Positions 1 to 64,000 are shown, numbered from the stretch's first letter. The stretch is 64,000 bases of DNA from Porticoccaceae bacterium (GCA_049615345.1 JBMZFJ010000003.1:22859-86858); one strand, 5' to 3'. Numbers and translations: made by a program. The notes: generated from the letters alone by a model not told the origin.

Positions 1-115
1 TTATGGCATGAAGCGACATATAGTATCAACCATAAAGCAATGAATGACTTGTTTTAAAAGATTTAGAGGTTTAGCGCTGTAATTAGCGAGAAACTTTCAA
101 GAGAAGATATACAAA

Positions 116-201
116 GTACGACTTTGACCTTCCTTGACACCGTACCCCTCTTAATCCTTGCTAAAGGATTTTTTTAGGACCCTCCCAGGGTCCTTTTTTT
201 T
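116..201 (+). ncRNA. Putative small RNA, tandem unit 1 (5' end uncertain)
   Basis: Non-coding. GTACG/CGTAC stem (116-144), ACCCCTCTT (144-152), hairpin AATCCTT-GCTA-AAGGATT (153-170), then a terminator. No family recognised. Confidence 0.5.
176..201 (+). terminator. Rho-independent terminator
   Basis: AGGACCCT-CCC-AGGGTCCT followed by a T run and GCCT. Confidence 0.85.
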
Positions 202-252
202 GCCTGGACAAAGGTCATAACAAAAAGTAATGACTAATATGCATTAAATGCA

Positions 253-289
253 TTGGATTAATGTTATGCCCGACATTAAAGTGCGCGCC
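253..289 (+). promoter_or_regulatory. Putative sigma70 promoter of sRNA unit 2
   Basis: TTGGAT (253-258), N18, TAAAGT (277-282), then GC-rich discriminator GCGCGCC. Palindrome ATGCATT-A-AATGCAT (239-253) abuts the -35. Confidence 0.45.
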
Positions 290-388
290 ATAGAGAGGTA
301 GCTACCTACTAGCACTCTCTACCCAAACCCCTCTTTGCGAGTTATCCAAAGAATTTATCGGGAGCCTACCCTAGGCTCCCTTTTTTTT
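290..388 (+). ncRNA. Putative small RNA, tandem unit 2 (~100 nt)
   Basis: TAGAGAG/CTCTCTA stem (291-321), ACCCCTCTT (327-335), TCTTTG/CAAAGA stem (332-352), terminator; promoter-like elements directly upstream. Confidence 0.55.
360..388 (+). terminator. Rho-independent terminator
   Basis: GGGAGCCTA-CCC-TAGGCTCCC, then T8 and GCCT. Confidence 0.9.
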
Positions 389-405
389 GCCTAAAATATA
401 ATTCT

Positions 406-819
406 CTATTGAATCTCGTAGCTATGGCTCATGGCAACACCGGCCGCACCGAGCATAATGGAGGCGGAACAATATTTTTCGGCTGATAGGTCAACCGCAC
501 GCTTTACTTGGTTTTCTTTTAGATCATTGCCACTGACTACAAAGTTAATATGAATTTTACTAAATACTGCGGGCACAGCGTCCACACGCTCGGCCTCGAC
601 TTCAGCTCGACAGTCCACAATTTGCTGACGACCTTTCTTCAACATAGCAATAACATCATAGGAAGCGCAGCCACCTAAGCCTAGGAGAAGCATTTCCATA
701 GGGCGCACCCCCATATTTCTGCCTCCCTGTTCTGGCGCACCGTCCATAACAACAGAGTGCCCACTCCCAGACTCTCCCACAAACATTACGCCATCAACCC
801 ACTTTACGACCGCTTTCAT
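406..819 (-). CDS. OsmC/YhfA family protein
   Basis: MKAVVKW...DGAPEQGGRNMGVRPMEMLLLGLGGC...KYCSASIML; likely start ATG 819 (track starts at 861); divergent from crp as in Pseudomonas. Confidence 0.9.
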   Translation of the reverse strand: MKAVVKWVDGVMFVGESGSGHSVVMDGAPEQGGRNMGVRPMEMLLLGLGGCASYDVIAMLKKGRQQIVDCRAEVEAERVDAVPAVFSKIHINFVVSGNDLKENQVKRAVDLSAEKYCSASIMLGAAGVAMSHSYEIQ

Positions 820-975
820 TAAATTAACCTCTGATACTCTAAATTCGTTTAATCCATGCATTTTACCAGTGATTCAGCGCAAGAAGCACTTTTGTTTACT
901 AGTATTAAAATGTAACGCTAGCCAAAAGGCTTTCTCTATTTAATATTTCCAAAACACAAGACTAGGAGATATAGC

Positions 976-1665
976 TTGAGCATCTACCAAAGTTCCTTCC
1001 CTCTTCGAAACATAGGGATTTTTCTCAAATATTGCCGAAAGCGAAGCTATAAAGCGAAAGGCATCATTATTCATTATGGAGATCGAAGTAATTCACTTTA
1101 TTATATTTTGAGCGGATCCGTTGCAGTTGTTGCAGAAGACAGCGATGGCAAAGAAATAACTCTAACATACCTTAACTCTGGTGATTTTGTCGGCGAGATG
1201 GGATTATTTGATGAAAATCCTCGCAGCGCTAGCGTAAGGGCAAAAACAAAATGTGAGATAGCTGAGATAAGTTATGGCAAATTTGTTCCTCTGTGCTTCA
1301 AATATCCAGAATTTATTTTTACCATAGCGCAGCAAATTTCAGCACGCCTTGCACATACCTCACGTAAGGCCACTGACCTTGCTTTTCTCAACGTAAGCGG
1401 TCGAGTCGCAAGAGTGCTTATCGATCTGTGTCATGAGCCCGATGCTCGAAAAAAACCAAATGGAACACATATCCACATTACACGCCAAGAAATAGCAAGA
1501 TTGGCCGGTTGCTCAAGGGAAATGGCTGGAAGGATTTTAAAGAACCTTGAAGCCAAACGGCTTGTTTCACTCTATGGCAAGACAGTAGTTGTACCCAAAA
1601 GCAAGCAAACAACATTGTTCTTGCTCAATAAAATGCTATCTCCACCTAACCAAAAAAATCCTTGA
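976..1665 (+). CDS. crp: cAMP receptor protein CRP/Vfr family regulator (divergent, extended C-terminus)
   Basis: cNMP domain [10 protein letters not shown]...[12 protein letters not shown]; [25 protein letters not shown]; RBS AGGAG; trpC-vfr-osmC synteny. Confidence 0.9.
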
Positions 1666-2446
1666 GCTGCTTGCCTGGATTCTCACTGCGCATAAAGGCT
1701 TCACCTACAAGGAAAGCATGTACATTATTGTCTCTCATTAACTGCACATCATTACCACTGTGAATGCCGCTTTCAGTAATCACAATGCGATTCTGCGGAA
1801 TTTGATCGAGCAATTCAAAGGTATTATCTAACGACACGTCAAAGGTATGCAGGTTTCTATTATTGATCCCCACCATTGGGTTGTCGACGGCAAGAGCGAT
1901 CTCTAGCTCGCGCTGATCATGTACTTCAACCAATACATCTAAGCCTAGAGCCAATGCAGTGGCGTGCAGACTGTATAACTCTTGTGGCTGAAGTGCAGAA
2001 ACAATTAGCAGGACACAATCCGCCCCCATAGCCCGAGATTCATACAGTTGATACTCGTCAATAATAAAGTCTTTTCTAATCACTGGCAGACTACAAGCCG
2101 CCCGAGCATCCACAAGGTACTGATCAGCGCCTTGAAAGAAATCCACATCAGTAAGAACGGACAGACAGGCCGCTCCCCCCTGCTCATAGCTCTTGGCAAT
2201 ATCAACCGGATCAAAATCTTCTCGGATAACTCCCTTACTTGGCGAGGCTTTCTTAATTTCTGCGATCACTGCCGATTCTCCAGCAGAGATTTTTGCCTGC
2301 AGCGCCTTGGCAAAGCCGCGTGGCGCAGAAGCATGCTCTAGCTGTGCTTTTAGCTGCTCAACACTGACTACAGACTTGCGATCGGCAACTTCTTGCGCTT
2401 TTCTGGTCAATATTTTTTTTAATACTGTAGGCGTTTCAATACTCAT
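1646..2446 (-). CDS. trpC: Indole-3-glycerol phosphate synthase
   Basis: [30 protein letters not shown] motifs. Confidence 0.97.
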
Positions 2447-2466
2447 AATCTTCTCTTACAAGCTGT

Positions 2467-3504
2467 TTAGCTATCCGCTTGGGCTTTGGTAAAAGCGGCA
2501 AAATCGCTAATCTTTGCTCTGGCCAATCCAGACACTATGGCATCTTGCGCCATAGCAACACCCTGTTTTAAATCACCAGCACAGCCCGCAACATAGAGCG
2601 CGGCGCCGGAATTAATCGCAATCAGATCAGCTGCTTTCTCGGCATTTTCGCCCTGTTGCTTGCCCAGGGCGTCAGAAATAATATCAAATGATTGTTTTGC
2701 ATCACTCACCGACAGTCCATCTAAACTTTGTCTCTTAGCAAAAAACTCTTCAGGCTTAATAGTATATTCAGTGATGTTGCCGTCTTTAAATTCCGCCACA
2801 TAGGTTTCATCGGCAATACTAATTTCATCAAGTCCATCTGCCGAATTAACCACCATAATATGCTTGGCGCCCAAACGACCAAGCACCTCTGCCATGGGTC
2901 GGCAAAGCGCTTGGTCATAAACGCCTATCAACTGCTGATCAACCCCAGCTGGGTTAGTCATTGGGCCCAGAATATTAAAAATAGTTCTAAGTCCAAGTTC
3001 GCGACGAGGACCTATGGCGTGCTTCATAGCACTGTGATGCGATGGCGCAAACATAAAACCAACACCCAACTGATCAACACATTGGGCAACCTGCTCGGGT
3101 CTGAGACTAAGATTAGCGCCAGCGGCTTCGAGAAGATCAGCCGCACCACTACTGCTGCTAACCGAGCGATTGCCGTGTTTTGCAACTCGCCCACCAGAGG
3201 CAGCGACAACAAAACTCGAGGCGGTAGACACATTAAATAAATTTGATTCATCGCCGCCAGTGCCTACGATATCGACCAAATAATCGCCTGATACCTCAAC
3301 TCCAGTGGCTAATTCCCGCATCACTTCGACTGCACCAGCAATTTCATCAATGCTCTCGCCTTTCATGCGCAAGGCAACAAGAAATGCGCCAATCTGTGCC
3401 TCTGATGCCTGACCTGTCATAATTTGGCGCATCACAGAACGCATCTCAGCCGCCGCCAAATTTTGGTTATTTACCACGCTTTCTAATGCTTGAGTTATGT
3501 TCAC
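2467..3504 (-). CDS. trpD: Anthranilate phosphoribosyltransferase
   Basis: [22 protein letters not shown] motifs. Confidence 0.97.
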
Positions 3505-3507
3505 AAT

Positions 3508-4086
3508 TTAACCTTTTAAGAAATTTTCTAGCAGGTCATGACCGTGCTGGGTAAGAATTGATTCTGGATGAAACTGCACGCCCTCCACTGCCCACTCTTT
3601 ATGGCGGACGCCCATAATTTCATCGCGCGAACCATCCTCATTTTGCGTCCAAGCAGTAATCTCTAGACAATCGGGAAGTGTATCCTGATTTATCACCAAC
3701 GAATGGTATCTAGTCGCTTCATAAGGGTTGGTCAGACCTGCAAAAACACCACTATTACTATGGTGAATCATTGAGGTTTTACCATGCATTACCTGCTTTG
3801 CTCGCACTATTTCTCCACCGAATGCTTGACCTATACTTTGATGCCCCAAGCAGATGCCTAAAATAGGAATTTTGCCGGCAAAATGCTTAATAGCCTCAAC
3901 TGACACGCCCGCTTCATTCGGCGTACAGGGACCTGGCGAAATAACAATTTTTTCTGGGGCGAGCTGCTCAATTTCAGCAATAGTTATTTGGTCATTGCGA
4001 TAGACTTTCACCTCTGCCTTGAGCTCAGCTAGATACTGCACCACGTTATAGGTGAACGAATCGTAGTTATCCACCATTAAAATCAT
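3508..4086 (-). CDS. trpG: Anthranilate synthase component II (glutamine amidotransferase)
   Basis: [27 protein letters not shown]. Confidence 0.95.
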
Positions 4087-5564
4087 TTTTCCACCTCGGC
4101 ACTCACCATAGCTGCTGCGCGCATAACCGCGCGGGCTTTATTCATTGTCTCTTTCCACTCCAGCTCTGGCTTAGAATCGGCAACAACACCGGCCCCAGCT
4201 TGGACATGCAATACATCATCTTTAATCACTGCAGTTCGAATGGCAATCGCTGTATCCATATTGCCATTCCAGCCAATATAGCCCACTGCACCACCATAGA
4301 TACCACGCTTTACTGGCTCGACTTCATCAATGATCTCCATGGCGCGAATCTTTGGCGCACCACTCAGAGTGCCGGCGGGAAGCGTTGCTTTTAGCACCTC
4401 AATCGGGCCCATATTATTAAGGACCTCACCCACTACATTGGAGGTAATATGCATGACGTGGGAATAGCGCTCAACCACCATTTTTTCTGTCACCTCTACC
4501 GAGCCAGATTGACTAATACGTCCCACATCATTACGCCCAAGGTCGATCAACATTAGATGCTCGGCAATCTCTTTTGGATCATCGAGCATATCTTTTTCTA
4601 GGACCAAATCTTCTTCTGCCGTTTTACCTCTTCGCCTAGTGCCAGCAATGGGACGAACCGTAACCTGTCCATCTTCTAATCGCGCAAGCACTTCTGGCGA
4701 TGAACCCACAATATGGAAATCATCAAGGTTTAAGAAAAACATATAGGGCGAGGGATTGAGGCGGCGCAAAGATCGATACAGATTTAACGGCGATGCTGTA
4801 AAAGGTGCGGATAACCGCTGGGATGGCACCACCTGCATGGCATCCCCCGCCATTATGTAGTCTTTGATTTTGTCCACCGACTTAAGAAATGCCTCTTGAC
4901 CAAAACTAGACTTAAATGACGCCTCAGATAGATCATCACTGGATGCCTTCGCCTCTGGCAACTGAGGGGTAGGCATTGTCAGCTTGTGCTGAAGCTCATC
5001 AAGACGCGCATTAGCCTGATCCAAGCCTCCTGCCTGCTCAGCATCCACATGAACCACTAGCATTAGCGTACCTGATAGATTATCAAAAATCGCCACTTCG
5101 TCAGATGCCATCAATAAAATATCTGGCGTGCCCAATTCGTCTTTGGGGACAGATTTAGCCAATCTAGGTTCGACATAGCGCACGGTGTCATAGCCAAAAT
5201 AGCCAACTAGCCCACCGGTAAATCTGGGTAAGTCTGGAAGATCGGGCATGCTGAAAAGTTGACGAAATCGCTCAACCTCGGCCATGGGGTCGTCGGTATG
5301 TCGATCGACCATGGGTTCACCATCTCGAATAATCTCTAAACGCTGACCATAGACTCTGAGTACAGTTGAAGTTTGCAATCCGATAAGCGAATAGCGACCC
5401 CACTTTTCTCCGCCCTGCATAGATTCAAAAAGATAGGAATTGGGGCCATGGGCCAACTTAAGATAAACGCTGAGAGGCGTTTCAAAATCGGCTAAAACTT
5501 CTCGAGTAACCGGAATGCGGTTGAAGTTTTGGTCTGCAAGTTCTGCGAATTTTTCAGGGGTCAT
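4083..5564 (-). CDS. trpE: Anthranilate synthase component I
   Basis: [25 protein letters not shown] motifs; operon with trpGDC. Confidence 0.95.
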
Positions 5565-5598
5565 TTTAGATTCCTAGCACTGTGAGCGGATAATTTTC

Positions 5599-5641
5599 GG
5601 GACGTACGTCGCCCCTGGCGATACTATAGGTACCATCGCCA
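5599..5641 (-). promoter_or_regulatory. trpE attenuator-like alternative hairpins
   Basis: TGGCGAT (5616-5622)/ATCGCCA (5635-5641) stem overlaps the Trp codons; competing TCGCC (5609-5613)/GGCGA (5617-5621); no U-tract. Confidence 0.55.
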
Positions 5642-5686
5642 CCGCTGACGGCATTTTGCCTGCTGTGCATAAAGACTCTGCTTCAA
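5624..5686 (-). CDS. trpL: Putative trp leader peptide MKQSLYAQQAKCRQRWRWYL
   Basis: Translated by hand: TTG start, upstream AAGAGGGTGAG SD-like sequence, two TGG codons (RWRW), TAG stop; 59 nt upstream of trpE. Confidence 0.7.
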   Translation of the reverse strand: MKQSLYAQQAKCRQRWRWYL

Positions 5687-5740
5687 AAGCTCACCCTCTT
5701 AATTGACCCTTATTGTAGCCAATAATATGGTGCCCGTAAA

Positions 5741-6412
5741 TTAACCCACTAAGCTCAATTCGGCGCGCATTTTATCAATGACCTGTTTGTAGTCAGGCTG
5801 ACTAAAAATTGCCGAGCCGGCGACAAAGGTATCGGCGCCCGCCGCCGCAACTTCGCGGATATTGGCCACACCGACACCGCCATCAACTTCTAATCGAATA
5901 TCCAAGCCGCTCTCGTCAATCATCTTTCTCGCCAGCTTTAGCTTGTCTAGAGTTGAGGGGATAAATTTCTGTCCTCCAAAACCTGGATTAACCGACATTA
6001 GCAATAACATATCCAGCCTATCGAGCACCCAATCCAGAGAATCTAACCCTGTCGCCGGATTTAATACTAGACCGGCCTTACAACCCAAATCACGCACCAA
6101 CTGCAAGGATCGATCAACATGCTGAGAGGCCTCGGGGTGAAAGGTAATATAGCTAGCGCCCGCATCGGCAAACATACGAATCAAGTCATCCACCGGCTGA
6201 ACCATTAGATGGACATCAATTGGCGCTGTAACGCCGTAGTCTCTTAGAGCCTTGCATACCATGGGGCCAATCGTGAGATTGGGCACATAATGATTGTCCA
6301 TAACATCAAAATGCACAATATCAGCACCAGCGTCCAGAACGGTTTCAACCTCTTCACCAAGTCGGGCAAAGTCAGCGGCCAATATGGATGGAGCAATTAA
6401 AAAATTTGTCAT
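5741..6412 (-). CDS. rpe: Ribulose-phosphate 3-epimerase
   Basis: [36 protein letters not shown]. Confidence 0.97.
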
Positions 6413-6548
6413 ACAGCACCAAGCTTTATAAGAGGTGTAATAATGCTAGAGATTGGTTTGTGGTGCAAATAATTTACGACTTTATTGATGATTAAAAAGT
6501 CAAACTAACAACAAATTACTGCCAGAGTCATAGAGCGCGGGCAAAAAC

Positions 6549-6564
6549 TGTCACTTTGCTCACA
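6549..6564. promoter_or_regulatory. CRP/Vfr-box-like site
   Basis: TGTCA-N6-TCACA, one mismatch from TGTGA-N6-TCACA, in the rpe/gshB divergent region. Confidence 0.35.
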
Positions 6565-6607
6565 ACCTATGTAACAATAAACCCCTAACCTGTTAATTGA
6601 GTGCTTA

Positions 6608-7564
6608 TTGATATCTATGGAAAAATCTCTTGGAATTGTGATGGACCCAATACAATCCATTAACTACTTAAAGGATACCAGTCTAAGTATTCTGTTGGCG
6701 GCACAGCGACAGGGCTACAAACTGTTTTATATTGAGCAAGGGGATTTGTTTCTTGAGAATGGGCTGCCCTTTGCTGAGATTTGCCCGCTACGTGTTTTTG
6801 ACAGCCCAGACCGTTGGTATGAGCTCGACAACCGGAGTGCGGTGCCGCTTGATGAGATAGATGTAGTATTAATGCGCAAAGATCCGCCCTTTGACAGCGA
6901 ATATATTTATTCCACATATATTTTAGAAGCAGCGGAAAAGCGCGGCACTCTGGTTGTTAATAAGCCGCAAAGTCTTCGCGACTGCAATGAAAAAGTATTT
7001 GCCACAGAATTCCCCCAATGTACGCCACCACTCTTGGTTAGCCGCAGCCTAAAGCGTTTAAAGGGTTTTTTAGAGGAGCATCAAGATGTTGTATTTAAGC
7101 CCCTGGATGGCATGGGTGGAACCTCAATTTTCAGGGTTAAAGCAGACGACCAAAATCTAAACGTCATTTTAGAAACGCTAACCCAGTATGGAAGCCAGAC
7201 CATCATGGCGCAAAAGTACTTAGCTGGTATTTCTGATGGCGATAAACGGGTGCTAATTGTGGATGGTGAAGTTATACCCTATTGTCTGGCAAGAATTCCA
7301 TCCGCGAATGATTTTCGCGGCAATTTGGCGGCCGGCGGTCGGGGTGAAGTAAGGCCTTTATCAGATAGAGACCAATGGATCGCCAAACAAATAGCACCTA
7401 CTTTGGTGGAACGTGGACTGCTATTTGTTGGGCTAGATATTATCGGTGATTACCTCACCGAAATTAATGTGACTAGCCCAACCTGCGTACAAGAAATTGA
7501 TAGGGAAAAAAATACCGCCATTGGCGACAAACTAATTGCGGCCATTAACCGCCGCCTAAGCTAA
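6608..7564 (+). CDS. gshB: Glutathione synthetase
   Basis: MRKDPPFD, KPLDGMGG, RGNLAAGG, EINVTSPT; start may be ATG 6617. Confidence 0.96.
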   Translation: MISMEKSLGIVMDPIQSINYLKDTSLSILLAAQRQGYKLFYIEQGDLFLENGLPFAEICPLRVFDSPDRWYELDNRSAVPLDEIDVVLMRKDPPFDSEYIYSTYILEAAEKRGTLVVNKPQSLRDCNEKVFATEFPQCTPPLLVSRSLKRLKGFLEEHQDVVFKPLDGMGGTSIFRVKADDQNLNVILETLTQYGSQTIMAQKYLAGISDGDKRVLIVDGEVIPYCLARIPSANDFRGNLAAGGRGEVRPLSDRDQWIAKQIAPTLVERGLLFVGLDIIGDYLTEINVTSPTCVQEIDREKNTAIGDKLIAAINRRLS

Positions 7565-7627
7565 TACTAAAGCTTAAATGTGGACTTATGCTTGTTTTTG
7601 GTTGGTTAAGGTCTCATATTATTACTC

Positions 7628-8206
7628 ATGGGTGTACCTTTGAAAAAAATTATTAACAGCCTTAAAAATCACTTTCTAGTGGCAATGCCCGGGTTAAATG
7701 ATGAAAATTTTTCTGGCAGTGTCGTCTATATCTGCGAGCATAATGCCGATGGCGCTATGGGACTTATTATCAATCAACAATTAGATATTCCTGCAAAGGC
7801 TGTTTTTGATAGACTCGAACTTGAGCAAAAAAGCAATCTGGGCGATGAATTAATTTTTGATGGCGGCCCGATTCAACAGGATCGTGGATTTATCTTACAC
7901 AGTACCAGTGACCAAAAGTGGGAATCAACAATACATATTGGCGGAGGTGTCAGTCTGTCGACATCCAAAGATATTCTCGGCGATATAGCCCTGGGGAGCG
8001 GCCCCAAAGACGCTCTAATTACGCTGGGCTATTCTAGCTGGGAGGCTGGGCAACTAGAGCGCGAACTGAAAGAAAATACCTGGTTGACAATACCTGCCGA
8101 CTCCTCAATTATTTTCAACACCGATTGCACGCAGCGAGCCCATGCCGCGGCGCTTTCAATAGGTTTGAATTTAGATAGCTTAGCGCTAGATTCCGGTCAT
8201 GCCTGA
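7628..8206 (+). CDS. yqgE: YqgE/AlgH family protein
   Basis: FLVAMP, ICEHNADGAMGLIIN, GGPIQQDRGFILH, WEAGQLERE. Confidence 0.92.
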   Translation: MGVPLKKIINSLKNHFLVAMPGLNDENFSGSVVYICEHNADGAMGLIINQQLDIPAKAVFDRLELEQKSNLGDELIFDGGPIQQDRGFILHSTSDQKWESTIHIGGGVSLSTSKDILGDIALGSGPKDALITLGYSSWEAGQLERELKENTWLTIPADSSIIFNTDCTQRAHAAALSIGLNLDSLALDSGHA

Positions 8207-8654
8207 TTCAAATAAGCACCAAACTGTCATCGCTTTTGATTATGGTCTGCGGCAAATTGGTGTCGCCCATGGTCAAACTCTGACCTGCAATGCCGAGGGC
8301 ATAAGTATCTTAAAAGCATCTGACGGCGTGCCAAACTGGGATCAGGTAGCAGCATTACTACTTGAGTGGAAACCAAACTTACTACTTGTCGGCTTGCCGC
8401 TCAATATGGATGGAAGCGAGAGCGAACTCAGCCGCCTAGCGCGAAAATTTGCCCGCCGACTTCAGGGTCGCTTCAATTTGGACGTGCTAATGGTAGACGA
8501 ACGGCTGACCAGTCGAGACGCAAAATCCACATTGAGAGACGCCGTACCAGAACGACAGAGCGGCAGAATTAATTTAACTAAAATCGATCATCTTGCTGCC
8601 GCCCTTATCTTACAAAGCTGGCTAGACCAACCAACCCTTGGTCAAAATCCCTAG
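8199..8654 (+). CDS. yqgF: Pre-16S rRNA nuclease / Holliday junction resolvase-like YqgF (RuvX)
   Basis: AFDYG, VGLPLNMDG, DERLTS, DHLAAALIL. Confidence 0.93.
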   Translation: MPDSNKHQTVIAFDYGLRQIGVAHGQTLTCNAEGISILKASDGVPNWDQVAALLLEWKPNLLLVGLPLNMDGSESELSRLARKFARRLQGRFNLDVLMVDERLTSRDAKSTLRDAVPERQSGRINLTKIDHLAAALILQSWLDQPTLGQNP

Positions 8655-9697
8655 CTGGCTTGGCGAGAAGCTTCCACGGCTGGAAATAGCTCTCGACTTA
8701 CAACGCCTTTGCCCACTAACCTACTCAAGCTCTGATCCATGGTAGTCATTCCCGATGCGGCCCCAGTTTGCAGTGCCGAATAAATTTCTGCTATACGATC
8801 GGTGCGAATTAAGTTCTTAATCGCCGATGTCGCCACCATAATCTCGCTTGCAACAACACGACCGCCGCTTTTGCGGCGCAATAAAGCCTGAGAAGCAACC
8901 GCTTGCAAAGATTCGGCCAACATTGAGCGCACAAGCTGCCTTTCTTCCGCTGGGAACATATCGATAATTCGACTGATTGATGCCGCAGCGCCACCAGTAT
9001 GAAGCGTCGCCAGCACCAAATGCCCTGTTTCCGCGGCAGATAATGCCATTCTTACTGTTTCTAGATCGCGCATCTCACCCACCATAATGACATCTGGATC
9101 TTCGCGCATGGCGGATCTTAATGCCCCATCAAAACTCGTTGCATCGCGTCCAATTTGACGCTGACTCACTAAGCTTTTATTGCTTGTATGAACAAATTCA
9201 ATCGGGTCCTCTAGGGTGACTATATGCTTGCGACTAAAATCGTTAATGTGCTTTAGCATTGCCGCCAAAGTGGTCGACTTTCCAGATCCAGAGGCCCCAG
9301 TAATAAGTACCAATCCGCGCGGTTTGCCGGTCATTTTTTGGTAAATTCCACCCAACCCCAACTCCGCCAATGTTGGTATATCTATGGGTATGGCGCGAAA
9401 AACTGCCGTTATACCGCGATGCTGCTTAAAGATATTTACCCTAAAACGTGCGCGCTGAGGGAGCTCCCACGCTAAATCAATTTCAGAGTTTTTTTCAAAT
9501 AGTCCAATCTGCTGATCACTCATAAGCCCGAAGACTAATCGCTTAATTTGCGCGAGCTCAAGGGGCGGTAGTGTTGTTTTCTGGACTTCGCCATCAATTC
9601 GCAAAATGGGCGGCAAGCCGGAGGAGAGATGCAGATCTGAGGCCCGTGCTTCAAGGGCTATTTCTAGTAAATTTGAGATTTCCATAATAATTTCCAA
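8651..9697 (-). CDS. pilT: Type IV pilus retraction ATPase
   Basis: ASDLHL, Walker A GASGSGKSTT, EDPIE, REDPDVIMVGEMRD, TLHT, AIKNLIR; divergent from yggS. Confidence 0.88.
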   Translation of the reverse strand: MEIIMEISNLLEIALEARASDLHLSSGLPPILRIDGEVQKTTLPPLELAQIKRLVFGLMSDQQIGLFEKNSEIDLAWELPQRARFRVNIFKQHRGITAVFRAIPIDIPTLAELGLGGIYQKMTGKPRGLVLITGASGSGKSTTLAAMLKHINDFSRKHIVTLEDPIEFVHTSNKSLVSQRQIGRDATSFDGALRSAMREDPDVIMVGEMRDLETVRMALSAAETGHLVLATLHTGGAAASISRIIDMFPAEERQLVRSMLAESLQAVASQALLRRKSGGRVVASEIMVATSAIKNLIRTDRIAEIYSALQTGAASGMTTMDQSLSRLVGKGVVSRELFPAVEASRQAS

Positions 9698-9875
9698 TCC
9701 TTTGAATTATTAGTATAAGACAATTACTACAAAGTTATTGCCGATCGCCTGTAAGGTCGTCAAAATGCTCCATGTGTTACCGTTACGACCGCGATAACAA
9801 TACATTCAATATAGCATAATAAAATGCTAGCAAATTAATATCGTATTTTTGCCAAACAACTGTAGACTTGGTCCT

Positions 9876-10592
9876 ATGGAACTGATTAAAAAAAATATTG
9901 CGGCTGTTAAGGCTCGAATTGAAGCCTGCATGGCTGATGCAGGGCGAGATCACAATAGTTTGCAGCTATTAGCGGTCAGCAAAACCCGCAGCGAAAAATA
10001 TATTCAATCAGCTTTTGATAATGGTCTTAACGCATTTGGCGAAAACTATCTTCAAGAGGCGGTCAATAAAATTCAGGCTCTCGAACCTCTGGAGGCTGAG
10101 TGGCACTTTATAGGGCCGCTACAATCCAACAAAACCAAACCTGTGGCAGAAAATTTTAGCTGGGTACACGCTGTAGATAGAATAAAAATTGCCAAGCGCC
10201 TCAATGATCAGCGTCCAAAAAATCTGCGGCCATTAAATATTTGCCTGCAAATTAATATTGATAATGAACCGAGCAAGTCTGGCGTTGCACCAAATGAGGC
10301 TATAGATTTAGCTCTCGCAGTAACCGAACTGCCCAACCTGTGTTTGCGTGGACTGATGGCTATACCAATGGCGCGCCAAGATCTTGATAGCCAGCGTCAA
10401 CCCTTTCGAGCATTGCGCTTACTCAAAGAGGATATTAATCAACGACTGGACAATTCTCAAAAACTAGATACTCTCTCCATGGGTATGTCAGGCGATATAG
10501 AAGCGGCTATTCTTGAGGGGTCCACCATCTTGCGTGTAGGCACAGATATTTTTGGCCCCAGAACTGAAAAAAAACATAACAAGGAAATTTAA
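9876..10592 (+). CDS. yggS: PLP homeostasis protein YggS
   Basis: LLAVSKT, FGENYLQE, WHFIGPLQSNK, LSMGMSGD; likely start ATG 9876 (track 9849). Confidence 0.95.
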   Translation: MELIKKNIAAVKARIEACMADAGRDHNSLQLLAVSKTRSEKYIQSAFDNGLNAFGENYLQEAVNKIQALEPLEAEWHFIGPLQSNKTKPVAENFSWVHAVDRIKIAKRLNDQRPKNLRPLNICLQINIDNEPSKSGVAPNEAIDLALAVTELPNLCLRGLMAIPMARQDLDSQRQPFRALRLLKEDINQRLDNSQKLDTLSMGMSGDIEAAILEGSTILRVGTDIFGPRTEKKHNKEI

Positions 10593-10597
10593 ATACC

Positions 10598-11413
10598 ATG
10601 AGTAAAATAGTCTTTATCGGCGGCGGCAATATGGCATCCTGCCTGATTGGCGGCATGCTAGCCAATGGATTTTCTAGCCAAGATATTACCGTCAGTGAGC
10701 CCAATGAGGAATCTCGCAAACGTGTGGCATCAACTCATGGGGTATTAACCACCGCAGACAATAATGCCGCCGTTTCTCAGGCTGATATCGTGGTGCTTGC
10801 GGTTAAACCGCAAATTATGGCAGCCGTTGCCCAACCACTATCTTGCGCGCTTAGCCATGGGCCAATTATTGTTTCAATTGCTGCCGGCATTCCCGTCAAT
10901 GCATTACAAAACTGGTTAGGTCAGAGCTTAAAAATAGTTCGCGCAATGCCCAATACCCCAGCAATGGTTCAGTCTGGCGCCACCGGTCTTTTTGCCAGCC
11001 AATCTCTATCAAAAGATCAGCAATCGGTGATTGAAAGTATTTTTTCTGCTGTGGGCTATGCCTGCTGGGTTGACGAAGAATCTCTTATTGATGCTGTAAC
11101 TGCCGTTTCTGGAAGTGGTCCGGCGTACTTTTTCTTAATCTATGAAGCCATGGTAAAAGTGGCTCAAGAGATGGGGCTAGACGGTCAAACGTCTTCACAG
11201 CTGACTCTGCATACGGCGCTGGGAGCCGCACGGTTGGCTCTGGCATCAGATCAAACTCCAGACCAGTTGCGTAAACAAGTCACCTCTCCAGGAGGCACCA
11301 CTCAAGCGGCTATTGAATCTTTTCAAGAACAAGATCTTGAGGCTATTTTTCGCACAGCAATGAACAGCGCACTAGAGCGCGCCAAAGAAATGTCCGACGA
11401 CTTTGCAGGCTAA
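10598..11413 (+). CDS. proC: Pyrroline-5-carboxylate reductase
   Basis: GGGNMA, RAMPNTP, SGSGPAY, VTSPGGTT. Confidence 0.96.
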   Translation: MSKIVFIGGGNMASCLIGGMLANGFSSQDITVSEPNEESRKRVASTHGVLTTADNNAAVSQADIVVLAVKPQIMAAVAQPLSCALSHGPIIVSIAAGIPVNALQNWLGQSLKIVRAMPNTPAMVQSGATGLFASQSLSKDQQSVIESIFSAVGYACWVDEESLIDAVTAVSGSGPAYFFLIYEAMVKVAQEMGLDGQTSSQLTLHTALGAARLALASDQTPDQLRKQVTSPGGTTQAAIESFQEQDLEAIFRTAMNSALERAKEMSDDFAG

Positions 11414-11418
11414 CCCCT

Positions 11419-11982
11419 ATGAATGAAACACTAATTTTTATTTTAAAGTACGCCACCGATATCGTTGCTACTCTGCTGTTAATTCGATTTTTATTGCAAT
11501 TAACTCAGGCAGATTTTTACAACCCAGTGTCTCAGGGTATTCTTAAGATTTGCACGCCTATTTCGGCACCCCTAGAAAAGCTAATCCCGACCGTCGGTCG
11601 CTTTAATCTGGCGGTTTTAGCTGCGGCCATACTGATTAAGTGGTGTTTTTTCGTCATAATAGCAACGGTTAATGGACTGCTTTCTTTAGACATCTTTGCA
11701 TTCTTAGCGCTGGCGGCATTCGAGTTATTGCGCACGTTGATTACCATTTATTTTTATGGTGTATTTATCTTGGTTATTTTTAGCTGGGTGGGCACGCCGC
11801 CCCATCCTGCAGCTCGCCTAATTGGTCAAGTCATTATGCCATACACCAATCTATTTAGACGCTTTATTCCCCCTCTGGGCATGATTGATATATCACCTAT
11901 GGTGGCGATTTTTACCCTGATGATTATTCGCGCACAAATACTACCCATTATTGCCATGCAAATTAGACCACTACTGATGTAG
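11419..11982 (+). CDS. yggT: YggT family membrane protein
   Basis: ADFYNPVSQ and GMIDISP motifs; hydrophobic; follows proC. Confidence 0.9.
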   Translation: MNETLIFILKYATDIVATLLLIRFLLQLTQADFYNPVSQGILKICTPISAPLEKLIPTVGRFNLAVLAAAILIKWCFFVIIATVNGLLSLDIFAFLALAAFELLRTLITIYFYGVFILVIFSWVGTPPHPAARLIGQVIMPYTNLFRRFIPPLGMIDISPMVAIFTLMIIRAQILPIIAMQIRPLLM

Positions 11983-12001
11983 CGACCGCATTTAGTATAT
12001 T

Positions 12002-13051
12002 TTAAGGCGCTGGATCTGGATAACAGTTGTGCACGGCATCTATTTCTGCCAAAACCTCGTCGCTCAAGGTTATATCAACTGCATCAATATTTTCTTTTAA
12101 TTGTGTCATCGTAGTCGCACCTATAAGACAGCTTGCGACAAATGGTTGCTGGCACACAAAAGCCAAAGACATCTGCGCCAGACTTAGACCCTGTTGCTTA
12201 GCTATTTTTGCATAGCCTTCTGTAGCCGCTAATGATTGGGGGCTATCATAACGGGTAAATCGATCAAACAGAGTAAGTCGCGCACCAGAGGGCTTGTTGC
12301 CATCAAGATATTTCCCGCTAAGCATCCCAAAGGCCATTGGCGAGTAGGCCAGGAGTGGAATATCTTCTCTTATAGACATCTCGGCCAGACCGGTTTCAAA
12401 CTGACGACTCAATAGGTTATACACATTTTGAATACATGCGACCTTGGGTAGTCCCTGCTCAGCCGCAAGACGCAGATATTCCATAGTGCCCCAGGGGGTT
12501 TCGTTGGAAATACCAATATGCTTGATTAGCCCCTCATCCACTAATTCAGCCAGTGCGCGAAGTGTTTCCTCAATCGCTATACCGTCGCCTTCAGGATTAT
12601 GGCTGTAGCCGCGAGCACCAAAAAAGTTGGTGGCGCGCTCGGGCCAATGGACTTGGTACAGGTCTATATAATCGGTTTGCATGCGCTCAAGAGATCCCTC
12701 GATCGCTCGGCGGATATGGTCCCTACTGAGGCGTGCACCATCTCGAATATGAGACAGTGCTGAATTTTTTTGATCGGCTCGACCGGTGACCTTGGTTGCA
12801 AGAATCACTTCGCTGCGCTTACCCGTTTGAGCTAGCCACTCTCCGACGCAACGCTCGGTTTCACCCACCGTTTCTGGACGCGGCGGCACCGGATACATTT
12901 CAGCCACATCAAATAGATTAACCCCTCGAGAAAGTGCGTAATCCATTTGCTCACAGGCCTGCTGGAGATTATTCTGCTCACCCCACGTCATCGTACCTAA
13001 GCCGATGAGTGGAACCTGCAATCCTGTTCCGCCTAGGGGTCTATATTTCAT
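12002..13051 (-). CDS. tas: NADP(H)-dependent aldo/keto reductase, Tas-like
   Basis: GLGTMTWGEQN, DYIDLYQVHWPER, GISNETPWG. Confidence 0.88.
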   Translation of the reverse strand: MKYRPLGGTGLQVPLIGLGTMTWGEQNNLQQACEQMDYALSRGVNLFDVAEMYPVPPRPETVGETERCVGEWLAQTGKRSEVILATKVTGRADQKNSALSHIRDGARLSRDHIRRAIEGSLERMQTDYIDLYQVHWPERATNFFGARGYSHNPEGDGIAIEETLRALAELVDEGLIKHIGISNETPWGTMEYLRLAAEQGLPKVACIQNVYNLLSRQFETGLAEMSIREDIPLLAYSPMAFGMLSGKYLDGNKPSGARLTLFDRFTRYDSPQSLAATEGYAKIAKQQGLSLAQMSLAFVCQQPFVASCLIGATTMTQLKENIDAVDITLSDEVLAEIDAVHNCYPDPAP

Positions 13052-13237
13052 ATTTGCTTCTCACTGATCAATTTAATTTAAATCATACACCCGACCATAT
13101 CAGGTATAGTAGTAAAAATCAGTGGCTATATAGTTCACCTGTATCCTCATTTAAGGGATGTAAATAATACTTTAAGCCTATACTATTGCTTAAACGTCTA
13201 GGCACTCTTAGACTTGTAAGCCAAAATTCGATTAAAT

Positions 13238-14419
13238 TTGCCTATGTCATTAGAAACATCAGATAACCTCAATGATCTCAGCGGATCAGTGGGTCTAGTT
13301 AAGCCGCAAAAGGTAGTGATTGAGCAACCGCTCAAACTGGCCTGTGGCGTTACTTTGCCTAGCCACACACTGACCTATGAGACCTACGGCAGCCCCAACA
13401 AAGACAACACTAATGCCATCCTTATCTGTCATGCTTTGAGCGGCAATCACCATGCTGCCGGCTTTTACCAAGATGACACCAAGCCTGGCTGGTGGGATCA
13501 ATATATCGGCCCGGGTAAACCTATCGATAGCAACCGCTTTTATATTGTGTGCGTCAACAATATCGGTAGCTGTTTTGGCAGCACTGGACCAACCTCAGAA
13601 AACCCTGAAACAGGCCAGCCTTTTGGTGCTGACTTTCCGCCGCTAAGGGCGAGAGATTGGGTAGAGTCTCAAAAATTATTAATGGAGCACCTCAATATTG
13701 ACTGCTGGGCAGCAGTAGTAGGTGGCAGTCTTGGCGGCATGCAGGCTATGCGCTGGTCACTAGAGCATCCTGAGAAATTACAACACGCGATCGTTATTGC
13801 CTCGGCGATGAAGCTCACTGCGCAAAATATCGCATTTAATGAAATTGCTCGAAAGGCGATAAAATCTGATACTGATTTTTGCGATGGCAACTATCTTCAG
13901 CATAATAAAATTCCTCATCGCGGCTTAGCATTGGCGCGCATGATTGGTCATGTGACCTATTTATCCGATGAGTTAATGGGGCAAAAATTTGGCCGCGACC
14001 TCAAGGCAGGAGATTTGCTTCAGGGCAAAACAGAGCCCGTTGAGTTTCAAATTGAAAGCTATTTAAATTATCAGGGCGATAAATTTTCTGATTTCTTTGA
14101 TGCCAACTCTTATATTTTGATTACCAAAATGCTCGATTACTTCGACCTAGCTAGAGAGTATGACCACGACCCTGTTGCTGCATTTAAGCATGCTACATGC
14201 AAATTCCTGGTTATTTCCTTTAGTAGCGATTGGCGTTTTTCGCCGGCGAGATCAAGAGAAATTACCGATGCACTCATAGCCGCGGGTAAAGATGTTTCCT
14301 ATATCGCTATTGATTCAGATCATGGTCATGACGCCTTCTTGCTGCCCAATCAGCGTTACCAGCAAGCGCTGGGGAGCTATCTAAATAAGCTTGCCGAAAA
14401 AATTGAGGGTGCCCAATGA
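13238..14419 (+). CDS. metX: Homoserine O-acyltransferase MetX (probably succinyl-type, Pseudomonas-like)
   Basis: ICHALSGNHH, GGSLGGMQA, GHDAFL; adjacent to metW; start may be ATG 13244. Confidence 0.92.
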   Translation: MPMSLETSDNLNDLSGSVGLVKPQKVVIEQPLKLACGVTLPSHTLTYETYGSPNKDNTNAILICHALSGNHHAAGFYQDDTKPGWWDQYIGPGKPIDSNRFYIVCVNNIGSCFGSTGPTSENPETGQPFGADFPPLRARDWVESQKLLMEHLNIDCWAAVVGGSLGGMQAMRWSLEHPEKLQHAIVIASAMKLTAQNIAFNEIARKAIKSDTDFCDGNYLQHNKIPHRGLALARMIGHVTYLSDELMGQKFGRDLKAGDLLQGKTEPVEFQIESYLNYQGDKFSDFFDANSYILITKMLDYFDLAREYDHDPVAAFKHATCKFLVISFSSDWRFSPARSREITDALIAAGKDVSYIAIDSDHGHDAFLLPNQRYQQALGSYLNKLAEKIEGAQ

Positions 14420-15006
14420 AGCATAATATTGATTTTATTGAGCAATGGATTGAGCCGGGTTCGCGGGTTTTAGACGTTGGCTGTGGCGATGGCACACTGT
14501 TGGCACGCCTCAGAGATCAGCGCGAAGTTTTAGGCTATGGCTTAGAAATTGATCCCAAGTCAATCGACAGTTGTCTGGGGAAAGGCGTCAACGTTATTGA
14601 GCAAGATCTTAATAAGGGCTTAAACAATTTTACTGACCAAAGTTTTGATACGGTTTTAATGACCCATACCCTACAAGCATTGCGCTATCCGCATTTGGTT
14701 TTGGATGAGATTTTACGCATTGGCGGCAAAGGGATTGTCACATTCCCCAATTTTGGCAATTGGCGGACGAGAGCCTATCTAAGTCTGCGCGGACGAATGC
14801 CCGTGACTAAGCAACTAGCCTATCAATGGTATGATACCCCCAATATTCATTTCTTTACCTATGCAGATTTTGAAGCATTGTGCAAAGAGCGAAATATTAC
14901 TATTCTGCACCGTCAATTTTTGGCTAATGGATTTCCCGATCGACTTTTAAAATCTGTTTGGCCAAACCTTTTTACGGAAACAGCGGTATATCATCTAAGC
15001 CGCTAA
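14416..15006 (+). CDS. metW: Methionine biosynthesis protein MetW
   Basis: VLDVGCGDG SAM motif, WYDTPNIH; overlaps metX stop. Confidence 0.93.
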   Translation: MKHNIDFIEQWIEPGSRVLDVGCGDGTLLARLRDQREVLGYGLEIDPKSIDSCLGKGVNVIEQDLNKGLNNFTDQSFDTVLMTHTLQALRYPHLVLDEILRIGGKGIVTFPNFGNWRTRAYLSLRGRMPVTKQLAYQWYDTPNIHFFTYADFEALCKERNITILHRQFLANGFPDRLLKSVWPNLFTETAVYHLSR

Positions 15007-15034
15007 CCCAACACCAAATTAGGGAGATTCCCCA

Positions 15035-15466
15035 ATGAAGTACCTGATAATGCTATCTATACTTCTGACCTCAATCGCTAATGCTGAGCCTATGAAACAA
15101 AGCCATTACAAACAGCATGGTGATACTAAAATTTTTTATAGCGCATTTGAAAGCTCATTTATTGCCCCTGAGGTTGCAGTGGCCTATAACTTTGTTCGCG
15201 GGAAGGATAAGGGTCTAGTTAATATAGCTGTAGTGAAAAAACTAGGTCGGGGTGAGCCGGCAACCATTTCTGGTCGAGTATTTAATATTTTGCAGCAATC
15301 TCAGCCGCTTGAATTTATTGCTATCAAAGAACAGAACAGTGTTTATTACCTAGCGCCGTTTGAATTTGATAATGAAGATCTTTTGACCTTTAAAATATCG
15401 GTCGATAGTCCCGCTAGCCAAGGCCCTTATAGTTTTAAATTCCAAAAGAAAATGTACCATAATTAA
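15035..15466 (+). CDS. DUF4426-like exported protein
   Basis: Signal-peptide-like N-terminus; YSAFESSF and YYLAPF motifs; metW-X-rdgB synteny. Confidence 0.75.
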   Translation: MKYLIMLSILLTSIANAEPMKQSHYKQHGDTKIFYSAFESSFIAPEVAVAYNFVRGKDKGLVNIAVVKKLGRGEPATISGRVFNILQQSQPLEFIAIKEQNSVYYLAPFEFDNEDLLTFKISVDSPASQGPYSFKFQKKMYHN

Positions 15467-15490
15467 TTTTAGCTAGAAGAGACTTTAGCG

Positions 15491-16099
15491 ATGTTAGATA
15501 TTAAAGACTTGGTGTTAGCGAGCGCCAATAAAGGCAAAATTAAAGAACTACAGGATATGCTAGGCGGTTTGGGTATTAATATTATCCCTCAACAACAGCT
15601 TGGCATTGAGGATGCAGAAGAGACCGGCCTAACGTTTGTCGAAAACGCTATCCTTAAGGCTCGTCATGCCGCAGAAATATCTGGCTTACCGGCTATAGCC
15701 GATGACTCTGGTCTTGAGGTTGATTATCTTAAGGGGGCTCCTGGAATTTATTCAGCGCGATATTCTGGTGCGGGGGCAACCGATCAAAGCAACCTCGATA
15801 AGCTAATGCTCGAAATGCGAGATGCCCCAGCCGATAAGCGCAGCGCTAGGTACCAAACTGTTATTGCAATCATGGCCCATGGCTCTGATCCCACCCCTAT
15901 TCTGTGCCAAGGCACATGGGAGGGTGAAATTGCCTTTGAAGAAAAAGGCAGTGAAGGCTTTGGCTACGACCCCGTGTTCAAGCCTGCCGATGCCGATTGT
16001 CATGCGGCAGAATTAGAAAAATCGGTCAAAAATGCCATTAGTCATCGCGGCAAGGCCATTAATAAACTGATCGAAAAGCTTAAGCAACAAAGCCTCTAA
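15491..16099 (+). CDS. rdgB: dITP/XTP pyrophosphatase
   Basis: ASANKGK, ETGLTFVENA, DDSGL, GFGYDPVF, SHRGKA. Confidence 0.96.
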   Translation: MLDIKDLVLASANKGKIKELQDMLGGLGINIIPQQQLGIEDAEETGLTFVENAILKARHAAEISGLPAIADDSGLEVDYLKGAPGIYSARYSGAGATDQSNLDKLMLEMRDAPADKRSARYQTVIAIMAHGSDPTPILCQGTWEGEIAFEEKGSEGFGYDPVFKPADADCHAAELEKSVKNAISHRGKAINKLIEKLKQQSL

Positions 16100-17238
16100 T
16101 GCTGGAACTACCCCCCTTATCTCTGTACGTCCATATCCCCTGGTGTGTGCGTAAATGCCCGTATTGTGACTTCAACTCCCACGAAAGTGCCGCTAAAATT
16201 CCCGAAAATGATTATTTAAAGGCTCTTTTTCGCGATCTTACAAATGATTTACCCTGGGTGCAAAATAGAAAAATACACTCGATTTTCTTTGGCGGCGGCA
16301 CTCCCAGCCTGTTTTCTGCCAATGCCATAGAAAAAATCATCCAGGAAGCCGAGACATTGATTGGCTTTGAAGATGATATAGAAATTACATTAGAAGCCAA
16401 TCCCGGTACGGCAGAACAGCAAAAATTTGCAGACTTCAAATCAGCTGGTATAAACCGCCTATCCATTGGCGTACAAAGCTTTAACAACGACCATCTTAAA
16501 TTGCTGGGCCGCATTCACGATGGCGACAATGCCCTAAGGGCAATTGAAATGGCACAAATTTGCGGCTTCAAACGCTTCAATATAGACCTTATGCACGGCC
16601 TGCCTAAGCAAACTAGAGTCCAAGCTATAAGTGATCTAGAAACAGCTATAAATACTGGCGCAACCCATATCTCTTGGTATCAACTCACCATCGAGCCCAA
16701 TACCGCGTTTTATTCTAAGCCGCCCATTTTGCCGATTGAAGATCAACTTGCCGACATACAGGATCTTGGCCTGCAAACACTGGCTAAAGCTGGTTTTGAA
16801 CAATATGAAATATCAGCATTTGCGCGCAATGATCAACAGTGCAAACATAATATTAATTACTGGCAGTTTGGGGACTACTTAGGTATCGGCGCAGGCGCTC
16901 ATGGAAAAATCACGCTACCCGATCAAAACAGTATTATTCGTTCAGCAAAAACACGCCTACCCAAGCACTACCTCAATCAGGGCACTTCGGTGTTAACCTC
17001 TAACAAGCCCATTGCTCAAGATCAACTGGCGTTAGAGTTTATGATGAATGGTCTTCGCTTAACCAATGGCGTAAAAAAGAACTTACTAAACAGCAGAACT
17101 GGGCTTTCTACTGATCATATTGAGGATAAAATTGAACAGTTAAACCAAGAGGGATTCTTAAAGCATCACTCCTCTCACTACTGCACAACCGATTTAGGCG
17201 CACGATTTCTCGACACCATATTACAACGCTTTTCTTAA
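16099..17238 (+). CDS. hemW: Radical SAM heme chaperone HemW (YggW)
   Basis: YVHIPWCVRKCPYCDFNSH, GGGTPS, YLGIGAGAHGK. Confidence 0.93.
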   Translation: MLELPPLSLYVHIPWCVRKCPYCDFNSHESAAKIPENDYLKALFRDLTNDLPWVQNRKIHSIFFGGGTPSLFSANAIEKIIQEAETLIGFEDDIEITLEANPGTAEQQKFADFKSAGINRLSIGVQSFNNDHLKLLGRIHDGDNALRAIEMAQICGFKRFNIDLMHGLPKQTRVQAISDLETAINTGATHISWYQLTIEPNTAFYSKPPILPIEDQLADIQDLGLQTLAKAGFEQYEISAFARNDQQCKHNINYWQFGDYLGIGAGAHGKITLPDQNSIIRSAKTRLPKHYLNQGTSVLTSNKPIAQDQLALEFMMNGLRLTNGVKKNLLNSRTGLSTDHIEDKIEQLNQEGFLKHHSSHYCTTDLGARFLDTILQRFS

Positions 17239-17309
17239 ATTTCTCACTTTAGTCAGCGCAACTTTTTGCTACAATGGTGAAAACTATAAATTAAGAAATA
17301 AGACTTCCA

Positions 17310-18236
17310 TTGGATACTAACAGTCCACAAAACACAGTCCCTGCGGAAACTGCGCGATTATTACGCCTGGCCACCTATGCCTCGGTTAGCGTCGCTATTT
17401 TTTTAATTATTGTTAAGCTAATCGCCTGGGGGCGCTCGGACTCAGTTAGCCTGCTAGCAACCCTGGTTGACTCGACGCTTGACGCTTTCGCCTCTATTAT
17501 TAATTTAATTGCGGTTAGGCATGCTCTTACGCCGGCCGACAAAGAGCATCGATTCGGCCACGGCAAAGCAGAGGCACTTGCCGGCTTAAGCCAATCGCTG
17601 TTTATTGCTGGATCTTCGCTGTTCCTGTTGCTTGAAGCCGTGCAGACGCTTTTCAATCCAACCGAAATAAAACATGCCTTTGCCGGAATTGTGGTAATGG
17701 TAATTTCCATTATTGCAACGCTGATATTAGTGAGCTTTCAGCACTATGTGATTAGAAAAACACGATCTGTCGCAATTAGCGCCGATGCGCTACATTATAA
17801 GTCTGATATCCTCATGAATTTAGCCGTGATAATCGCTTTATGGCTTGCAACTATGGGTCTGAATATATTCGACCCAATTATTGGCGGCATTATCGCCTGC
17901 TATATTTTATACAGCGTTTGGAGTATCGTCAGCGTATCTCTTGATCAATTAATGGATCGTGAACTCAGTGACGAAGTAAGGGCGGATATCAAACAGATTG
18001 TTCTAGCACACCCCCAAGCACAGGGAATGCACGATTTACGTACTCGACACTCCGGAACCATGACATTTATTCAGTTCCATCTAGAAATTGAAGACGAACT
18101 TACATTGGTGCAGGCGCATAATGCCTCCGATGAAATAGAGCTAGAGCTTTTGAAAACCTACCCCGGCTCTGAGATTATTATTCATATAGACCCCAAATCA
18201 GTGGTCGGAAAAGAGACAGTCGCGACATTCGAATAA
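17310..18236 (+). CDS. fieF: Cation diffusion facilitator, FieF/YiiP-like
   Basis: DSTLD, HRFGHGKAE, ADALHYKSD, IIIHIDP. Confidence 0.88.
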   Translation: MDTNSPQNTVPAETARLLRLATYASVSVAIFLIIVKLIAWGRSDSVSLLATLVDSTLDAFASIINLIAVRHALTPADKEHRFGHGKAEALAGLSQSLFIAGSSLFLLLEAVQTLFNPTEIKHAFAGIVVMVISIIATLILVSFQHYVIRKTRSVAISADALHYKSDILMNLAVIIALWLATMGLNIFDPIIGGIIACYILYSVWSIVSVSLDQLMDRELSDEVRADIKQIVLAHPQAQGMHDLRTRHSGTMTFIQFHLEIEDELTLVQAHNASDEIELELLKTYPGSEIIIHIDPKSVVGKETVATFE

Positions 18237-18354
18237 TTCGTCACAAATTTATAGCGCAAAGCACAAAGTATTCATTGGTGCAGGCAAGCACCTAATGATA
18301 TTATGATTATATTAACAAAATGTTTACAACCTGTTTTTTTGGAGAAATTTCCCA

Positions 18355-18681
18355 ATGAGTGACTCAATTGTCCACACAACCGATGCCAGCTTTGAAGCTG
18401 ACGTTCTTCAATCCGAATTGCCAACACTGGTAGACTTTTGGGCGCCTTGGTGCGGCCCGTGTAAAATGATCGCCCCAATTCTGGATGAGCTAGCCATTGA
18501 GTATGCTGGCAAAATCAAAATCTGCAAAGTTGATGTAGACGGCAATCCAGAGAGTGCGGCTAAATTTAACGTTCGCGGCATACCGACTCTTTTAGTATTT
18601 AAAAATGGTGCGGTTGAAGCGACTAAAGTAGGCGCTCTTTCTAAAGGACAGTTAACCGAGTTTGTAGACGGTCTTATCTAA
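18355..18681 (+). CDS. trxA: Thioredoxin
   Basis: [13 protein letters not shown]; upstream of rho. Confidence 0.97.
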
Positions 18682-18686
18682 GTGAC

Positions 18687-18710
18687 TTGCGACCCTTTGC
18701 GGGGTCGCAA
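18687..18710 (+). terminator. GC-rich hairpin after trxA
   Basis: TTGCGACCC-N6-GGGTCGCAA; no clear U-tract. Confidence 0.55.
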
Positions 18711-18897
18711 AATTCAGCTTGCGTTTATAGCCACAACCCTATAATCTTATGCTGTTCCTTTTTTCTAAGCCCTGTCTTGCACAACTAAAAATAAAAAAGT
18801 GCCTACCGCGGCAATAGACTACACTCAAAAACAATCAACCCTTGGCATTGGTCAAGACAATAACTTCTTCGAATTACATACACCCTAAGAACCTTCT

Positions 18898-20157
18898 ATG
18901 AACTTATCAGAATTAAAGCAAAAACCCATTGATGAACTGCTAGAAATGACCTCCTCTATGGGGCTGGACAATTTAGCGCGATCCCGCAAACAAGATATTA
19001 TCTTTGCCCTGCTTAAGCGTCACGCTAAAAGTGGCGAAGATATTTATGGCGATGGGGTGCTTGAAATCTTGCCGGATGGCTTTGGCTTTTTGCGCTCTGC
19101 CGGCGCTTCTTATTTAGCGGGGCCAGACGATATATATGTCTCTCCAAGCCAAATTAGACGCTTTAATCTTCGCACCGGTGACCGTATTTCCGGAAAAATT
19201 CGCCCACCTAAAGACGGTGAGCGTTATTTTGCGATGCTTAAAGTCGATGAAATTAATTTTGATGCGCCGGAAAATGCACGCAACAAAATCCTATTTGAAA
19301 ATTTAACCCCTCTCTTCCCTGATGAGCCTTTATTGCTTGAAGCAGGAAATGGTTCTACCGAGGATCTTACCGGTCGTGTTATCGATCTAGTATCGCCTAT
19401 TGGCAAGGGGCAACGCGGACTTATTGTTGCGCCGCCAAAAGCCGGTAAAACTATTATGATGCAGAATATTGCGCAATCAATTATTCGCAATAATCCGGAG
19501 TGCTACATTATTGTTCTACTTATTGATGAGCGCCCTGAAGAAGTAACCGAAATGCAGCGCACTGTGCGCGGTGAAGTGATTGCATCTACCTTTGATGAAC
19601 CACCCAATCGTCACGTTCAGGTGGCTGAAATGGTTATTGAAAAAGCCAAGCGTCTTGTTGAGCACAAAAAAGATGTGGTTATTCTTCTCGACTCAATCAC
19701 CCGTTTGGCCAGAGCCTACAACACCGTTATCCCTTCTTCAGGCAAGGTATTAACTGGTGGTGTTGATGCCCATGCACTTGAGAAGCCAAAGAGATTCTTT
19801 GGTGCAGCGCGCAATATCGAAAATGGTGGCAGTTTAAGTATTATTGCTACTGCGTTGGTTGAGACTGGCTCAAAAATGGATGAAGTGATTTACGAAGAAT
19901 TTAAAGGCACTGGTAACCTAGAGCTTATCCTTGATCGCAAGATCGCTGAAAAACGTGTTTATCCAGCCATTAATGTTCGCCGTTCAGGCACTCGTCGTGA
20001 AGATCTACTAATGGATGAAGCCGAACTGCAAAGAGTTTGGATACTGCGCAAACTACTGCATGATATGGAAGACCTGCCCGCTATCGAGTTTATGATAGAA
20101 AAACTCAAAGGTTTCAAAAGCAACGGTGAATTTTTTGGTGCGATGAAACGTAAATAG
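18898..20157 (+). CDS. rho: Transcription termination factor Rho
   Basis: [34 protein letters not shown]. Confidence 0.98.
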
Positions 20158-20199
20158 TTGGCATCCAGTTACTAAACTGACAAATATTGAGCCAGCCCC

Positions 20200-21678
20200 A
20201 TGAAGCATTCTGATTTACGCAGTTTTATCTCACTCCTTGAGCAACAGGGTGAACTGGTTCGTATTTCACAAGAAGTAGACCCAAATCTCGAAATGACCGA
20301 GATCAGTGACCGCACTTTACGCGCCAAAGGTCCCGCCCTTCTATTTGAAAATCCCAAAGGCTATTCAATGCCCGTTCTATGCAACCTTTTTGGCACGCCA
20401 AAAAGAGTGGCCATGGGTATGGGGCAGGAATCGGTTACCGCTTTACGCGACGTTGGTGAACTATTAGCTTTTTTAAAACAGCCTGAACCCCCCAAAGATT
20501 TGCGCGATCTTTGGGACAAGCGCCATGACTTTAAGCAAGTGCTTAACATGCCGGTTAAAGCGCTCAAAAAAGCCCCCTGCCAAGAAGTCATTTTAGAGGG
20601 CAATCAGGTCGATCTAGGGCAGATTCCAATTCAAACCTGTTGGCCCGGTGATGCGGCGCCCCTTATAACCTGGCCTTTAGTAATTACCCGCGGCCCAGAT
20701 AAAGAAAGACAGAATTTAGGCATCTATCGCATGCAAAAGCTGGCTAAGAATAAGCTGATTATGCGCTGGTTAGCACATCGTGGTGGCGCCTTAGATTATA
20801 GAGACTGGCAGATAAAACATCCTGGCAAGCCCTATCCAGTTGCAATTGCCCTAGGCGCAGACCCCGCGACTACCTTGGGCGCTGTTACACCTGTTCCCGA
20901 CAGCCTATCTGAGTATGCTTTTGCCGGCCTTTTGCGCGGAGAAAAAACTTCAGTTGTGAAATGTATCGGCAGCGATCTTCAGGTCCCAGCTACCGCTGAA
21001 ATTATTCTAGAGGGCTATTTACAGCCGGGCGAAGAAGCCGATGAGGGGCCATTTGGTGACCATACTGGTTATTACAATGAGGTTGAACGCTTCCCAGTCC
21101 TAACCGTAGAGCGCATCACCCATCGCAAACAGCCAATCTACCACAGTACCTATACTGGCAGACCCCCCGATGAACCGGCAATTTTAGGCGTAGCTCTCAA
21201 CGAGGTGTTTGTGCCAATTTTGCAAAAACAGTTTCCAGAAATCACTGATTTCTATCTACCTGCTGAGGGCTGTTCTTACCGCATGGCAGTGGTCAGCATG
21301 AAAAAACAGTTCCCCGGACATGCCAAGCGCGTGATGATGGGCGTCTGGTCATTTTTGCGTCAATTTATGTACACTAAATTTATCATTGTTACTGATGAGG
21401 ATATTGATATCCGCAATTGGGAGGATGTTATTTGGGCCATTACCACCCGTATGGATCCTACTCGCGATACGGTAATGATCGATAATACGCCAATAGACTA
21501 CCTCGATTTTGCCTCCCCTGTTTCCGGACTTGGCTCAAAAATGGGGCTCGATGCAACCAATAAAATGCCTGGCGAAACCCATCGCGAATGGGGTGAGCCC
21601 ATAAAGATGGACGCTGAGGTTATCCAGCGCATTGACAATCTTTGGCACGAATTAGGCATTAAAAACTCAGATCAATAA
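20200..21678 (+). CDS. ubiD: 4-hydroxy-3-polyprenylbenzoate decarboxylase
   Basis: [27 protein letters not shown]. Confidence 0.95.
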
Positions 21679-21775
21679 TAGATCAATCAAGCACAGAAAC
21701 TGCTTTTACACTTGCATAGCTTGCGCGAGAAGATTAAGTTGTACCTATAAATATAATTTCGCTTAGAGGCCAAAA

Positions 21776-23119
21776 GTGGACAATAATAGGGGTCAATTTT
21801 ACCTTTTTACTAGGCGACGGTTTTTGCCGTTTTTTATCACCCAATTTCTTGGGGCGCTCAATGACAACTTATTTAAAAATGCCCTGTTAGTTATAATCGT
21901 AAGCAGTGCCGTTGCCTCCGCCGATAGTAATACAAACTTTACCACCAACCTTGCCGCCGGCTTATTTATTTTACCCTTTTTCTTGTTTTCTACCGTGGCG
22001 GGTCATCTTGCTGACCGCTTTGATAAAGCCTACTTAATCCGTCGCATTAAATTTGCCGAAATTATTCTGATGCTCATCGGGTGTTTTTCCCTATGGCAGA
22101 CAAATATCAACCTAATGTTGGCGGTGCTATTTTTATTGGGCGTTCAATCCGCCTTCTTTGGTCCTATCAAATATGCCATTATCCCCCAGCATATGAGTCA
22201 CAACGAATTGTTAGCGGCCAATGCACAGGTGGGTATGGGCACCTTTGTATCTATCTTGCTCGGCACTCTCATTGGTGGCTGGCTAGTAACTGAACCTCAG
22301 GGTCCAATGCAACTCGGTGCGCTGATTATATTAGTGGCAATTATTGGCTGGCTTAGTAGCTGCCAAATACCTAATGCCCCTGCAGAACAGAAAGCGAGCG
22401 AACAGCCGGCTTCATTCAACCCTATTCGAGAAACTGCTGTTAATTACCGTTTGGCCAAACACCATAAAACCGTCCTTTATTGTATTTTTTCTAGTTCTTG
22501 GTTTTGGCTTTATGGTGCCTGCTTTTTAACTCAGGTACCTAATTTTTCCGTGGCAATTTTGGGCGGTGATCCCAAACTAATTTCAATTTTGCTGGGCGCG
22601 TTTATTATTGGTGTGGCCATAGGCTCTCTATGTTGCAATCGGCTTTCACGAGGGCGGGTTGAGCCCGGGTTAGTACCTGTGGGCGCTTTAGGCCTTAGTC
22701 TTTTTGCCATAGATTTATTTTTTTCCTCAACCGCTTATGCGCAAATTAACTCTTCCGGCGACATTGTTTTACCCCTGGCCTTTTTGTCTATGCCCTCTGG
22801 GCTGAGAATTCTTGCAGACCTGCTGTTTATCGGCTTATTTGGCGGCCTATTTATCGTGCCAATTAATGCCATGATTCAGCGCAAAACCGATGGCGCAAGT
22901 CGCGCTAGAGTCGTCTCGGTGAATAATATTTTTAATTCCTTATTTATGGTTTCAGGCAGTCTTTTGGGCATGCTCTTTCTAAGTTATCTGGACTGGAGTA
23001 TTCCTCAGTTCTTTTTGCTTCTGGCATTGTTTAATCTTGCCTATATGGGAACAATCTTTTATTTGGAGCCTGTTTTTGTTCAGAGCTTTAAACGCTGGGC
23101 CAATCTGAAGCATTCTTAA
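21776..23119 (+). CDS. MFS transporter, LplT/Aas-MFS-like
   Basis: TQFLGALNDNLFKNA, FFGPIKYAIIPQ, many hydrophobic segments. Confidence 0.8.
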   Translation: MDNNRGQFYLFTRRRFLPFFITQFLGALNDNLFKNALLVIIVSSAVASADSNTNFTTNLAAGLFILPFFLFSTVAGHLADRFDKAYLIRRIKFAEIILMLIGCFSLWQTNINLMLAVLFLLGVQSAFFGPIKYAIIPQHMSHNELLAANAQVGMGTFVSILLGTLIGGWLVTEPQGPMQLGALIILVAIIGWLSSCQIPNAPAEQKASEQPASFNPIRETAVNYRLAKHHKTVLYCIFSSSWFWLYGACFLTQVPNFSVAILGGDPKLISILLGAFIIGVAIGSLCCNRLSRGRVEPGLVPVGALGLSLFAIDLFFSSTAYAQINSSGDIVLPLAFLSMPSGLRILADLLFIGLFGGLFIVPINAMIQRKTDGASRARVVSVNNIFNSLFMVSGSLLGMLFLSYLDWSIPQFFLLLALFNLAYMGTIFYLEPVFVQSFKRWANLKHS

Positions 23120-23233
23120 AATCAACAAATTTGAGCAATCAGTTGCTAATAATAAGGCAATAATTTGCTTTTTATCGCTAGCCTGTATGGGTTAAACTAC
23201 CGCCTAATTCAAAGCTTCTGTCACGGCAAATAT

Positions 23234-23467
23234 ATGGTTCGATATATCTTACAAATGTCTGACGGCCGCGTTCTCGGCAAAGATTTAACCTGGACTTCCC
23301 ACGCAAAAAATAATCCGCTTTTTAGTACAGAGCATCATGATATTGCCCTTAACAAATTGATTGAACTCAATGCTAAGGATATTGATCTACGCGCAAAGGT
23401 AACCGCCTGCGATGTCGATGATAAAGGTAACATTATTATTTCCGAAAACTCATCCAATGCGGCATAA
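23234..23467 (+). CDS. Small hypothetical protein
   Basis: 77-aa ORF from ATG 23234 (track TTG 23165) filling the gap 11 nt before gshA; no family recognised. Confidence 0.65.
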   Translation: MVRYILQMSDGRVLGKDLTWTSHAKNNPLFSTEHHDIALNKLIELNAKDIDLRAKVTACDVDDKGNIIISENSSNAA

Positions 23468-23478
23468 CTGGTAGTTAT

Positions 23479-25062
23479 ATGGCTTCTTTAACTGACCGCT
23501 TGGCCTTATTTGAAAATCCACAAGCATTAAAACTTTTGCGCGGCATTGTTCGCGGGATTGAAAAAGAAAGCCTACGTGTTTCGCCTAGTGGACATATTGC
23601 AAATTCGCCGCACCCAAAAGCCTTGGGCTCAGCTCTCACTCACCCGTCAATTACGACGGACTATTCTGAGGCTTTATTAGAATTTATCACCGCTCCCTCC
23701 TGCTCGATTGATGAAGTGCTTACCGAGCTTGATGATATCCATCGATTTACCTATCGTCATATTGGCAAAGAATTACTCTGGGCTAGTAGCATGCCTTGTC
23801 AATTAGGCGCTGATGACCAGATACCAATAGCCGAATATGGCTGTTCAAATATCGGTGTAATGAAACGGGTCTACCGACTGGGATTAGGCCATAGATATGG
23901 CCGCGCCATGCAAACTATTGCAGGAATTCACTATAACTTTTCTGTACCTGACGAGCTGTGGCTTGAGCTTCAACAGCAACAGCAAAACAGCCAGTCATTG
24001 CAGGATTTTAAATCCGATGGATACTTTCATCTAATTCGCAATTTCCGTCGCTATGCCTGGCTTTTGCTTTATCTTTTAGGCTCGGCACCTGCAGTTTGTA
24101 GAAGCTTTGTTGCCAATCGAGATCATCGTTTAAGCCCTGTAGGCGATGATAGTCACAGCCTTCACCAACCCTATGCTACCTCGTTGCGAATGGGTGATCT
24201 TGGCTATCAAAGTCAGGCGCAGTGCTCAGTGGATATTTCTTACAATAACCTAGAAAACTATGTGGCAACCCTGCGTGATGCCTTAGCTAGACCCTATCAA
24301 CCCTATGATGAAATTGGTCTTAAAGACGATCAGGGCAACTACAAGCAGCTCAATACACACCTATTGCAAATTGAAAACGAATTTTACAGTGCTATTCGAC
24401 CCAAGCGCACTGCGACACCCGCTGAAACACCCCTTCAAGCGCTAGAACATCGCGGGGTCGAATATATTGAGGTTCGATGCTTGGATGTAAATCCATTACT
24501 TGCTTGCGGCATTGATGCTCAAACCATCCGTTTTTTAGATACTTTTCTACTTTTTTGTTTGTTTGCTGATAGCCCACAAACGTCTAGCGCTGAATCTTTG
24601 GAGCTATCCGACAATATGTTGCGCACTGTTTACCAAGGGCGCGACCCCAAACTTAACCTTTGTCGTGGAGGTGAAGAGCAAAATCTTCGAGACTGGGGCG
24701 CAGATCTGCTGTTACAAATGCAGCCCGTAGCTGAACAATTAGATACTGCACATGGCGAAAACCATTATTTGGCTGCGCTACACCATATGCAATCTGCCAT
24801 TGAAAATTCTAGCCTTACCCCTTCTGCCTCTATGCTTAACGAAATGCAGGAGAATAATGAAACCTACTACCGTATGGCGATGCGAAAAGCACAAGAACAT
24901 AGAAAATTTTTCCATAGCGGCCACCTAGATCAGGCTGTAAACACACATTATACCGACCTCGCAAAACAGTCACTCCAACAACAGGTTGCACAGGAAAACA
25001 ATGACTCGATTACATTTGATCAGTTTTTATCAGAGTATTGGCAATCATCACAAATTAATTAG
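23479..25062 (+). CDS. gshA: Glutamate--cysteine ligase
   Basis: RGIEKESLR, TTDYSEALLEFIT, QIENEFYS, YIEVRCLDVNP. Confidence 0.96.
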   Translation: MASLTDRLALFENPQALKLLRGIVRGIEKESLRVSPSGHIANSPHPKALGSALTHPSITTDYSEALLEFITAPSCSIDEVLTELDDIHRFTYRHIGKELLWASSMPCQLGADDQIPIAEYGCSNIGVMKRVYRLGLGHRYGRAMQTIAGIHYNFSVPDELWLELQQQQQNSQSLQDFKSDGYFHLIRNFRRYAWLLLYLLGSAPAVCRSFVANRDHRLSPVGDDSHSLHQPYATSLRMGDLGYQSQAQCSVDISYNNLENYVATLRDALARPYQPYDEIGLKDDQGNYKQLNTHLLQIENEFYSAIRPKRTATPAETPLQALEHRGVEYIEVRCLDVNPLLACGIDAQTIRFLDTFLLFCLFADSPQTSSAESLELSDNMLRTVYQGRDPKLNLCRGGEEQNLRDWGADLLLQMQPVAEQLDTAHGENHYLAALHHMQSAIENSSLTPSASMLNEMQENNETYYRMAMRKAQEHRKFFHSGHLDQAVNTHYTDLAKQSLQQQVAQENNDSITFDQFLSEYWQSSQIN

Positions 25063-25114
25063 TCAAGCCGTCAAATGATATACAATGACCCAATCATAAT
25101 ATCAGGAAAAAGAT

Positions 25115-25609
25115 ATGCAGCTTCCAAACTATAGAGTCCTTAATAGTCTTCAAGCCCTTTCTGGGGTGCTGTTAATTTTTATTGCTGTGTTTTATTTCCA
25201 AAATCATTTGCAGTTGGAGCCTTGCTATCTGTGTATCACCCAGCGTGTGTTTGTTATCGCTATTGCTGTTATTTGCGCACTCGCTGTGCTGCATAACCCA
25301 GCGCAATTTGGGCAAAGGGTCTACGCTAGCCTGTCTACGCTTATGGCGTTGATTGGTGGCTATTTTTCTATAAAACAACTATGGCTTCAGGGCCTGCCTG
25401 AAGATCAGGTGCCTGCCTGTGGCGTTCCGGTTGATTATTTATTTGATGCCTTCTCTATATCAGAAGCTCTAACTCACCTTTTGCGCGGCGATGGCAACTG
25501 TGCTGAAGTACAGTGGGAACTATTAAGCATCAGTATGCCCGGGTGGGTTTTAATCGCCTTTATCGGCTATGCCCTAATGGGAATCTTTCAGTTCACTCGA
25601 AAAGCCTAA
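25115..25609 (+). CDS. dsbB: Disulfide bond formation protein B
   Basis: LEPCYLCITQR, PACG, GDGNCAEVQW. Confidence 0.93.
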   Translation: MQLPNYRVLNSLQALSGVLLIFIAVFYFQNHLQLEPCYLCITQRVFVIAIAVICALAVLHNPAQFGQRVYASLSTLMALIGGYFSIKQLWLQGLPEDQVPACGVPVDYLFDAFSISEALTHLLRGDGNCAEVQWELLSISMPGWVLIAFIGYALMGIFQFTRKA

Positions 25610-25702
25610 CCCCTTTCTATTTTAAAATATCTATTGGCTCATAAATAAACATTTTCCCTTATTCTAATAAAGAGAGTAAGCTGTAAAAGAATAATATGGA
25701 TT

Positions 25703-26203
25703 ATGGAATATTTTATGGAAGATAAAAATTTAAAGCCCAATGAATTTTGGCCGTGGGTACACGAACGCATAAAGCACTGGCTTGAAGCTCGCCGCGTGCT
25801 TCTTGTTACCTTTTGTGAGCTCAGCAACGTCAAAGATTTTCATGCCGAAAATCCCTTACAAGGCCAGCTATTACAAACCTTTTGCCAACAATTAGTTGAC
25901 TATATTTCAGAGGGACACTTTGAAATTTTTGAGCAACTTATTAATGAAGGCCATTTATTTAATGATGCCGAGGCCTTGGCCTCGGGGAAAAAACTGCTTC
26001 CCGCTATCTATACACTGACTGATCTTTTGTTGGACTTTAACGATAAATACTTGGCTACCGATGATCTGTCTTCTCTGGCCGCTGACCTATCAAATTTGGG
26101 TGAAAATATGGCTCAAAGATTTGAAATTGAAGATAATATGGTGAATATCTTGCACAGTGCTCATTATCAGCAAGTACTAATTTCCAAAAAACCCATCAAC
26201 TAA
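25703..26203 (+). CDS. rsd: Anti-sigma70 factor Rsd/AlgQ
   Basis: FCQQLVDYISEGHFEIFEQL, RFEIED; dsbB-rsd-FKBP synteny. Confidence 0.9.
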   Translation: MEYFMEDKNLKPNEFWPWVHERIKHWLEARRVLLVTFCELSNVKDFHAENPLQGQLLQTFCQQLVDYISEGHFEIFEQLINEGHLFNDAEALASGKKLLPAIYTLTDLLLDFNDKYLATDDLSSLAADLSNLGENMAQRFEIEDNMVNILHSAHYQQVLISKKPIN

Positions 26204-26220
26204 AATTTTTCACCCAATAT

Positions 26221-26248
26221 AAAAAAGCCCCGCTTTAGCAGGGCTTTT
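26221..26248. terminator. Bidirectional terminator between rsd and the FKBP gene
   Basis: AAAAAAGCCC-CGCTTTAGCA-GGGCTTTT. Confidence 0.75.
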
Positions 26249-26266
26249 AGATGCTTTAAGGATAAA

Positions 26267-27007
26267 TTAGTCCTTTTCTGCCTTAGATACGTCAGCTTTC
26301 AATAACTCTACTTCAAATATCAATACTGAATTAGGTCCAATTGGCCCTTGTCCACCCGCACCATAACCCAAGTCTGCAGGAATATATAACTCCCACTTTG
26401 ATCCTTCCGCCATTAGCTGAAGGGCCTCAGTCCACCCAGGAATCACCTGAGTGACACCAAATTTAACCGGTACGCCGCGCTTAATTGAGCTATCGAACTC
26501 GGTGCCGTCCAAAAGTCTTCCCGCATAATGGACTTCTACTGTGCTCTCTTTAGACGGCTTAGCACCAGTACCCGCCGTAATGATTTTATACTGTAGACCC
26601 GACTCGGTGGTAACAACGCCCTCTTTTGCGCCGTTAGCCTCAAGGAAGGCTGCGCCTTCCTTTAAGTTAGCTTTTGATTCAAGCTCAGCAGCTTCTTGCT
26701 CTGCTTTCTGCATTTCCTCACGCTTAGCCATCATTTGCTGTTGGAATGCTTGGATGGCGGCATTAGTTTCCTCTTCACTGAGCTTTGATTCCAACTTGGC
26801 TAAACCATCGGAAAAACCCTGTTGATAAGCGGCAAGATCTAAATCAATACCGGTAGAGCCAATACCTTTGCCATTTTCCATACCCATTAGGTAACTCACT
26901 TTTTGATCCTGCGTATCAATTGTCACTACTTCTGCCTCCGTTGCCTTCTCATGACCACAGGCTGAAATGCCTAGTGCAATGATTGAAATCAAGCTAATTT
27001 TTTTCAT
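26267..27007 (-). CDS. FKBP-type peptidyl-prolyl isomerase (FkpA/Mip-like, lipoprotein signal)
   Basis: ISAC lipobox-like; SGLQYK, HYAGRLLDGTEFDSS, VIPGWTEAL. Confidence 0.92.
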   Translation of the reverse strand: MKKISLISIIALGISACGHEKATEAEVVTIDTQDQKVSYLMGMENGKGIGSTGIDLDLAAYQQGFSDGLAKLESKLSEEETNAAIQAFQQQMMAKREEMQKAEQEAAELESKANLKEGAAFLEANGAKEGVVTTESGLQYKIITAGTGAKPSKESTVEVHYAGRLLDGTEFDSSIKRGVPVKFGVTQVIPGWTEALQLMAEGSKWELYIPADLGYGAGGQGPIGPNSVLIFEVELLKADVSKAEKD

Positions 27008-27112
27008 CTTTTTTTCCCAATAATTAAATTTAAATTTCCTAATGACTATTTTAGGCTATATTTATGACTAAAAAAATCTTAAATAGTTCGCTTTTGCTAA
27101 CTAAGATCAGAA

Positions 27113-27802
27113 TTATAGCGTTCTTTCAGCCATAAGATCCCATACTCCGTGCCCCAATCTTTCACCTCGCCGCTCAAATTTTGTCAGCGGTCTAAAATCA
27201 GGCCTTGGCACATAGTCTTGTGCCATATTTTTAAATCCATCTGCCTCACCCACCAACTCTAACATTTGCTCGGCATAGGGTTGCCAATCAGTGGCCATAT
27301 GGACAACGCCACCCAGCCGTAACTTTTCACGGATTAGCTGTAAAAATTTTGGCTGAATAATACGTCGTTTATTATGCTTTTTTTTGTGCCAAGGGTCGGG
27401 GAAATAAATTTGCACCCTATCCAAACTCCCATCGGCAAAGCACTCATTAAGCACATCGGTTGCATCTGCGAGATACACCCTAAGATTACTAATATTTTTT
27501 TCTTGAGCGGCGTTAATTAGGCTGCCAACCCCGGGAGGATGTACCTCTATACCGATAAAATCTGTCTCTGGCTGCGCCTCTACCATTTCTAAAAGTGAGC
27601 CACCCATACCAAATCCAATCTCAACCACTTTGGGGTTATTGCGACCAAACACAGCATCAAGCTCTATGGCTCCATCAGCTAATCGCAGACCGTAGGCATC
27701 CCAACCTAATTCGAAGGCGCTGCGTTGGGCCTTCGTCATACGACCAGCCCTCACCACAAAGCTACGAATCGTTTTATCCCGGTATTCTGGCTTAATTTCC
27801 AT
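27113..27802 (-). CDS. trmB: tRNA (guanine-N7)-methyltransferase
   Basis: [32 protein letters not shown]. Confidence 0.96.
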
Positions 27803-28180
27803 CTATTTTTCTCTTACTGCTGCTAGTAGTAACATTATCCAGCCAATCATAAATGATAAGCCGCCCAGAGGTGTGATCATGGCTAATTGTGAAATATTGG
27901 TGGCAATAAGCAGGTATAGAGAGCCACAAAAAAGGATCATTCCCAGCAGAAAAAACCCTGCGGCATTTTTTTTCCAGCGCGTTGCTAATAATTTATCATC
28001 AATACCTATGAGTCCTAGCAGCGCCAGGGTATGAAATATTTGATACTGCACGGCAGTCTCTAGGGTATCCATACGTTTAGCCGTTAACACCGCCTCGAGT
28101 ATATGAGCGGCAAACGCACCAATCACTACCGAAAACAGCCCGCTAATAGCGACCACTTTTATCCAAAATAATTTACTCAT
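27803..28180 (-). CDS. DUF423 (YgdD/TMEM256) membrane protein
   Basis: GAFAAH, YQIFH, FCGSLY, ITPLGG. Confidence 0.88.
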   Translation of the reverse strand: MSKLFWIKVVAISGLFSVVIGAFAAHILEAVLTAKRMDTLETAVQYQIFHTLALLGLIGIDDKLLATRWKKNAAGFFLLGMILFCGSLYLLIATNISQLAMITPLGGLSFMIGWIMLLLAAVREK

Positions 28181-28186
28181 AGGTAT

Positions 28187-28223
28187 AAAAAAACCGCATG
28201 GTTATAATTAGCCTATGCGGTTT
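28187..28223 (-). terminator. Terminator after rpoH
   Basis: AAACCGCAT...ATGCGGTTT stem; the adjacent A run gives a U-tail on the minus strand. Confidence 0.75.
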
Positions 28224-28245
28224 CATACTTCTCTCTATTGATTGA

Positions 28246-29100
28246 TTAGGCTTCCATGGCAGCACGAACTTTTTTCATCGCATTTTTTTCAAGCTGACGA
28301 ATTCTTTCTGCAGAAACGCCATATTCATCCGCTAACTGATGTAAAGTTGCCTTGTCGTCATCTAACCATCGACGCTGGAGGATATCTTGGCTGCGTTGAT
28401 CTAAGGATTGAACCGCTAGACCAAGTCGTGCATTGCTATCATTTTCAAAATCCTGATTTTCAAGCTGCTCCGCTGGGTTTGCGCTTTTATCTTCGAGGTA
28501 GAGTGCCGGCGCATAAGAAGTTTTTTCATCATCGTCATCGTCCGGCGCATCAAAACAGGCGTCGTGAGCCGCGAGACGCTTTTCCATTTCCATAACATCT
28601 TTTACTTCAACGCCTAAATCATCCGCAACAGCTTTGGCTTCGTCTGCAGATAACCACTGCAGCTGCTTCTTAGCCCCTCGAAGGTTAAAGAACAGTTTTC
28701 GTTGGGACTTTGTCGTGGCGACTTTAACGATTCTCCAGTTGCGCAGAATAAACTCATGGATCTCTGCCTTAATCCAATGCACTGCAAAAGACACCAATCG
28801 AGTGCCTTTTTCAGGATTGAAACGCTTAACCGCCTTCATTAAGCCAACATTGCCCTCTTGGATCAAATCGCCCAACGGCAAGCCATAACCATTGTATGAG
28901 CGCGCGATATGCACAACAAATCTGAGGTGCGCCATCACCATGCGACGAGCCGCCTCTAAATCGCCTTCATAGTAAAGCGCTTCGCCAAGCGAGCGCTCTT
29001 CATCCACAGATAAGATGGGCACAGAGGCTGTCCCCTGAATGTAAGCATTCAGGTTAGCGCCAGGACTCATCCAGTCCATTGTTTGAAGTGATTTACTCAT
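28246..29100 (-). CDS. rpoH: RNA polymerase sigma-32
   Basis: [14 protein letters not shown]; RpoH box [12 protein letters not shown]; SAERIRQLE. Confidence 0.97.
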
Positions 29101-29130
29101 ACTTAAAAATTTCTCTTGTCTCAGCCGCCC

Positions 29131-29173
29131 ATTATAGCAGTATTTAATAGATAATGCCTAATGAATGAATTTC
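29131..29173 (-). promoter_or_regulatory. rpoH promoters: extended -10 and possible sigmaE-like element
   Basis: Minus strand TGCTATAAT (29139-29131); GAAATT-N16-TCTAT (29173-29147) resembles the GAACTT-N16-TCTRA sigmaE consensus. Confidence 0.4.
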
Positions 29174-29215
29174 AAGTGGACGCGAAGATAACTAGCAAAT
29201 ATTACGACTGTATTT

Positions 29216-30199
29216 CTATCTTGGTTTTATCCCCTTAAGGTGCCTGCCAACTGCTAGCCAGGAACCACTGAGCCCAAGCATTCCGCCAGTCGCAATCAAT
29301 AGCATACAGCCTTGAAGCCCTGGGCCATTGAACCTATATTGACTGCCATAAAGCTCGCTGAGATGGGTAATCGAAGCACCCAGCCACCAAAAGCCTAAAA
29401 CCAAGATCAATGAGGCCCCCATAGCACCCATCAGACCCATTAACAGTCCTGAGTATAAGAAGGGCCTTCTCACATAGGCATCAGTGCCACCAACTAGTTT
29501 AATGACGATAATTTCTTGCCGACGGCTGTGAATCGCCAATCTGATACTATTGCCGATAATCACTAAGACTCCCATGCCGAGAACTGCACCCAAAGCTAAA
29601 ACAATCTTTTGTCCTATTTGAGTCAAGCTTTGTAGCCGCTGCAACCACAGCATATCAAGCTGGGCATCTTCAACTTGAGTAATCAGCTTTATTTTTTTTA
29701 CCAACTGACTGGCTTGATCTGGCATTGGCGATTCGGCTTTAGGCGTAATAATAAATACTGGCGGCAGTGGATTGACCTCCAAATACTCTAGAGCTGAACC
29801 AAATCCAGAGCTATGTACAAATTCTTCCAGTGCTTGGTCGGGAGAGATATAAACCACTGATTTAACTTCTGGTATTGCCTCTAGCTGATACTTAATCGTC
29901 GCAACCTGTTTTGATGACGTATCGCTGGCTAGATATGCGGTGATCTGGGAGAAAGATTCAAAACGACTTCCCAGTTGGCTGGCGTTATCCACGGTCACAA
30001 AAAGTGTCGCCGGCAACGATAGTGCAATCGCAATCACTGAGGTGGTCATAATGGTTTGAAGCGGCTCTTTAGCCAATCTGTTAAAACTGTCTTGAATGGT
30101 ATGCAAGTGATGGCCGCATGCTGACCTTATGCCAGCGATAAGACCAAATTTTATGTCCGCTGCACCGCGACGAGAACGAGCATTAGAAGATTGTGCCAT
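29216..30199 (-). CDS. ftsX: Cell division permease FtsX
   Basis: IALSLP, NPLPPV, GNSIRL, KLVGGTDAYVRRPFLY; likely start ATG 30199 (track 30217). Confidence 0.93.
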   Translation of the reverse strand: MAQSSNARSRRGAADIKFGLIAGIRSACGHHLHTIQDSFNRLAKEPLQTIMTTSVIAIALSLPATLFVTVDNASQLGSRFESFSQITAYLASDTSSKQVATIKYQLEAIPEVKSVVYISPDQALEEFVHSSGFGSALEYLEVNPLPPVFIITPKAESPMPDQASQLVKKIKLITQVEDAQLDMLWLQRLQSLTQIGQKIVLALGAVLGMGVLVIIGNSIRLAIHSRRQEIIVIKLVGGTDAYVRRPFLYSGLLMGLMGAMGASLILVLGFWWLGASITHLSELYGSQYRFNGPGLQGCMLLIATGGMLGLSGSWLAVGRHLKGIKPR

Positions 30200-30863
30200 C
30201 AACACCCCCATCATCAACCACCATGCCCTGGTGCAAACGAATAATTCTGTTTTTCATACGGTTAATTAGGTCAATATCATGGGTTGCAATTAATACGGTT
30301 ACGCCAACATCTTGAAAGCGCCGAAAAAGCGCCATAATCTCTGCCGAAAGTGCAGGATCTAGGTTGCCTGTAGGCTCATCAGCTAAAAGTATTCGCGGCT
30401 TATGGACCACCGCCCGAGCAATGCCTACTCGCTGTTGTTCGCCGCCGGAAAGCATCATTGGGTTATGTCGCTCTTTTGATAACAGCCCAACGCCATCAAG
30501 TGCTGCGCGAACTCGACGGCCAATTTCTTTGCGCGTTTGCCCCGCCACCTGCAGCGGCAATGCTACGTTTTCAAAAACACTGCGATCCATTAATAATTGG
30601 TGATCTTGAAACACAACCCCTAGTTGGCGGCGATAACTTGGAATTTTGCTATTGGCTAAGCGATTTATATTTTTACCATTGATAAGCAAGGTTCCAGAGC
30701 TCGGGCGTTCAAGTAGCATTAACAATTTAAGCAGAGTGCTCTTGCCCGCACCTGAACGTCCTGTTAAGAACGCCAATTCACCGGCATTAATCTGTAAATT
30801 GATATTGCTCAGCGCCTCATCGCCACCTGGATAACGCTTGCTGAGATTATCAAAGTGGATCAT
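30183..30863 (-). CDS. ftsE: Cell division ATP-binding protein FtsE
   Basis: GRSGAGKST, LSGGEQQRVGIARA, DEPTGNLD. Confidence 0.95.
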   Translation of the reverse strand: MIHFDNLSKRYPGGDEALSNINLQINAGELAFLTGRSGAGKSTLLKLLMLLERPSSGTLLINGKNINRLANSKIPSYRRQLGVVFQDHQLLMDRSVFENVALPLQVAGQTRKEIGRRVRAALDGVGLLSKERHNPMMLSGGEQQRVGIARAVVHKPRILLADEPTGNLDPALSAEIMALFRRFQDVGVTVLIATHDIDLINRMKNRIIRLHQGMVVDDGGVDGTIF

Positions 30864-30866
30864 TGT

Positions 30867-31904
30867 TTACTCGACCTGCTCAGCGCCCATTAATGCTTCT
30901 ATAAAGTCAGTGGCAACAAAAGACTGAAGATCTTCCTGCCCCTCACCCACACCTATGTAGCGAATGGGTGTTGAGAACTGTTGTGCTAAGGCGAAAATAA
31001 CTCCGCCTTTTGCGGTGCCATCTAATTTGGTTAGTGCGATACCAGAAACGCCAACTGATTGATTGAATTGGGTCATTTGAGCCACTGCATTTTGTCCGGT
31101 CCCTGCATCTAATACTAGCAGAACTTCGTGAGGGGCTGTGTCATCTAGCTTGCCGGCTACGCGCTTAACCTTTTCTAACTCTTCCATCAGGTTGGCTTTG
31201 TTATGCAACCTTCCAGCAGTATCGGCAATAACTACATCAATACCGCGACTTTTGGCCGCCTGAATGGCATCAAAAATCACTGAGGCACTGTCTGCCCCCG
31301 TATGCTGCGCTACAACAGGCACCCTGTTGCGCTCACCCCAGGCTTGCAATTGCTCCACCGCAGCCGCTCTAAAGGTATCGCCTGCCGCCAACAATACTGA
31401 CTGCCCCTGCTGCCTTAAACGATTAGCGATTTTGCCAATGGTAGTAGTTTTGCCAACACCATTGACCCCCACAACCAATATTACATAGGGGCCATTGTCT
31501 GATTCTGGAATCAGTGCCATTTCACAGGGCTGTAGTTTGGCATACAGTAATTTCTTAAGCGCTGAATGCAGTGCAGCGCCGTCTTGCAGCTGATTTCGCT
31601 TCACTTGCTTGGTCAATTCTTTAATAATCGATTCGGTCACTTCAATACCTACATCGGCAACCAATAAAAGGGTTTCTAACTCTTCTAAAATCTCTGCATC
31701 AATGACTTTTTTACCAAGAAACAAGCTGCCAAAACCGCTGCTAGTTCGAGACAGCGCGCTGCGCATTCGCTGCAAAAAAGTCTGAGTTATTTTTTTATCA
31801 CCAGAATCTGACTGGGCGGCATTTTCAGAGGCGCTACTGACACCTGATTCTGAATTATCGCGCTTAAATCGATCAAAAAAAGATTTTTTTTCTGGCTGGT
31901 CCAT
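30867..31904 (-). CDS. ftsY: SRP receptor
   Basis: GVNGVGKTTT, DTFRAAA, DTAGRLH, TKLDGTAKGG. Confidence 0.97.
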   Translation of the reverse strand: MDQPEKKSFFDRFKRDNSESGVSSASENAAQSDSGDKKITQTFLQRMRSALSRTSSGFGSLFLGKKVIDAEILEELETLLLVADVGIEVTESIIKELTKQVKRNQLQDGAALHSALKKLLYAKLQPCEMALIPESDNGPYVILVVGVNGVGKTTTIGKIANRLRQQGQSVLLAAGDTFRAAAVEQLQAWGERNRVPVVAQHTGADSASVIFDAIQAAKSRGIDVVIADTAGRLHNKANLMEELEKVKRVAGKLDDTAPHEVLLVLDAGTGQNAVAQMTQFNQSVGVSGIALTKLDGTAKGGVIFALAQQFSTPIRYIGVGEGQEDLQSFVATDFIEALMGAEQVE

Positions 31905-32005
31905 TGATTTAAAAAGCTCCCATTAAAAATGTTTGGTTTTCAGCATTGACAACATCTAGTGTATCCTATCCCCGACAACAGTCCCATAACTAAGGGCTTT
32001 ATAAT

Positions 32006-32626
32006 TTGACTGGGAGCGATTTTTCATTGGCAACAAAAACAACTAACCAAGCACCGGAATCTGTGCGACTTATTGCTGGAAAATGGCGCAGTAGAACCCT
32101 AAAGTTTATCGCTACCGATGGGTTGCGTCCTACTGGAAGTCGCATTAGAGAAACGCTATTTAACTGGTTAGCGCCTGCTATCGAAGGAGCCAGATGCCTT
32201 GACTTGTTTGCCGGCTCGGGAGCTCTGTGTTTTGAAGCGCTGTCTAGAGGCGCTAAAAGCTGTACCGCACTCGAGAACAATAGATCTGCTGCTACTCAAT
32301 TAACTAACAATAAAGCCATGCTAAATGCGGCGGATCTTGACATTGTTGCCACAGATACCATTAATTTTCTCGGCAATAACACCGCAAACTCGCAATTTGA
32401 TGTGGTTTTTTTAGACCCTCCATTTGATCAAAAACTGCATTTAAGGGTAGCGCAGTTGTTAACGGAGGGCGCTTGGCTGGCAAAAAATGCCTTAATTTAT
32501 TGCGAGCTACCCCTAGCAGAGCCTCACCCTGTAATAGCTAATTGGCAACTATTGAAATCTAAAACTGCCGGGAATGTGCGTTTTTGCCTTTTTGCATACG
32601 TTGAGCAAAGTGGTTTAATTAAGTAA
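32006..32626 (+). CDS. rsmD: 16S rRNA m2G966 methyltransferase
   Basis: GLRPT, RETLFNWL, DLFAGSGAL, DPPF. Confidence 0.94.
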   Translation: MTGSDFSLATKTTNQAPESVRLIAGKWRSRTLKFIATDGLRPTGSRIRETLFNWLAPAIEGARCLDLFAGSGALCFEALSRGAKSCTALENNRSAATQLTNNKAMLNAADLDIVATDTINFLGNNTANSQFDVVFLDPPFDQKLHLRVAQLLTEGAWLAKNALIYCELPLAEPHPVIANWQLLKSKTAGNVRFCLFAYVEQSGLIK

Positions 32627-32653
32627 GATGCATTTCCTAAATTTAGCAGTTAG

Positions 32654-33148
<495 letters not shown>

Positions 33149-33160
33149 ACCTTAAAAAGT

Positions 33161-33967
33161 TTAAGTTTGGCACTTGGGACAAAACACCGAGCTTCGCTGT
33201 CCCAGTTTCATTTCCTTAAGGGTGGTATTACAAACATTACAGGGTTCACCTCCACGGCCGTAGACATCTAAAGATTGTTGAAAATATCCGGGCTGACCAT
33301 CACTGTTTACAAAGTCGCGCAACGTTGTACCGCCCTGATGAATCGCTGCCGCTAACACGTCCTTAATATTTTTTGCCAACTCGTCGTAACGCTTTTTAGA
33401 TATATTACAGGCCGCCCGATCTGGCCGAATACCACTGCGAAAAAGCGCCTCTGACGCATAGATATTACCGACACCTACAACCACTGAGTTGGTCATAATA
33501 AAAGGCTTTACTGCCATTTTACGCTTGCGAGAGGCACTGTATAGATGACCGCCATAAAACTCATCGGATAGGGGTTCTGGCCCCAAATTACCTAGCTGCG
33601 AATGCTCTGCAAATGACCAAAGCCAACATCCAAACCGACGCGGATCGTGGTAGCGCAGTGCCTGGTGGTTGGCTAACTGCATTTCAATATGATCGTGCTT
33701 GCGCCAATTTTCGCTGGGGTTAACAATCCTCAGGCTTCCGCTCATGCCTAGATGAATTAAGATCGATCCATTATCCAGCTGTAACACAATATATTTTGCC
33801 CGGCGGGTTAGCTGCCTAATTGTTTGGCCGCGCACAATATCTTGAATATTGTCGGTTACCGGCCACCGAAGTTTTGGTTGACGAACGGTGATGTCGGTGA
33901 TTTTTTGGCCCTCAACATAAGGCGCTATACCCCTAAGCGTGGTTTCTACTTCTGGTAATTCAGGCAT
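33161..33967 (-). CDS. mutM: Formamidopyrimidine-DNA glycosylase
   Basis: [23 protein letters not shown]-terminal zinc finger. Confidence 0.97.
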
Positions 33968-34125
33968 AATTTTAAACGGTCACCCTAGGGCACAAAAATC
34001 GACTATTAAGGCTTAGAATAACATAGAAAAACCATAAGCCTGACGAATGAATGACTAGTAATTTTTTTTAATTGCAGTAGAATCCACCTCAGTGCCAAAG
34101 ACCGACCAATAGAGGCTTTACTAAA

Positions 34126-34530
34126 ATGGCTTTAGGAAAAAGACGCAAAGGAGAAGATGATTCTCAAATTGATTTAACGCCCATGCTCGACGTGGTGTTT
34201 ATCATGCTTATTTTCTTTATTGTAACCGCCTCATTCGTCAATGAAACTGGCCTCAATGTTGATCGCCCACCGACTACCGATCAACCGCCACCCGATTCAG
34301 CCAATACCAATATCGTATTTAGGGTTTCTGAGAGTAATGAAATTATTCTTGAGGGACGCAGAATCGATATTCGCTCTGTACGCGCTAATGTTGAGCGCTT
34401 ACATGCAGAAAAGCCTGAAGCGAAGGTGGTTATTAACTCCCACCCGAAAGCTAAAACTGAAATCTTTGTTATGATTTCTGATCAGGCTAGAGAAGCGGGC
34501 GTCTATAATATTTCTCTGTCTACCGATTAA
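34126..34530 (+). CDS. exbD: ExbD/TolR family protein (stand-alone)
   Basis: IDLTPMLDVVFIMLIFFIVT. Confidence 0.88.
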   Translation: MALGKRRKGEDDSQIDLTPMLDVVFIMLIFFIVTASFVNETGLNVDRPPTTDQPPPDSANTNIVFRVSESNEIILEGRRIDIRSVRANVERLHAEKPEAKVVINSHPKAKTEIFVMISDQAREAGVYNISLSTD

Positions 34531-34665
34531 ATCTAGCGCTCTCCTGGGCCAATAGATTGGCGATTGCTTCAAGATACGACCTTAAGCCTTGCATTTAAGT
34601 GTGGCTGTGAGATTATTAGTCTAAATTAAAAGACCATAATCAATGGCTGTTATTTAGGGCAACGT

Positions 34666-35610
34666 ATGATCAAGTTAGATCTAAATTCTGTTTCGCTGAT
34701 CCAGAAAAGCCTCCCTGCTTTTGGCAAAATTAGCCCGCAAAAACCGCACATTGAATGGCTAGACGCCTATCTATCCCTTTATAAGCTCCCTGATTTAGGC
34801 CATAACTTAGCGTTTTACTGCGGCACCTTACAAGCGAACCAACAATCCATCTTTGCCGCCGCTTGGGAACCTCCTCAGCCTGAGGGCACAGCGATTATCG
34901 TGCATGGCTACTTAGACAATCTGGGTTTATTTGGACATCTAATCAATTATTTATTGAGTAAAAATTTAACGGTTGTGTGTTTTGATTTACCCGGTCTTGG
35001 ATTATCCGATGGCGAGCACGCTTATATTAACGATTTTTCTGACTATACAGCGGCACTAGAGGTGATCCTGCAACTTTGCCAACAGCAGTTTACTGCACCC
35101 TATCATGGTTTAGGCCAGAGTACCGGAGGCGCTATTTTATTAAAGCATCTACTTGATAATGAGGCCGCCGGAGACTATCCGTTTAACAGCCTAAATTTAC
35201 TGGCCCCTCTGCTTCACCCCAAAGGCTGGTGGTTAAACCGACATCTTCTACCCTGGGTAAAGCCTTTTAGAAAATCACTTAAACGGCGTTATGGCAACAG
35301 CTCCCACGACCAAGAGTTTCTGTCCTTTATCCGTCAAAAGGACATTTTTCAACCTAAGACCATGCCAATGCCTTGGTTTGTGGCGGCGGAAAAATGGGCG
35401 CGCGAGTTTGAAGGCTGCTCAGGAAGCCCGTTTTCGGTTAATGTCATTCAGGGTACTGGCGATACTACCCTTGACTGGAAATACAATCTGAAAATTTTTA
35501 AGAAAAAGCTACCCAATATGAAATTGCATGTTATTGAGGATGCCTACCACCATATGGCGAATGAGGCTGTGGACATTCGCAGCCAGATTTTTGATGCCAT
35601 GGAGCTTTAA
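34666..35610 (+). CDS. Alpha/beta hydrolase (lysophospholipase-like)
   Basis: HGYLD, FDLPGLGLS, nucleophile motif GQSTG. Confidence 0.8.
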   Translation: MIKLDLNSVSLIQKSLPAFGKISPQKPHIEWLDAYLSLYKLPDLGHNLAFYCGTLQANQQSIFAAAWEPPQPEGTAIIVHGYLDNLGLFGHLINYLLSKNLTVVCFDLPGLGLSDGEHAYINDFSDYTAALEVILQLCQQQFTAPYHGLGQSTGGAILLKHLLDNEAAGDYPFNSLNLLAPLLHPKGWWLNRHLLPWVKPFRKSLKRRYGNSSHDQEFLSFIRQKDIFQPKTMPMPWFVAAEKWAREFEGCSGSPFSVNVIQGTGDTTLDWKYNLKIFKKKLPNMKLHVIEDAYHHMANEAVDIRSQIFDAMEL

Positions 35611-35622
35611 CAGGACTACTAA

Positions 35623-36996
35623 TCAACGCCCATAAACCACATCAGGCAGCCAAGTTGCAATCTGCGGCCAAACAGCCAACAGCAGCATTAACACTAGCTG
35701 CATAAAGATAAATGGAATGACTCCGCGATACATCGCCGATGTCTCAACAGAGGCTGGCGCCACCCCGCGCAGATAAAATAGAGCAAAACCGAATGGCGGG
35801 GTCAAAAAAGAGGTTTGTAAATTAATTGCTATCATCACGCCAAGCCATACTGGATCAAGACCCATAGCCAAGAGCACTGGACCGACAATGGGCACTACAA
35901 CAAAGGTAATCTCAATAAAATCTAAAATAAAGCCGAGCAAGAAAATAACCAGCATCACTAAAATTGTAGCTGATACTACTCCACCGGGAAGGCTAGCAAA
36001 AAATTGCTCCACAACCTCTTCGCCACCAAAGCCCCGAAATACCAAAGAAAATACCGCGGCGCCGATAAGAATTAAAAATACCATTGAGGTTACTTCTGCC
36101 GTGCCCTGAGCTACCTCTCGCAATCGAGTTAGGCTTAAGCGCCCCTTAAATGCTGCCAATAAGATAGCGCCAAATGCACCCACGCCAGCCGCTTCTGTGG
36201 GGGTAGCGGCTCCGGCAAGAATTGAACCTAATACCGCAATAATTAAGCAGATGGGCGGCAATAGATCTTTAAGCAGTTTTAACAGCTGTGCTTGGTCTTG
36301 ACTCGTATTGTAAGCCTGAGGTGTTACTAATTTTGGTCGCGCCACCAGAATGGCATAACTGATATAAAAAACAACCAGTATCAAGCCCGGAATAATGGCG
36401 CCCACAAATAGGTCGCCTATGGAGACCGTCTTTGGGGTAAAGATGCCCATATTTAACTGTGCCTGTTGGTAAGCACTAGACAGTGTGTCCCCCAATAAAA
36501 CCAGGGCTATTGAGGGTGGAATAATTTGCCCTAGGGTTCCTGTGGCGGCAATAATACCGGTAGCCTGAGAAGATGAGTATCCTCTGTTGAGCATGGTCGG
36601 CAACGACATCAATCCCATGGTGACTACCGTAGCGCCAACAATGCCGGTGCTCGCGGCTAACAACGCCCCCACTAAAACAACAGATACGCCAAGACCACTG
36701 CGAAATCTGCCAAATAAGGCGGCCATACTACCGAGCAAGTCCTCTGCTAAACGCGACTTTTCAAGCATTATGCCCATCAACACAAACAGCGGTACCGCAA
36801 TTAGGGTGCCATTTTGCATAATACCAAAGAGTCGATTTGGCAATGCCTGCAAATAGGCTGGATCAAAATTCCCCGCGGCTGTGCCTACAAAAGCGAACAA
36901 CAACGCCGTACCTGCCAGTGAAAAAGCGACGGGATAGCCCGCCATCAAAACCAGGCAGACGGTTAGGAACATAATAAAGGGAATCCACTCAGCCAT
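35623..36996 (-). CDS. TRAP transporter large permease (DctM)
   Basis: AASTGIVGATV, GTLGQIIPPS, TPTEAA, LTPPFG. Confidence 0.93.
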   Translation of the reverse strand: MAEWIPFIMFLTVCLVLMAGYPVAFSLAGTALLFAFVGTAAGNFDPAYLQALPNRLFGIMQNGTLIAVPLFVLMGIMLEKSRLAEDLLGSMAALFGRFRSGLGVSVVLVGALLAASTGIVGATVVTMGLMSLPTMLNRGYSSSQATGIIAATGTLGQIIPPSIALVLLGDTLSSAYQQAQLNMGIFTPKTVSIGDLFVGAIIPGLILVVFYISYAILVARPKLVTPQAYNTSQDQAQLLKLLKDLLPPICLIIAVLGSILAGAATPTEAAGVGAFGAILLAAFKGRLSLTRLREVAQGTAEVTSMVFLILIGAAVFSLVFRGFGGEEVVEQFFASLPGGVVSATILVMLVIFLLGFILDFIEITFVVVPIVGPVLLAMGLDPVWLGVMIAINLQTSFLTPPFGFALFYLRGVAPASVETSAMYRGVIPFIFMQLVLMLLLAVWPQIATWLPDVVYGR

Positions 36997-37526
36997 TATT
37001 GAGCTTCCCCTGTCTTTGTTCTGGCTTTAGTTATCACCAAAACACTCTCTATTATTTGCCCGACTCCCTGCAACCCAAGAGTAATAGGCATAATAATCAT
37101 AAGCGTTTTAAGCAAATAAACTGCAGCTATGCCACCTGTTTCCGATGAAGTTTCTTTAATTGACCAACTGGCCATCACGTAGTCCCAGCTACCGAATAGG
37201 ATTAAGCCGCAAAATGGCAGCAGGAATATAGCCGCGCCGATTAAATCTACGATTGCTTTACGCCGCGGTGAAAATTCTCGGTAAAAAATATCCACCCGAA
37301 CATGCCCTCCACGCTGTAATGTAAAAGCTAAACCCAACATAAAAATTATCGCGTGCACATAACTAACCGACTCTTGGATAGCGATAGAGCCAACGCCTAA
37401 TAAATACCTGGATATAACAACGGTCATAACCAATATGACCAGTAATAATGTTAGCCAAGAAATAATTTGACCAACGCTGTTACTTAACTGATTTATGCGC
37501 TGAGAAATTTTTGATAATAGAATCAT
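36996..37526 (-). CDS. TRAP transporter small permease (DctQ)
   Basis: Four hydrophobic segments; HVRVDIFY. Confidence 0.9.
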   Translation of the reverse strand: MILLSKISQRINQLSNSVGQIISWLTLLLVILVMTVVISRYLLGVGSIAIQESVSYVHAIIFMLGLAFTLQRGGHVRVDIFYREFSPRRKAIVDLIGAAIFLLPFCGLILFGSWDYVMASWSIKETSSETGGIAAVYLLKTLMIIMPITLGLQGVGQIIESVLVITKARTKTGEAQ

Positions 37527-37641
37527 CGGTCCATTCTACCTGATAATTGATCATCTTCTGAATACAGAATAAATTGATTGTAAATTTATGCTGCGAATGG
37601 CTTAAAATAGCACTAAGTTTGGGGCAAACCAAAAAAATAAT

Positions 37642-37672
37642 TTGTCAGTAAAATACATACTGACAATATAAT
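37642..37672. promoter_or_regulatory. Perfect 9-7-9 palindrome (operator-like) next to a -10 box
   Basis: TTGTCAGTA-AAATACA-TACTGACAA (37642-37666) immediately followed by TATAAT (37667-37672). Confidence 0.55.
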
Positions 37673-37699
37673 GCAATTAAAAATAGGGCAACGATCGCT

Positions 37700-38476
37700 A
37701 TGATGCTGACCATTATTTCTCCTGCTAAAAAGCTAGATTATAGCCAGCCTTCAGAGGCTCAGACATTTACTCAGCCGTTGCTGCTTGAGCATTCGGAACA
37801 ACTGCTTAAAGACCTACGACTCTTATCGCCAGAGGATATTTGCTCGTTGATGGGCCTCAGCGACAAACTCGGAGCCCTCAATTACGAACGCTTTCAAGAG
37901 TGGCAAACGCCCTTTTCGACCGACAATGCTAAGCAGGCTATCTTGGCCTTCAAGGGCGATGTCTATCAGGGTCTAGATGCCGACAACATGAGCGCTGATG
38001 AGCTCCGTTGGGCACAAGATAATTTGCGCATTCTCTCTGGACTCTATGGTCTGTTGCGCCCACTGGATTTAATGCAGCCCTACCGACTGGAAATGGGCAC
38101 TAAATTTGCCAATCAACGTGGCGCAAATCTCTATCAATTCTGGGGCGGGATAATTACAGATCAGCTAAATAAATTGTTCCCCGCCTCAGCTAAATCAGTC
38201 TTGGTCAATTTGGCGTCAAATGAGTATTTTAAATCGGTTCAGCCAAAAAATATTAATGCCGAAATTATCACGCCAGTATTTATGGACCAAAAAGGCGATA
38301 AATATAAAATTATTAGCTTTTTTGCCAAGCGTGCTCGCGGTTTGATGAGTGCATTTATCATTAAAAATAAAATCACGGATGCCGAACAACTCAAAACGTT
38401 TAATGTGGACGGCTATAGCTTTAATGCTGCCATGAGTGAAGGCAATAAATGGGTGTTTTGCCGGGCAGAAGCCTAG
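37700..38476 (+). CDS. yaaA: Peroxide stress protein YaaA
   Basis: ISPAKKLD, AFKGDVYQGL, SGLYGLLRPLD, NLASNEYF. Confidence 0.94.
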   Translation: MMLTIISPAKKLDYSQPSEAQTFTQPLLLEHSEQLLKDLRLLSPEDICSLMGLSDKLGALNYERFQEWQTPFSTDNAKQAILAFKGDVYQGLDADNMSADELRWAQDNLRILSGLYGLLRPLDLMQPYRLEMGTKFANQRGANLYQFWGGIITDQLNKLFPASAKSVLVNLASNEYFKSVQPKNINAEIITPVFMDQKGDKYKIISFFAKRARGLMSAFIIKNKITDAEQLKTFNVDGYSFNAAMSEGNKWVFCRAEA

Positions 38477-39345
38477 TACTGAAGGTTATAGTCGAGTGCG
38501 AGCCCAATAAATATTGCCATGCCAACCCGATGGTTGTTTAAAAATGCGTTAAAACAGCCCTCGGCTTCTCGCGAGCGTGCCTGAAGGTGCTGCGCAATAA
38601 AATAGCCAGCCGCAATCACTAGCCCCAAGGCAAATATACCGCCACGGTTAAAATAAACCCCAGCAAGCCCCAGTAAAATTAGGCTGACAATTTGCAGAAC
38701 GGCGATTATTAGTAGGTCATATTTACCAAACAGTATTGCCGTAGATTTAACCCCAATGTTTAAATCATCTTGCCGGTCGACCATCGCATAATAGGTGTCA
38801 AAGGCTATGGTCCACAGCACAATAGCGCCAGAAATTAACCACAGCCCCATTGGCAATGTTTGTTGCTCAGCGGCAAATGCCATTGGCACTGCCCATGCCC
38901 ATGCTATGCCCAAGCCAAGTTGTGGCAAATGGGTTAATCGCTTTAAAAATGGGTAGATAGCGGCCAATAGCACACCGATGACGGACAGAATAATGGTAAG
39001 TAAACTGGTTTGTAATACCAACACAAAGGCTATTGCTAAAAGTACTAAAAACAGCGCTAGCGCATGCTTGGGGGCAATCTCACCCGCCGGAATTGGCCTG
39101 TGTTGCGTTCTAGTGACATCGCCATCCACATTGCGATCAGCATAATCGTTAATAACACAGCCTGCGGCCCGCATGACTAATACCCCAGCGGTAAATATTA
39201 GGACATTTTTTAACGAGGGCTGGCCGCTAGAGGCAAACCAAAGCCCCCAATAGGTTGGCCACAGTAAAAGATAAATGCCTATAGGCTTATCCAAGCGCAT
39301 TAGGCGTATCCAGGGGTTTTGTTTTAGGTGGTTAATAAGCTTCAT
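38473..39345 (-). CDS. ubiA: 4-hydroxybenzoate polyprenyltransferase
   Basis: RLDKPIG, AGCVINDYADR, DTYYAMVDRQDD. Confidence 0.95.
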   Translation of the reverse strand: MKLINHLKQNPWIRLMRLDKPIGIYLLLWPTYWGLWFASSGQPSLKNVLIFTAGVLVMRAAGCVINDYADRNVDGDVTRTQHRPIPAGEIAPKHALALFLVLLAIAFVLVLQTSLLTIILSVIGVLLAAIYPFLKRLTHLPQLGLGIAWAWAVPMAFAAEQQTLPMGLWLISGAIVLWTIAFDTYYAMVDRQDDLNIGVKSTAILFGKYDLLIIAVLQIVSLILLGLAGVYFNRGGIFALGLVIAAGYFIAQHLQARSREAEGCFNAFLNNHRVGMAIFIGLALDYNLQY

Positions 39346-39366
39346 CTGTCATCAACGTTGAAATGA

Positions 39367-39939
39367 TTAAAGGCTGTTAGTATTAAAGGATGGCAGAAAA
39401 AATTCAGCCACCAATAGTGGTTTTTTATCTAACCTAAAAACTGAACGTCTGCCCCATATGCAATTGTCATCACTGGCTGAGCGGCAAGGTAATTTATTAT
39501 TATCAGAATTAATACAGGCAGCTTGAACCGGCTCACGGGTCATTGAAGGATCTGAAAATAAAAGTGCACCCAAAGGCTGATTATCCAGCTGCCTTAGTTT
39601 GCGTAATCTGCCAGTTAACGTTGTTAGTGGCAAAACGCTTCGCGCAAAAACCCAAGGTCGGCCAACACCGCATAATAATACTTCACGAATCATTGCCTGC
39701 TGCCGATCAGGAAGACCTAGGGCATGCCGCTCAGACAGCGATGGCACCTGAAATTGCTGTTTAATCACATTGACCGACAAATCACCATAGCTCGCATCCA
39801 GTAACCGCTGCGTCAACGACCCTGAATCAAACAACCAGGTTCGCCATGATTTGGGGATGCGATAATCTGTCTGAGAAAGCATGCTATACCAAGAGATCTC
39901 AGCATGATTAAAAGACATCATTGAAGGTAGCTGCAACAC
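39367..39939 (-). CDS. ubiC: Chorismate pyruvate-lyase
   Basis: GSLTQRL, REVLL, WVFARS, PLGALLF, WGRRS; true start possibly ATG 39921. Confidence 0.92.
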   Translation of the reverse strand: MLQLPSMMSFNHAEISWYSMLSQTDYRIPKSWRTWLFDSGSLTQRLLDASYGDLSVNVIKQQFQVPSLSERHALGLPDRQQAMIREVLLCGVGRPWVFARSVLPLTTLTGRLRKLRQLDNQPLGALLFSDPSMTREPVQAACINSDNNKLPCRSASDDNCIWGRRSVFRLDKKPLLVAEFFLPSFNTNSL

Positions 39940-40824
39940 TTAGATTCCAGAAGAATAAATTGGAGGAAAGCCCTCTGGCTGAGCGCGAAAGCGCTTATAT
40001 TCCCATTGGTACTGTTCTGGCGCCAACGCCGCAATCGATTCAACGCCGGCATTCATCGCCGCAAGACTCTCGCTTTGATCGGCCTGGTAAATTGACGGAT
40101 CTGCAGGTGAAAAATGGAGTTGCCACCCGCCTGCGTCGCGCAAAGCACAACAAAAAATAGCCTGGGCATTGGAGCGATTCAATAAATTATGCGTAAGTGT
40201 CATGGTAAGCGCCTGAACACCAAACAATGGTGCAAATTCACCCCCAGATCTCGAAGGCTGCTGATCGGGCAAAATAGCCACAGTTTCAGATCTTTTTAAC
40301 GCCTTAAGCAACGCTGCCACACCACTGAGATTGGTAGGCACTAAGTTAGCGCCGGTTTTTTCGCGCGAATGTTTAATCCACTGATCTAAAGCCGCTATTT
40401 TAGCCGGCTGATAAAGTGAGGTCATGGCAGTTTGCTGCGCAATCCACAGCCCAATTACCTCCCAGTTGCCTTGATGGGGAATCAATAAAATGGTCCCTCT
40501 ATCATTGCTTAAAGCCTCTTGCAGGAGCGCTTCACCCTCAACGGAAACAATTTTTGTCTGCAACCATTTTGAAGGTTTGCGCCACAATATAGGCGTTTCG
40601 AAAAAAGCCTGACCGAGATGCTGCATTCTTTTTTTAGCTAATTGTTGATTGGCCTGTTGAGACTGGCTCGAAAAGCAAAAAGATAGATTACGCAGGGTTA
40701 TTTTGAACGATTTTGAAGAAAAAGCCGCCATTGCCATACCCATGACTTTGCCTAAAAATCTCGCCACACCCAAAGGCAGTAGCGAGATAATTTTCATCAG
40801 TCCGAGCAGCAACGCTGACTTCAT
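39940..40824 (-). CDS. Lipid A acyltransferase (LpxL/HtrB family)
   Basis: PHQGNWE, LPDQ, QYQWEYKRF. Confidence 0.88.
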   Translation of the reverse strand: MKSALLLGLMKIISLLPLGVARFLGKVMGMAMAAFSSKSFKITLRNLSFCFSSQSQQANQQLAKKRMQHLGQAFFETPILWRKPSKWLQTKIVSVEGEALLQEALSNDRGTILLIPHQGNWEVIGLWIAQQTAMTSLYQPAKIAALDQWIKHSREKTGANLVPTNLSGVAALLKALKRSETVAILPDQQPSRSGGEFAPLFGVQALTMTLTHNLLNRSNAQAIFCCALRDAGGWQLHFSPADPSIYQADQSESLAAMNAGVESIAALAPEQYQWEYKRFRAQPEGFPPIYSSGI

Positions 40825-41717
40825 AATTTGCTAGGCAACTCGTTAGCTAGATATTGTCGCAACTCTTCACCAATCTCGTTATGCTCAAGCCCCAGTTCAA
40901 TATTGGCTTTTAACAGCCCCATCTTACTGCCGCAGTCATAGCGAATACCCTGATACTCATAGGCCAACACCTGCTCTGCTTTTAATAGGGTCTGGATAGC
41001 ATCGGTAAGCTGCAACTCACCCCCAGCGCCGGGCTTTAGATTGGCAAGATGCTCAAAAATTTGCGGAGTAAATACGTAGCGCCCCGTAACACCCATATTT
41101 GAGGGCGCATCTTCAAACGCCGGCTTTTCAACAATATTATCAATAAGGTGCACATGATCCGATTGCTCTTTGCCGCTTATAACACCATAGGAAGATATTT
41201 CAGGGCCCTCTACTTTCTGTACCGCAATCACTGAGCTCTTATAATAATCAAAAACCTCTACCATTTGCTTTACAGCACCCTTTTTGTGATGAATTAAATC
41301 ATCGGCCAAGATGACTGCAAAAGGCTCGTCGCCCACTAAATGCGAGGTAACAGCTACTGCATGACCCAAGCCCAAAGCTTCATTTTGACGGATATAGGTA
41401 CAACTTACCCCTTTTGGCACAACATTCTGGGCAATTTCTAATAATTTCTTTTTGCCTCGCTGCTCAAGCTGATGCTCTAGCTCATAGGCTTTATCAAAAT
41501 GATCGGCAATACTGCGCTTGGTGCGACCAGTCACAAAAATCATTTCGGTAATACCCGCCTCAACCGCTTCTTCAACCGCGTATTGGATTAGTGGCTTATC
41601 CACTACCGGCATCATTTCTTTGGGGTTAGCTTTGGTAGCGGGCAAAAACCGCGAGCCCATTCCGGCTACGGGAAATACTGCCTTGCGAACCTTGTCGCCA
41701 TGTTTGATATGCTTCAT
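40821..41717 (-). CDS. galU: UTP--glucose-1-phosphate uridylyltransferase
   Basis: KAVFPVAGMGSRFLPATKANPKEM, LGLGHAV, GELQLTDA. Confidence 0.95.
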   Translation of the reverse strand: MKHIKHGDKVRKAVFPVAGMGSRFLPATKANPKEMMPVVDKPLIQYAVEEAVEAGITEMIFVTGRTKRSIADHFDKAYELEHQLEQRGKKKLLEIAQNVVPKGVSCTYIRQNEALGLGHAVAVTSHLVGDEPFAVILADDLIHHKKGAVKQMVEVFDYYKSSVIAVQKVEGPEISSYGVISGKEQSDHVHLIDNIVEKPAFEDAPSNMGVTGRYVFTPQIFEHLANLKPGAGGELQLTDAIQTLLKAEQVLAYEYQGIRYDCGSKMGLLKANIELGLEHNEIGEELRQYLANELPSKL

Positions 41718-41896
41718 TTAAAAACTCCATCGAGACAAATATGAACCTATTCATTGCATTATATATTGATCTAAGCCTTTAAGGGGCTCAAATTATCCCT
41801 TTTAAAGAATTTTTAGCTCTATCTTTATCAGTCTGCACGTTTATAATTGCGCTCTTATTGTACAAAGTTAACGATTTGGTGATTTTTGTGGGAAAT

Positions 41897-42838
41897 ATGA
41901 CGGCTGCTCCTCAGACTTTTCAGGAGCTTATTGCAACACTACAGGACTTTTGGGCTAAACAGGGCTGCGTTATTATGCAGCCACTCGATATGGAGGTAGG
42001 TGCGGGAACCTTTCATCCAGCAACTTTTCTGCGCTCGATTGGGCCTGAAGTATGGAATTGCGCCTATGTACAGCCATCGCGCCGCCCCACTGACGGGCGC
42101 TATGGCGAAAACCCTAATCGCCTGCAGCACTACTATCAATTTCAAGTAGCGCTTAAGCCATCACCGGAAAATATTCAGGAGCTTTATTTAGACTCTTTGC
42201 GTCATCTAGGTGTAGACACCGCTATTCACGACGTTAGGTTTGTTGAAGATAACTGGGAATCGCCCACGCTTGGCGCTTGGGGTCTCGGCTGGGAAGTGTG
42301 GCTAAACGGCATGGAAGTCACGCAATTTACCTATTTTCAACAGGTAGGCGGCCTGGAGTGCTACCCAGTGACCGGTGAAATTACTTACGGCCTTGAGCGC
42401 ATTGCCATGTATCTGCAAGGTGTTGATAGTATTTATGACCTAGTATGGTCAAAAGGACCAGCGGGCACTGTGACCTATGGTGATGTTTTTTTGCAAAATG
42501 AGCGCGAATTGTCTGCGTTTAACTTTGAACATGCAGACACCGACTTCTTATTTAATGCCTTTGATCAATACGAAAAAGACGGCGAGCACCTTATCGAGCA
42601 GAAGCTACCTTTACCCGCCTATGAAATGGTAATGAAAGCATCCCATACCTTTAATTTATTAGACGCTCGTAAAGCGATTTCGGTGACTGAGCGCCAACGC
42701 TATATCTTGCGTGTGCGAACACTGGCTCGCGGCGTTGCGCAGAGCTATTTTAATTCTCGACTTGAGGCCGGCTTCCCGCTCGCGGATAAGGCAATTGCTC
42801 AAGAAGTGATAGCCAAACACCAAGGAGAATCATCATGA
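41897..42838 (+). CDS. glyQ: Glycine--tRNA ligase alpha subunit
   Basis: [24 protein letters not shown]; likely start ATG 41897 (track 41858). Confidence 0.97.
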
Positions 42839-44928
42839 GTGCTGATTTTCTGATTGAGCTCGGCACCGAAGAGTTGCCGCCTAAAGCATTGAAGTCTCTT
42901 TCCACAGCTTTTACCGAAGGCGTTGTTAGTGGATTGAGCGACCAGGGCCTCAATTTTGAGACTACAGAAGCATTTGCGGCACCAAGACGTTTAGCCATCG
43001 TTATTAAGGGGCTACAGACTCAGACGCCAGACAAAGATCTGGTGATTTGGGGCCCACCGACCAAAGTCGCTTTCGCGGATGACGGTACTGCTTCACAAGC
43101 AGCTGAAGCCTTTGCTAGTAAAAATGGTGTCACTGTTGATCAACTATCGTCTTTGGTTGAAAACGATGGTCAACAAGACAAGCTATGTATAAGACGCACT
43201 GAAAAAGGTATCGAAACCAAAACCCTGCTGGGCAACATCATCAATGATTCTTTGGCCAAGCTGCCAATCCCCAAGCGCATGCGTTGGGGTTATAAAAGAG
43301 AAGAGTTTGTGCGTCCAGCACAATGGGCTGTTCTGCTATTTAACAACGAAGTGCTCAATGACCCTATTCTGGGGATTGCCGCAAGTAATACCAGTCGCGG
43401 GCACAGATTTCATGCTAATCATGAAATCGTTATCGAATCACCGAGTAGTTATCGACAACAGATGCGCGATGCCTTTGTTATTGCCGACTTTAATGAGCGA
43501 AAAGATATTATTAGACAGGGTGTTGCTAAGCTTGCCCAGGATATTAACGGCACCGCTGTCGTTGAGGACGATCTGCTCGATGAAGTAACAGCACTTAATG
43601 AGTGGCCGGTGCCGCTTATGGGTAAGTTCGACTCACATTTTTTATCGATTCCTGCCCAAGCACTCGTTTCATCAATGAAGGAGCATCAAAAGTACTTTCA
43701 TGTGCTAGATGCCAACAAGCAACTATTGCCGGCGTTTATTACTGTGGCTAATATCGAAAGTACTGATCCAGCACAAGTTGTTGATGGCAATGAGCGCGTG
43801 ATTCGTCCGCGCCTAGCAGATGCCGCTTTCTTCTACGAAAATGATCAAAAAACTAGCCTTGAAAGTCGCCGTGACTCACTCAAAAATATCGTCTTTCAAG
43901 CTGATCTAGGTTCTGTTTTTGACAAAACCGAGCGAGTGGCCGCCATTGCTGAGTATCTAGCGAATGAAATAGGTGCGCTACCCAAGCTAGCCCGCCGAGC
44001 CGCTGAATTAAGTAAATCTGATCTAGTCACCGATATGGTAGGCGAGTTTGACGACCTGCAGGGCGTTATGGGACGTGACTACGCTCTAAACGACAATGAA
44101 GACTCAGAGGTTGCTGAAGCCTTATTTGAACAGTATCTACCGCGTTTTTCTGGTGATATTGTCCCCAATACAGATACTGGTGCAGCCTTGGCCCTGGCAG
44201 ACCGTCTAGATAGCCTGATAGGTATTTTCAGTATCGGACAACAGCCTTCAGGTTCACGCGACCCCTTCGCTTTAAGGCGCGCCAGTCTCGGCGTGTTGCG
44301 CATTATGCTGGAGCACAAAATCGACCTTAACTTAGTTGATGTTCTAAGCTATTGTAATACCCAACTAAACATAGGTAAGCGGGCAAAATTGTCTGGAATT
44401 GATCTTGAAAAGCAAGTGCTCACTTACACTCTAGACCGCTTTAAATCATGGTATAAAGAAAAAGGATTGCCAGCAGAGGTGTTTTTATCTGTTGCTGCCC
44501 TCAACCTCGGTAACCCTTTGGATATTGATGCTCGCGTCTCGGCTGTGCACAGGTTTACACTACTCCCTGAGGCCTCATCCTTAGCTGCTGCCAACAAGCG
44601 CGTTTCAAATATTTTGACGAAGCAATTGGCTAATTCAGATGTGGTTGCGCTTAATACAGGTCTACTGCAAGAAAATGCAGAAAGGCAACTTTATGATAGC
44701 CTTAACAGCCAAGAAACGCTGATTGCACCCCTTTTGGCTAACAGAGACTATTACGCTGTGCTGGAAAAGCTGGCTCAGCTTAAACAGCCAGTTGACCAGT
44801 TCTTTGAAGATGTCATGGTTATGGCAGAGGATATAGAATTGCGTCAAAACAGATTGGCACTATTAGATAAGTTGCACAAACTATTTATCAATGTGGCCGA
44901 TATATCATTACTGGTGCCGGCAAAATAA
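42835..44928 (+). CDS. glyS: Glycine--tRNA ligase beta subunit
   Basis: [26 protein letters not shown]. Confidence 0.97.
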
Positions 44929-44951
44929 TGGGGAGCTAAGCGTACAGCCTA

Positions 44952-45659
44952 ATGAAATGCCTGCTAGCCATTTTTAGAGCCGCCTTGTTTTATGTAGGAT
45001 TTGTCGCGCTTACAGTCTCTGCAAGCATTATTACCTGTCTGTTATTCTTTCTGCCCTTTAAACTGCTACAGAGAATTGCTACCACGGGAAATTACTTAGT
45101 CATGCAGTGGCTTAGGCTAACCTGCAATATCAAAATTGTAGTTTCAGGCACAGAAAACATTCCTTCTGGTGCCTGTGTCATTCTAAGCAACCATCAAAGC
45201 ACCTGGGAAGCCTTTTATATGCAGTGGTTTTTTCAGCCGGCCTGTTTTATTTTGAAACGCGAGCTTTTATGGATTCCATTTTTTGGCTGGGCACTCTTTT
45301 TAATGCGACCAATTGCTATAAAACGCTCCAGACCCGCTTCTGCCATTAGATATGTGATTAAAGAAGGCTCCAAGCGCTTATTAGCGGGCAATAGAGTCGT
45401 TATCTACCCTGAGGGAACAAGAATTACCAGTAGCCAGCTAGGAGAGTTTAAAACCAGCGGCGCTGCACTGGCCAAACAGGCTCAAGTTCCCGTGCTTCCA
45501 GTTGCTCACAACAGTGGCGAACACTGGAAACGCACTAGTTTTCTAAAAACGCCAGGAATTATTTATATGAAAATTGGGCCAGCGATCGATACTGAGCCCC
45601 ATTCAACTCGGGAAATAACTGAAAACGCCCGTGATTGGATTGCTAACCGTTTAAAATAG
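44952..45659 (+). CDS. plsC: 1-acyl-sn-glycerol-3-phosphate acyltransferase
   Basis: NHQSTWE (HX4D/E-type motif), YPEGTR. Confidence 0.88.
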   Translation: MKCLLAIFRAALFYVGFVALTVSASIITCLLFFLPFKLLQRIATTGNYLVMQWLRLTCNIKIVVSGTENIPSGACVILSNHQSTWEAFYMQWFFQPACFILKRELLWIPFFGWALFLMRPIAIKRSRPASAIRYVIKEGSKRLLAGNRVVIYPEGTRITSSQLGEFKTSGAALAKQAQVPVLPVAHNSGEHWKRTSFLKTPGIIYMKIGPAIDTEPHSTREITENARDWIANRLK

Positions 45660-45671
45660 CAATCTACCCTA

Positions 45672-45698
45672 CCCTTAGTTACTAATAATAACTAAGGG
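45672..45698. terminator. Hairpin between convergent plsC and gyrB
   Basis: CCCTTAGTTA-CTAATAA-TAACTAAGGG, perfect 10-bp stem. Confidence 0.6.
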
Positions 45699-45712
45699 AT
45701 AGAGTCAAAAGT

Positions 45713-48130
<2,418 letters not shown>

Positions 48131-48148
48131 CTATACAGTTCCTATTGT

Positions 48149-49234
48149 TCAACCTTTAGAAAATACACCATGTTCCACATGGAACATTTGGCTTAACTTT
48201 TCATCTATTCCATCAAAATCTTTTTTATCCACACCAGTAACAAAGTACTGACATTGCAAATGATCTAAATACGCTAACACATCTTTCCGATTTTCATAAT
48301 CCAACTCTGCAGGCAAGTCGTCAAGTAAAAATACACAACTAAGGCCTGTTGCAGACTGGTAATGTGCTGCTTGTGCCAGCTTCAAGGCATACACCAATAG
48401 CTTGGACTGCCCTCTCGACAGGCTATCTGCCGCGGCAACACCATCAACAAACACCTTTATATCTGCACGCTGCGCGCCATGAGAGGTAGTACCCGCAGCA
48501 ATATCCCTCTCTTTATCAGCCAGCAGCACATCAATAATAGAGCTGCCCTCCGGCCAGCCCTGGCTGTACTCTAAACTAACCGCGCCTAGGCCGCTAAAGG
48601 CGTCAACTACCGGACTTATAAATTTTTGCAGCTGTAAAATATACTCTTTACGCTGCTCAGCAATCATCTCATTTAGCGGCGCCAATTCCCGAGACCATAG
48701 CTTTAGTAATTCTTCGTCTATTCTACCATGACGAAGCAGTTGATTGCGCTGTTTTAATGCTTTTTGAAAGCGACGCCAAAGATCAGAATAACCATGTTCC
48801 ACGTGGAACACACCCCAGTCTATAAATTGACGCCTTTGCAATGGACCACCCTCTAGTAGCGAAAAGCTATGGGCGTCTACTAATTGAATAGGTAGCTCAG
48901 AAGCTAGTTGACCTGCTGAAGATAGATTTTGTCCGTCACAGCGGGCCTCAAAGCCGCCCTTAACGGAACGCATAACCCCTAACTGATGCTCGGTATTGGA
49001 GCTAGGTCTTGCAACCTTGCCAGACACAACCAAACTGTCTTGCCCCCTATTAACGACTAGGCGCAAATCGCGATGCTTGAAAGATCTTCCTCTACCGAGT
49101 AAAAAGATTGACTCTAACAGGCTAGTTTTACCACTGCCATTAGCCCCATAGATAATGTTGGCCTTGGGGTGGCAATCTACACTCACTGATACAAGATTGC
49201 GTACCTTAGAGATATCTATACTACTTAAAAACAC
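48149..49234 (-). CDS. recF: DNA replication/repair protein RecF
   Basis: GANGSGKT, RGRSF, LSRGQSK, LLDDLPAELD. Confidence 0.96.
   Translation of the reverse strand: MFLSSIDISKVRNLVSVSVDCHPKANIIYGANGSGKTSLLESIFLLGRGRSFKHRDLRLVVNRGQDSLVVSGKVARPSSNTEHQLGVMRSVKGGFEARCDGQNLSSAGQLASELPIQLVDAHSFSLLEGGPLQRRQFIDWGVFHVEHGYSDLWRRFQKALKQRNQLLRHGRIDEELLKLWSRELAPLNEMIAEQRKEYILQLQKFISPVVDAFSGLGAVSLEYSQGWPEGSSIIDVLLADKERDIAAGTTSHGAQRADIKVFVDGVAAADSLSRGQSKLLVYALKLAQAAHYQSATGLSCVFLLDDLPAELDYENRKDVLAYLDHLQCQYFVTGVDKKDFDGIDEKLSQMFHVEHGVFSKG
48171..48186. other. parS site (1 mismatch) inside recF
   Basis: TGTTCCACATGGAACA versus Pseudomonas-type TGTTCCACGTGGAACA. Confidence 0.85.
48795..48810. other. parS site (perfect) inside recF
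   Basis: TGTTCCACGTGGAACA palindrome; parAB present in the window. Confidence 0.92.
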
Positions 49235-49266
49235 TTACAGGGCCCAAGCAAGCCAGGTGCGCCACT

Positions 49267-50370
49267 CTAGAGGCGCATCGGCATAACAACATAGGTTGCC
49301 TTACTCTCTCCACTAGCGTCCTCAACCAGCGCGCTGCTATTGGAATCAGCCAGTGTAAAGCGTATTTCTGGGCACTTTAAGACATTCAGCACATCGAGCA
49401 GATAACTGACATTAAACCCTATTTCCAGTGTATCTCCAGAATAGGCCACGCTAACTTCTTCCTGTGCTTCCTCTTGTTCTGGGTTATTTGCCACCAGATG
49501 CATAGCACCATTCACCAGCTCAATTCTAACGCCGCGGTATTTTTCATTGGAAAGGATAGCTGTGCGACCAAACGCCTGCTTCAGCTGCTCTCGATCACCA
49601 ACAACTAACTTATCGCCTCCCTTGGGAACCACTCGATCATAATCTGGATAAGAACCATCAACCAGTTTAGACGTAAAGCAGTAATCTGCGCCAGTGACTC
49701 TAATATGGTTAGAGCCAATTGAAACTCTGACCTCATCATCAGCTAATAGCCGAGAAAGCTCTATAATGCCCTTGCGCGGCAATATAGCAGAGACCTTGGA
49801 ATCGTCTAGGGAAACATCGCAATGGCCGTCACACAGCGCTAGGCGATGGCCATCGGTGGCAACAACGCGCAACTGGTTGTGGGTTACCTCCCAAAGCATG
49901 CCGTTTAAATAATAACGAACATCCTGTTGTGCCATGGCAAATGCAGTGGACTCAATTAGCCCTCTTATCATGCTGCCTGGCACATTAAATTGAACCGTCT
50001 GCTCTCCCTGATCAACGCTAGGAAACTCGTTGGCTGGAAGTGTTGCCAGGGTAAAACGGCTGCGACCACTAACAATTTGAGCTTTTCCTTCACTGCTAGA
50101 AAAATCCACCTGCGCCCCATCGGGAAGAGAGCGACATATATCCAAAAATTTTCTCGCAGAAACAGTCACTTCGCCCGCCTCGGTAGAGGAAACCACCTCG
50201 GTTGAACCCTTTATTTCTACCTCGAGATCGGTACCAGTCATTGACAGCTGAGTGCCCTCAAGGCGCAACAACACATTAGAAAGAATAGGTAGTGTTTGCC
50301 TGCGCTCCACTACACCCACCACTAACTGCAAGGGGTTGAGAAGAGCTTCTCGAGAAAGGCTGAATTTCAT
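49267..50370 (-). CDS. dnaN: DNA polymerase III beta clamp
   Basis: QTLPILSN, QQDVRYYLNG, ATDGHRL, YVVMPMRL. Confidence 0.98.
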   Translation of the reverse strand: MKFSLSREALLNPLQLVVGVVERRQTLPILSNVLLRLEGTQLSMTGTDLEVEIKGSTEVVSSTEAGEVTVSARKFLDICRSLPDGAQVDFSSSEGKAQIVSGRSRFTLATLPANEFPSVDQGEQTVQFNVPGSMIRGLIESTAFAMAQQDVRYYLNGMLWEVTHNQLRVVATDGHRLALCDGHCDVSLDDSKVSAILPRKGIIELSRLLADDEVRVSIGSNHIRVTGADYCFTSKLVDGSYPDYDRVVPKGGDKLVVGDREQLKQAFGRTAILSNEKYRGVRIELVNGAMHLVANNPEQEEAQEEVSVAYSGDTLEIGFNVSYLLDVLNVLKCPEIRFTLADSNSSALVEDASGESKATYVVMPMRL

Positions 50371-50413
50371 GATGTTAATTCTCCGGAAATAAAATTTATT
50401 CTAATTGTAACGA

Positions 50414-51883
50414 TTAGGTTGAAAGGGTGCGGTAAAGATTCTTCAGATCGCGCTGAACTTCTCTATCTGCGCCCTCAAGTTCTTTAACTTTTCTACAGGC
50501 ATGCAAAACAGTCGTGTGATCGCGACCACCAAAGGCATCACCAATCTCAGGCAAACTGTGGTTTGTTAACTCTTTAGCAATAGACATAGCCACCTGTCGC
50601 GGTCTTGCCACAGAGCGACTGCGACGACGTGATAGCAAATCAGACATCTTCAATTGATAATAGTCTGCAACCACGCGCTGAATATTATCCACCGTTATCA
50701 ACTTATCTTGTAGGGCTAAAAGATCTTTGAGCGACTCTCTAATAAGGTCAATATCAATTGGGCGCCTAGTAAATTGAGCATGTGCCATTACGCGTTTAAG
50801 CGCGCCCTCAAGCTCGCGCACATTGGAGCGAATACGCTGGGCAATAAAGAAGGCCGCATCCTTGGATAAATGCACACCACTCTGCTCAGCTTTGTTGATA
50901 AGGATTGCCGCTCTAGTCTCGAGCTCCGGCGGCTCTACAGCAACCGTTAAACCCCAGCCAAAACGCGACTTAAGACGCTCCTCAACACCGTCAATTTCTT
51001 TCGGATAACGGTCACTGGTGAGAATCATCTGCTGACCGCCTTCTAATAAGGCGTTATAAGTATGGAAAAACTCTTCTTGTGAGCGCTCTTTACCAGAGAA
51101 AAACTGAATGTCATCAATCAGTAGCGCATCAACTGATCGGTAAAACCGCTTAAACTCGTCAATAGCCTTAAGTTGCAGCGCCTTTACCATATCAGCCACA
51201 AAGCGCTCGGAATGAAGGTAAACAATTTTAGCATCGGGCTTTTTAGCGCGTAGAGCATTACCCACAGCGTGCATCAAATGGGTCTTACCAAGACCTACAC
51301 CACCGTATATAAATAACGGATTGTATGAACCACCAGGGTTTTCAGCTACCTGCTGAGCCGCAGCAAACGCCAGTTGGTTTGATTTGCCTTCAACAAAACT
51401 ATCAAAGGTAAATTCATTATTAAGATTAGTTCTTAGGCTAGTTTCAGCCGCAGATCGGATGATAGCTGGCGCTTCAACTGGAGCAGCATCTATATTGCTT
51501 GGGTTTTGAATGATTGCAGGCGTTTCAGCGCTTGACGGTTCAGAACTTGAGGGGCTAGAAACAAATTCAGACTGTTGTTTGTACTGCGGAGCATTCGCAG
51601 GAGAAGCAGAAATGCCTAAAACCACGCCATTGCCACTAAGCTGATGAAACAACTCTTCGATACGATTAAGGAACTTACTCTTAACCCAGTCCTCAACAAA
51701 TCTATTGGGCGCCAACAATTCGATTACATCGTCATTAGACGGATCATTAAAGCGTTCGTTATCAGCATCAAAGTACTTAAGCTTCAGTGGACGAATCCAT
51801 GTATTGTATTGCTGTTCAGGCAATTCGTTTTGCAGTTGGCTTTGGCATTGTGACCAAACAATTTCGGGTGCTTCAAACCCCAT
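50414..51883 (-). CDS. dnaA: Chromosomal replication initiator
   Basis: [34 protein letters not shown]. Confidence 0.98.
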
Positions 51884-52257
51884 GATTTGTACCTTATAAG
51901 ACGTTAAAACTGGTTGCTAAAATATGATTTCCACAACAACCAAAATTTGGTTTAAGTGGTGAGCTTTTTTATCTCACTTTTTACAGAGTCTATACCCTGC
52001 AAAAAAAACTATCCACACCTCAAAAAACAGGGTAAAAAAACCATAAAAATAAATTACCATAAAAATCAACATGTTATATATTTTCAAGAAATTTATTATC
52101 AACAGCCGCAAAAAAAAATCTGGTCATATTTTGACCAATTATTGTGGATAACCTGTGAATATACGGTAAAAAACCCGTGGTTAACGAGAAATAATGCAAA
52201 TCTGTAGCAGAATTATTAAAGCTGACTAGCTTATGGTGACCAAAAACTTTTTGTTAG
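51884..52257. other. dnaA-proximal origin/regulatory region (DnaA boxes + IHF site)
   Basis: Boxes ATTTCCACA 51927, CTATCCACA 52009, TTATCAACA 52096, TGTGGATAA 52143 (perfect), TGTGAATAT 52154, CGTGGTTAA 52176; IHF-like AATCAACATGTTA 52064-52076. Confidence 0.8.
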
Positions 52258-53643
52258 TCACTTTCCAATACAGAATGATGAAAAGATAACGCCCAATAAA
52301 TCATCAGACGTAAATTCTCCTGTGATTTCAGATAGATAGCGCTGTGCCTCACGTAAATCCTCGGCCAGCAATTCACCGGCATTGGCAACCTCTAATTGTT
52401 CAATACCGTGACACACAAGATCGGTTGCCTTATTAATTGCACTAAGGTGACGGCGGCGAGCAGAAAAAACCCCCTCTGCCAGTTCTTTATAGCCTACCAC
52501 CCTAAGAATTAGCTGTTTTAGACTGGACAGGCCGGCGCCGGTTTTGGCTGAAACGGCAATTGACTTATCTGCTGATGAAAACGCGCAAGCGCTTTCTGGC
52601 ACAAGATCTAGCTTATTGAAGATACTGATAATATTGTGTTGTTTATCGGGAAATCGTTGAAAATACTCTGGCCACAGATCTTCAAGAGGCTCTTTATCCT
52701 GATTAGTCGCATCAACCACATAAAGTATGGCATCGGCCTTTTCAATTTCACCCCAAGCCCTTAAAACACCCTGCTGCTCTACTACATCCTCTGTCTCGCG
52801 CAACCCTGCAGTATCGACGATATTTAATGGCACACCGTCGAGATTAATCTTTTCTCTTAGGACATCTCTTGTGGTGCCCGCTATATCAGTAACAATAGCT
52901 GCATCTTGGCCGGCAAGCGCATTTAACAGGCTAGACTTGCCCGCATTGGGTTTTCCCGCCAAAACCAGGGTAATGCCCTCCCTCAATAAAGCGCCTTGCT
53001 CGGCGGTAGCTAAAAAAGCCTTTAAATCAGCGCGCAACATTGTAAGCTTATTTCGCAAGGCGGTGTCCGCCAGAAAATCGATCTCCTCTTCAGGGAAATC
53101 AATAGCCGCCTCAACAAATACGCGGATAGAAATCATTGTTTCAACAAAATCACGAATCTTGCTGGAAAACTCGCCCTGAAGTGACCGCATAGCTGACTTT
53201 GCCGCTTGAGTTGAGCTGGCATCAATAAGGTCTGCTACCGCTTCGGCTTGCGCTAAGTCGAGCTTATCATTTAAAAAAGCTCTCTCACTAAACTCACCCG
53301 GTCGAGCGAGCCGCGCACCCAGCTCAATACAACGGTTGACCAAACAATCTAAGACTACGGGTCCGCCATGGCCATGCAGCTCCAACACCTGTTCACCGGT
53401 AAAAGAGTTGGGGGCTGGGAATGACAAGACTAAACCCTGATCAATAACCGCGTCATCCGCATCATAGAACGAGGCATAGTGGGCCTGCCTCGGTTTAAGT
53501 ACTTTACCCGAGCTTAGAAGGCCATCAATATGGGCCGATAGATCAGCCCCTGAAAGGCGAACAACACCAACACCTCCTCGCCCTGGTGCGGTGGCAACAG
53601 CAACTATAGTATCTGTATTATTCTGTAAATTATCATATGTCAT
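52258..53643 (-). CDS. mnmE: tRNA modification GTPase MnmE
   Basis: [27 protein letters not shown]. Confidence 0.97.
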
Positions 53644-53659
53644 AGGGATATTATGCCCG

Positions 53660-53686
53660 AAAAAAAAGCCTCCTAAGAGGCTTTTT
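53660..53686 (-). terminator. Terminator after yidC
   Basis: AAAAAGCCTC-CTAA-GAGGCTTTTT; U-tract on the minus strand. Confidence 0.8.
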
Positions 53687-53687
53687 A

Positions 53688-55346
53688 TTACTTCACGGCT
53701 GCAGCAATCTGTCGATTAACATACCACTGTTGCAAAATACTCAATAAATTATTAACCGTCCAATACAGCACCAAACCTGCCGGGAACATCATAAAGAAGA
53801 ACGTAAAAACAACTGGCATTAACTGAAATACTTTAGCTTGCATAGGATCGGTAGGTGCTGGCTGCAGTTTTTGCATCAAAAACATACTCGCACCCATAAT
53901 TAATGGAAGAATAAACAATGGATCTTTCGCAGAGAGATCCTGAATCCAAATAATCCAAGGTGAGTGACGAATTTCAACTGATTCAGATAACACCCAATAT
54001 AGAGCGATAAACACCGGCATCTGCAATAACATCGGGAAGCAGCCACCCAATGGATTAACCCGATGCTTCTTAAATAGCGCCATCTGTTCTTGACCCGCCT
54101 TTTGACGGTCATCGCCATACAATTCTTTGATTCTTGCCATCTCCGGCTGCAGTGTTCTCATTTTAGCCATCGATTTAAGGCTAGCCGCGGACAATGGATA
54201 AAGTAGTATTTTAATAAATATGGTTAGTATGATTATCGACCAACCCCAATTGCCCAAAAAGCCCTGAATTATCTGCAAGGCGGCAAAAATAGGCTTAGCT
54301 AACATCCATAAAAAGCCATAATCGATGGTTAGATCTAGATACTCAGATAACTCTTGAAGCACATCTTGATTCTTAGGCCCAACATAAAGATCGACCTTAT
54401 ATTCCCCTGTTTGACCGGGTGATACATTGATTTTCTCACCGGTTACTGCCATTAAATAAATATCATTGCCCTGAAGTTTTCGCAAAGAAAAACGGTTTTT
54501 ATCATCCTGAGGTGGAACCCAAGCACTCACAAAATAATGTTGAACAAACGCTAACCAGCCGCCCTGCAATGATGTTTTAACGGTCTTATCGTCGATATCA
54601 GAGAAATCATATTTCGAATAATTCTTATCTTGCTCGCGAATCGCTGCGCCCAAGAAGGGCTTCATCCCAGTTGAAGAATCGGTTTTAGGTTGATGGGAAT
54701 CTCGTCTAAACTGACCAAAAAACGTAGCAGACCAAGGCTCTGAAGAAAGGTTTCTAACAATATAGCGGATACCAATTTGATATTGCGCAGCCTTAAACTC
54801 AAAGCGTTTAATAATTTCGACGCCACCCTGATTGTAAACAAAGTCAACATCTAACCTTTGTTGACCATCGGCAAGCTCATAAGTGTTAGCTGTGGTTGAA
54901 AAAACAGGTCTTCCAGCAGCCGTGTCTGTGCCGTTAGCACCTATCAAACCACTTTCAGCAATAAATTCATTACCATTGGAGCGCGTAAAAATAGAGATAG
55001 GCTGACCACCTTCGTCCGCCATCTTATCTAAGTTTTGCAATAATTGAGTTTCAACAACATCGCCACCCAAGGTATCAATGGTTACCTTAATCACATCGGT
55101 AGTAATGGTGACGGTTTTTTGATTATCTACTAATAACTTCGTTTGCTGAGGCTGATCATCCACCAAAACAGGTAAAGTAGAACTGGAAGACGCTCTTTCA
55201 TTGTAGAGCTGCTCAACGGGCATCTGTGGCTGCTGATCTGCAACAGGTAAGCTGTCAAACTGAGCTTCAAAACCACTCCATCGCACGACAAGCATCCAAA
55301 CAACAACACCAATTGCGGCTAAAATTACGTTTTTTTGCCAGTTCAT
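53688..55346 (-). CDS. yidC: Membrane protein insertase YidC
   Basis: [32 protein letters not shown]. Confidence 0.97.
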
Positions 55347-55350
55347 ACTT

Positions 55351-55602
55351 TTATCTCTCAGTTTTATCTATAGTCAATGGTTTTTCTTGCTTTGAAGGTA
55401 CAGGATCATGCCCACCTTCATGTAAAGGGTGGCATTTTATAATTCTTCGCACAGAAAGATAACCCCCCTTTAATACACCGTACTCACTAATTGCCTCGAT
55501 TGCATAATGAGAGCAGGTAGGGTGGAATCTACAACTTGGCCCTAGAAGTGGACTTATAAGGTATTGATAAGCCTTAATAAGGCCAATAAACAGGCTACGC
55601 AC
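55351..55602 (-). CDS. yidD: Membrane protein insertion efficiency factor
   Basis: [33 protein letters not shown]. Confidence 0.94.
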
Positions 55603-55978
55603 CCTGCCGGTCCAGCATCTTACATCGCGAGTCTAGCTTTGCCCACGACTTTTCAATAATAGCTGTAAGCTTTTGGGTAGAAAGCTTATCAGCTCCCTGT
55701 CGCGCCAAAAAAACAACATCTAAAGAACCTTGAAATTGTTTTTTTCTAAACGTTTCCCTCGCAACACGCTTAATACGATTGCGCTGGACAGCTGTAGGAA
55801 TATTTTTCTTAGCAACAACCAAACCCAACCGAGATAGACAACCATCAGTGGGTTTGGCGAGTAACAGAAGGGAAGAATTTGCGACCTTCACGCTGTTGTG
55901 ATCAAACACCTGCTTATAATCAGAGGCATTTAATAGGCGCTGAGTCTTTTTAAACGAGAATATGGGCACTGGGCCCAA
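55595..55978 (-). CDS. rnpA: Ribonuclease P protein component
   Basis: [19 protein letters not shown]; start may be GTG 55969. Confidence 0.93.
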
Positions 55979-55982
55979 TGCC

Positions 55983-56117
55983 TCAAGCAGCTAGACGCTT
56001 ACGACCCTTAGCACGACGACGGTTAATAACCGCGCGTCCACCGCGAGTAGCCATACGTGATCTGAAGCCGTGAGTGCGCTTACGCTTTAAATTACTGGGT
56101 TGAAATGTTCTTTTCAT
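55983..56117 (-). CDS. rpmH: 50S ribosomal protein L34 (missing from ORF track)
   Basis: Hand translation: [44 protein letters not shown]. Confidence 0.98.
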
Positions 56118-56156
56118 TGCCTAAAAATCCAAATAGGTTCGTGTACATGTTTCCGA

Positions 56157-56193
56157 GCCGCGCGATTCTAAAGAAATTACCGACGTATATCAA
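56157..56193 (-). promoter_or_regulatory. rpmH sigma70 promoter
   Basis: TTGATA (56193-56188), N17, TAGAAT (56170-56165), GC-rich discriminator CGCGCGGC. Confidence 0.75.
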
Positions 56194-56679
56194 TAAACTT
56201 CTGCAATCATTTGCAAATCAGTGTTTAATAACAGGCTATTAACAAGCTATAAATAGTATAAACAGCCAAGTATTCAATTTTTAGTCGGTTTTTACCCATA
56301 CAGTCAGCGTATTGATAAGAAACTGTACAAAACCTATTAATAACATCAAATAATACTCAGTTTTAATCTCGCTTATACAGGTTGTTTTAACTAACTAAAT
56401 TTAATCAACAATCCACCCCCATTTTTTAAGCAGCTATTCAAGCCTATTAACCCACTAACTGTACATGTTATTTTTTTATATAAGTGATTGATATTCATGA
56501 TTTTATTAAAGTAATAAACAAAAAATAGGCTTACTAATAACAACATTAATAATCTAACATATATATATTAAGTAAATTAATACTATATATATCTACAAAT
56601 AAAACGACTTAGAAAAAAATACAAAGCGGCGTATAATAGCCATAACTTCCCAAGGGCTAATACAGACTCAAGATTAAAT
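56194..56679. other. mnmG-proximal origin-like region (IHF site, AT-rich DUE candidate, degenerate boxes)
   Basis: IHF consensus TATCAATCACTTA (reverse complement of 56481-56493); very AT-rich 56461-56620; trio-like TTACTAATAACAACATTAATAATC 56531-56554; only degenerate DnaA-box-like 9-mers. Confidence 0.6.
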
Positions 56680-58548
56680 ATGCGTTATACCGATCAATTT
56701 GATGTCATCGTTGTTGGTGGTGGTCATGCTGGAACAGAAGCATGCCTGGCATCAGCTAGAATGGGCTGTAAAACACTTCTCCTCACTCATAACATTGAAA
56801 CACTGGGGCAAATGTCCTGTAACCCAGCCATTGGTGGCTTAGGTAAGAGTCACCTCGTTAAAGAAGTAGATGCCTTAGGCGGTGTTATGGCGAGAGCAAC
56901 TGATTTGGGTGGTATTCAATTTCGAGTGCTTAATGCCAGAAAAGGCCCCGCTGTAAGAGCAACCAGAGCGCAAGCCGATAGGGCGCTGTATAAAGCAGCG
57001 GTTAGAGGCTTTTTAGAAAATCAGCCAAATCTGAGTATTTTCCAGCAGGCGGTTGATGATCTTATTATTGAGGGTGAAAAGGTAGTTGGCGCATCCACCC
57101 AGATGGGGTTGAAGTTTTATGCTAAGACTGTGGTAGTCACTGCAGGCACCTTTTTGGCCGGTAAGGTACATATAGGAATGGAAAACTACGCAGCAGGACG
57201 TGCGGGTGATCCACCAGCAGAGCAACTAGCCCAGCGCTTTAGAGATCTACCTTTTAGAATTGAAAGATTAAAAACAGGCACTCCACCAAGAATTGATGCA
57301 CGCACTGTTGATTTTAGCGGTCTTCAAGAACAGTGGGGAGATCAACCAGAGCCAATAATGTCCTATTTTGGCAAGCTGTCAGATCATCCCAAGCAAACCT
57401 GTTGCTGGATAACCTACACCAACGAAAAAACCCATGATGTTATTCGTGGTGGCATGGATAGATCCCCCCTTTACACCGGTGTGATTGATGGTGTGGGCCC
57501 CAGATACTGCCCATCCATTGAAGATAAAGTGGTGCGCTTTGCGGATAAAGATAAGCATCAGGTATTTATTGAGCCAGAAGGTTTAAATACCCACGAGCTC
57601 TACCCTAATGGTATTTCAACCAGCCTGCCATTTGATGTTCAATTAAATTTAGTGCGCTCCATAGAGGGCTTTGAAAATGCCCACATTATGCGACCGGGTT
57701 ATGCCATTGAATATGATTACTTTAACCCACAAGATTTAAAATATTCTCTGGAAACTAAAACCGTACAGGGATTATTTTTTGCCGGTCAAATTAACGGCAC
57801 CACCGGCTACGAAGAGGCTGCCGCTCAAGGGTTACTGGCCGGTACCAATGCCGCTCTTCAAGCACAGGACAAAGACAGTTGGTGTCCAGGCCGTGATGAA
57901 GCCTATACCGGTGTTTTGGTGGATGATCTAATCAGTATGGGTACCAGTGAGCCCTACCGCATGTTTACAAGCCGTGCGGAATACCGATTATTGTTGCGAG
58001 AAGATAATGCCGACCTTAGGTTGACAGAAAAAGGCCGTGAATTAGGTTTGGTAACCGATAGTCATTGGCAGCTGTTCTGTGAAAAAAGAGAAGCCATTGA
58101 GATTGAACGCCAGCGAATAAAATCCACCTGGATTCAAGCTGACTCAAGCGAAGCAAAGCAATTGGAACCACTGTTTAAAAATAAATTAACACATGAGTAC
58201 TCCATGTATGATCTTCTGAAGCGACCAGAAGTTACCTATGCAGACTTATCAGGCCTGACTCCAGACTTAGAGATCGATAGCAAGGTGTCAGAGCAAATAG
58301 AGATTGATGCTAAATACGCAGGTTATATCGGGCGCCAACAAGAAGAGATTGATAAGTTGCGACGCCATGAGAACACCGTCATTCCTGAAACATTCGATTA
58401 TGATAAGGTCAGCGGTCTATCCAACGAGGTTAAGCAGAAGCTCAATGAAGCTAAACCAGAGACTCTTGCACGCGCCTCTAGAATCCCAGGCATAACACCT
58501 GCCGCTATTTCATTATTGTTGGTGTCTTTAAAGAAAAACGCAGCTTAA
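56680..58548 (+). CDS. mnmG: tRNA uridine-5-carboxymethylaminomethyl modification enzyme MnmG (GidA)
   Basis: [40 protein letters not shown]. Confidence 0.98.
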
Positions 58549-58550
58549 TT

Positions 58551-59195
58551 ATGTCGCTTCCCCATAACCAGCAAGCATTAGAGTTAGGGATAAAAACTCT
58601 CGGGCTAAGTTGTACGTCCCAGCAGGTAGAGCAGCTGCTGGCCTATCTTGAGATGCTTCAACGTTGGAATAAAGCTTACAACCTCACCGCTATTCGCGAA
58701 CCAATACAAATGGTTCGGTTACACCTTTTAGATAGCCTTGCTATAAATCCCTACGTGCAGGGGGTTAAACATATCATTGATGTCGGCACGGGTCCGGGTC
58801 TTCCAGGAATCCCATTGGCTATTTTAAATCCCGATATAAACTTCACCCTACTCGATAGTAACGGCAAAAAGACGCGTTTTTTATTTCAAGCAATTAACGA
58901 CCTATCCTTAGCTAACACCAAGGAAATCAATCACCGAGTTGAAAAATACGAGCCAGAGCAGTTATTTGATATTGTTTTAAGCCGCGCTTTTAGTTCTATC
59001 TCTGATATGCTTACTCAATGCGACCATTTGGTTTCTGATAGCGGCTGTTTTTTAGCGATGAAAGGAAAAAAACCCAATTCAGAGTTGAGCCAAATCACGA
59101 AAGATTATAAGGTCGTCAACCTGTCACAAATAAATGTTCCACAAGTTGACAGTGAAAGGCACCTAATAAAAATAACAAAAACAGGTGTGTCATAA
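58551..59195 (+). CDS. rsmG: 16S rRNA m7G527 methyltransferase (GidB)
   Basis: HLLDSL, DVGTGPGLPGIPLAI, SRAF, MKG. Confidence 0.96.
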   Translation: MSLPHNQQALELGIKTLGLSCTSQQVEQLLAYLEMLQRWNKAYNLTAIREPIQMVRLHLLDSLAINPYVQGVKHIIDVGTGPGLPGIPLAILNPDINFTLLDSNGKKTRFLFQAINDLSLANTKEINHRVEKYEPEQLFDIVLSRAFSSISDMLTQCDHLVSDSGCFLAMKGKKPNSELSQITKDYKVVNLSQINVPQVDSERHLIKITKTGVS

Positions 59196-59219
59196 TTTAG
59201 TTAAAGGAAACGCGTAACA

Positions 59220-60005
59220 GTGGCTCGGATATTATCAATTGCTAATCAAAAAGGTGGGGTTGGAAAGACCACTACCAGTGTCAACCTTGCCGCCTCTCTC
59301 GCCGCTTACAAAAAACGCGTCTTGCTTTTGGATCTTGATCCCCAGGGTAATACCACCATGGGGTCGGGCATCAATAAGCAAACCTGCGAACACAGCGTGT
59401 ACGATGTTCTCACAGAAAAAAAATCCATTGAGGACTGCATAGTCCCATCAGAGGCGGGCAAATATCATCTTCTACCAGCAAACGGCGACCTAGTTGCTGC
59501 AGAGGTTGAATTGATACAGGAAATTGGTCGAGAAACACGCTTAAGATTTGCCCTACAGCGGGTCGATGAAAACTACGATTATATTATTATTGATTGCCCG
59601 CCCTCACTCAATATGCTGACAGTGAATGCGCTAGTTGCAAGTGATGGAGTAATCATCCCTATGCAGTGTGAATACTATGCGCTTGAGGGCTTATCCGCAT
59701 TAAACAATACTATTCGGCAGATCGCCAAATTGATTAATCCTAAACTCAAAATTGAGGGCATTCTTAGAACCATGTACGATCCTCGCAATGGATTAACCAA
59801 TGCGGTATCGGCGCAACTTAGAAAATATTTTGGAGATGCTGTTTACCGCGTTAGCATTCCACGAAACGTAAGATTGGCTGAGGCACCCAGTCACGGCAAG
59901 CCAGCCCTAGCTTATGATAAAAACGCAAAGGGCTCACTAGCCTATTTAGCATTGGCCGGTGAGATATTGCGCAAACAACAAAATTCAACTGAGAATAAAG
60001 GATAA
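59220..60005 (+). CDS. parA: Chromosome partitioning ATPase ParA/Soj
   Basis: NQKGGVGKTT, DLDPQGN, DCPPSL, LAEAPSHG. Confidence 0.96.
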   Translation: MARILSIANQKGGVGKTTTSVNLAASLAAYKKRVLLLDLDPQGNTTMGSGINKQTCEHSVYDVLTEKKSIEDCIVPSEAGKYHLLPANGDLVAAEVELIQEIGRETRLRFALQRVDENYDYIIIDCPPSLNMLTVNALVASDGVIIPMQCEYYALEGLSALNNTIRQIAKLINPKLKIEGILRTMYDPRNGLTNAVSAQLRKYFGDAVYRVSIPRNVRLAEAPSHGKPALAYDKNAKGSLAYLALAGEILRKQQNSTENKG

Positions 60006-60011
60006 TAATCC

Positions 60012-60896
60012 ATGGCCACAAAAAGACAGAGCTTAGGCAAAGGGTTAGATGCGCTGTTGGGACTTGCAGAGGATATTAACCCAGATCAAGACTTGGCAAA
60101 GGGTGCAAAACCGGCATCCGATGGAGGCCTCAAGCAAATTCCAGTTGAATTTCTTCAGCGCGGTGAGTATCAGCCCCGAAGAGATTTTAATTCAGAAAGC
60201 CTACAAGAATTAGCCGATTCAATTGTTAATCAAGGCCTTATTCAACCCATTGTGGTGCGTGAAATAGCGCAGAATAAATACGAGATAATCGCCGGTGAAA
60301 GACGCTGGAGAGCGACACAGTTAGCTGGACTAGATACAGTGCCAGCCATTGTTAGAGAAATATCGGATCAAGCAGCCATTGCTATGGCTCTGATTGAAAA
60401 TATTCAACGTGAGGACCTTAATCCCATCGAGGAGAGTCAGGCCCTTATTCGCCTTCAGGATGAATTTAATCTTACACAACAGCAGGTAGCTGAGGCTGTT
60501 GGTAAATCCCGATCCGCCGTGACCAACCTTATGCGTTTGGCCACACTTCAGCCAGTTGTGCAGCAACAGCTAGAGCGCGGTGATATAGAGCTAGGTCACG
60601 CTAAGTGCCTTCTAGCACTTGAGGGTGAAACGCAAATCATAGCGGCACGCACGGTTGCCAGCGACGGGCTAACCGTTCGTCAAACCGAGGTATTGGTTAA
60701 AAAACTGCAATCGCCCGATACCGGTAAAAAATCCATTACCACACCTAACCAAGATATAGTTAATCTGCAAACTGAGTTATCTGAAAAGCTTGGTGCAGCC
60801 GTTAAAATTCAACATGGTTCAAAAGGTTCAGGCAAACTGACCATCAGTTATAACAGCGTAGATGAGCTTGATGGAATACTTAACCACCTAAAATAA
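60012..60896 (+). CDS. parB: Chromosome partitioning protein ParB
   Basis: LGKGLDALL, QPRRDF, GERRWRA, ENIQREDL. Confidence 0.96.
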   Translation: MATKRQSLGKGLDALLGLAEDINPDQDLAKGAKPASDGGLKQIPVEFLQRGEYQPRRDFNSESLQELADSIVNQGLIQPIVVREIAQNKYEIIAGERRWRATQLAGLDTVPAIVREISDQAAIAMALIENIQREDLNPIEESQALIRLQDEFNLTQQQVAEAVGKSRSAVTNLMRLATLQPVVQQQLERGDIELGHAKCLLALEGETQIIAARTVASDGLTVRQTEVLVKKLQSPDTGKKSITTPNQDIVNLQTELSEKLGAAVKIQHGSKGSGKLTISYNSVDELDGILNHLK

Positions 60897-60948
60897 CCTA
60901 AAAACACCAATAAAGTGTAAAATACTTTCTAAATTTCCTGTGCGTGTA

Positions 60949-60977
60949 TTGAATATCACGGATACTAAACCTATAAT
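60949..60977 (+). promoter_or_regulatory. atp operon sigma70 promoter
   Basis: TTGAAT-N17-TATAAT. Confidence 0.7.
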
Positions 60978-61047
60978 GCCGATCCGCGCCATTGTCGGTG
61001 ATCGATCTTGATCGCCTTCGGTTCGGAAAAGGTGGATTGAGAATACC

Positions 61048-61419
61048 GTGACAACCATTCCAAAGCCTGAATTACTGAAAGCAACCCTGTATCAAATAGC
61101 AGCTCTACTGCTAGTGGTGGCTTTTATCAGTATGACCGATAAATTAATGGCGGTTTCAGTTTTGATGGGCGGTTTAATTCAAATCCTACCCCAGGCTTGG
61201 TTCTCTTGGCAGGCCTTTAAATATGCCGGCGCGAGCAATGTGGATAAAGTTGTCCAATCCATGTATCGCGGAGAACTTGGAAAGGTTGTTATGACGGCAA
61301 CATTATTCGCAATTTTGTTTACCGTCGACAAACAGTGGAATTACATTGCATTGTTTACTACTTTTCTTTTAATGATACCGTTGCAATGGTTCTTAACCCA
61401 AAGGTCATTGCGGCACTAA
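61048..61419 (+). CDS. atpI: ATP synthase protein I
   Basis: Hydrophobic; YRGELGK motif; first gene of the atp operon. Confidence 0.85.
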   Translation: MTTIPKPELLKATLYQIAALLLVVAFISMTDKLMAVSVLMGGLIQILPQAWFSWQAFKYAGASNVDKVVQSMYRGELGKVVMTATLFAILFTVDKQWNYIALFTTFLLMIPLQWFLTQRSLRH

Positions 61420-61457
61420 CCAGACAGTTTGTTGGAATACAGAGTAGAGAATACTAG

Positions 61458-62498
<1,041 letters not shown>

Positions 62499-62519
62499 CT
62501 TTTTTATTTAAACCACTGA

Positions 62520-62774
<255 letters not shown>

Positions 62775-62810
62775 CAGCAACTTTTAAATTAGCCTTTATG
62801 AGGTGATTGC

Positions 62811-63281
62811 GTGAATATTAACTTAACGCTTTTTGGCCAAATGGTAACATTCGCATTCTTTGTGTGGTTCTGCATGAAGTTTGTATGGCCGATTATTCTG
62901 CAAGCTATGGAAGAGCGTCAGCAAAAAATTGCCGACGGTCTAGACGCAGCTGACCGCGCAGTGCGTGATCTAGATGCCGCTCAAAGCAAAGTCTCTGACC
63001 AATTAAAAGAGGCCAAGCAAGAAGCAGCTGGCATTATAGATCAAGCTAACAAGCGCGCTAACCAAATTGTAGATGAAGCGAAACAGCAAGCCGCAGCAGA
63101 AGGCGAGCGACTTAAAGTTGCCGCCCAAGCTGAAATCGAGCAAGAAGTGAATCGTGCAAAAGAAGAATTGCGCGCCACGGTTGCTGGACTTGCGCTTGCC
63201 GGTGCTGAAAAAGTACTTGAAGCTTCAATTGACGATAAGGCCAACAAGGAAATCGTCGACAAATTGGCAGCCCAGCTGTAA
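62811..63281 (+). CDS. atpF: F0 subunit b
   Basis: [20 protein letters not shown]. Confidence 0.96.
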
Positions 63282-63293
63282 TCGAGGTCTGAT

Positions 63294-63830
63294 ATGGCAG
63301 AATTAAGTACATTAGCCCGACCCTACGCCAAAGCAGCATTTGAATATGCTGTTGAGGCAAAAGATCTTCAGGGTTGGTCTGATAGCCTTGCCCTAGCGGC
63401 GTCTGTAGCTCAGCAATCAGCAGTTGAAAAACTGCTGAGTTCGCCAAGTGCTACAGCGTTAGAGCAAGCGCAAGCTGTGCAGGATATATGTGGTGATGAG
63501 CTGGCAACAGCCTGTCAAAACTTTATCAGCATATTGTCAGAAAATCGTCGATTACAGCTTTTGCCACAAATTTCTCATCAGTTTGAAATTATGAAAGCAA
63601 ACTTAGAGAAAGCTGTGGATGTCGATGTTGTGGCTGCTGCAGACTTAGATGCAGCGCAACAGAAAGCTCTCAGCGATGCCTTAAGTGCAAAGCTGGAACG
63701 AAAAGTAAACCTACAGGTTAGTCTTGATAAAAGCCTGTTAGGAGGCGCGGTTATCCGCGCTGGGGATACCGTTATTGACGGTTCCATACGCGGTCGTTTG
63801 ACCAAACTCGCCGAATCACTAAATTCCTAA
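63294..63830 (+). CDS. atpH: F1 subunit delta
   Basis: TLARPYAKAAF, ENRRL, GDTVIDGSIR. Confidence 0.96.
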   Translation: MAELSTLARPYAKAAFEYAVEAKDLQGWSDSLALAASVAQQSAVEKLLSSPSATALEQAQAVQDICGDELATACQNFISILSENRRLQLLPQISHQFEIMKANLEKAVDVDVVAAADLDAAQQKALSDALSAKLERKVNLQVSLDKSLLGGAVIRAGDTVIDGSIRGRLTKLAESLNS

Positions 63831-63846
63831 GGATTGAGGTCCAAGC

Positions 63847-64000
63847 ATGCAGCAACTGAATCCATCAGAAATCAGCGACATTATTAAAGGTCGTATTGAT
63901 AACTTAAATGTAACATCCGAAGCCCAAAATGAGGGCACCATTGTATCCGTATCGGACGGTATCATTCGTATTCACGGTCTAGCCGACGTGATGTACGGTG
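63847..64000 (+). CDS. atpA: F1 subunit alpha (5' part, truncated by window end)
   Basis: [17 protein letters not shown]...[22 protein letters not shown]. Confidence 0.95.

Follow-up and report, generated by a model that had tools for sequence, protein, structure and literature searches.

Two tandem, putatively LysR-activated small RNA genes with a common anti-Shine-Dalgarno-like seed in a marine Porticoccaceae bacterium

The left end of a 64,000-nt stretch of DNA from a Porticoccaceae bacterium (GCA_049615345.1, JBMZFJ010000003.1:22859-86858; the whole stretch is here called the window) holds two short non-coding units of similar architecture, and we wondered whether these are genuine sRNA genes, what would control them, and on which messages they might act. 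An earlier note had proposed that they form an undescribed pair of sibling sRNAs. In both units the C/U-rich motif ACCCCTCTT (144-152 in unit 1, 327-335 in unit 2) is accompanied by a second hairpin and by a GC-stem terminator with a CCC loop and a T run followed by GCCT, all of which we found as that note had described. These are the only two copies of ACCCCTCTT in 64 kb; 0.33 copies are expected from shuffled sequences, and at least two copies occurred in 4 of 100 shuffles.

The OsmC-family protein encoded next to the units most closely resembles those of two Porticoccaceae genomes labelled HTCC2207 (SAR92 clade), with 92% and 87% identity, and the public runs that contain the stretch are marine or seawater metagenomes. 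The first position of the window lies within an intergenic region, and the sequence to its left was taken from a contig (L206) that is 99.7% identical to the window across 3 kb and encodes an identical OsmC protein. In the contigs with identical OsmC, L206 included, the leftward neighbour of unit 1 is a minus-strand gene for a 326-aa LysR-family regulator (HTH_1 and LysR_substrate domains), followed further to the left by coq7, a TMEM164-like gene and purD. The start codon of lysR is located about 60 nt to the left of the first window position, with transcription directed away from unit 1; the regulator scores far under every NCBIfam equivalog cut-off. Because this upstream gene is divergently transcribed, unit 1 is not the 3' UTR or terminator of an upstream gene, a reading of the first hairpin set against which the earlier note had cautioned. 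The features of the locus are as follows, with positions counted from the first letter of the window.

1-31, no strand assigned: right half of the divergent lysR/unit 1 promoter region, conserved in all close relatives
19-24, plus strand: unit 1 -10 element TATAGT, within the divergent promoter region
29-24, minus strand: lysR -35 element TTGATA, abutting the unit 1 -10
about 5-0, minus strand: lysR -10 element CATAAT/CCATAA, at an N17-18 spacer from TTGATA; the lysR promoter is strong by sequence
32-201, plus strand: unit 1 (type A sRNA), predicted transcript of about 170 nt, with its start placed by promoter homology with unit 2 and relatives
144-152, plus strand: unit 1 seed ACCCCUCUU, predicted single-stranded, anti-Shine-Dalgarno-like
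153-170, plus strand: unit 1 hairpin 2, AAUCCUU-GCUA-AAGGAUU; relatives have compensatory U-A to G-C changes
176-201, plus strand: unit 1 intrinsic terminator; stem-loop 176-194, CCC loop, T8 at 194-201, then GCCT
214-258, plus strand: unit 2 upstream control region, nearly invariant in close relatives
214-234, plus strand: GTCAT-N11-ATGAC, centred at about -66 of unit 2
239-253, plus strand: 7-1-7 palindrome/operator ATGCATTAAATGCAT, of the form ATGCA-N5-TGCAT, at about -44 of unit 2
253-258, plus strand: unit 2 -35 element TTGGAT, abutted by the palindrome; 18-nt spacer to the -10
277-282, plus strand: unit 2 -10 element TAAAGT, in almost all close relatives examined; positional homologue of the unit 1 TATAGT, with a GC-rich discriminator next to it
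290-388, plus strand: unit 2 (type B sRNA), predicted transcript of about 99 nt, covariance-model match E = 7.5e-5
406-861, minus strand: osmC, OsmC/YhfA-family gene (NF008009, 157 bits), convergent with unit 2; a neighbour, outside the RNA genes
976-1665, plus strand: crp, right of osmC
right of crp, minus strand: trpC-trpD-trpG

By promoter homology the transcripts would start at A32 (unit 1) and A290 (unit 2). Unit 1 had been given an extent of 116-205 in the earlier note; a start near 32 and an end at 201 are more likely. Its predicted transcript consists of a 5' stem-loop (33-56), a hypervariable but structured spacer (about 57-140) and a conserved 3' module, in which the U-rich linker UUUUUUUA (171-175) separates hairpin 2 from the terminator. 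In unit 2, a 5' stem-loop (291-321) is followed by ACCCAAACCCC, predicted to be single-stranded and containing the seed, then by hairpin 2 (332-352), the linker AAUUUAUC and a terminator with its stem at 360-380, a CCC loop and T8 at 381-388 before GCCT. Of the 5' hairpins that the earlier note had seen in both units, the stem-loop of unit 2 covaries; the hairpin at 116-143 of unit 1 belongs to the hypervariable stretch and is unconserved in sequence, relatives having other hairpins there. The spacer folds well although it is hypervariable. Between five contigs (L201-L205) on one side and the window and L206 on the other, spacer 57-140 is unalignable despite 100% identical OsmC proteins, and the flanking promoter and 3' module are nearly invariant across all of them.

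Folding of the plus strand was better than that of shuffled sequences (z = -3.1 for unit 1 and -5.1 for unit 2) and better than that of the minus strand; for the predicted transcript of unit 1 the value was z = -4.3. T runs follow the stems on the plus strand only. Both units have the features of class I Hfq-dependent RNAs, namely a U8 tail after the terminator, U-rich linkers and an internal hairpin, and these are conserved in relatives. A hairpin, a U-rich linker and a U8 terminator make up a typical Hfq-binding 3' module, and the two RNAs would accordingly be candidates for Hfq dependence; hfq itself is absent from the 64-kb window. Neither unit of the window contains an ORF of more than 5 codons, so that the mark of a dual-function or 3'-UTR-type RNA, an ORF in the same transcript as the seed, is missing here.

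We then considered the promoters. The earlier note had described a sigma70 promoter for unit 2, and the 7-1-7 palindrome, the TTGGAT, the 18-nt spacer, the TAAAGT and the GC-rich discriminator are indeed all present; single-base variants of the -10 were seen in three contigs (TAAAAT in L201 and L203, TACAGT in L204). When the upstream regions of all units were aligned in the sRNA orientation, a shared plan was apparent. It begins with GGTCATTAC-like and GCATA elements and an exact ATGCA-N5-TGCAT dyad, continues with a weak -35 (TTGGAT, TTAGAA, TTGAAT or similar) abutting this dyad and a spacer of 17-18 nt, and ends with a good -10 (TATAGT, TATATT or TAAAGT), 7 nt and CCATA(G/A)AG. The ATGCA-N5-TGCAT operator with its -35 and -10 stands before every unit examined in the closer lineages, second and third units included, while in three distant relatives it is partial. 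Because both units carry homologous promoters, the duplication that the earlier note had suggested, which our comparison supports, took in the promoter as well as the RNA unit. A sigma-54 promoter before unit 2, for which there is a TGG...GC stretch, was dismissed, since its spacing does not fit and its '-12' part lacks conservation.

The operator ATGCAAACAATGCAT, read from L206 directly left of window position 1, is common to lysR and unit 1. Here the lysR promoter overlaps the unit 1 promoter, and the predicted start of the lysR transcript falls inside the operator. Overlapping promoters of a lysR gene and its target are the classical arrangement in which a regulator represses its own gene and activates the divergent one. 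A LysR-type target promoter was defined by conserved dyads between about -75 and -35, one of them a T-N11-A box near -65. Such a box is clear only before unit 2 of the window (214-234); the other units retain ATGCA-N5-TGCAT and GCAT half-sites without a strict T-N11-A box, and the shape of the operator differs there. Among the related loci long enough to show it (19 contigs and L206), all except one encode a LysR homologue (67-100% identity) divergently from the first unit, and at 47% identity a LysR flanks the diverged single sRNA of three distant Porticoccaceae. On the strength of this co-conservation, it is most likely that the divergent LysR regulator binds the operators. In one contig (L107:316-800, minus strand) a unit with a partial operator, TATAGT, a 25-aa peptide variant, the seed and a terminator adjoins membrane metallopeptidase-like and alternative-oxidase-like genes. 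There was no lysR within the 3.2 kb examined around it, and unlinked copies of the module therefore exist.

The family had not been recognised in the earlier note, and database searches agreed with this. A permissive scan of window positions 1-3000 with Rfam 15 (4227 models) gave no family at its gathering threshold; the best scores were 21.2 bits against a threshold of 41 for mmgR/suhB (RF00519) and 20.6 against 43 for Burkholderia ncS54 (RF02871), with E values of 0.17-0.8. These sub-threshold alignments rest on the terminator and the C/U-rich stretch, and the units are not members of either family. The OxyS and GcvB models (RF00035, RF00022) had no match to positions 1-3000 even at E values up to 10, a gathering-level scan of the loci of eight relatives gave 0 matches, and a full-text literature search found no paper describing small RNAs of SAR92 or Porticoccaceae.

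Homologues were found in 20 related Porticoccaceae loci, comprising two named genomes, both of which carry both units, and 18 metagenome contigs. The metagenome contigs were collected with the pattern ACCCCTCTT-N36-52-CCT8, which returned 120 contigs that were mostly chance matches, and the 18 true homologues were separated by BLAST and then by a covariance model (R1) based on five unit 1 sequences that are nearly identical. R1, a model from related genomes of the kind that the earlier note had advised, identified 39 copies in the window and the related loci, plus 2 in another contig (L099). It found 0 copies in about 75 OsmC loci of other Cellvibrionales, Pseudomonas, Marinobacter and methanotrophs, and 0 in about 100 unrelated contigs bearing the seed-plus-T-run pattern by chance, and is therefore specific. 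The RNA family thus appears to be confined to Porticoccaceae-like genomes. The motif CCCCUCUU, usually embedded in CCAAACCCCUCUU, is identical in 27 distinct units, which is so by construction since these units were extracted by requiring the motif; units found solely with the covariance model have C/U-rich seed variants such as CCCCUUCCUUUG and AACUCCUCUU.

The stems of the two units differ in sequence yet pair in both, which had been taken as a sign of structural conservation, and the comparison of relatives supports that view and puts the resemblance well beyond chance. Terminator stems vary by lineage and always pair (GGACCCU/AGGGUCC, GGGACCU/AGGUCCC, GGGGCCC/GGGCCCC, GGAACC/GGUUCC, GGAGUCC/GGACUCC and GGGAGCC/GGCUCCC). 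In the model-based alignment 95.4% of cells were paired and 12 of 15 pairs had changed on both sides, a result matched by 0 of 500 shuffles. This alignment was fitted to R1 and so leans to the model, but a control in which partners were slid by one column lowered pairing to 63-72%, and the raw sequences agree. Over 32 distinct sequences the terminator helix is 99.2% paired, 6 of its 8 pairs having undergone changes on both sides, and several G-U pairs are valid on the plus strand only. MAFFT with RNAalifold on all 27 units gave no structure, the variable linkers having misaligned the stems.

Two types of unit can be distinguished by the hairpin near the seed. In type A (unit 1-like) the hairpin AAUCCUkGCUAwAGGAUU follows the seed, and in type B (unit 2-like) the hairpin, CUCUUUG...CAAAGA or a lineage-specific compensated variant, extends into the 3' end of the seed. 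For 6 type B orthologues, RNAalifold predicted a 5' stem-loop beginning at +2, then an unpaired seed, hairpin 2 and the terminator; both sides had changed in 4 of the pairs. Contig depth in one metagenome run spiked at 1-45, 144-201 and 307-374 and was at background over osmC; co-occurring strains therefore have these cores in common even though their protein genes are more than 10% diverged, and from seed to terminator the units are better conserved among such strains than the neighbouring osmC. RNA-type conservation, the predicted single-stranded seed, the compensatory stems and the G-U pairs and T-tails of the plus strand together support the earlier proposal of an undescribed sibling sRNA pair.

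Unit copy number among lineages ranges from 1 to 3. In three distant relatives a single sRNA gene lies between lysR and osmC, on the minus strand of the loci (L007:3400-3860, from Ca. Reddybacter; L009:3415-3800; L023:1390-1810). The -10 of these single units is TATAGT, less clearly so in L009, and is followed by a 5' stem-loop, CCUAACCCCC(C)UGUA and a terminator; their seed is CCUAACCCCCCUGUA and their terminator stem GGGGAGC...GCUCCCC. They probably represent the ancestral single-copy state. At the other end of the range is a three-unit array (L172:8014-8689, minus strand). A drifted seed, AACUCCUCUUAGUCC or GACACUCUUAGUCC, occurs in a unit downstream of a peptide ORF (recorded for L172 and for L099:1861-2308, plus strand), which shows that the seeds of paralogues are still diversifying. 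Several lineages that retain the tandem units lack osmC at this place (L095, L100, L110, L157 and L172), and OsmC is therefore dispensable for the linkage of lysR and the sRNAs.

In 13 related contigs (about 10 distinct sequences) an ORF of 34-40 aa with a Shine-Dalgarno sequence lies between the start and the seed of one unit.

L105:2900-3040, minus strand: peptide ORF
L149:1822-1945, plus strand: peptide ORF
L137:1768-1890, plus strand: peptide ORF
L099:2070-2183, plus strand: peptide ORF
L172, L110, L095, L100, L157, L090, L192, L086 and L154: other contigs with the peptide ORF

The encoded peptide has the motif MTLVY[IL]..GF.G..GAAIAKDDF..., one predicted membrane helix and no Pfam family. 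Substitutions between lineages number 179, 39 and 421 at codon positions 1, 2 and 3, and because they concentrate at position 3 the ORF is a real small-protein gene. In these sister lineages the sRNA module forms the 3' part of the peptide mRNA, as a dual-function or 3'-UTR form, and the RNA family consequently mixes stand-alone and 3'-UTR/dual-function forms. In the lineage of the window the peptide ORF is absent from this locus (the window, L001, L002, L096, L114, L195 and L201-L206). That the unit 1 spacer might be a decayed remnant of this ORF is speculation only, as the local alignment between the two is not significant (p about 0.15).

Evidence on expression came from assembled Logan contigs of RNA runs, which carry neither strand nor transcript ends. 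The unit 1 core or unit 2 was present in contigs from 5 RNA runs of at least 4 studies, one of these runs being labelled ambiguously (METAGENOMIC RNA-Seq). The contigs cross terminator 1 and the unit 2 promoter, are strandless, have no discrete ends and could derive from DNA carry-over. One of them spans 282 to 529, across the unit 2 terminator and the osmC stop codon. In one run (X27) the depth of the sRNA contig was 10, compared with 3.7 for osmC. This X27 contig ends in an Illumina adapter at about 322/323, after ...CUUUCUAC and just 5' of the unit 2 seed; in this single contig the junction may mark a preferred RNA end or processing site that releases a seed-first short form.

As for targets, the seed-target form AAGAGGGG occurs nowhere else in the window, and when the whole window and 67 translation-initiation regions were scanned for duplexes, no site surpassed the shuffled-seed controls. 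The window encodes a trp leader peptide with tandem Trp codons (M..RQRWRWYL) upstream of trpE (5565-5740, minus strand), and analogous Trp-rich leader ORFs were found in six relatives. The ribosome-binding site of this leader has a 10-nt match to unit 1 in the window. It was rejected as a target: the match is absent in the six relatives, in which the leader peptide itself is conserved, and was put down to a coincidence of Shine-Dalgarno-like sequence.

How else could these observations be explained? The 3' modules might be terminator or stability elements of a LysR-controlled small-protein operon, in which case the window lineage would have lost the peptide and its units would be transcribed relics without a trans role. 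Such a history would fit the coding ORF upstream of the seed in the 13 related contigs, with their roughly 10 distinct sequences, and a unit 1 spacer that is hypervariable even among strains with identical OsmC protein. However, conservation is higher for the seed and hairpin 2 than for the peptide, and both persist in units that never contain the ORF, namely all those of type B and, in several lineages, those of type A. A relic would not be expected to keep the 8-nt single-stranded CCCCUCUU identical in 27 motif-selected units, nor to stay more conserved than osmC, and we regard this explanation as unlikely. The same peptide is short, has one predicted membrane helix and is always encoded inside the same array, which raises the thought that the RNAs are antitoxin-like partners of a small hydrophobic peptide in the style of a type I toxin-antitoxin system. 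By eye, however, the seed has no complementarity to the ribosome-binding regions of the peptide gene, the peptide mRNA bears the same seed module, and the window lineage keeps both RNAs without the peptide at this locus, and we hold such a partnership to be very improbable.

Two further readings concern the position of the units. The terminator of unit 2 ends 18 nt from the osmC stop codon, and the RNA-run contig from 282 to 529 runs across both, as might be expected if unit 2 acted in cis on convergent osmC by 3'-end termination or overlap, that is, by convergent-transcription or antisense control. We consider this very unlikely, in view of the T-tail on the sRNA strand only and of the tandem-unit lineages, named above, from which osmC is missing. 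Least probable of all, it seems, is that we are dealing with REP- or MITE-type intergenic repeats that have no function and contain hairpins by chance. Two similar copies do lie close together and their number varies from 1 to 3 among lineages, but the 64 kb contain only two, each with its own promoter and each placed and oriented in a constant way with respect to lysR; the stems covary, and terminal inverted repeats are lacking.

The explanation that we prefer, and consider likely, is that the window contains two paralogous, LysR-activated genes for Hfq-type base-pairing sRNAs with an anti-Shine-Dalgarno seed, the regulation, the role of Hfq and the targets being the parts that we infer. Each gene has its own promoter, with a good -10 and a weak -35 abutted by the ATGCA-N5-TGCAT operator. 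Each transcript would begin with a 5' stem-loop and continue with the unpaired C/U-rich seed AACCCCUCUU, a hairpin and a U-rich linker, up to a terminator with U8. The LysR regulator would bind the operators, repress its own promoter, which overlaps that of unit 1, and activate both RNA genes upon a signal. With the assistance of Hfq, the RNAs would then pair through their seeds with purine-rich ribosome-binding sites (AAGAGGGG) and lower the translation or stability of the target mRNAs.

This arrangement has counterparts among known systems. In OxyR/OxyS and GcvA/GcvB, an sRNA of the Hfq type with a terminator U-tail is encoded divergently from its controlling LysR-type gene, from overlapping or back-to-back promoters. 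The same divergent layout with overlapping promoters is found here; OxyS and GcvB, however, are single-copy and have other seeds (G/U-rich in GcvB) and other structures. Tandem or multi-copy paralogues with a common seed and regulator that differ elsewhere are familiar from OmrA/OmrB, PrrF1/PrrF2 and Qrr1-4, but the regulators there are OmpR, Fur and LuxO with sigma-54, and there is no sequence or covariance-model similarity to our units. The sister-lineage form, in which one transcript carries a translated small ORF and, 3' of it, the seed-hairpin-terminator module, resembles SgrS/SgrT, AzuCR, CpxQ and DapZ, whereas the two units of the window are ORF-free and offer a single hint of processing, the junction at about 322/323. 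In the Alphaproteobacteria, VtlR, a LysR-type regulator encoded beside the tandem AbcR1/AbcR2, directly activates an sRNA and a small-protein gene (PMC7486931). The AbcR1/AbcR2-VtlR/LsrB systems share with the present locus tandem homologous sRNAs beside a LysR-type gene and C/U-rich anti-Shine-Dalgarno seeds. They differ in that the host here is a gammaproteobacterial member of the Porticoccaceae and its units have no Rfam match that would place them in AbcR (alpha-r15). Moreover, lysR is here divergent from the sRNAs, with overlapping promoters and an operator at both units, and one paralogue in sister lineages fuses a peptide gene and an sRNA module in a single transcript. By this comparison, VtlR with AbcR1/AbcR2, OxyR with OxyS and GcvA with GcvB are the closest analogues, and the units belong to none of these families.

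More tentatively, and with rather less confidence than we have in the sRNA assignment itself, the locus could be seen as a lineage-specific cassette in which one LysR sensor drives one to three copies of the module, both as stand-alone RNAs and as the 3' end of a peptide mRNA. It would be a dual-output circuit, with a peptide and anti-Shine-Dalgarno riboregulators, that duplicates, swaps parts and loses its coding part between close strains. The mechanism itself is familiar; the RNA family is new to Rfam. SAR92/Porticoccaceae are among the most abundant coastal heterotrophic bacteria, and the locus provides in them a testable riboregulator family with a candidate dedicated LysR sensor, a clear operator and a seed that is invariant among the motif-selected units. 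With the covariance model R1 this family could be annotated in marine genomes and its expression followed in metatranscriptomes, and the natural variants, with one, two or three copies and with or without the peptide gene, show the rise and decay of sibling and dual-function RNAs.

Follow-up and report, generated by a model that had tools for sequence, protein, structure and literature searches.

The locus analyzed here lies in a 64,000-nucleotide stretch of DNA from a Porticoccaceae bacterium (GCA_049615345.1, JBMZFJ010000003.1:22859-86858), referred to as the window. Genes were called with NCBIfam equivalog models at scores above the model cutoffs, with the exceptions of atpI and the best ParA model, which fell below. 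In the resulting order, gyrB, recF, dnaN, dnaA, spacer Y, mnmE, yidC, yidD, rnpA, rpmH, spacer X, mnmG, rsmG, parA, parB, and the atp genes (atpI, then atpB), everything from gyrB to rpmH is read leftward and everything from mnmG onward rightward (Table 1). These calls confirm the first-pass annotation, which had described the rpmH-rnpA-yidD-yidC-mnmE block as flipped between dnaA and mnmG and had placed it at 52213 to 56198, an interval that encloses the five genes and the rpmH promoter. Its statement that the breakpoints fall in two origin-associated spacers, leaving the rpmH promoter intact, also holds; TTTCTTTAGAATCGC, at this promoter, is conserved across all family members and resembles a Pseudomonas motif upstream of rpmH. 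The outer flanks are in the usual Pseudomonas-type order (glyQ-glyS-plsC-like past gyrB, rsmG-parAB-atp past mnmG), so the reversal is limited to the rpmH-mnmE block. All genes between 41.8 and 62.5 kb are housekeeping genes, and a parS-like palindrome inside recF probably marks the region as origin proximal. For rnpA, the start chosen by the gene caller on the sister contig gives a product of 124 aa.

Table 1. Genes and sequence features around spacers X and Y (positions counted from the first letter of the window)
Feature	Position	Strand	Identification and remarks
gyrB	45713-48127	-	NCBIfam equivalog; far end of the dnaA-dnaN-recF-gyrB array
Second parS-like palindrome	48171-48186		Weaker
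recF	48149-49234	-	NCBIfam equivalog
parS-like palindrome	48795-48810	.	TGTTCCACGTGGAACA; inside recF
dnaN	49267-50370	-	NCBIfam equivalog
dnaA	50414-51883	-	TIGR00362 DnaA, 597.6 bits; heads the dnaA-dnaN-recF-gyrB array (to 45713)
Spacer Y	51884-52257	.	mnmE stop to dnaA start; dnaA promoter, DnaA-box operators, palindrome
Candidate dnaA promoter	51987-52017	-	Box CTATCCACA (52009-52017) overlaps -35-like TGGATA; 17-nt spacer; -10-like TAGACT (51987-51992)
DnaA box	52096-52104	+	TTATCAACA; one mismatch
Palindrome, then T9 run	52120-52137	-	TGGTCAAAATATGACCAG; terminator-like match
DnaA box	52143-52151	-	TTATCCACA; perfect; ∼106-107 bp past mnmE stop; core invariant in family alignment
mnmE	52258-53643	-	NF003661 MnmE, 436 bits; final gene of inverted block
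yidC	53688-55346	-	NF002352 YidC, 667 bits
yidD	55351-55602	-	TIGR00278, 90 bits
rnpA	55595-55978	-	TIGR00188, 62.8 bits
rpmH	55983-56117	-	TIGR01030, 85.4 bits; leads inverted block
Spacer X	56118-56679	.	Between divergent rpmH and mnmG; mnmG-proximal, putatively origin-type region
rpmH promoter	56165-56193	-	TTGATA (-35, 56188-56193), 17 nt, TAGAAT (-10, 56165-56170); 10/12 consensus match
Candidate IHF site	56481-56493	-	TATCAATCACTTA, matches WATCARNNNNTTR; read from sequence
R1-type DnaA box position	56512-56520	-	TGTTTATTA; degenerate in the window
TGT repeats and DnaA-trio-like TAT-TAG-TAA	56530-56545	-	TGTTGTTATTAGTAAG; conserved in family
AT-rich tract, candidate DNA unwinding element	56546-56605	.	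Adjoins mnmG promoter; proposed from composition
mnmG promoter-like site	56610-56637	+	TAGAAA, 16 nt, TATAAT; 10/12 consensus; ATTATA conserved in family alignment
mnmG	56680-58548	+	TIGR00136, 914.7 bits; heads mnmG-rsmG-parA-parB, then atp operon
rsmG	58551-59195	+	NCBIfam equivalog
ParA-family protein	59220-60005	+ (by order)	Best ParA model below cutoff
ParB-family protein	60012-60896	+ (by order)	

Pseudomonas aeruginosa and other Pseudomonadaceae and Halomonadaceae possess dual origins, oriC1 between rpmH and dnaA and oriC2 (oriCII) upstream of mnmG (gidA) (bioRxiv 10.1101/2025.08.05.668638; PMC13438810). Spacer X of the window is 71% AT, with a ∼140-bp tract (56468 to 56605) of at least 87.5% AT in 40-bp windows; mnmG is transcribed away from this AT-rich end, where the candidate DNA unwinding element (DUE) begins right beside the promoter-like site. 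The adjacent 16-mer with the TGT repeats and trio-like motif recurs upstream of mnmG in a canonically arranged Marinobacterium (L025). For the R1-type box, the consensus TGTGNAWAA is expected about two helical turns from the DUE; in the window, the site is in the right place and orientation but carries two mismatches. It reads TGTGGATTA in the 99%-identical strain (L081), the homologous boxes TGTGGATAG (L008), TGTCGATAA (L012), and TGTGGGTAA (L002) are near consensus, and L005, L006, and L025 have TGTT variants. The C of the putative IHF site follows this box by ∼21 to 22 nt, matching the published spacing of ∼21 bp downstream of R1 (bioRxiv 10.1101/2025.08.05.668638); the site is TATCAATAACTTA in L081, and its CA does not vary across the aligned family.

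When one mismatch is allowed, X of the window contains no match to the DnaA box TTATCCACA and only two to TTWTNCACA, and no further box array lies to the right of R1. The X spacers of three Porticoccus genomes (L004, L008, and L012) hold 7 to 9 boxes, 1 to 4 of them exact TTWTNCACA. The module in X matches those upstream of mnmG in canonical genomes (L025, L066, L046, and L054). Because it is also like oriC1-type modules of relatives (L006, L077, and L023) besides oriC2-type ones (L025 and L066), its assignment to oriC2 is by position and orientation only. Judged by published criteria for gammaproteobacterial origins, X appears to be built like the left part of an mnmG-proximal (oriC2 or Escherichia coli type) DnaA-dependent origin. 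That X fires as an origin is well supported for Porticoccus and uncertain for the species of the window.

Spacer Y is enriched in DnaA boxes: at one mismatch or fewer, its 374 bp hold 3, compared with 30 in the whole 64 kb. The boxes of Y stand at constant distances from the mnmE stop (∼107, 154, and 242) in 6/7 family members. The arrangement of a box, TGGATA, 17 nt, and TAnAnT is also present upstream of dnaA in the canonical relatives L019, L054, L079, and L005, and this part of Y probably serves as the dnaA promoter. The palindrome with its T run may act as an intrinsic terminator for the rpmH-mnmE operon or, alternatively, as a protein site; most family members retain its 7-bp stem, and covariation there is slight. 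No match to the DUE-trio-R1-IHF module was found in Y of any family member, and mnmE is transcribed into Y, whereas in all confirmed origins, by a reported rule, transcription of the gene on the left flank leads away from the DUE. The boxes that the first-pass annotation had marked beside dnaA are present and enriched, but Y is best read as a conserved dnaA promoter/operator rather than an origin.

The cumulative GC-skew minimum, proposed earlier as a means of placing the origin, was found at 56 to 57 kb, where it coincides with the change in gene orientation and hence is not independent evidence. Among the genes left of 52 kb, those on the minus strand have a coding-strand GC3 skew of +0.13 and those on the plus strand one of -0.10. 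A leading/lagging classifier built on these genes (leave-one-out accuracy, 0.89) scored mnmE (0.72), yidC (1.00), yidD (0.79), and rnpA (1.00) as leading-like. The block has a skew expected of leading-strand genes under a leftward fork (plus strand, ∼-0.20), as do dnaA to gyrB; subtracting the skew of the block from that of the dnaA group leaves ∼0 in each of the seven inverted genomes. In Porticoccus L004, every gene left of X has a negative plus-strand GC3 skew and every gene right of X a positive one, opposite-strand genes beyond gyrB included; L008, represented by the right side only, is positive throughout. The sign change in L004 falls between mnmG and rpmH, a clean flip at X and not Y. 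Together, the leading-like block and the Porticoccus flip place the operon on the replichore of dnaA, co-directional with its fork, in support of the earlier proposal of co-orientation. In the window species, GC3 skew puts the block to the left of the origin yet has no clear flip at X: mnmG to glmU are slightly negative (∼-0.06), compared to the ∼+0.13 expected for leading-strand genes.

The inverted order was present in every Porticoccaceae/Porticoccus reference genome recovered (6/6; L001, L002, L003, L004, L008, and L012), and the canonical order in all of ∼65 other gammaproteobacterial loci showing dnaA or mnmG beside the operon. This agrees with the fixed lineage rearrangement that the first-pass annotation had listed as an alternative. 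We assign a probability of roughly 0.75 to an ancient ∼4-kb inversion fixed in the Porticoccaceae, with X as the origin-type region, Y as the dnaA promoter, and the array co-directional with the fork. We propose that a single event in the common ancestor of the family reversed rpmH-rnpA-yidD-yidC-mnmE together with the promoter. One breakpoint would lie between the rpmH and dnaA promoters and the other in the stretch that separated the end of mnmE from the origin region beside mnmG, both placed to the spacer and not base by base. Leading away from mnmG, X would then comprise the AT-rich unwinding tract, TGT repeats, trio-like motif, R1-type box, IHF-like site, and rpmH promoter, while Y would have become the mnmE-dnaA spacer, with the conserved dnaA promoter, DnaA-box operators, and palindrome/T run. 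The ten genes from rpmH to gyrB now form one co-directional array, such that a fork entering from the mnmG side runs with transcription, and the inversion may have been retained for the removal of a head-on conflict. Origins next to mnmG, such as oriC2 of Pseudomonas and Halomonadaceae and oriC of E. coli, have an ancient and broad distribution, so the shift of the active origin that the flip had been suggested to mark need not be invoked. The window species has no clear skew flip at X.

A less likely alternative accepts the inversion as old and fixed and holds that replication in this species is initiated at neither X nor Y but >16 kb to the right of X. A leftward fork would then copy the whole window, including mnmG-parAB-atp-glmU, and X and Y would persist as promoter or regulatory regions, like oriCII for gidAB-parAB in P. 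aeruginosa; an origin-like region beside mnmG can indeed persist for promoter control (PMC13438810). Consistent with such a fork, plus-strand GC3 skew right of X is negative for mnmG (-0.09), rsmG (-0.08), parA (-0.18), atpB (-0.12), atpC (-0.15), and glmU (-0.25), 9/13 right-flank genes are classified as lagging-like, and the left-minus-right skew difference is 0.20, versus -0.015 ± 0.07 in canonical loci. The lack of near-consensus DnaA boxes in X and the polymorphism of its R1 box between 99%-identical strains point the same way. However, the coding-strand skew of atp and glmU is negative in L091, L092, L095, and L096 as well, genomes without strong visible replication skew, and codon bias may therefore mask a flip in the window. 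Neither a DnaA-box cluster nor an AT-rich tract occurs in the 8.5 to 10 kb past atpH, the DUE/TGT/trio part of X and the IHF-like site are almost constant between the two strains, and the parS-like sites are ∼8 kb from X. A distant start would also set the atp operon head-on to replication, which is unusual.

Far less probable is an active oriC1-type origin in Y, beside dnaA, which would leave the flipped rpmH operon head-on to the fork. The region's best DnaA boxes do lie in Y, where their positions do not vary and an AT-rich stretch separates them, but the dnaA-proximal box overlaps a promoter-like -35 element, as it does in canonical relatives. The equal skew of the block and dnaA-gyrB in seven inverted genomes would not be expected had replication long started from Y, and both the flip at X in L004 and the missing TGT/trio/R1/IHF module, together with the direction of mnmE, disfavor this reading.

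We give still less credence to a reversible segment occurring in both orientations in the population, a possibility that the first-pass annotation had raised. Two short-read Logan contigs of the species terminate inside Y, where heterogeneity is conceivable, but low coverage or low complexity explains this equally well. The block flanks lack convincing inverted repeats (the best pair, in AT-rich DNA, spans 28 nt at 71% complementarity), gene models revealed no recombinase or transposase gene between 41.8 and 62.5 kb, and the search for switch features found no tRNA. Among eight independent genomes or contigs, with MnmE identity down to 57%, a single orientation was observed (the species itself is represented by two strains, the other six being relatives, all as assemblies). 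An assembly or amplification chimera is refuted, with nothing found in its favor: an independent metagenome-assembled genome from a different sample (contig JBMYPY010000029.1, GCA_049600795.1; 99.03% identity) is colinear with window positions 48531 to 61761 (13.2 kb) through both junctions, which are therefore real, and six Porticoccaceae reference genomes have the identical order.

Returning to the ancient inversion, the locus shares with the dual-origin region of Pseudomonadaceae and Halomonadaceae its genes, the two origin-associated spacers, the flanking synteny, and, in X, what appears to be the DUE/TGT/trio/R1/IHF left part beside an outwardly transcribed mnmG. The DnaA box overlapping a promoter-like -35 element next to dnaA is likewise as in Pseudomonas. 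It differs in that the block between the spacers is reversed, rpmH is divergent from mnmG and not from dnaA, no oriC1-type DUE/R1 module is left beside dnaA, and X is poor in consensus boxes. In E. coli K-12 (mnmG-oriC-mioC, with dnaA 42 kb away), the module similarly adjoins mnmG with its AT-rich end mnmG-ward, and its R1-type box, putative in the window, precedes an IHF-like site. However, the E. coli rpmH-rnpA-yidD-yidC-mnmE operon is divergent from dnaA and points toward oriC, head-on, whereas here the operon points away from X, GATC sites are not clustered, and mioC is not adjacent.

Origin-region rearrangements have been described in Halomonas jeotgali, H. chromatireducens, and Zymobacter palmae (bioRxiv 10.1101/2025.08.05.668638, section 3.1). 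As in Porticoccaceae, recombination there had its breakpoints within or adjacent to the spacer between rpmH and dnaA or the one near mnmG, and the origin-flanking gene order is changed, but they are single-genome events affecting other segments, whereas the Porticoccaceae case is a clean, family-fixed inversion of exactly the rpmH-mnmE operon. More broadly, inversions anchored at or near the replication origin are a general class of bacterial genome rearrangement. The present one is alike in having breakpoints in origin-proximal noncoding DNA and in keeping gene and replication co-orientation; it differs in being very small (∼4 kb) and asymmetric about the origin and in switching which operon is divergent from the origin. 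The comparison of gene order in related genomes, by which the first-pass annotation had itself proposed to gauge the locus, returned a family-wide arrangement, the outcome for which it foresaw lower interest. The flipped operon is a long-standing, fixed character of the marine family Porticoccaceae, almost certainly not a switch and no assembly error, and as such a modest evolutionary curiosity.

On the minus strand of the window, positions 45713 to 56117 encode gyrB, recF, dnaN, dnaA, mnmE, yidC, yidD, rnpA, and rpmH, and the plus strand from 56680 onward encodes mnmG and rsmG (all assigned with NCBIfam equivalog models). Downstream of rsmG are ParA- and ParB-family genes, atpI, and atpB, with atpI and the best ParA model scoring below cut-offs, while a plsC-like gene, glyS, and glyQ lie on the far side of gyrB. 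As the Pseudomonas-type order is kept on both flanks, the reversal is limited to the segment from rpmH to mnmE. Profile-model gene calls and flanking synteny thus bear out the first-pass annotation, which had described this operon as flipped between dnaA and mnmG. The reversal leaves two spacers, referred to here as X (rpmH-mnmG) and Y (dnaA-mnmE).

To place the inversion among relatives, MnmE was used to scan one genome per GTDB species, and each match was examined with 10 kb of flanking sequence on either side. The window's order was found in an uncultured Pseudomonadales metagenome-assembled genome (MAG; L001), in a member of the Porticoccaceae HTCC2207 group (L002), and in four Porticoccus genomes (L003, L004, L008, and L012). 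All ∼65 other loci having dnaA or mnmG next to the operon showed the canonical order (rpmH and dnaA divergent, or mnmE with mnmG downstream), including those of Pseudomonas, Halomonadaceae, Marinomonas, Microbulbifer, and Enterobacterales. Identity of the window's proteins to those of the inverted-order relatives is 57 to 62% for MnmE and 65 to 78% for DnaA, which places the inversion before the deep splits of the family. Given an order common to the inverted Porticoccaceae and Porticoccus genomes at such low protein identity, we accept a fixed lineage rearrangement; the scan returned the old, family-shared order that had been anticipated as the less interesting outcome. Separately, genome record L019 (CAYLRA010000008.1) is titled "uncultured Verrucomicrobiaceae", yet its dnaA-rpmH-mnmE-mnmG region is typically gammaproteobacterial and its MnmE is 59% identical to the window's; mislabelling or contamination of the bin is probable.

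Pseudomonadaceae and Halomonadaceae possess two origin-type regions, <rpmH.oriC1.dnaA> and <mnmG.oriC2, each having a gene that is transcribed away from a DUE; beyond the DUE come, in order, a trio motif, an R1 box, an IHF site, and box arrays (Weigel, bioRxiv 10.1101/2025.08.05.668638; Wawrzyniak et al., PMC13438810). Spacer X contains a module of this type, whose element order is common to all family members (see table).

Spacers X and Y and their elements; X elements are listed from the mnmG side outward
Feature	Position	Description
Spacer Y	51884-52257	dnaA-mnmE spacer, 374 bp
Palindrome and T-run in Y	52120-52137	Minus strand; between the first two Y boxes, downstream of mnmE
Spacer X	56118-56679	rpmH-mnmG spacer, 562 bp
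X, element 1 (nearest mnmG)		mnmG promoter (predicted)
X, element 2	56468-56605	AT-rich tract, at least 87.5% AT in the window
X, element 3: TGTTGTTATTAGTAAG	56530-56545	TGT repeats and trio-like TAT-TAG-TAA
X, element 4	56512-56520	R1-type box, reverse
X, element 5: TATCAATCACTTA	56481-56493	IHF-consensus match, C 21-22 nt after the R1-type box
X, last elements	56165-56193	Further boxes, then conserved rpmH promoter (coordinates are those of the promoter)

The same module is located upstream of mnmG in the canonical-order loci L025 (with an identical 16-mer), L066, L046, and L054, and it likewise resembles the oriC1-type modules of L006, L077, and L023. Because relatives' modules of both kinds match, assignment to oriC1 or oriC2 by sequence was dropped, and X is classed as mnmG-proximal by position and orientation only. 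L006, a gammaproteobacterial MAG of 38% GC with canonical order, carries a DUE/TTATTAGCAAGCC/TGTTGATAA/IHF-like module at 4275-4345, within its 769-bp rpmH-dnaA spacer. This module is very similar to that of the window's X, so that the two types are indistinguishable by sequence. Porticoccus X spacers contain 7 to 9 DnaA boxes; in the window's X, no box within one mismatch of TTATCCACA was found. The R1-type box reads TGTTTATTA in the window versus TGTGGATTA in a 99%-identical strain. The two strains differ at 24 of the 69 bases that run from the R1 box to slightly beyond the IHF-like site but are almost the same over the DUE, TGT, and trio part.

In six of seven genomes, the DnaA boxes of Y are positioned 107, 154, and 242 from the mnmE stop. 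The one nearest dnaA overlaps a −35-like TGGATA, with TAGACT 17 nt away, and the same arrangement is also present upstream of dnaA in the canonical-order loci L019, L054, L079, and L005. The trio/R1/IHF module is absent from Y, and mnmE is transcribed into it. Judging from these motifs, we read Y as the promoter and operator of dnaA, with a possible terminator. The palindrome in Y has the form TTGGTYA-N5-TRACCAA in the family and is followed by T9 in the window; most relatives retain the stem, with little covariation, and the element could terminate the rpmH-mnmE operon or bind a protein.

For replication direction, whole-sequence GC skew was set aside, as its minimum coincides with the gene-strand change, and third-codon (GC3) skew split by gene orientation was used instead. 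Left of 52 kb, pooled coding-strand GC3 skew is +0.13 for 26 minus-strand ORFs and −0.10 for 27 plus-strand ORFs. These opposite values mean that the plus strand is C-rich at third positions regardless of gene orientation, which is a replication signal of ∼0.12. The signal is clear in the absence of gene-strand bias: of the ORFs of 120 aa or longer at positions 1-52000, 26 run with the inferred fork and 27 against it. A one-feature GC3-skew classifier for two strand classes, with a leave-one-out accuracy of 0.89, rates mnmE, yidC, yidD, and rnpA as leading-like (0.72 to 1.00). An origin at Y should make the skews of the block and the dnaA operon differ by about twice the replication signal; the coding-strand skews of the two are equal (difference of ∼0) in all seven inverted genomes. 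In the Porticoccus genome L004, plus-strand GC3 skew is negative in every gene left of X and positive in every gene right of it, the latter including three opposite-strand genes beyond gyrB, and in a second Porticoccus genome (L008, right side only) it is positive throughout. Together, these patterns place the flip in Porticoccus at X. The leading-like skew of the block and this flip support the initial proposal that the block is co-oriented with a fork coming from the direction of mnmG. By the fork direction read from skew, the inversion makes rpmH to gyrB a single array transcribed in the direction of the fork, in contrast to E. coli K-12, whose rpmH operon is directed towards oriC and is head-on. 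KOPS and Chi sites were too few, and the reversal of skewed 5-mers right of X cannot be separated from gene orientation, so neither these counts nor the skewed 5- or 6-mers served as evidence.

Right of X in the window's species, GC3 skew averages ∼−0.06 versus an expected ∼+0.13 (mnmG to atpH, and atpA to glmU on the overlapping contig L084), and 9 of 13 genes are classed as lagging-like. The left-minus-right skew difference is 0.20, ∼3 standard deviations above canonical loci. Coding-strand GC3 skew of atp and glmU is also negative in relatives having little replication skew. The negative values may reflect either a flip masked by codon bias or an origin further right in this species. The suggested shift of the active origin is not demonstrated. 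It is possible, though unlikely, that replication starts at neither of the classical dnaA- and mnmG-adjacent sites, that X has decayed, and that the fork for mnmG-parAB-atp-glmU comes from an origin >16 kb to the right. The atp operon would then be head-on, and X and Y would be regulatory relics. Signs of decay counted for X in this species are the weak, strain-variable R1 box and the lack of a box array. Rightward extension through exact-protein look-ups and one metagenome scan with GlmU provided 8.5 to 10 kb more sequence and several relatives, and no skew flip, DnaA-box cluster, or AT-rich tract was found in these 8.5 to 10 kb beyond atpH.

Two close relatives of the window's species diverge right after a small gene downstream of glmU (L084:6969-9581 versus L083:6843-10517), one having a 691-aa gene of 37 to 39% GC and the other genes for a UvrD-like helicase and an RpiR-like regulator. 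In neither is glmS adjacent to glmU, whereas the relatives L092 to L097 have a glmS-sized (610-aa) ORF directly after glmU. Two parS-like palindromes, TGTTCCACGTGGAACA (48795-48810) and TGTTCCACATGGAACA (48171-48186), occur inside recF, ∼8 kb from X, which would count against an origin further right; ∼0.2 such matches are expected by chance.

A reversible switch, one of the alternatives raised at first, was rejected as improbable. A search for direct and inverted repeats near the block gave only weak, AT-rich matches (the best flanking inverted pair is 28 nt at 71%), which lend no support to a recombination site, and neither a tRNA (by tRNA scan) nor a recombinase gene was found nearby. An Rfam scan of 50 to 58 kb gave nothing relevant, with one sub-threshold AsdA match within dnaA. 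Base-by-base breakpoint reconstruction by spacer comparison was unsuccessful, the spacers being too diverged. Both short-read Logan contigs of the window's species break within Y (∼52030-52203), with L082 ending at 52203 and L170 beginning ∼147 bp upstream of dnaA. Low complexity or low coverage is the probable cause, and the breaks are not evidence for a second orientation. A chimera was likewise rejected: JBMYPY010000029.1 (GCA_049600795.1), which encodes MnmE and DnaA proteins identical to the window's, is colinear with it at 99.03% identity over 48531-61761, through both junctions.

Differences from the 99.03%-identical strain (L081) comprise 126 positions over 13.2 kb and are clustered. 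About 50 are in X, including the 24 at 56458-56526 and 10 in the 59 bp near the mnmG promoter (56608-56666). Forty more are in the parB-atpI spacer and atpI (61000-61499), and 12 are in recF (48500-48999). These clusters look like recombination patches or local hypervariability of origin-region noncoding DNA.

The fixed inversion involves ordinary genes and a region that would work like known mnmG-proximal origin regions. The difference from these is that, between the two classical spacers, a single operon has a reversed orientation that is fixed in the family. In E. coli-type genomes the rpmH operon is still head-on to the fork from an mnmG-proximal origin, whereas in Porticoccaceae a small inversion would have removed this conflict. 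In Halomonadaceae, rearrangements touching the rpmH-dnaA or mnmG-proximal spacers are known as single-genome events (bioRxiv 10.1101/2025.08.05.668638). The literature searched contained no earlier report of the inverted order in Porticoccaceae or SAR92.

The dnaA/rpmH/mnmG neighborhood is among the most conserved bacterial gene orders and is widely used for origin finding. Porticoccaceae are a family-level exception, in which rpmH diverges from mnmG rather than dnaA and an origin-type module lies between the two. Origin prediction by rpmH-dnaA or dnaA-dnaN spacers would settle on the wrong spacer in Porticoccaceae. In practice the gain is modest: origins could be annotated better in a common marine clade, a family to which the HTCC2207 group belongs. 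The inversion also bears on the strength of selection for the replication-transcription orientation of a short essential operon, and it makes Porticoccaceae a candidate lineage for testing origin choice.
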